In this document: in pieces, positions 1 to 18,167 of the stretch
Layout: the number at the start of each line of letters is the position of its first letter
How positions within the stretch are numbered: position 1 is the first letter of the stretch
IMG/VR virus record: IMGVR_UViG_2671180353_000009
Location: 1 to 18,167 of that record
Reading direction: 5' to 3' (one strand)
Source of the DNA: a virus
Taxonomy: Duplodnaviria > Heunggongvirae > Uroviricota > Caudoviricetes
Length of the DNA stretch: 18,167 bases
Position numbers and translations under genes: made by a program
Notes under the pieces: generated by a model
Seen by the model: the letters and a program-made list of their open reading frames with translations, nothing else
Databases searched by the model: none
What the model was told of the DNA's origin: nothing

Positions 1-7351: not shown

Positions 7352-10300
7352 ATGGCAGTACGGATTTCAGGTGTACTGAAAGATGGCGCAGGTAAGCCGA
7401 TACAAAACTGCACCATTCAGCTAAAGGCCAGGCGCAACAGCACCACGGTGGTGGTGAACACAGTGGCCTCAGAAAACCCGGATGAAGCCGGGCGTTACAC
7501 AATGGACGTCGAGTATGGTCAGTACAGCGTCAGTCTGTTGGTGGAGGGATTCCCGCCGTCACACGCCGGGATTATCACCGTATATGAGGACTCAAAGCCG
7601 GGCACACTGAATGATTTCCTCGGTGCAATGACGGAGGATGATGCCCGTCCGGAGGCACTGCGCCGTTTTGAGCTGATGGTGGAAGAGGTGGCGCGTAACG
7701 CGTCCGTGGTGGCACAGAACACGGCAGCCGCGAAGAAGTCAGCCAGTGATGCCAGCACATCAGCCCGTGAGGCGGCAACCCATGCGACTGATGCTGCAGG
7801 CTCAGCACGCGCAGCCAGCACATCAGCCGGGCAGGCCGCGACGTCGGCTCAGTCAGCGTCTTCCAGCGCAGGAACGGCATCAACAAAGGCCACTGAAGCA
7901 TCAAAAAGTGCTGCCGCTGCAGAGTCCTCAAAGAGCGCGGCAGCTACCAGTGCCGGTGCGGCGAAAAAGTCAGAAACGAATGCGGCAGCGTCACAACAAT
8001 CAGCAGCCACTTCTGCATCCACCGCGACCACGAAAGCGTCAGAAGCTGCCACCTCAGCCCGGGATGCGGCGGCCTCAAAAGAGGCAGCGAAATCATCAGA
8101 AACGAACGCATCATCAAGCGCCAGTAGTGCCGCTTCCTCGGCAACGGCGGCAGGAAATTCCGCGAAGGCGGCAAAAACGTCCGAGACGAACGCCAGGTCT
8201 TCTGAGACGGCAGCGGGACAGAGCGCCTCAGCTGCGGCAGGCTCAAAAACAGCGGCTGCGTCGTCTGCCAGTGCCGCGTCAACAAGTGCCGGGCAGGCCT
8301 CAGCCAGTGCTAGCGCCGCCGTAAAATCGGCAGAAAGCGCTGCATTGTCCGCTTCAACAGCCACAACGAAGGCTGGCGAAGCCGCTGAACAGGCCAGCGC
8401 AGCAGCGAGGTCTGCATCCGCAGCGAAGACATCCGAAACGAACGCGAAAGCCTCGGAAACCAGTGCAGAATCCTCAAAAATGGCAGCTGCATCGTCCGCC
8501 AGTTCGGCGGCGTCATCGGCATCATCTGCGTCTGCTTCAAAAGATGAGGCGAGCAGACAGGCATCAGCAGCGAAAGGCAGCGCCACGACAGCATCCACGA
8601 AGGCGACAGAGGCAGCTGGAAGTGCGACGGCGGCAGCACAGAGCAAAAGTACGGCGGAATCCGCGGCAACGCGCGCCGAGACAGCAGCAAAACGGGCAGA
8701 GGATATTGCATCCGCCGTGGCGCTGGAGGATGCGAGCACGACGAAAAAGGGGATAGTACAGCTCAGCAGTGCAACAAACAGCACCAGTGAAAAGCTGGCG
8801 GCAACGCCAAAGGCAGTTAAAACTGTTAAAGATAGTTCAGTTCAAAAAACTGGCGACACAATGGGAGGGCAGTTAAAAATCAGCACGATAAATGCTCTTC
8901 GAATATTCAACCAAGCCTTTGGCCTTATTTTTAGGCGTTCCGAAGATCATCTTCATCTTATTCCGACTAATGAAGGGGAGGGGGAAAATGGAGACATCGG
9001 TTCATTAAGACCATTCTCTATAAACTTAAGATCAGGGTTGGTGTCCATCGGTAATGGACTAAAAGTTGGTGGTAGTGTTACTGGTAATTTGACCGGAAAC
9101 GCAGATACTGCGACCAAGATCAAGACAGCACGTAAGATTGGGGGCGTGGCATTTGATGGATCGGCAGATATCAACTTGCCTGGAGTCAACGCTACCGGTA
9201 ATCAAAACACTACAGGTAATGCTGCGACCGCCACGAAACTTCAGGCAGCCAGAACGATTAACGGTGTGTCATTTGATGGTAGTGCAAATATCACATTGAC
9301 CCCTTCAAATATTGGGGCATTGGCATTAACTGGAGGGACTCTTTCAGGTGGTTTAACTGCTGCTGGTGAGGTTATTTCAAGGTCAGCAAATGGTCTGCGT
9401 ATTGCCTATGGCAACTATGGATTCTTTATCCGAAATGATGGATCAAACACATATTTTATGTTGACAGATTCGGGTAACAGTCTTGGTACGTACAATAGCT
9501 TAAGGCCGTTTATAATTAGTAACCATACTGGCAATGTTACAATTGCAACTAAATTAAACGCGAGTGGTGGTATCACTGGATCTTTATCGGGTAATGCAAG
9601 CACAGCAACCAAATTGCAAACTGCAAGGACAATTAACGGCGTAAAATTTGACGGCTCGGCAAATATTGAAGCGTTTCCGCCAGGTGTTCCGCTGCCGTGG
9701 CCATCAGATACACCACCTGCAGGTTATGCAATCATGCAGGGGCAGACGTTTGATAAGGCAGCATATCCGAAACTGGCTATTGCCTATCCTTCAGGTGTTA
9801 TTCCAGATATGCGCGGCTGGACAATCAAGGGCAAACCCGCCAGTGGCCGGGCCGTATTGTCTCAGGAACAGGACGGCATTAAATCGCACACCCACAGCGC
9901 CAGCGCATCCAGTACGGATTTAGGGACGAAAACCACATCGTCGTTTGATTACGGCACTAAATCCACGAATAACACCGGGGCGCATACGCACAGTCTGAGT
10001 GGCTCTACGGGGTCTGCCGGTGTTCATACTCATGGTAATGGTATTCGTTGGCCAGGAGGCGGCGGTTCTGCGTTAGCATTTTATGATGGCGGTGGGTTCA
10101 CTTATGTCCAGAATTCACAGTATCAAGTAAGCCCGGAGACTTCTTCCTATAGATCGTATTATCAACGTATTCAGACACAGTCAGCAGGTGCTCATACCCA
10201 CTCGCTGTCTGGTACTGCAGCAAGTTCTGGCGCACATGCACATACTGTAGGTATTGGTGCGCATACGCACTCCGTTGCGATTGGTTCACATGGACACACC

Positions 10301-10378
10301 ATCACCGTTAACGCTGCGGGTAACGCGGAAAACACCGTCAAAAACATCGCATTTAACTATATTGTGAGGCTTGCATAA
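7352..10378 (+). CDS. stf: Side tail fiber protein Stf (mosaic)
   Basis: Lambda Stf-like N-terminus [38 protein letters not shown]..., Ala/Ser/Thr-rich shaft, central module of three ~40-aa GNAxTATKLQxARTINGVxFDGSANI repeats, and lambda Stf-like C-terminus with H-x-H motifs ending [14 protein letters not shown]. The track ORF begins at 7208 because of an in-frame upstream Met; I prefer 7352. Confidence 0.9.
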
Positions 10379-10962
10379 TGGCATTCAGAATGAGTGAACA
10401 AGCACGGACCATAAAAATTTATAATCTGCTGGCCGGAACTAATGAATTTATTGGTGAAGGTGACGCATATATTCCGCCTCATACAGGTCTGCCAGCAAAC
10501 AGTACCGATATTGCACCACCAGATATTCCTGCTGGCTTTGTGGCTGTTTTCAACAGTGATGAGGCATCGTGGCATCTCGTTGAAGACCATCGGGGTAAAA
10601 CGGTTTATGACGTAGCGTCAGGGGACGAGTTATTTATTTCTGAACTCGGTCCGTTACCGGAAAATGTTACCTGGTTATCGCCGGAAGGGGAGTTTCAGAA
10701 GTGGAACGGCACAGCCTGGGTGAAGGATACGGAAGCAGAAAAACTGTTCCGGATCCGGGAGGCGGAAGAAACAAAAAACAACCTGATGCAGGTAGCCAGT
10801 GAGCATATTGCGCCGCTTCAGGATGCTGCAGATCTGGAAATTGCAACGGAGGAAGAAACCTCATTGCTGGAAGCCTGGAAAAAGTATCGGGTGTTGCTGA
10901 ACCGTGTTGATACATCAACTGCACCGGATATTGAGTGGCCTGCTGTCCCTGTTATGGAGTAA
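10378..10962 (+). CDS. tfa: Tail fiber assembly protein Tfa
   Basis: 194 aa, [54 protein letters not shown]... near-identical to lambda Tfa as recalled; start overlaps the stf stop (TAATG). Confidence 0.92.
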
Positions 10963-11499
10963 TCGTTTTGTGATATGCCGCAGACACGTCGTATGCAGAA
11001 ACGTGCTGCGGCTGGCTGGTGAACTTTCAATAGTGCGAGTATTGAATGATTTCCAGCTGTTATCGATTTTATGTGTTTTTTGCATGAGGGGATTTCCAAC
11101 ACCTCCCACCGACCATCTAAGATTTTATGCCACTGTCCCTAGGACTGCTATGTACTAGGAGCGGATGTTAAACTCAGACTCGTTTCAGCTATATTGCGTT
11201 TTGAATAATATTCCATCATAATAACTCTTTGAAAAATGTGATCTTTTCATTTATAACACTGATGACTTGCTTATCTCATTGGGATATCGGAGGAGAATAC
11301 TTAACTATGACAAGCCCGATTATTATGACACTGGCTATATTATATAGATTGATATTAAAATGTAGGGTTAGGTTCTTGCCAAGGTGTCAAGATTTACAGA
11401 TAGGTTTAAAACCATATAAATATGTTTTACGGTGAGATACAATACATATTGTAAGGCATAAACGCTTGGTAAAATTTTAATTATTGGAAGAAGCTAATC

Positions 11500-14400
11500 A
11501 TGGAACCCATATCAATTACAGTGGCAACTTATGTAGCAACTAAACTTATTGATCAATTCATCTCTCAAGAAGGATATGGTTGTATTAAGAAAGCATTATT
11601 CCCCCAAAAAAGATATGTGGATAGATTATATCAACTAATTGAAGAGACGGCAATTGAGTTTGAAGAAACATATCCAGTAGAAAGTGGAGCAATACCATTT
11701 TATCATTCCGAACCATTGTTTGAGATGTTGAATGAGCACATCTTTTTTAAAGAGTTCCCTGACAAAGAGATATTATTAGACAAGTTCAAAGAATATCCAA
11801 GTATCACTCCCCCAACTCAACAACAACTCAGCCTTTTTTATGAGATGTTATCATTAAAAATCAATAATTGTTCGAAGTTAAAAAAGCTACATATCGAAGA
11901 AACGTATAAAGAAAAAATATTCGATATTAATGAAGAGCTCATTCAAGTCAAACTTATTTTACGGTCTATAGATGAGAAACTAACTTTTCACTTAAGTGAT
12001 GATTGGTTAAATGAAAAAAATAGTCAAGCAATAGCTGACTTGGGAGGTCGATACACACCCGAACTCAACGTAAAGCTAGAAATAGCAGAGATATTTGATG
12101 GCCTCGGTAGAACTAATGATTTTTCTAAAATATTTTATTCGCATATAGATAGTTTTCTGGTCGCTGGAAAGAAATTACATAGTTGCGATGTAATTTCCTC
12201 AGAATTATTTGAAATAAACCAGTCCTTAAAAGAAATTTCTGATATATATCAGGAGATTAATTTTTCTAAATTAGATGAAATCCCTATAAATAAATTTAAT
12301 AACTATGTTTCTAGCTGCCAGACAGCTATTGGCGGAGCGGTATCAATATTGTGGGAACTCCGAGAAAAGTCAGAGCAAGTAGGTGAAACCAAGCATTACA
12401 GTGATAAGTATTCATCTACTCTGCGAATGCTTCGGGAATTTGACTATGCGTGCAATGAATTACGTATATTCATTAATTCAACAACAGTGAAGTTGGCTAA
12501 CAACCCATTCTTACTTCTCGAAGGAAAAGCAGGAATTGGTAAGTCTCATTTACTGGCTGATGTGATTAAAAATCGAATTACTTCTGGGTATCCTTCACTA
12601 CTCATACTAGGGCAACAACTTACTTCAGATGAATCTCCATGGTCACAAATCTTCAAGAGATTACAGCTTAAAATCACTTCTCGTGAATTCCTAGAAAAAC
12701 TGAATTTATATGGCAAAAAAACAGGAAAAAGAGTCTTAGTTTTTATTGATGCTATTAATGAAGGTAATGGAAATAAATTCTGGAATGACAATATTAACAG
12801 TTTTGTCGATGAAATCAGATGCTTTGAATGGCTTGGTCTGATAATGTCAGTCAGAACAACATATAGAAATGTAACAATTTCACATGAGAATGTTGTGCGA
12901 AATAATTTTGAAATTCATGAACATATTGGATTCCAGAACGTTGAGTTGGATGCGGTTAGTCTATTTTATGATTATTACAATATTGAGAGGCCTTCATCTC
13001 CTAACCTTAATCCAGAGTTTAAAAATCCTCTATTTCTTAAGTTATTGTGTGAAGGCATTAAGAAAAATGGTTTAACCAAAGTGCCTGTTGGATTTAATGG
13101 GATTTCAAATATTTTTAACTTTTTAGTGGAAGGGGTAAATAAATCATTAGCATCGCCAAAAAAATATGCATTCGATCCCAGTTTTCCTCTTGTTAAAGAT
13201 GCTCTCAATGAAATCATAAAATTCAAATTAGAGATTGGTCGTAATAGTATTTCACTTAAAGATGCTCACTCAGTGGTTCAATCTGTAGTTAATGATTATG
13301 TTGCTGATAAAACCTTCCTCAGCGCCTTGATTGACGAAGGATTATTGACTAAAGGCATAGTGAGAAATGATGATAATTCTACTGAGGAAGTAGTTTATGT
13401 GGCTTTTGAAAGGTTTGATGATCATTTAACTGTTAATTTTTTATTAAATGATGTTGAAAATATCGAAAGTGAATTTAAGCCTGATGGTCGTCTGAAAAAA
13501 TATTTTCATGATGAATGTGATTTTTATATAAAATCGGGAATAGTAGAGGCTTTGTCTATTCAATTGCCAGAAAGGTATGAAAAAGAGCTTTATGAATTTC
13601 TGCCGGAGTTCAGCAATAATCTTAAATTACTAGAAGCCTTTATTGATAGCTTGATATGGCGAGATATTAAGGCTATTGATTTCGAAAAAATTAGACCTTT
13701 CATCAATGAACATGTTTTTAAATTTAAAGATAGTTTTGATCATTTCCTCGAGGCAGTGATCTCTATTTCAGGTTTAGTTGGCCATCCCTTTAATGCTAAT
13801 TTCTTGCATGATTGGCTAAAAGATTATTCTTTGGCAAATCGAGATTCGTTTTGGACTACAGAACTTAAATATAAATATAGTGAAGACTCAGCATTTAGGC
13901 ATCTAATCGATTGGGCATGGGCCAGAACAGATAAAAGCTTTGTTTCGGATGAGTCAATCGAGCTAGTTGCAACTAGTTTATGCTGGTTTTTAACTTCTAG
14001 TAACCGAGAACTTCGAGATTGCTCAACTAAGGCTTTAGTGAGTTTACTCGAGCCAAGAATTCCTGTATTGAGAAAAATAATTGATAAGTTTTATGGTGTA
14101 AATGATCCTTACGTTTGGGAAAGAATATTTGCAGTTGCATTAGGCTGTACATTGCGAACTGATAATATTAAAGAACTAAAATATTTAGCCGAAACTGTTT
14201 ACCAAAAGGTATTTTGTTCTAAGTATGTGTATCCAAATATATTACTTAGAGATTATGCTAGAGAGATTATTGAATTTGCTAATCATCTTGGATTGGAACT
14301 TGAAAGCATTGAATTATCCAAGACTAGACCACCCTACAACAGCATTTGGCCTGACAAGATTCCTTCAAAAGAGGAACTAGAGTCCCTTTATGATAAAGAA

Positions 14401-15954
14401 CCTTATCGGGAACTCTGGAGCTCTATTATGGAAGATGGTGACTTTTCACGATATACTATTGGAACAAATTATAATCATTCTGATTGGTCTGGTTGCAAGT
14501 TTAATGAAACCCCTGTTGACCGTAAGCAAGTTTTTAAAACTTTCAAATGTAAACTAACTGATCAACAAAAAGACTTGTATGATGCCACAGATCCTTTCAT
14601 TTATGATGATAAATGCGAAGGAATTAAATTTGGTCGTGTGGTCGGTAGAAAAGCACAGGAAGAAATAAAGGCGAGCAAGAAATTATTTAAGAATTCATTG
14701 TCATACGATCTGTTAAGTGAGTTTGAAAATGAAATAGAGCCATACCTGGATCATAATAATAATCTGCTGGAAACTGATAAACACTTTGATCTTCGACTAG
14801 CTCAACAATTTATATTCAATCGTGTTATAGAGCTTGGTTGGGATCCGGAGAAGCATGGTAATTTTGACCAACAAATAGGAACTGGACGTGGACGTAGAGA
14901 GGCATTCCAAGAACGGATTGGTAAAAAATACCAATGGATTGCTTATTATGAATACATGGCAAGGCTAGCCGATAATTTTACTCGTTTTGAAGGTTATGGT
15001 GACGAACGAAAGGAAAATCCATACCAAGGGCCATGGGAGCCTTACGTAAGAGATATAGATCCCACTATCTTACTTAAAGAAACTGGAACGAAAAAAATAA
15101 GCAATAAAGAAATGTGGTGGCTTAATGATGAAGTGTTTGATTGGACTTGCTCTAATGAAGACTGGGTTAAAAGTTCTACTACTATAACTAATTCATATGC
15201 TTTTATTGAAGTTAAAGATGATAATGGTGATGAATGGATAGTATTAGAAAGTTATCCATCATGGAAAGAACCAAAAATTATTGGAAACGATGATTGGGGG
15301 CACCCACGAAAAGAGGTTTGGTATCAGATCAGAAGTTATATCGTTAAAGTTGAAGAATTTGAAAATTTTAGATGTTGGGCAATAGCTCAAGACTTTATGG
15401 GCAGGTGGATGCCGGAATGTACTGATAGATACCAATTATTTAATAGGGAGTACTATTGGTCCGAAGCATTTAAGTCTTTTAAATCAGATTATTATAGTGG
15501 ATCTGACTGGACTTCGGTAACAGACCGGGAGTCTGGAGCTAAGATAGCTGATGTTAGTGTCACTTCGATTAATTATTTGTGGGAAGAGGAGTTCGACAAA
15601 TCAAAAATAGAAACTTTGAATTTTTTGAAGCCTAGTAACTTAATCTTTGAAAAGATGGGATTAAAAAGTGGGGAAGTAGAGGGTAGCTTCAATGATGAAA
15701 ATGGAACTATGGTTTGCTTTGCAGCTGAAGCTGTATATGCTTCAAAGCCGCATCTACTTGTTAAAAAAGAACCATTTTTAACAATGTTAAGGGACAATGG
15801 TTTTGAAATCGTTTGGACATTATTAGGTGAAAAGGGCGTTATAGGGGGCTCACTCATATCAAGTCATCATTATGGTCGACAGGAGTTTAGTGGAGCATTT
15901 TATTATGAAGACAGTCAGCTAACAGGAAGTCATAAAACTAGCTTTACGAGATAA
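11500..15954 (+). CDS. Large (1484-aa) P-loop NTPase of unknown function; STAND/NACHT-like Walker A and B motifs flanked by uncharacterised N-terminal (~340 aa) and C-terminal (~1000 aa) regions; candidate single-gene defense protein or phage moron
   Basis: Uninterrupted 4455-nt ORF with GGAAGAAG RBS-like sequence ~6 nt upstream. Walker A EGKAGIGKSHLL near residue ~345 and Walker B-like hhhhD VLVFIDAINEG about 70 residues later. Strongly AT-rich, Lys/Asn/Ile/Phe/Glu-rich composition unlike the flanking phage genes. Confidence 0.8.
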   Translation: MEPISITVATYVATKLIDQFISQEGYGCIKKALFPQKRYVDRLYQLIEETAIEFEETYPVESGAIPFYHSEPLFEMLNEHIFFKEFPDKEILLDKFKEYPSITPPTQQQLSLFYEMLSLKINNCSKLKKLHIEETYKEKIFDINEELIQVKLILRSIDEKLTFHLSDDWLNEKNSQAIADLGGRYTPELNVKLEIAEIFDGLGRTNDFSKIFYSHIDSFLVAGKKLHSCDVISSELFEINQSLKEISDIYQEINFSKLDEIPINKFNNYVSSCQTAIGGAVSILWELREKSEQVGETKHYSDKYSSTLRMLREFDYACNELRIFINSTTVKLANNPFLLLEGKAGIGKSHLLADVIKNRITSGYPSLLILGQQLTSDESPWSQIFKRLQLKITSREFLEKLNLYGKKTGKRVLVFIDAINEGNGNKFWNDNINSFVDEIRCFEWLGLIMSVRTTYRNVTISHENVVRNNFEIHEHIGFQNVELDAVSLFYDYYNIERPSSPNLNPEFKNPLFLKLLCEGIKKNGLTKVPVGFNGISNIFNFLVEGVNKSLASPKKYAFDPSFPLVKDALNEIIKFKLEIGRNSISLKDAHSVVQSVVNDYVADKTFLSALIDEGLLTKGIVRNDDNSTEEVVYVAFERFDDHLTVNFLLNDVENIESEFKPDGRLKKYFHDECDFYIKSGIVEALSIQLPERYEKELYEFLPEFSNNLKLLEAFIDSLIWRDIKAIDFEKIRPFINEHVFKFKDSFDHFLEAVISISGLVGHPFNANFLHDWLKDYSLANRDSFWTTELKYKYSEDSAFRHLIDWAWARTDKSFVSDESIELVATSLCWFLTSSNRELRDCSTKALVSLLEPRIPVLRKIIDKFYGVNDPYVWERIFAVALGCTLRTDNIKELKYLAETVYQKVFCSKYVYPNILLRDYAREIIEFANHLGLELESIELSKTRPPYNSIWPDKIPSKEELESLYDKEPYRELWSSIMEDGDFSRYTIGTNYNHSDWSGCKFNETPVDRKQVFKTFKCKLTDQQKDLYDATDPFIYDDKCEGIKFGRVVGRKAQEEIKASKKLFKNSLSYDLLSEFENEIEPYLDHNNNLLETDKHFDLRLAQQFIFNRVIELGWDPEKHGNFDQQIGTGRGRREAFQERIGKKYQWIAYYEYMARLADNFTRFEGYGDERKENPYQGPWEPYVRDIDPTILLKETGTKKISNKEMWWLNDEVFDWTCSNEDWVKSSTTITNSYAFIEVKDDNGDEWIVLESYPSWKEPKIIGNDDWGHPRKEVWYQIRSYIVKVEEFENFRCWAIAQDFMGRWMPECTDRYQLFNREYYWSEAFKSFKSDYYSGSDWTSVTDRESGAKIADVSVTSINYLWEEEFDKSKIETLNFLKPSNLIFEKMGLKSGEVEGSFNDENGTMVCFAAEAVYASKPHLLVKKEPFLTMLRDNGFEIVWTLLGEKGVIGGSLISSHHYGRQEFSGAFYYEDSQLTGSHKTSFTR

Positions 15955-16062
15955 AAATGAATCTCAGAGCTGAATATATAAGTAGTATTAGAAACCGGGT
16001 TATACTTAAGAAATCAATCTTAAGTGTGGCAGTCGAATGGTAGCTAATATGCTAGCGGCGCT

Positions 16063-16092
16063 AATGCCTGTTTGTTGCTCATAACAGGCATT
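16063..16092. other. Perfect 10-bp inverted repeat (AATGCCTGTT-n10-AACAGGCATT) about 110 bp downstream of the large ORF; possible terminator-like stem-loop or protein-binding site
   Basis: Read directly; no strong T-run follows. Confidence 0.4.
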
Positions 16093-16337
16093 CACTTTAG
16101 TTATGGCAGAAAAGTATACATGCTGGGTTGGGAAAGTGTGAAAGAAAGGAAGATTGCTGCGCCGTTTGTCGTCACGTTTATCTTCATTGGCTATGCAAGT
16201 CGTAATAAAAGGTGGGACAAAACTGAGACACATAAAGCCTCGCAATGGCTTGCAAGGCTTTACATGTTTTGATGTAGTGGGACGTGTGAGCGCAGTGTTG
16301 ATGGGGTAATGCTTTGAATTAGAAGCGGATTCTTATG

Positions 16338-16383
16338 ATTCGTAATGCGAAGGTCGTAGGTTCGACTCCTATTATCGGCACCA
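16338..16383 (+). other. tRNA-Thr 3' fragment (anticodon loop through CCA); probable attR core of the prophage
   Basis: ATTCGTAATGCGAAGGTCGTAGGTTCGACTCCTATTATCGGCACCA shows a T-arm (GGTTCGACTCC), acceptor 3' strand and CCA, and matches my recollection of the 3' half of E. coli thrW (anticodon CGU). No matching 5' half lies upstream, so it is not a complete tRNA gene. Confidence 0.55.
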
Positions 16384-16988
16384 TTAAGAAAATTAATAAC
16401 TTAGCTTAACTTCTCTAAGAAATTGTATCTTCTGTTATCACTTACAAACGCCTATACGTTGTTATGGGCTTTGGTAGTGTAACACGTATGGGCGAGTAGT
16501 TCCCAGGCTCAACCTCGTAACAAGTTCCTTTGAAGCTGGAAGACGTGCCACCGTCTCTAAACCTTCTACCAAAACTCTTAGCAAGATGTTCCACACCTGG
16601 CGCGGTGTCCAATGATGCTACACGTCGTGAGACGTTGCAGAGGATAAACAGGCTAAATGATGGGAAGAGTTTTAAGTGCAATAGTGGATTAAAGCCCACC
16701 TCTTCAAAACCTAACTTGATCGGGAAAGAATCAAGCTCTAGCACGGTTTCGTCCACCGGAGTACAACGGGTGCCTGATAAGAGAAGAACTGCTAAGACTT
16801 CATAGCTTTTGTGAAAAAGCCCTTTTTAGTGGATACGCCTACGGCGCTTATTTTTTGGTATAACCATCAAAGGCGCTTTATGGCTCCTATTGTCTTGAAA
16901 ATGTATCTTTACTTGTATTGTGTTTTATGCGTAGTCTCCCTGTGTAGTATGTAACTTGTTAATTTTCATATGAATACAGAGGCACACG

Positions 16989-17147
16989 ATGAAAAACATT
17001 GCAGCAATCAAACGTAATAACCGCAAGATTCACGCTCGTAAGTTCCTGTCTACGCCAGAAGGAAAAGCCTGGCTAGAGCGTAAACAGAGAGAGAACGAAG
17101 AAAGAAAACTCCTTAGTGAGTTGAAATGGCTTAGAGAGGATTTCTGA
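16989..17147 (+). CDS. Small basic hypothetical protein (52 aa; MKNIAAIKRNNRKIHARKFLSTPEGKAWLERKQRENEERKLLSELKWLREDF)
   Basis: ORF below the track's length cutoff, found by reading; AGAGG-like RBS about 8 nt upstream; composition is helical and basic. No homology recognised. Confidence 0.3.
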   Translation: MKNIAAIKRNNRKIHARKFLSTPEGKAWLERKQRENEERKLLSELKWLREDF

Positions 17148-17434
17148 AAATCTCCAGAACGCAACAGGACGCATTCTAACGCTGTTTTCATTACTCGGTA
17201 TAGGGATAGGTGATGTGTGTTTAATGCGTCTGTGCGCTTGTTTTGTGCCTTATTTTGCATTTTCATAATGCGGAAGAGAACACGGAAAACCTTAAAATTA
17301 ATTATTGGGGTATTTAAGGCTATTTTCAGGTGATTTAAGGGTATTAAACTTGATTTAATTGATTAAAATATAAACAGATAATTATGTATCTTATTGATTT
17401 ATAAGGTTGTTTTTAAGTAAAGGTAAATAAAAAA

Positions 17435-17463
17435 TAAATAGCCATAAATAGCTATAAATACAT
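17435..17463. repeat. Three tandem ~10-bp units (ATAAATAGCC / ATAAATAGCT / ATAAATACA) in an AT-rich region; iteron-like or regulator-binding repeats
   Basis: Read directly; further phased repeats (ATTTAAGG, twice, 21 bp apart) at ~17313 and ~17334. Confidence 0.4.
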
Positions 17464-17487
17464 CTTAATACCTATATCCCTTCCCTT

Positions 17488-17823
17488 ATGGCTAGATTGC
17501 GAGAGGTGCTTAACGCGATTTTCAGCGCCCCCCGATCTGGAAAATCCAGAATCCCCAAATATCAGCAAGGAATTTTCTTGCGTAATCAACATCGTTTTTA
17601 CCTATTAAATCATTACACAGAAAGCCTTTCTGTAATGTCTCTCACTAAACTTTCACTAAACACGAGAATGATCGGTTTTATGTCGGATCAGATGCTAGAA
17701 ACAGCACCACGTCTCACAAGGGCTGTAAGCGATGAAACCAGTGTTTATGCGGGTGCAGGTCAAAATATAGGCCAAAATCCATTTAACATAATAAATGTTA
17801 TATGTGCTAAGGAACACATATAA
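17488..17823 (+). CDS. Hypothetical protein (111 aa), weak coding evidence
   Basis: Track ORF downstream of the AT-rich repeat region; no recognisable motifs. Confidence 0.25.
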   Translation: MARLREVLNAIFSAPRSGKSRIPKYQQGIFLRNQHRFYLLNHYTESLSVMSLTKLSLNTRMIGFMSDQMLETAPRLTRAVSDETSVYAGAGQNIGQNPFNIINVICAKEHI

Positions 17824-18095
17824 CGCCTTGAATTGATGTATCAGTGGAAAAGTGATGGATTTTTTACGTAGGAGCACGAAAGGGCTTCTATTGACTTTTG
17901 TGTGCTATGAAATATAATTAAAGTTTTTTGTTTTTATTGTGTGATGTGGTGGGTTACACAGGGGAATAGATTAAATGGTGTTCTGTTTATACAGGTTTAT
18001 TTGTTAGATCAACAATTTGGCATTTCTAAACAGATGTTTGAACGTTGCCAAATGTCTTGACAACACAAGAAAAGGGCTTGCTATGCCAGGCATTA

Positions 18096-18138
18096 TGAGG
18101 TGTACTGGCAATAGCGGACACTACCATTTGTTCTTTTT
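18096..18138. repeat. 43-bp direct repeat, copy 2
   Basis: Matches 7209..7251; the flanks differ (TTAAGCAGCC follows here, GACGGACGC follows copy 1). Confidence 0.7.
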
Positions 18139-18167
18139 TTAAGCAGCCATCTGATGATATTTTTCCC

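Follow-up and report, generated by a model that had tools for sequence, protein, structure and literature searches.

A probable exchangeable shaft cassette in the side tail fibre gene stf of a lambda-like E. coli prophage

Introduction

Within the window analysed here, 18,167 nucleotides of tailed phage DNA, the base composition drops in the middle of the side tail fibre gene stf. This raises the question whether the AT-rich part came from another phage and what it contributes to the fibre. Tail fibre segment exchange among lambda, P2, P1, Mu and the T-even phages has been textbook phage mosaicism since the early 1990s, and S of Mu, S of P1 and S' of P7 are the classical cases of fibre mosaicism between unrelated phages. 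Such modular exchange was reportedly described by Haggard-Ljungquist in 1992, by Hendrix and Duda in 1992 and by Sandmeier in 1994. A sequence-only reading of the locus had proposed that a module of three repeats was acquired from a different, lower-GC phage and may change fibre length or specificity.

Results

The stf gene (7352..10378, plus strand) is intact, with one reading frame from the ATG at 7352 to the stop at 10378, no frameshift and a product of 1008 aa. It lies in a lambda-like gene order of J (763-4242), lom (4310-4909), stf and tfa (10378-10962, plus strand). A partial second J'-lom-stf' copy is found between lom and the intact stf, with an unusual J'-lom-stf'-IS21 junction that was absent from all complete E. 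coli genomes of the collection searched. Stf is 100% identical to the E. coli F5505-C1 'phage tail protein' WP_052978474.1 and matches the tail fiber family phrog_295 (E 4e-186). A Pfam profile search of the protein found PF08400, PF21446, PF07484 and PF03335, while no NCBIfam model matched Stf or Tfa.

The N-terminal tail-attachment domain (aa 2-135; 7355..7756, plus strand) matches PF08400 phage_tail_N with E 4e-71 (238 bits, cut-off 26.6) and residues 1-94 of the 'Tail fiber protein' PDB 9e7m (E 4e-49); over aa 1-286 Stf shares 86% aa identity with lambda orf-401. It is followed by an Ala/Ser-rich, heptad-periodic rod of 341 aa (7697..8719, plus strand). The identity autocorrelation of the rod reaches 0.40-0.43 at lags 7, 14 and so on to 42, against about 0.19 at other lags, and its DNA repeats are mostly spaced by multiples of 21 nt. 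Compared with the 236 aa in lambda, it is longer by 105 residues, or 15 heptads, and blastn places the additional block at 8261-8564. At the C-terminus stands a collar-needle-head, gp37-type receptor-binding tip with HxH repeats (aa 774-1008; 9671..10375, plus strand), which matches PF07484 (Collar), PF03335 and PDB 2xgf (T4 gp37 785-1026; E 1.2e-79) and is 65% identical in aa to lambda orf-314. The product of tfa, a tail fibre assembly chaperone, belongs with phrog_105 (E 1.5e-100), and the gene shares 94% nt identity with lambda orf-194. Judged by its PF08400 N-domain, its gp37-like C-terminus and the tfa downstream, the gene is by sequence a lambda-type stf.

In a blastn comparison, homology to lambda stf is lost at 8820 and regained at 9671, which nearly matches the extent of 8800-9660 proposed earlier. 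Between these breakpoints, 850 bp encoding 283 aa (8821..9670, plus strand) stand in place of an unrelated 429-bp lambda segment, and thus the central segment is indeed absent from lambda. The flanks had been said to match lambda Stf. They are homologous on either side, but unevenly so: nt identity is 85.7% (7328-8260), 78.9% (8565-8820), 76% (9671-10027) and 94% (10241-11011), with the longer rod on the left and no lambda DNA match by blastn at about 10028-10198 on the right. The left edge is formed by a junction motif (8720..8820, plus strand) that is matched by PF03406 Phage_fiber_2 (LAATPKAVK) and may be akin to the alpha-beta fibrous repeat with conserved S/T-P of gp34 and gp12 (PMC5537660). 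All lambdoid Stf compared have this motif in common, and their sequences diverge just after it. From ATPKAVK to (F/Y)PxGxPIPWP, the slot holds four unrelated cassettes in lambda, PhiR26_1/PhiR29_1, PhiR34_1 and the window.

The cassette of the window is laid out as D1-R1-R2-D2-R3, each knob domain being followed by one repeat, plus one extra repeat. Three repeats of about 40 aa had been described; the three quoted peptides are present exactly, at nt 9095, 9215 and 9590. R1 (aa 582-607; 9095..9172), R2 (aa 622-647; 9215..9292) and R3 (aa 747-772; 9590..9667), all on the plus strand, follow the pattern GNAxTATK...FDGSAxI, and R3 forms the right edge of the cassette. While R1 and R2 are 40 aa apart, R3 lies another 125 aa on, and thus there is no tandem triplet. 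Overlooked were the two globular domains D1 and D2, which at about 80 aa each make up about 60% of the cassette.

D2 with its flanking beta-helix takes up aa 659-746 (9326..9589, plus strand). R2 and D2 together are a member of PF21446 Gp34_trimer (96-102 bits, gathering threshold 27), with R2 under the profile's N-terminal portion (positions ~16-56). D2 further matches Mu gpS (5yvq, residues 268-349; E 2.6e-26) and T4 gp34 (4uxe/5nxf; E about 1e-17), with 49% identity to gp34 1014-1112. In the crystal structure of that gp34 region, triple beta-helix (1014-1047, 1105-1128) flanks a beta-prism domain (PMC5537660). D1 (aa 499-581; 8846..9094, plus strand) alone scores 15.3 bits against PF21446, below the 27-bit threshold; its assignment rests instead on paralogy with D2 and on homology to T4 gp37 570-638 (55% identity, E 1e-17). 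An AF2 monomer model of modest confidence (pLDDT 65, pTM 0.31), usable for secondary structure and for bearing out the likeness to gp34 and Mu S, and not for the trimer, gives two similar sheet domains, that of D1 being a four-stranded antiparallel sheet with two more strands. With this model, Foldseek returned only Mu S and gp34 (best matches 5yvq and gp34), at low global TM-scores of about 0.2. D1 and D2 are very probably antiparallel beta-sheet knobs of beta-prism type, like those set at intervals along the triple beta-helix shaft in gp34, gp37 and Mu S.

The repeats had been likened to the phage tail fibre repeat family, which did not hold up. Neither PF03335 nor PF03406 matched R1-R3 at E<=10; in Stf the former is confined to aa 874-887, a GAHTHSLSG repeat near the C-terminus. 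When R1-R2 alone were searched against PDB sequences, the only match was a weak one (phage L Dec 88-133, E 0.24), no GNAxTATK motif was found in T4 gp34 and gp37, and a literature search with the repeat peptide strings yielded nothing relevant. In the AF2 monomer, each repeat appears as a short helix plus hairpin (pLDDT 77-89). In the trimer, the GNAxTATK...FDGSxNI repeats would be short connectors, probably narrow beta-helical segments.

The same cassette is found in a quite different setting: SSU5-like phage-plasmids (NZ_CP070135.1) have it in their tail fibre at 97-98% nt identity, which falls off within R3 at about 9610-9633. As that fibre has an unrelated N-terminus, one sees directly that different phages have exchanged the module. 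Among E. coli, 431 records and about 8% of complete genomes carry the cassette at no less than 99% identity. The two prophages compared in detail, those of strains 7/2 and ML35, share 8657-10850, comprising cassette, tip and tfa, at 98-100% identity, compared with 79-95% in the 5' part. None of the cultured phages in INPHARED carries at least 80% of the module at DNA level. Isolated GNA repeats occur in many phyla of the GTDB species representatives, including Bacteroidota, Firmicutes and CPR; a scan of the same representatives gave only distant relatives of the module, with identities of no more than 59% over D2 in Salmonella and 40% in Kluyvera. Of the proposed origin in a different, lower-GC phage the foreign nature stands; the scan pointed to no donor, and only composition hints at which way the transfer went. 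In 8800-9660, on both strands, no RNA genes, tRNAs, promoters or terminators stood out above chance, and two antisense ORFs (8953-9189, 9415-9612) were without support.

Does such a swap alter host specificity? The receptor-binding region of Stf is its last ~215 aa (PMC9659904), and in the window this region diverges independently: a variable stretch at about aa 893-963 is without DNA match to lambda and diverges from T4 too. The gp37-like tip is thus the most likely seat of specificity, and since the homologues of the module are shaft parts, an effect of the cassette on specificity is unlikely. Of the two changes proposed earlier, one of fibre length and architecture is better supported than one of specificity. 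It might be objected that D1 and D2 are lateral adhesins, a second region binding a receptor or host glycan, whose exchange would alter host specificity directly. Fibres with two receptor-binding domains exist, and Ur-lambda Stf may recognise O-antigen besides OmpC (PMC11990801); moreover, lambdoid phages vary greatly in what fills the slot flanked by the junction motifs, as would be expected under diversifying selection. However, the nearest solved homologues belong to the proximal half-fibre shaft (gp34) or, in Mu S, to a shaft part lying upstream of the binding domain, and the stretch that diverges from both lambda and T4 sits in the tip. In addition, the cassette is conserved together with the tip in 7/2 and ML35 and, taken alone, throughout the 431 records, which is no pattern of local diversification. 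We therefore regard lateral adhesins as improbable. By analogy to T4 gp34, whose loop 1076-1087 is linked by density to the tail sheath (PMC5537660) and falls inside the D2-homologous region, the knobs could also dock the stowed side fibre on the phage's own tail, or bind a host surface glycan. Such roles are hardly likely; if they applied, a cassette swap would adjust how the fibre is deployed or give lambdoid phages a further specificity.

A recent internal duplication within stf, that is, home-grown length variation and no import, would fit the paralogy of D1+R1 and D2+R3 (42% identity, E 9e-24) and the close resemblance of the repeats, which share 18-23 of 26 residues in pairs (23 between R2 and R3; BLASTP E 6e-13 for R1 and R2). 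At the DNA level, however, the three copies agree in only 51-53 of 78 nt (65-68%), and a DNA repeat search of 8821-9670 found no repeat. The repeats are accordingly old, not recent duplications. The phage-plasmid fibre has all copies in the same arrangement, and the closest relatives of the two knobs differ, gp37 for D1 and gp34 or Mu S for D2. Taken together, the duplication is ancient and predates the arrival of the segment in stf, and we consider a recent one very unlikely.

Acquisition from outside is also consistent with the base composition. An AT-rich drop over about 850 bp had been noticed, and along stf the GC content is indeed 0.615 (7703-8719), 0.426 (8822-9670) and 0.518 (C-terminal part). 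Part of this visual drop is the end of an unusually GC-rich stretch, the rod. That the whole drop is an amino-acid by-product without any exchange, an Ala-rich (GCN codons; 38%, 129/337 residues) rod giving way to a Gly/Asn/Thr-rich segment, is extremely unlikely, since the cassette amino acids, if encoded with the codons as used in J, tfa and the flanks of stf, predict GC 0.529 and GC3 0.580 against an observed 0.426 and 0.336, and the cassette has no lambda homology but is nearly identical to part of the phage-plasmid fibre. Its GC3 is lower than in every 283-codon window of these neighbours (minimum 0.399), while the lambda counterpart segment has a GC3 of 0.49. The homologues of D1 and D2 show 0.26-0.38 in every coliphage background examined, T4 included. 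As tip and tfa are lowish as well (GC3 0.44-0.45), the 'foreign' block may exceed the cassette. The evidence thus supports a foreign origin for the central part of stf, a cassette that deviates in composition and that lambda lacks.

Discussion

The segment 8821-9670 is very probably an exchangeable trimeric shaft or spacer cassette in a lambda-type stf, swapped at conserved junction motifs. From the attachment domain, the fibre would proceed through the rod, which exceeds that of lambda by 15 heptads and is presumably a coiled coil of three chains, the junction motif (...GIVQLSS...ATPKAVK) and the cassette to the collar, needle and head of the tip, whose folding is probably assisted by the Tfa encoded downstream. 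Its architecture of knobs and connector repeats suggests that the cassette most likely determines how long and how stiff the distal fibre is and how its knobs are spaced. Recombination at the junction motifs, homologous or illegitimate, probably brought it into stf, and it circulates in lambdoid prophages, in SSU5-like phage-plasmids and, as more remote relatives, in the fibres of P1, P7, Mu and T-even phages. Its low GC3 would then be the mark of this shared fibre gene pool, not of the lambdoid backbone. Chimeras of lambda Stf that were engineered with fusion points at R393 and S528 do function (PMC11338833), and thus swaps are tolerated in this part of Stf.

As a feature, this is an ordinary, widespread tail fibre module swap of an already known kind. 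Hundreds of E. coli genomes already have this exact stf allele in their annotation, and the scientific weight of the case is small. Its practical side concerns chimeric Stf proteins, which are used in lambda-based delivery particles and currently fused at R393 or S528 (PMC11338833). The shaft cassette is common to prophages and phage-plasmids, and natural, evidently tolerated splice points follow ATPKAVK, fall inside or behind a GNA repeat and precede the FPxGxPxPWP collar; these could guide chimeric Stf design.

If compared to known systems, the locus is closest to the Stf of Ur-lambda (orf-401 plus orf-314 of lambda PaPa), with which it shares the slot in J-lom-stf-tfa, N-domain, rod, junction motif, gp37-like C-terminus and Tfa. 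In contrast, lambda Stf has at its centre 143 aa (VVMDETNRKAPLDSP...GAGENS) that are unrelated to the 283-aa cassette, the lambda protein has 774 aa in total and the head region of the tip has diverged. PhiR34_1, PhiR26_1, PhiR29_1 and stfR of Rac have the same flanks and the same cassette slot, yet the cassettes of other lambdoid alleles are unrelated to that of the window or only 44-50% identical; PhiR34_1 Stf, for example, carries one D2-type domain and one GNA repeat. The fibre of the SSU5-like E. coli phage-plasmids (NZ_CP070135.1, 1140 aa; relatives CMS-2020a and Cyrano) has D1-R1-R2-D2, most of R3 and much of the Ala/Ser rod (92-97% identical to the window rod). It differs in the N-terminus, lacks the gp37-like tip and ends in another C-terminal domain; its distal part has seven GNA repeats in total and a further globular domain. 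The fibres with invertible segments, S of Mu, S of P1 and S' of P7, share the D2-type domain (63-75% aa identity) and GNA repeats, and their DNA is 73-76% similar over 170-200 bp, whereas unit order and number, tips and chaperones differ and the context is that of a myovirus. In T4, finally, the P4 region of gp34 (4UXE/5NXF) is homologous to D2 and gp37 570-638 to D1, with similarly low GC3 and just 47-59% aa identity, but there the two pieces belong to two different proteins of a four-protein fibre.

Results

The sequence-only reading had placed an AT-rich central module at 8800-9660 of a lambda-like side tail fibre gene. This gene, stf, runs from ATG 7352 to the stop at 10378 and encodes 1008 aa; a 1056-aa ORF starting from TTG 7208 was rejected as upstream read-through. 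For comparison, the 774-aa Ur-lambda Stf was rebuilt from orf-401 and orf-314 of NC_001416. By blastn, identity to lambda was 85.7% over 7328-8260, 78.9% over 8565-8820, 76% over 9671-10027 and 94.2% over 10241-11011. The block 8261-8564 is extra and not found in lambda, 8821-9670 has no lambda homology, and about 10028-10198 has no lambda match. The homology gap at 8821-9670, here called the cassette, thus lies within about 20 nt of the proposed coordinates. Both fibres contain an ...ATPKAVK motif, at aa 486-490 in the window Stf and 381-385 in lambda, and AFPxGxPxPWP, at aa 774 and 529 respectively, but 283 aa lie between them in the window and an unrelated 143 aa in lambda. Upstream, the Ala/Ser-rich rod (7697-8719) is strictly heptad-periodic, with an identity autocorrelation of 0.40-0.43 at multiples of 7 and about 0.19 elsewhere, and exceeds the lambda rod by exactly 105 aa, or 15 heptads. 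The extra rod block 8261-8564 has 94% nucleotide identity to an SSU5-like phage-plasmid fibre. The C-terminal 235 aa correspond to a T4 gp37-type collar, needle and head (2xgf, E 1.2e-79; PF07484); this tip is 11 aa shorter than that of lambda and diverges at about aa 893-963.

Within stf, the Ala/Ser-rich part (7703-8719) has a GC of 0.615, the segment 8822-9670 one of 0.426 and the C-terminal part one of 0.518. Since the upstream part contains 38% alanine, amino-acid and codon effects were separated: values expected for 8822-9670 were computed from its residues with the codon usage of J, the stf flanks and tfa. Observed and expected GC were 0.426 and 0.529, and GC3 was 0.336 against 0.580, by our arithmetic about 8 binomial standard deviations across 283 codons. 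The lowest GC3 among 283-codon windows of these reference genes was 0.399. The reported AT-rich drop is real and a codon-level signal. The lambda segment in the same place has GC 0.524-0.527 and GC3 0.49 and lacks homology to 8821-9670; thus the central segment is neither present nor compositionally alike in lambda.

The three repeat peptides described earlier are present, at aa 582 (R1, nt 9095-9172), 622 (R2, nt 9215-9292) and 747 (R3, nt 9590-9667), but they are not tandem units of about 40 aa. Instead, these GNA repeats (GNAxTATK...FDGSAxI type) are interspersed with two knob domains, D1 (aa 499-581) before R1 and D2 (aa 659-746) between R2 and R3, in the order D1, R1, R2, D2, R3. D2+R3 and D1+R1 are 42% identical (E 9e-24). 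Pairwise, 18-23 of 26 repeat residues are alike but just 51-53 of 78 nucleotides, and therefore R1-R3 are old and maintained at the protein level. Their proposed membership in the Pfam tail fibre repeat family was rejected by domain search, as PF03335 matches GAHTHSLSG (aa 874-887) and PF03406 the LAATPKAVK junction, neither of them on a GNA repeat.

PF21446 (Gp34_trimer) matches R2+D2 with 96-102 bits (cut-off 27), while D1 reaches 15 bits and stays below threshold. In PDB sequence searches, D2 hit Mu tail fibre S (5yvq residues 268-349, E 2.6e-26) as well as T4 gp34 (4uxe, 5nxf, 5nxh and 9x3r, E about 1e-17). Direct BLASTP aligned D2 with gp34 1014-1112 (49% identity) and D1 with T4 gp37 570-638 (55% identity, E 1e-17). 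The gp34 crystal structure has a triple beta-helix at residues 1014-1047 and 1105-1128, and its shaft is 'punctuated' by beta-prism domains with antiparallel sheets (PMC5537660). In an AF2 monomer model from 35 homologues (mean pLDDT 65), D1 and D2 are each predicted as a four-stranded antiparallel sheet plus two strands, and each GNA repeat as a short helix and a beta-hairpin. In a Foldseek search of the PDB, Mu S (E 1.6e-5) and gp34 (E about 1e-3) were the sole hits to rise above noise. Sequence searches for a solved homologue of the GNA repeats gave none, except for a weak match (E 0.24) to the C-terminal spike of Dec, the capsid decoration protein of phage L (6e3c_C 88-133), which reads NAxTAxKL...ARTI...FDGSANVT. 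This motif is the same as in the tail-fibre GNA repeats and is clear, weak though the match is.

A 901-bp central stf query hit 700 of the 5426 complete E. coli genomes; query coverage reached at least 80% in 423 genomes, and 431 records, annotated as prophage tail fibre, matched at >=99% identity. Whole stf at >=80% coverage again gave 423 genomes, but only 43 records reached >=95% overall identity. An alignment of stf-tfa from strains 7/2 and ML35 explains this: about 8657-10850, from the junction motif through cassette and tip into most of tfa, is 98-100% identical to the window, with one mismatch in 8785-9670, whereas the 5' part has only 79-95% identity. In these two prophages the cassette is therefore common with the window together with the distal half-fibre block and the chaperone. 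The tail fibres of two SSU5-like phage-plasmids, 1140 aa long in NZ_CP070135.1 (108 kb, rep_cluster_488) and 1254 aa in NZ_CP146657.1, have an unrelated N-terminus and a different distal end. They match the window with 92-97% identity over 7960-8600, only 60-76% over 8610-8785 and 95-100% over 8785-9610, and are unrelated beyond about 9634. Thus the cassette occurs in at least two fibre backgrounds. Its edges lie at the ATPKAVK motif on the left and inside or just past a GNA repeat on the right.

The NZ_CP070135.1 fibre (4643-8065 of its locus) carries seven GNA repeats. Its globular domain (GRVTALT...YNNGYP...GEGEL.IGWSGTSGAHAP...RSRRDT) is the central cassette of the lambdoid PhiR26_1 and PhiR29_1 stf, a second module common to phage-plasmid and lambdoid fibres. 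Lambdoid phages carry at least four unrelated cassettes in the slot that separates ATPKAVK from the collar. By tblastn, 1053 phage records contained more distant relatives (44-76% aa identity), found in P7 S', P1 S, Mu S, 9g-like siphoviruses, Goslar, T-even gp34 and other lambdoid Stf. In the protein database, 2479 proteins matched at E<=1e-10. Fibre-like genes of many bacterial phyla contain isolated GNA repeats.

The window is the tail end of a lambdoid E. coli prophage. E. coli O25:H16 F5505-C1 is 100% identical over 1-4952 and 7320-16325, and its annotation of the matching genes reads J, lom, 'phage tail protein', tfa and avs2. The chaperone gene tfa (10378-10962) follows stf with a one-base overlap as in lambda; wholly inside its CDS, 10721-10919 (+) matches Rfam IS009 (RF02111; 225 bits, gathering score 117); probably the family rests on conserved tfa sequence of prophages and the match marks no independent RNA gene. 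Directly 3' of tfa lies a 1484-aa ORF (11500-15954, +; GC 0.34), the AVAST type 2 anti-phage gene avs2 (NCBIfam NF041813, 1689 bits, cut-off 1000; annotated likewise in F5505-C1), a defence 'moron' occupying the position of lambda's b region. Window 16326-18167 was compared with 17547-20245 of the F5505-C1 locus: just 3' of avs2, F5505-C1 carries the IS66-family ISCro1, which the window lacks. The match to the compared F5505-C1 locus does not extend beyond 16387; in other E. coli, regions annotated 'hypothetical protein' match 16077-18095 at about 97%. No tRNA genes were found in the window. Between lom and stf, 4953-7319 is an additional partial tail-end copy, 94% identical to its intact counterpart and missing from F5505-C1. 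Four pieces make it up: a fragment of the J C-terminus (5013-5738, TipJ positions 917-1163), another lom (5806-6405), and N-terminal fragments of stf (6427-6795) and of an IS21-family transposase (6882-7211). This arrangement was not found at >=80% coverage in any complete E. coli genome of the collection.

Discussion

Apart from its repeat description, which had to be corrected, the sequence-only observation is confirmed, and its interpretation is supported in part: the mosaic origin and the foreign composition proposed for the central segment hold, whereas the named repeat family does not. Its supposed acquisition from a lower-GC phage is backed by composition as to direction, while no donor can be named. 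GC3 was 0.26-0.38 in all examined D1/D2 homologues (T4, CMS-2020a, P7, P1, Mu and lambdoid PhiR34_1, whose stf locus has GC 0.53); thus its composition marks the cassette as coming from a lower-GC pool of fibre genes. GC3 of the phage-plasmid fibre distal half is 0.28-0.48, and the cassette fits phage-plasmid and T-even type fibres better than the lambdoid backbone. At 47-55% aa identity, T4 is far too distant as donor, and the phage-plasmid copy, at 97%, may have given or received the cassette.

In the best-supported reading, the cassette would be a trimeric shaft piece of two beta-prism-type knobs linked by short beta-helical connector repeats, with the coiled-coil rod on one side and the receptor-binding tip on the other. 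The cassette and the 15 extra heptads, which would span about 15 nm for a coiled-coil rod at 0.15 nm per residue, would jointly yield a longer, re-patterned fibre. Of the suggested changes, that in length is the better supported and that in specificity is doubtful: the cassette is less likely to affect specificity directly, because its homologues belong to fibre shafts, records carrying it show almost no variation in it and the divergent stretch sits in the tip. Receptor specificity in this fibre family has been ascribed to the C-terminal tip region (PMC9659904). That D1 and D2 act in docking or as a second adhesin seems to us improbable.

This allele is frequent and has been annotated before. 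Engineered lambda Stf chimeras joined at R393 and S528 are functional (PMC11338833), and the case described here is a well-known kind of phage tail-fibre mosaicism.

Follow-up and report, generated by a model that had tools for sequence, protein, structure and literature searches.

The window, that is, the whole stretch of DNA analysed (18,167 nucleotides), is the right part of a lambda-like prophage together with the host DNA that follows it. A tail fibre assembly gene, tfa (10378..10962, + strand), is recognised in it by the Pfam family Caudo_TAP (151 bits) and carries the RefSeq name 'tail fiber assembly protein' in the matching genomes; it is the final late gene ahead of the cargo slot. 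From the tfa stop at 10962, a leader of 537 bp runs up to a large open reading frame on the same strand (11500-15954), and another 383 bp separate the end of this gene from a 46-nt piece of a tRNA gene, in agreement with the ~540-bp leader and ~380-bp trailer given in an initial annotation of this DNA. That annotation had regarded the interval 11050-16383 (GC 0.348 as a whole) as an AT-rich island of horizontally acquired cargo, closed on the right by a tRNA-Thr fragment marking the prophage end.

The compositional break on which this proposal rested is real. Shortly past the tfa stop the GC content falls from 0.54 (0.539 over positions 1-10962, the tail genes, computed on the window) to 0.34, with maximum-likelihood change points at 11165 and 16024. 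The leader (11170-11499), the large gene and the trailer (15955-16056) have GC contents of 0.309, 0.341 and 0.343, respectively, and codon usage confirms the break, with a GC3 of 0.265 in the large gene versus 0.44-0.67 in nine tail genes. The cassette is compositionally foreign, AT-rich DNA. Its borders, on the other hand, differ from those first proposed. The left edge lies at ~11170 rather than at 11050, and the DNA just before it (10978..11169, either strand) is a conserved prophage-end element with a GC content of 0.46, which forms the left border of a variable slot and whose right end coincides with the change point at 11165. This element recurs with 83-88% identity in two other loci, L005 (where it immediately follows pinE and precedes Septu cargo) and L003 (inside a restriction-modification cargo region), and ~100 bp of it are present in 2737 of the 5426 E. 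coli genomes. On the right, the AT-rich composition holds until ~16056 but not up to the tRNA piece, since GC goes back up to 0.44 in the conserved attP arm (16057-16337). Judged by these homologies, the true cargo spans about 11170-16056, for which the initial reading stands, and the last 330 bp (16057-16385) are attP arm and core of the phage, wrongly counted in as cargo.

The large gene (11500..15954, + strand) is avs2, encoding an AVAST type 2 STAND NTPase of 1484 aa. It had previously been described as a large NTPase gene, with no further identity, and this identity is established here by PADLOC, NCBIfam and a PDB sequence search (not by Pfam, which alone gives weak nSTAND6, NB-ARC and NACHT matches at residues 325-427, all under cutoff). 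PADLOC assigns it to Avs2 with 1751 bits, and the NCBIfam equivalog NF041813 matches residues 178-1476 with 1689 bits, where the cutoff is 1000, and is covered over the full model. The protein aligns end to end with chain A of PDB entry 9O4E, the cryo-EM structure of E. coli Avs2 (3436 bits), with two differences (T361A and D484E) within the 957 residues displayed. In its layout, an N-terminal effector (~1-177) is followed by the NTPase with its Walker A motif GKAGIGKS (residues 342-349, nt 12523-12546, including K348), a TPR sensor and a C-terminal sensor; additionally, a VLVFIDAINE motif starts at residue 412. The nine published interface residues, which contact the terminase and the bridging ATP (list from PMC13601566), are all kept (D981, T1128, R1130, R1132, W1266, E1362, E1364, E1444 and E1462). 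On the strength of this sequence identity, the gene product is Avs2, a sensor of phage terminase whose anti-phage role has been characterised before. Terminase-triggered toxicity and phage defence have been shown by experiment for the near-identical EcAvs2 (PMC13601566).

Within E. coli, avs2 occurs in 87 of 5426 complete genomes from varied hosts and sources, and its copies are 99.6-100% identical among the 30 records listed; the copy in strain ATCC 43886 differs from that of the window at five positions. Orthologues with 70-80% amino-acid identity are found in Serpens, Aeromonas, Cycloclasticus, Shewanella and Colwellia, where they have a GC content near 0.35 irrespective of that of their flanks. 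A search of the phage collection, by DNA or by protein, found this avs2 in no sequenced phage.

The leader (11170..11499, + strand) is specific to Avs2, having no match in related loci without avs2. Within it are a GGAAG ribosome-binding site and, at 11467-11475, the sequence TGgTAAAAT, a putative promoter of the extended -10 type; orthologues from six genera have a TTAAAAT/TTAAGAT motif in common, ~25 nt ahead of the ATG. Since a consensus scanner, applied to the + strand of the leader, gave no canonical sigma-70 site, we infer the avs2 promoter from these motifs. The trailer (15955..16056, + strand), which is also Avs2-specific and forms the right end of the cargo, is partly conserved beside the Serpens and Aeromonas orthologues, and homology with thrW prophages lacking avs2 starts only at 16057-16075.

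Beyond the trailer lies the P arm of the attP site of a thrW-integrating module (16057..16337, either strand), which is part of the phage core: it shares 90-94% identity with the arms that adjoin unrelated cargo in the loci L003, L004 and L005, and the segment 16213-16387 is 96.6% identical to the attP region of phage SfIV. At the outer edge of this arm, the perfect 10-bp inverted repeat that had been noted earlier was found as described (16063..16092, + strand), with its halves AATGCCTGTT (16063-16072) and AACAGGCATT (16083-16092) separated by a 10-nt loop. The repeat is diverged but present in L003 and L005, in the latter with one compensatory C-G to T-A change. We considered it as a terminator of avs2 and rejected it, both because its fold (-17.9 kcal/mol, z = -1.1) has no U tract and no greater stability than shuffled sequence, and because it is an element of the conserved arm and not of the cassette. 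Closer to the core, on the integrase-sense strand (16228..16267, - strand), there is a strong hairpin followed by a U run, with an 18-bp stem and a folding energy of -25.7 kcal/mol (z = -5.9; none of 200 shuffles folds as well). This hairpin is almost unchanged in four aligned arms and is placed like the lambda tI/sib element, so that, by analogy of position only, it may be called sib/tI-like. In Rfam, the leader, the trailer and the arm have no match, the sole match of the window being IS009, inside tfa.

The architecture of the att site is established by a three-way alignment with the attL of ATCC 43886 and the attB of APEC O1. As the initial annotation had stated, the tRNA piece at 16338-16383 derives from a tRNA-Thr gene: by alignment to annotated thrW (tRNA-Thr, anticodon CGU) it corresponds to the last 46 nt of this gene, with the CGT anticodon included. 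ARAGORN found no complete tRNA anywhere in the window, as expected from the presence of a 46-nt fragment only. Identity to attL goes two bases further, to 16385, which defines a shared core of 48 bp (16338..16385, + strand). The DNA that follows (16386..18167, either strand) is host flank, of which at least 80% is carried by 268 genomes, and it follows an intact thrW where the prophage is absent. In APEC O1, in particular, thrW is unoccupied and the sequence from 16386 onwards starts ~2 bp after the tRNA-Thr gene, with no avs2 in between. The fragment marks the prophage right end, as had been claimed, and, judged by alignment, 16338-16385 is the attR of a tRNA-integrating prophage. Because the window does not extend to the left end, that end is known only from a relative, the prophage of ATCC 43886, which is 99.3% identical. 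There, the intact tRNA-Thr gene and integrase that the initial annotation suggested looking for at the opposite end are present, next to proA; the integrase shares 99% identity with its counterpart in phage SfIV, and the prophage also carries a full lambda-like gene set, stf, tfa and avs2.

Cargo content at this position varies among phages with a shared flanking core, as is the case for moron (accessory) slots. The P arm is present, with at least 80% coverage, in 1018 of the 5426 complete E. coli genomes, avs2 being found in 87 of these 5426 and other cargo elsewhere. Eight other kinds of cargo were sampled at the same arm, among which are a type II restriction-modification system, Septu with PDC-S15, a type IV restriction enzyme, CBASS, a HEPN gene with ISEcp1-CTX-M-15, and GIY-YIG/AraC remnants; in phage SfIV the place is taken by gtrABC. 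The same cassette as in the window is also found in Escherichia sp. E1V33, with 96% identity over 11006-16204, where it adjoins a lambda-type attP arm and the core GCTTTTTTATACTAA; this is direct support for the analogy with the lambda b region drawn in the initial annotation. Together with the compositional break, the differing cargo of related prophages bears out the view that the cassette was horizontally acquired. We consider it highly probable that the interval is an accessory (moron) slot of a lambda-like thrW prophage, occupied here by a single-gene Avs2 system. A literature search, which was not exhaustive, found no description of the tfa-attP slot of thrW lambdoid prophages as a hotspot.

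The alternative that survives best concerns function rather than origin, namely that avs2 is silent, its AT-rich DNA being repressed (for example by H-NS), or that the prophage is a defective remnant, so that no defence is provided here. The GC content of 0.31-0.34 and the leader, with no canonical promoter detected, agree with silence, and the rearranged tail region (a duplicated J C-terminus with lom, and a truncated stf fragment) agrees with a remnant. We nevertheless think this unlikely, given a reading frame intact over 1484 codons in which every tested functional residue is kept, the near-identity of the listed copies in a gene spread over 87 genomes from varied hosts and sources, and a -10-like motif that accompanies the gene across genera.

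It is considerably less probable that the cassette inserted in the prophage as a mobile element in its own right, be it a transposon, a unit mobilised by an IS, or a small integrative element. The compositional boundaries are indeed sharp, and insertion sequences visit the slot elsewhere (ISEcp1 in locus L010, IS1 in L009), with an IS66-family element also listed under the match in F5505-C1. Nevertheless, the interval contains no transposase open reading frame and the cassette no transposase or integrase, no terminal inverted or flanking direct repeats are found around 11170-16056, and the segment shared with E1V33 reaches into the conserved flanks on both sides (11006 to 16204), which fits homologous exchange rather than transposition. 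Finally, even though thrW is a known integration hotspot and the DNA right of the core differs between strains, it is barely credible that avs2 belongs to a chromosomal defence island next to thrW alongside which the prophage merely landed, since the gene, seen from the core, is on the phage side, beyond the arm shared with SfIV, is missing from the empty site (where thrW is followed by the sequence from 16386), is joined to tfa and to the arm in 87 of 87 genomes, none of which lacks prophage genes to its left, and is also found within a lambda-att prophage of another Escherichia species.

Returning to the accessory slot of a thrW prophage, the following course of events may be proposed. The slot, with tfa as the last late gene on one side and the attP arm on the other, corresponds exactly in position to the lambda b region. 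The cassette (~11170-16056) has a proximal promoter-like motif of its own, and was probably inserted and swapped by recombination in the conserved flanking sequences, with the ~190-bp prophage-end element as the left border and the attP arm as the right one. Avs2 would be made constitutively in the lysogen. When another tailed phage infects, its TPR and C-terminal sensors would bind the ATPase domain of the large terminase and the bridging ATP, the STAND NTPase would then drive tetramerisation, and the N-terminal effector would kill or arrest the cell ahead of maturation of the invader, a mechanism published for the almost identical EcAvs2 (PMC13601566). In this way the lysogen population, and hence the prophage, would be protected.

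These results place EcAvs2, a structurally characterised sensor, in a natural setting, the accessory slot of a lambda-like thrW prophage widely distributed among E. coli of human, animal and environmental origin, and this setting explains the spread of avs2. They also raise the question of how a phage needing its own large terminase coexists with a killer triggered by terminase, given that the prophage carrying avs2 has its own gpA-type large terminase, which in ATCC 43886 is WP_000934130.1. More speculatively, and with some doubt on our side, lambdoid phages may have, in their tfa-attP interval, a site dedicated to the exchange of defence cassettes and, jointly, a specific self-tolerance mechanism may exist. 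If so, the ~190-bp element and the attP arm with its edge hairpin would bracket the exchange site, whole immune genes would move by homologous recombination between phages with different integration sites, such as thrW and att-lambda, and either the gpA-type terminase of the carrier would be invisible to Avs2 or the sensor would be off during the phage's own lytic growth.

Several known systems can be compared with this locus. In lambda, the b region, an accessory segment dispensable for growth, extends from the tail fibre genes to attP, with sib/tI next to attP. The window resembles it in having a strong integrase-sense hairpin just inside the arm and, unlike lambda, has an integration module of the SfIV type that targets thrW. 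SfIV, a serotype-converting phage of Shigella, carries gtrA-gtrB-gtrIV at the same position, between the tail fibre assembly genes and attP; the two differ in their cargo (O-antigen modification versus an intracellular immune sensor) and also in their tail modules. As for the protein, EcAvs2 (PDB 9O4E; Evans et al. 2026, PMC13601566) has 1484 aa like the Avs2 of the window and shares with it K348, the terminase and bridging-ATP contacts and the uncommon N-terminal effector, the two being separated by few substitutions; the available text of that paper holds no discussion of the genomic setting of the gene. KpAvs2 from Klebsiella pneumoniae (Béchon et al. 2024, PMC11564622) is a member of this family too, with the same tripartite plan and terminase trigger, but has an N-terminal Mrr nuclease where the Avs2 of the window has a non-nuclease effector, and shares its operon with two associated genes (one for a radical SAM protein), whereas the avs2 of the window stands alone. 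At the level of genome organisation, a 2022 study (PMC9122126) described how interchangeable defence systems occupy one constant site in the genome of a temperate phage, and the same principle emerges from the work of Hochhauser et al. 2023 (PMC10121019) on prophage-borne defence in the E. coli pan-genome, in phage lineages and at positions unlike those of the window. Measured against these systems, the island is textbook prophage-borne defence cargo, of a kind already well described, rather than a new kind of system.

Our results support the reading of the AT-rich interval between tfa and the tRNA-Thr fragment, proposed in the initial annotation, as horizontally acquired prophage cargo. In the sliding-window profile the tail genes have a GC content of 0.47-0.62, falling to 0.31-0.37 from ~11.0 kb to ~16.1 kb, with likelihood change points at 11165 and 16024. 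By segment, GC is 0.539 in 1-10962, 0.309 in 11170-11499, 0.341 in the avs2 ORF and 0.343 in 15955-16056, and third-position GC is 0.265 in this large ORF versus 0.44-0.67 across nine tail genes, which confirms the compositional switch described after tfa. The ORF map places tfa at 10378-10962 and avs2 (1484 codons) at 11500-15954, hence a leader of 537 bp and a trailer of 383 bp, close to the earlier estimates (~540 and ~380 bp). The perfect 10-bp inverted repeat noted in the trailer lies at 16063-16072 / 16083-16092, and the tRNA-Thr piece at 16338-16383 is the final 46 nt of thrW, including the CGT anticodon (ARAGORN detected no complete tRNA in the window).

The right end of the prophage was established by comparison with strain ATCC 43886, in which a region 99.3% identical to window 10301-16500 belongs to a 46-kb arrangement of proA, tRNA-Thr, integrase, early genes, Q, lysis genes and a gpA-type terminase, followed by portal, capsid, tail genes, J, lom, stf, tfa and avs2. 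The intact tRNA-Thr and the integrase sought at the other prophage end are therefore both found there, the integrase sharing 99% identity with its counterpart in Shigella phage SfIV. This same phage encodes a gpA-type large terminase and the broad terminase sensor Avs2. A three-way alignment of the ATCC 43886 attL, the window and the thrW locus of APEC O1, which holds no prophage at thrW, defined a 48-bp core (16338-16385) common to attL and attR, with phage DNA to its left in the window and, to its right, the sequence that follows intact thrW in APEC O1. Based on the shared core, the two flanks and the empty site, the tRNA fragment is attR and marks the prophage right end, as first suggested.

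The host-side flank (16386-18167) is AT-rich too (GC 0.38) and contains a 52-aa ORF (16989-17147), annotated as hypothetical in APEC O1. In that strain the region leads into a cluster with a major capsid protein gene ~6.8 kb from thrW, which may represent another mobile element in tandem at this site. The ATCC 43886 prophage (locus L001) also encodes, on the opposite strand at 12289-13740 and outside the window, a 483-aa "ATP-dependent nuclease" (AAA_15 + AAA_21) between the Q antiterminator and the lysis genes, which is likely a second defence moron.

The island had been drawn as reaching the tRNA fragment. The AT-rich cargo does extend to ~16056, but the DNA from 16057 to the core (GC 0.438 in 16057-16337) is conserved: thrW prophages without avs2 match the window from 16057-16075 to the core at 90-94% identity, and phage SfIV matches 16213-16387 at 96.6%. 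The conserved DNA is the attP P arm and includes a strong hairpin with a U run after it (16267-16228, minus strand, -25.7 kcal/mol, z = -5.9), almost unchanged among the aligned P arms and lying on the strand that reads the integrase in the circular phage; by position, it would be analogous to lambda tI/sib. The 10-bp inverted repeat lies at the outer edge of the P arm, with a diverged form in two prophages lacking avs2, and was rejected as an avs2 terminator (no U tract, z = -1.1 versus shuffled sequences). The P arm of Escherichia sp. E1V33 carries an insertion of consecutive GGGGAT repeats (locus L013, ~10622-10657), with just one GGGTTGGG at the corresponding position of the window.

On the left, the point at which homology to other tfa regions ends varies between genomes (10943, 11018, 11044, 11077 or 11108). 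A separate element (10978-11169) recurs elsewhere at 83-88% identity, adjoining pinE and the Septu cargo in 81EVA and lying inside the restriction-modification cargo region in 210221272, and roughly one in two E. coli genomes contains its first ~100 bp. The element opens with an imperfect hairpin (GCCGCAGACACG...CGTGCTGCGGC), and RefSeq at times labels it a "capsid protein" or "DinI-like" fragment. From the limit of this element and the start of the P arm, the cassette proper covers ~4.9 kb (~11170-16056), with neither direct nor inverted repeats at its borders and no transposase in its ORF map.

The tail region shows rearrangements of its own. The C-terminal part of J and lom are duplicated in the window (ATCC 43886 has one J-lom unit only), with a 300-nt direct repeat at 97% identity (3458-3757 and 4954-5253), followed by a 241-aa ORF (5013-5738) with J tail-tip and C-terminal receptor-binding domains and by a second complete Ail/Lom gene (5806-6405). 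Upstream of the full stf (7208-10378) lie a truncated N-terminal tail fibre fragment (122 aa, 6427-6795) and a small HTH ORF (6882-7211); a 63-nt repeat at 92% identity (6453-6515 and 7336-7398) marks the two stf starts, and the arrangement looks like a recombination scar in the tail fibre region. The Rfam family IS009 matches at full length wholly within the tfa coding sequence (10721-10919, 225 bits, gathering score 117), and its model appears to have been built on prophage tfa sequence.

Full-length Avs2 relatives with the same effector were found in several genera, with amino-acid identities of 96% (Escherichia sp. E1V33), 80% (Serpens), 78% (Aeromonas and Cycloclasticus), 75% (Shewanella) and 70% (Colwellia). 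Their genes have a GC of 0.35-0.37 in every case, even with flanks at 0.50-0.62 (loci L013-L018), which points to a gene that spread very recently or one whose composition is under constraint. The E1V33 DNA matches the window from 11006 to 16204 and then continues into a lambda-type arm and core, GCTTTTTTATACTAA, which puts the cassette in the true lambda b-region position of a phage whose integration module differs and bears out the parallel drawn earlier with that region. Cassette exchange through recombination in shared flanks fits these data. The leader yielded no canonical sigma-70 promoter; a TTAAAAT/TTAAGAT motif ~25 nt before the ATG is common to orthologues of six genera and, in its extended -10 form in the window (TGgTAAAAT), is the putative avs2 promoter.

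PADLOC calls the large gene Avs2 (1751 bits), and the NCBIfam equivalog NF041813 matches residues 178-1476 (1689 bits, cutoff 1000). All 1484 residues align with PDB 9O4E chain A ("AVAST type 2 anti-phage system protein Avs2", 3436 bits), with at least two substitutions. That entry is the cryo-EM structure of EcAvs2 with the PhiV-1 large terminase, in which EcAvs2 and a bridging ATP engage the terminase ATPase domain, the assembly is a flat C4 tetramer and output passes through an N-terminal effector that resembles amyloid signalling motifs over its first 15 residues (PMC13601566). The window protein retains the Walker A lysine K348 and the contact residues reported there (D981, T1128, R1130, R1132, W1266, E1362, E1364, E1444 and E1462). 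Avs2 is already characterised to atomic structure.

Of the 5426 complete E. coli genomes, 1018 contain the P arm (coverage of at least 80%) and 87 contain avs2 (RefSeq annotation), and sampled loci with the P arm and without avs2 carry differing cargo, as anticipated for related prophages: a cytosine methyltransferase and type II endonuclease downstream of a homologous stfR-tfa (210221272), Septu PtuA/PtuB with a PDC-S15 FRG-domain protein (81EVA), a DUF262 type IV methyl-directed restriction enzyme (KMi006), a CBASS cyclase with a 2TM effector (ESY003), a HEPN protein with ISEcp1-blaCTX-M-15 (Ecol_224), GIY-YIG and AraC remnants (O157:H7 ATCC 43888), a 280-aa hypothetical protein (ECOR29), hypothetical proteins (an ST536 mussel isolate) and gtrA-gtrB-gtrIV (phage SfIV). 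In Ecol_224, ISEcp1-blaCTX-M-15 (locus L010, 3923-6752) adjoins the attP arm in the same slot, which therefore also gathers antibiotic resistance genes. The avs2 gene is accessory, in a slot rich in defence systems. Interchangeable defence systems at fixed prophage positions are well documented (PMC9122126, PMC10121019), and the slot carrying Avs2 is a feature of this already known kind.

Follow-up and report, generated by a model that had tools for sequence, protein, structure and literature searches.

We analysed a window of 18,167 nt, the whole stretch of DNA under study, in which positions 11500..15954 on the + strand hold an allele of the avs2 coding sequence of EcAvs2, as identified by the ORF call, Avs2 profiles and alignment to PDB entry 9O4E. 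The reading frame was uninterrupted over 4455 nt, with an ATG start and 1484 aa followed by a stop, exactly as an earlier sequence-only reading had described it. A motif search gave a single Walker A match, GKAGIGKS (residues 342-349, lysine K348; 12523..12546, +), and a Walker B region, VLVFIDAINEG (aa 412-422, with VLVFID at 412-417 and aspartate D417; 12733..12765, +). D417 lies 69 residues after K348, in agreement with the separation of about 70 residues noted beforehand. An N-terminal region of about 340 aa precedes the P-loop, and the C-terminal region of about 1000 aa, which had been called Trp/Tyr-rich, was moderately so (W 2.7%, Y 5.0%; W 0.6% in residues 1-340). Four parts were distinguished along the protein. 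These are an N-terminal effector module (~aa 1-160; 11500..11979, +), made up of the 'MEPIS' hydrophobic helix 1 (aa 4-23) and a conserved all-helical core; a helical extension joining effector to NTPase, with approximate limits at ~aa 161-324 (11980..12471, +), taken from the description of EcAvs2 in PMC13601566; the P-loop core of a STAND NTPase (aa 325-427; 12472..12780, +), placed by sub-threshold Pfam STAND matches; and a TPR domain with a C-terminal beta-rich sensor (~aa 560-1484, start approximate; 13177..15951, +), following the 9O4E paper (PMC13601566). The GC content of the ORF was 34% (GC3 26%) compared with 48-56% in the tail genes, with the break in composition near 11150.

The flanks of avs2 comprise 537 nt upstream and 384 nt downstream, and neither contained an annotated or Pfam-recognisable gene, which bears out the view that avs2 stands alone with no partner. 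A small ORF at 11229..11435 was considered as a partner and rejected, as it has a TTG start and no Pfam match and is unannotated in the RefSeq records. Reading from the sequence, we located a candidate promoter at 11449..11475 (+), consisting of TTGTAA (11449-11454), a 15-nt spacer and TAAAAT (11470-11475), with a TG at 11467-11468 that creates an extended -10 (TGgTAAAAT), and a plausible, purine-rich candidate ribosome-binding site, GGAAGAAG (11486..11493, +), 6 nt before the ATG. Both hexamers of the promoter suggested earlier were thus in place, but a consensus promoter scan did not support it: the TTGTAA/TAAAAT pair was absent from the results because the scan takes spacers of 16-18 nt. 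Promoter-like sites in the avs2 region were no commoner than in shuffled sequence (18 found vs 23.2 expected), and no + strand terminator was found after avs2.

Upstream of avs2 lie the lambda I, J, Lom, Stf and Tfa genes. The last phage structural gene, tfa (tail fibre assembly; 10378..10962, +; Pfam Caudo_TAP, 151 bits), forms the left border of the cargo slot, and likeness to other prophages ended at its stop codon or no more than about 150 nt past it. The right border of the prophage is an att core at 16338..16385 (+), an exact 48-nt copy of the 3' end of tRNA-Thr (thrW) recognised by alignment to thrW of strain 22F46. ARAGORN found no complete tRNA over the window, the thrW piece being a 48-nt fragment; in 22F46 and ATCC 43886 a complete thrW and an integrase lie at the opposite end of the prophage. 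Three related loci with near-identical tfa were sampled, and all carried other cargo next to it: an AAA ATPase with McrC at the first, a SAM methyltransferase at the second, and a GIY-YIG protein with an AraC regulator at the third, which adjoins the same LysR-pseudogene/paoD neighbourhood as the 22F46 avs2 prophage. The tfa-att slot is therefore variable, as expected of the prophage cargo position that had been recognised, and avs2 is low-GC cargo in the tfa-attR interval of a lambda-like prophage that occupies the thrW site. A search of 50,697 deposited phage genomes detected no avs2 DNA, and the prophage association thus rests on chromosomal prophages only.

Profile searches placed the protein in the Avs2 family over its full length. 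The PADLOC Avs2 model PDLC02164 matched with 1751 bits over aa 22-1483, and the NCBIfam Avs2 equivalog NF041813 matched from aa 178 with 1689 bits (family cut-off, 1000 bits), with profile positions 1-1317 of 1317 covered. RefSeq names the gene avs2, at up to 100% DNA identity, and at least 80% of window positions 11000-16400 was present in 87 of 5426 complete E. coli genomes. Alignment to chain A of 9O4E (EcAvs2) ran end to end over residues 1-1484, with 1480 of 1484 residues identical (99.7%). The only substitutions, from window to PDB, were T361A, D484E, Y1252H and S1333G, none of them at a reported functional site; the first two were the only differences from the ATP-bound NTPase of 9O4E, and the last two the only differences in the C-terminal 538 aa. 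Every residue mutated or described as a ligand in the structure paper was conserved in the window protein, and D981, T1128, R1130, R1132, W1266, E1362, E1364, E1444 and E1462 were all kept. The two proteins thus have in common their length of 1484 aa, Walker A and B, the bridging-ATP and terminase-contact residues and the N-terminal MEPIS effector. General-purpose libraries left avs2 unnamed because Pfam gave only sub-threshold P-loop matches on the full product (nSTAND6, NB-ARC, NACHT and AAA_7, aa 325-427) and PHROGs gave none. These blanks would suit a member of an undescribed single-protein immune sensor family, but the full-length curated Avs2 models, the RefSeq name and the solved structure of essentially the same sequence refute that explanation, to which we assign a negligible probability. 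The sequence-only reading had been right to see an Avs-type STAND protein that senses phage as a single gene. It had also called the protein undescribed and unassignable to a family, and had named full-length identity to a characterised defence family as the finding that would overturn this; such identity was found with both the Avs2 profiles and 9O4E, and the window protein is therefore known, not novel. Judged by its sequence, the window gene is an allele of EcAvs2, not a different protein, and is not new. We conclude with high confidence that the product of the ORF is EcAvs2, the type-2 antiviral STAND NTPase of E. coli (AVAST type 2), and that its gene is carried as low-GC prophage cargo.

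The condition of the carrier raised the question of whether a defective prophage simply carries the gene along, decaying or silent and functionless in its host strain. The 22F46 carrier prophage is heavily degraded, with integrase and tail-tip pseudogenes and most of the genome missing; in the window itself the tail region is scrambled (5013-7211) and ends of IS600 are present, and the consensus scan returned no promoter. On the other hand, the 4455-nt ORF is intact although AT-rich sequence readily yields stop codons, and it differs at only 4 of 1484 positions, none functional, from an experimentally active protein. The alleles of 22F46 and ATCC 43886 (1 and 5 residues different from that of the window, respectively) are likewise full length, and a candidate extended -10 and ribosome-binding site lie upstream. 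We therefore consider a passenger role very improbable.

The function of EcAvs2 has been studied directly, with a cryo-EM structure showing a C4 tetramer at 2.3 A (PDB 9O4E; Evans et al., Nat Commun 2026, PMC13601566). In screens of the PhiV-1 and ZL19 proteomes, terminase was the sole trigger; its ATPase domain sufficed, and SEC revealed oligomerisation of EcAvs2 with T4 terminase (PMC13601566). Contacts to the ATPase domain of the terminase and to a bridging ATP are made by the TPR domain together with the C-terminal beta-rich sensor; the helical extension adds to the interface, and an R1132A/D981A/E1364A triple mutant showed weakened defence (PMC13601566). The K348A mutation in Walker A abolished defence (PMC13601566), so that the Lys-to-Ala control proposed from the sequence is already published. 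EcAvs2 also binds Ksap1, and its gene alone is enough for defence. One protein is enough for previously characterised type 2 Avs (PMC11564622). These steps were shown for the 99.7%-identical EcAvs2 and are carried over to the window allele by sequence. In the window protein, the TPR domain, sensor and helical extension would together grip a phage large terminase by its ATPase domain, sealing an extra 'bridging' ATP inside the interface; Ksap1, and possibly vs.8, would be alternative triggers. Once a trigger is bound, four subunits would assemble via their STAND NTPases, in an ATP-dependent manner, into a flat C4 tetramer; defence would require K348, and tetramerisation would gather four N-termini. 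The cell would be poisoned as a result, and T7-like, T1-like, Dhillonvirus and T4-type phages would be held off without the help of a partner gene. That the window protein is EcAvs2 and senses in this manner is as good as certain. The sensor domain, which had been described as unknown along with the effector, is known because the protein is 99.7% identical to the EcAvs2 used in the phage-defence, trigger-screen and cryo-EM work; of the two, the earlier description still fits the effector alone.

Related sensors differ from the window protein chiefly in their effectors. KpAvs2 of Klebsiella pneumoniae (Bechon et al., Nat Commun 2024, PMC11564622) belongs to the same Avs2 family, has the same type of sensor and senses the large terminase and Ksap1, and additionally Ksap2 (PMC11564622). 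However, it has an N-terminal DNA-degrading nuclease effector in place of the non-nuclease MEPIS module, and it needs Avap2 (and for some phages Avap1), whereas the window gene has no accessory genes. According to PMC13601566, which cites Gao et al. (Science 2022), SeAvs3 and EcAvs4 are tripartite STAND sensors that tetramerise upon a conserved phage protein, as EcAvs2 does, but carry nuclease effectors, unlike the window protein. In the same paper, the C-terminal sensor that SeAvs3 shares with EcAvs2 is described as binding the same terminase surface; the SeAvs3 tetramer is elongated where that of EcAvs2 is flat, SeAvs3 binds the folded terminase nuclease domain, and the trigger of EcAvs4 is the portal. 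Our PDB search with the window protein gave no sequence match to either of them, 9O4E being the only entry matched.

We also examined the N-terminal module, which begins with a literal 'MEPIS' motif (MEPISITVATYVATKLIDQFI). A word-indexed homologue search with the effector gave mostly fragments, and the usable family of 142 homologues came from an exhaustive search. No other 19-residue stretch of the module was as hydrophobic as helix 1, whose hydrophobic character (positions 4-21) was kept across the homologues (mean KD 1.19), with M1 conserved in 74% and P3 in 64%. Within the all-helical module, F67 was invariant and Y68, L43, I47, L77, P105, F113, L127 and I140 were at least 90% conserved; a PFYxS motif lies in this core. 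The module occurred fused to Avs2, nSTAND3, NB-ARC-TPR and TPR-GreAB-C-PIN proteins, and was always N-terminal in homologues that are full-length proteins. When the first 175 or the first 330 aa were searched against Pfam (E<=10), a spurious Erf4 match was all that came back, and nothing was enzyme-like. Sequence searches of the PDB with the first 175 and the first 35 residues returned only 9O4E itself and did not reproduce the reported motif link to Bab.

That link comes from an alignment of the 'MEPIS' helix to Bab, Bell and Hell (bioRxiv 10.1101/2024.11.07.622273). Membrane-targeting cell-death domains of the Bab/Bell/HeLo type (Ibarlosa et al., bioRxiv 10.1101/2024.11.07.622273; Nat Microbiol 2025) share the N-terminal hydrophobic 'MEPIS' helix of about 15 residues with the window module, and both are all-helical. 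In the Bab/Agp system, the Bell-like executioner Bab is recruited by a TPR-GreAB-C-PIN protein, the same kind as one of the fusion partners of the module (bioRxiv 10.1101/2024.11.07.622273); the association is by fusion for the window's module type and by an amyloid motif in Bab/Agp. In contrast, the window module is about twice as long (~160 aa compared with 80-100 aa), has no C-terminal amyloid motif, unlike Bab, and showed no detectable sequence or fold similarity to these domains past helix 1 in our searches. Mutations in the Avast2 'MEPIS' region reduce defence against T4 (bioRxiv 10.1101/2024.11.07.622273). The module would be a non-enzymatic death effector whose hydrophobic first helix is freed on clustering and attacks the inner membrane, along the lines suggested for domains of the Bell/HeLo type. 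By this analogy, membrane attack by helix 1 is a tentative proposal, held at somewhat less than even confidence.

The same EcAvs2 could instead act through its N-terminal core, with PFYxS and its surroundings binding or modifying a host target once tetramerised, and helix 1 serving in oligomerisation or autoinhibition. The strongest conservation in the module falls in this core and not in helix 1, and polar positions recur there (T50, E53, S70, K128, E134 and K137, 71-83%), but none of these is invariant, and the structure paper reported no conserved charged or polar residues over 160 clusters and favoured a non-enzymatic role (PMC13601566). A search for a transmembrane-grade segment in the module found none (maximum KD over 19 residues, 1.12), and comparison with known pore-forming helical domains detected no similarity of fold, both of which favour a host target; the weaker defence upon 'MEPIS' mutation and the lack of any Pfam or enzyme-like match speak against it. 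The structure authors call the N-terminal function unknown and suggest a search for interacting partners (PMC13601566), a proposal that sits well with such a target. Weighing these points, we regard this explanation as possible but doubtful, and continue to work with membrane attack as the proposed step. As the core has neither a Pfam family nor a solved structural counterpart, an effector differing from the HeLo/Bell model may nevertheless apply.

The carrier adds a second consideration. In at least one strain, the lambda-like prophage that carries avs2 appears to be complete and encodes a large terminase itself. EcAvs2 would therefore either be blind to the carrier terminase, or the prophage would pay for, or regulate around, self-triggering at induction. 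The combined picture, in which the module kills unlike HeLo/Bell pore-formers, for example via a host target, and EcAvs2 is blind to the carrier terminase or the prophage bears the cost of self-triggering or avoids it by regulation, is rather unlikely as it stands.

Taken together, these data identify the gene as the reference member of a defence family that has been studied in depth. It already has a RefSeq name and a cryo-EM structure, and it carries little weight as a discovery. Its value lies in calibration: a STAND immune sensor and its prophage cargo slot were correctly recognised from raw sequence, for a gene that Pfam and PHROGs fail to name and that only defence-specific models and the PDB do. 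For specialists, interest lies in the mode of killing by the MEPIS-type effector and in the coexistence of a terminase sensor with a carrier prophage that encodes a terminase, and neither renders avs2 itself new.

The ORF at 11500..15954 (+ strand) runs uninterrupted from an ATG start and encodes 1484 aa. As the sequence-only reading had described, it is a lone gene with both Walker motifs: the Walker A sequence GKAGIGKS has a single match in the protein, at residues 342-349, and VLVFIDAINEG begins at residue 412, which places the Walker B residue D417 69 residues past the Walker A residue K348. General libraries did not name the protein, with Pfam giving only sub-threshold P-loop matches to STAND families (nSTAND6 at 18.6 bits, NB-ARC and NACHT) and a PHROGs profile search giving no match, whereas defence-specific and NCBI models clearly did. 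The PADLOC Avs2 model matched at 1751 bits across residues 22-1483, and NCBIfam NF041813, an equivalog model for 'AVAST type 2 anti-phage system protein Avs2', scored 1689 bits, above its cut-off of 1000, and was covered along its whole length; RefSeq annotates avs2 on the same DNA. One PDB sequence matched, chain A of the EcAvs2 cryo-EM structure 9O4E, which is likewise 1484 aa and aligned end to end (1-1484 against 1-1484) with four differences (window to PDB: T361A, D484E, Y1252H and S1333G). The RefSeq proteins of strains 22F46 and ATCC 43886 differed from the window protein at one and five positions, respectively. Thus, the ORF is an allele of EcAvs2 itself. The region 11000-16400 was at least 80% present in 87 of 5426 complete E. 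coli genomes, several of them at 100.0% identity. The Avs2 profile matches and 9O4E bear out the general class proposed earlier, a STAND-type anti-phage sensor; the proposal of an undescribed family did not hold, since the match to a characterised defence family runs the full length of the protein, which makes the avs2 finding already known.

Evans et al. (Nat Commun 2026, PMC13601566) report that EcAvs2 protects against phages of the T7-like, T1-like and Dhillonvirus types. Terminase was the sole trigger in their screens of the PhiV-1 and ZL19 proteomes, and for Pal009 it was a trigger alongside Ksap1; the ATPase domain of terminase suffices on its own, and T4 terminase causes purified EcAvs2 to oligomerise (PMC13601566). 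In the 2.3 Å cryo-EM map the tetramer is flat and C4-symmetric, and each protomer binds one terminase through its TPR domain, its C-terminal beta-rich sensor and a helical extension; the interface also contains a third, 'bridging' ATP (PMC13601566). Defence was abolished by K348A and weakened by combined interface mutations (PMC13601566). The window protein keeps all of the named residues (K348, D981, T1128, R1130, R1132, W1266, E1362, E1364, E1444 and E1462), and none of its four differences from 9O4E falls on a residue named in that paper. Earlier characterised type 2 Avs proteins act as single proteins (Bechon et al., PMC11564622), with which the lone avs2 gene is consistent; KpAvs2, in contrast, requires Avap2 (PMC11564622).

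Lambda-type genes lie upstream of avs2 (tail genes I and J, the outer-membrane gene lom, stf and tfa), and downstream the att core at 16338-16385 reproduces 48 nt of the 3' end of the tRNA-Thr gene thrW without a mismatch. No complete tRNA was found in the window; in strains 22F46 and ATCC 43886, it is the far end of the element that has the complete thrW, together with an integrase. Read together, the thrW copy and the far end place avs2 as the last gene ahead of attR in a thrW-integrated lambda-like prophage. Likeness to other prophages ended at the stop codon of tfa (10378..10962) or shortly past it. Near-identical tfa genes in three sampled E. coli genomes were followed by an AAA ATPase plus McrC (McrBC-like restriction; locus L003, 7824-10897), a class I SAM methyltransferase (L004, 7518-8186) or a LEM-3-like GIY-YIG protein plus an AraC regulator (L005, 7533-9878). 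These contents support, from a small sample, the reading of the tfa-att interval as a variable cargo slot. The genes ahead of the ORF have a GC content of 48-56% and the ORF itself one of 34% (GC3 26%), with a break near 11150, and close homologues of the N-terminal region were found in Photobacterium and Vibrio, which fits a low-GC origin. A search of deposited phage genomes at megablast sensitivity identified no avs2.

The ORF has non-coding flanks of 537 nt upstream and 384 nt downstream, in which all ORFs of at least 60 aa have TTG starts, are unannotated in the RefSeq records of the same sequence and, where tested, had no Pfam match. The two promoter hexamers of the sequence-only reading are present, at 11449-11454 and 11470-11475, but their 15-nt spacing lies outside the 16-18 nt spacers of our consensus scan, which did not list the pair and revealed no excess of promoter-like sites around the ORF. 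Reading the sequence directly, a TG stands two bases ahead of the -10 (TGgTAAAAT, 11467-11475) and GGAAGAAG is located six bases ahead of the ATG. A promoter upstream of avs2 is a candidate at the level of a guess. At 16228-16267, past the avs2 stop codon and ahead of the att core, an inverted repeat (18-bp stem) has a terminator-like score on the - strand, the side with the T-run, and is followed on the + strand only by TTTGATG; it could be a weak avs2 transcription end or a block on read-in from the host side.

Several other features were identified in the window. The segment 5013-7211 duplicates the tail-end module in scrambled form and contains a 241-aa C-terminal fragment of J, a second complete lom, a 122-aa N-terminal tail-fibre fragment and an ORF of 109 aa whose HTH is of the resolvase/transposase type. 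Repeats were found at 3458-3757 and 4954-5253 (97%) and at 6453-6571 and 7336-7454 (76%), and the segment resembles a scar left by recombination of one lambdoid prophage with another. Within stf, a 41-nt unit rich in Ala/Ser codons occurs four times at 7739-8304 (spacings 63, 231 and 231 nt), as is usual for the repeat-rich shaft of a lambdoid side tail fibre. Rfam IS009 (RF02111) matched at 10721-10919 on the + strand, wholly within the tfa CDS (225 bits against a gathering score of 117). A 48-nt direct repeat, 96% identical, lies at 7204-7251 and 18091-18138 and flanks stf-tfa-avs2-attR plus the post-att region; other genomes annotate an IS3-family IS600 at the second copy, extending past the window end, which makes the first, immediately upstream of stf, a probable solo IS600 end. 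Past the att core, 16386-18090 is AT-rich (38% GC) with small hypothetical ORFs only, and is probably what is left of another island at thrW. At least 80% of this stretch, taken together with the IS600 end (16388-18167), was found in each of 268 complete E. coli genomes; an IS66-family element breaks up the copy in ATCC 43886.

[quoted passage not shown] An exhaustive phmmer search of 1.84 billion proteins with residues 1-175, which include the effector module (residues ~1-160, window 11500-11979), gave 221 representatives at E<=0.001. Matches to the module began at the N-terminus wherever the matched entry was a full-length protein. Its carriers were ~870, 1200-1300 and 1400-1490 aa long, and its partners included Avs2 sensors, nSTAND3, NB-ARC-TPR proteins and TPR-GreAB-C-PIN proteins, a range that agrees with the modular domain stated in PMC13601566. 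The literal first five residues of the window protein are MEPIS, the name given to a motif that comprises the first ~15 residues and is reported to be shared with Bab, with the Bell and Hell domains and with several bNACHT proteins (Ibarlosa et al., bioRxiv 10.1101/2024.11.07.622273; Nat Microbiol 2025). Mutations in this region of Avast2 lower defence against T4, and release of helix 1 is proposed to lead to membrane targeting (bioRxiv 10.1101/2024.11.07.622273). Bab is recruited through an amyloid motif by a TPR-GreAB-C-PIN protein (bioRxiv 10.1101/2024.11.07.622273). The EcAvs2-type module occurs in direct fusion with proteins of the same class, which supports a putative role as an executioner equivalent to Bab. 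On the MEPIS and Bab evidence, membrane attack by the module is the best available, still tentative hypothesis. In helix 1 (residues 4-21) it is mainly the hydrophobic character that is conserved, with a mean Kyte-Doolittle value of 1.19 that falls short of the transmembrane threshold.

Across 143 homologues, conservation was strongest in the core of the module, not in helix 1. F67 was invariant in a 56-sequence alignment, and Y68 (93%), L43, I47, L77, P105, F113, L127 and I140 reached at least 90%. Some polar core positions were conserved at 71-83% in the 143-homologue sample, which is skewed to closer relatives (S70 83%, T50 80%, K137 80%, E134 75%, K128 73% and E53 71%). Together with Y68 they recur around the PFYxS motif of the core, somewhat contrary to the published lack of conserved polar or charged residues in this domain. 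The main rival to membrane attack, that the effector acts on a host target or by another core-dependent mechanism, is possible, if on the doubtful side. The effector mechanism is already flagged as an open question in the literature.

The avs2-carrying element of ATCC 43886 (NZ_CP024256.1 1886411-1932200, comprising loci L006 1-37001 and L002) spans ~46 kb at thrW, is apparently a complete lambda-like prophage, and has a right end corresponding to window 1-16385. It encodes a 700-aa large terminase (WP_000934130.1), and the terminase sensor is therefore carried by a terminase-making phage. We found no discussion, in the literature searched, of EcAvs2 triggering by induction of its own prophage or of its coexistence with the carrier terminase.
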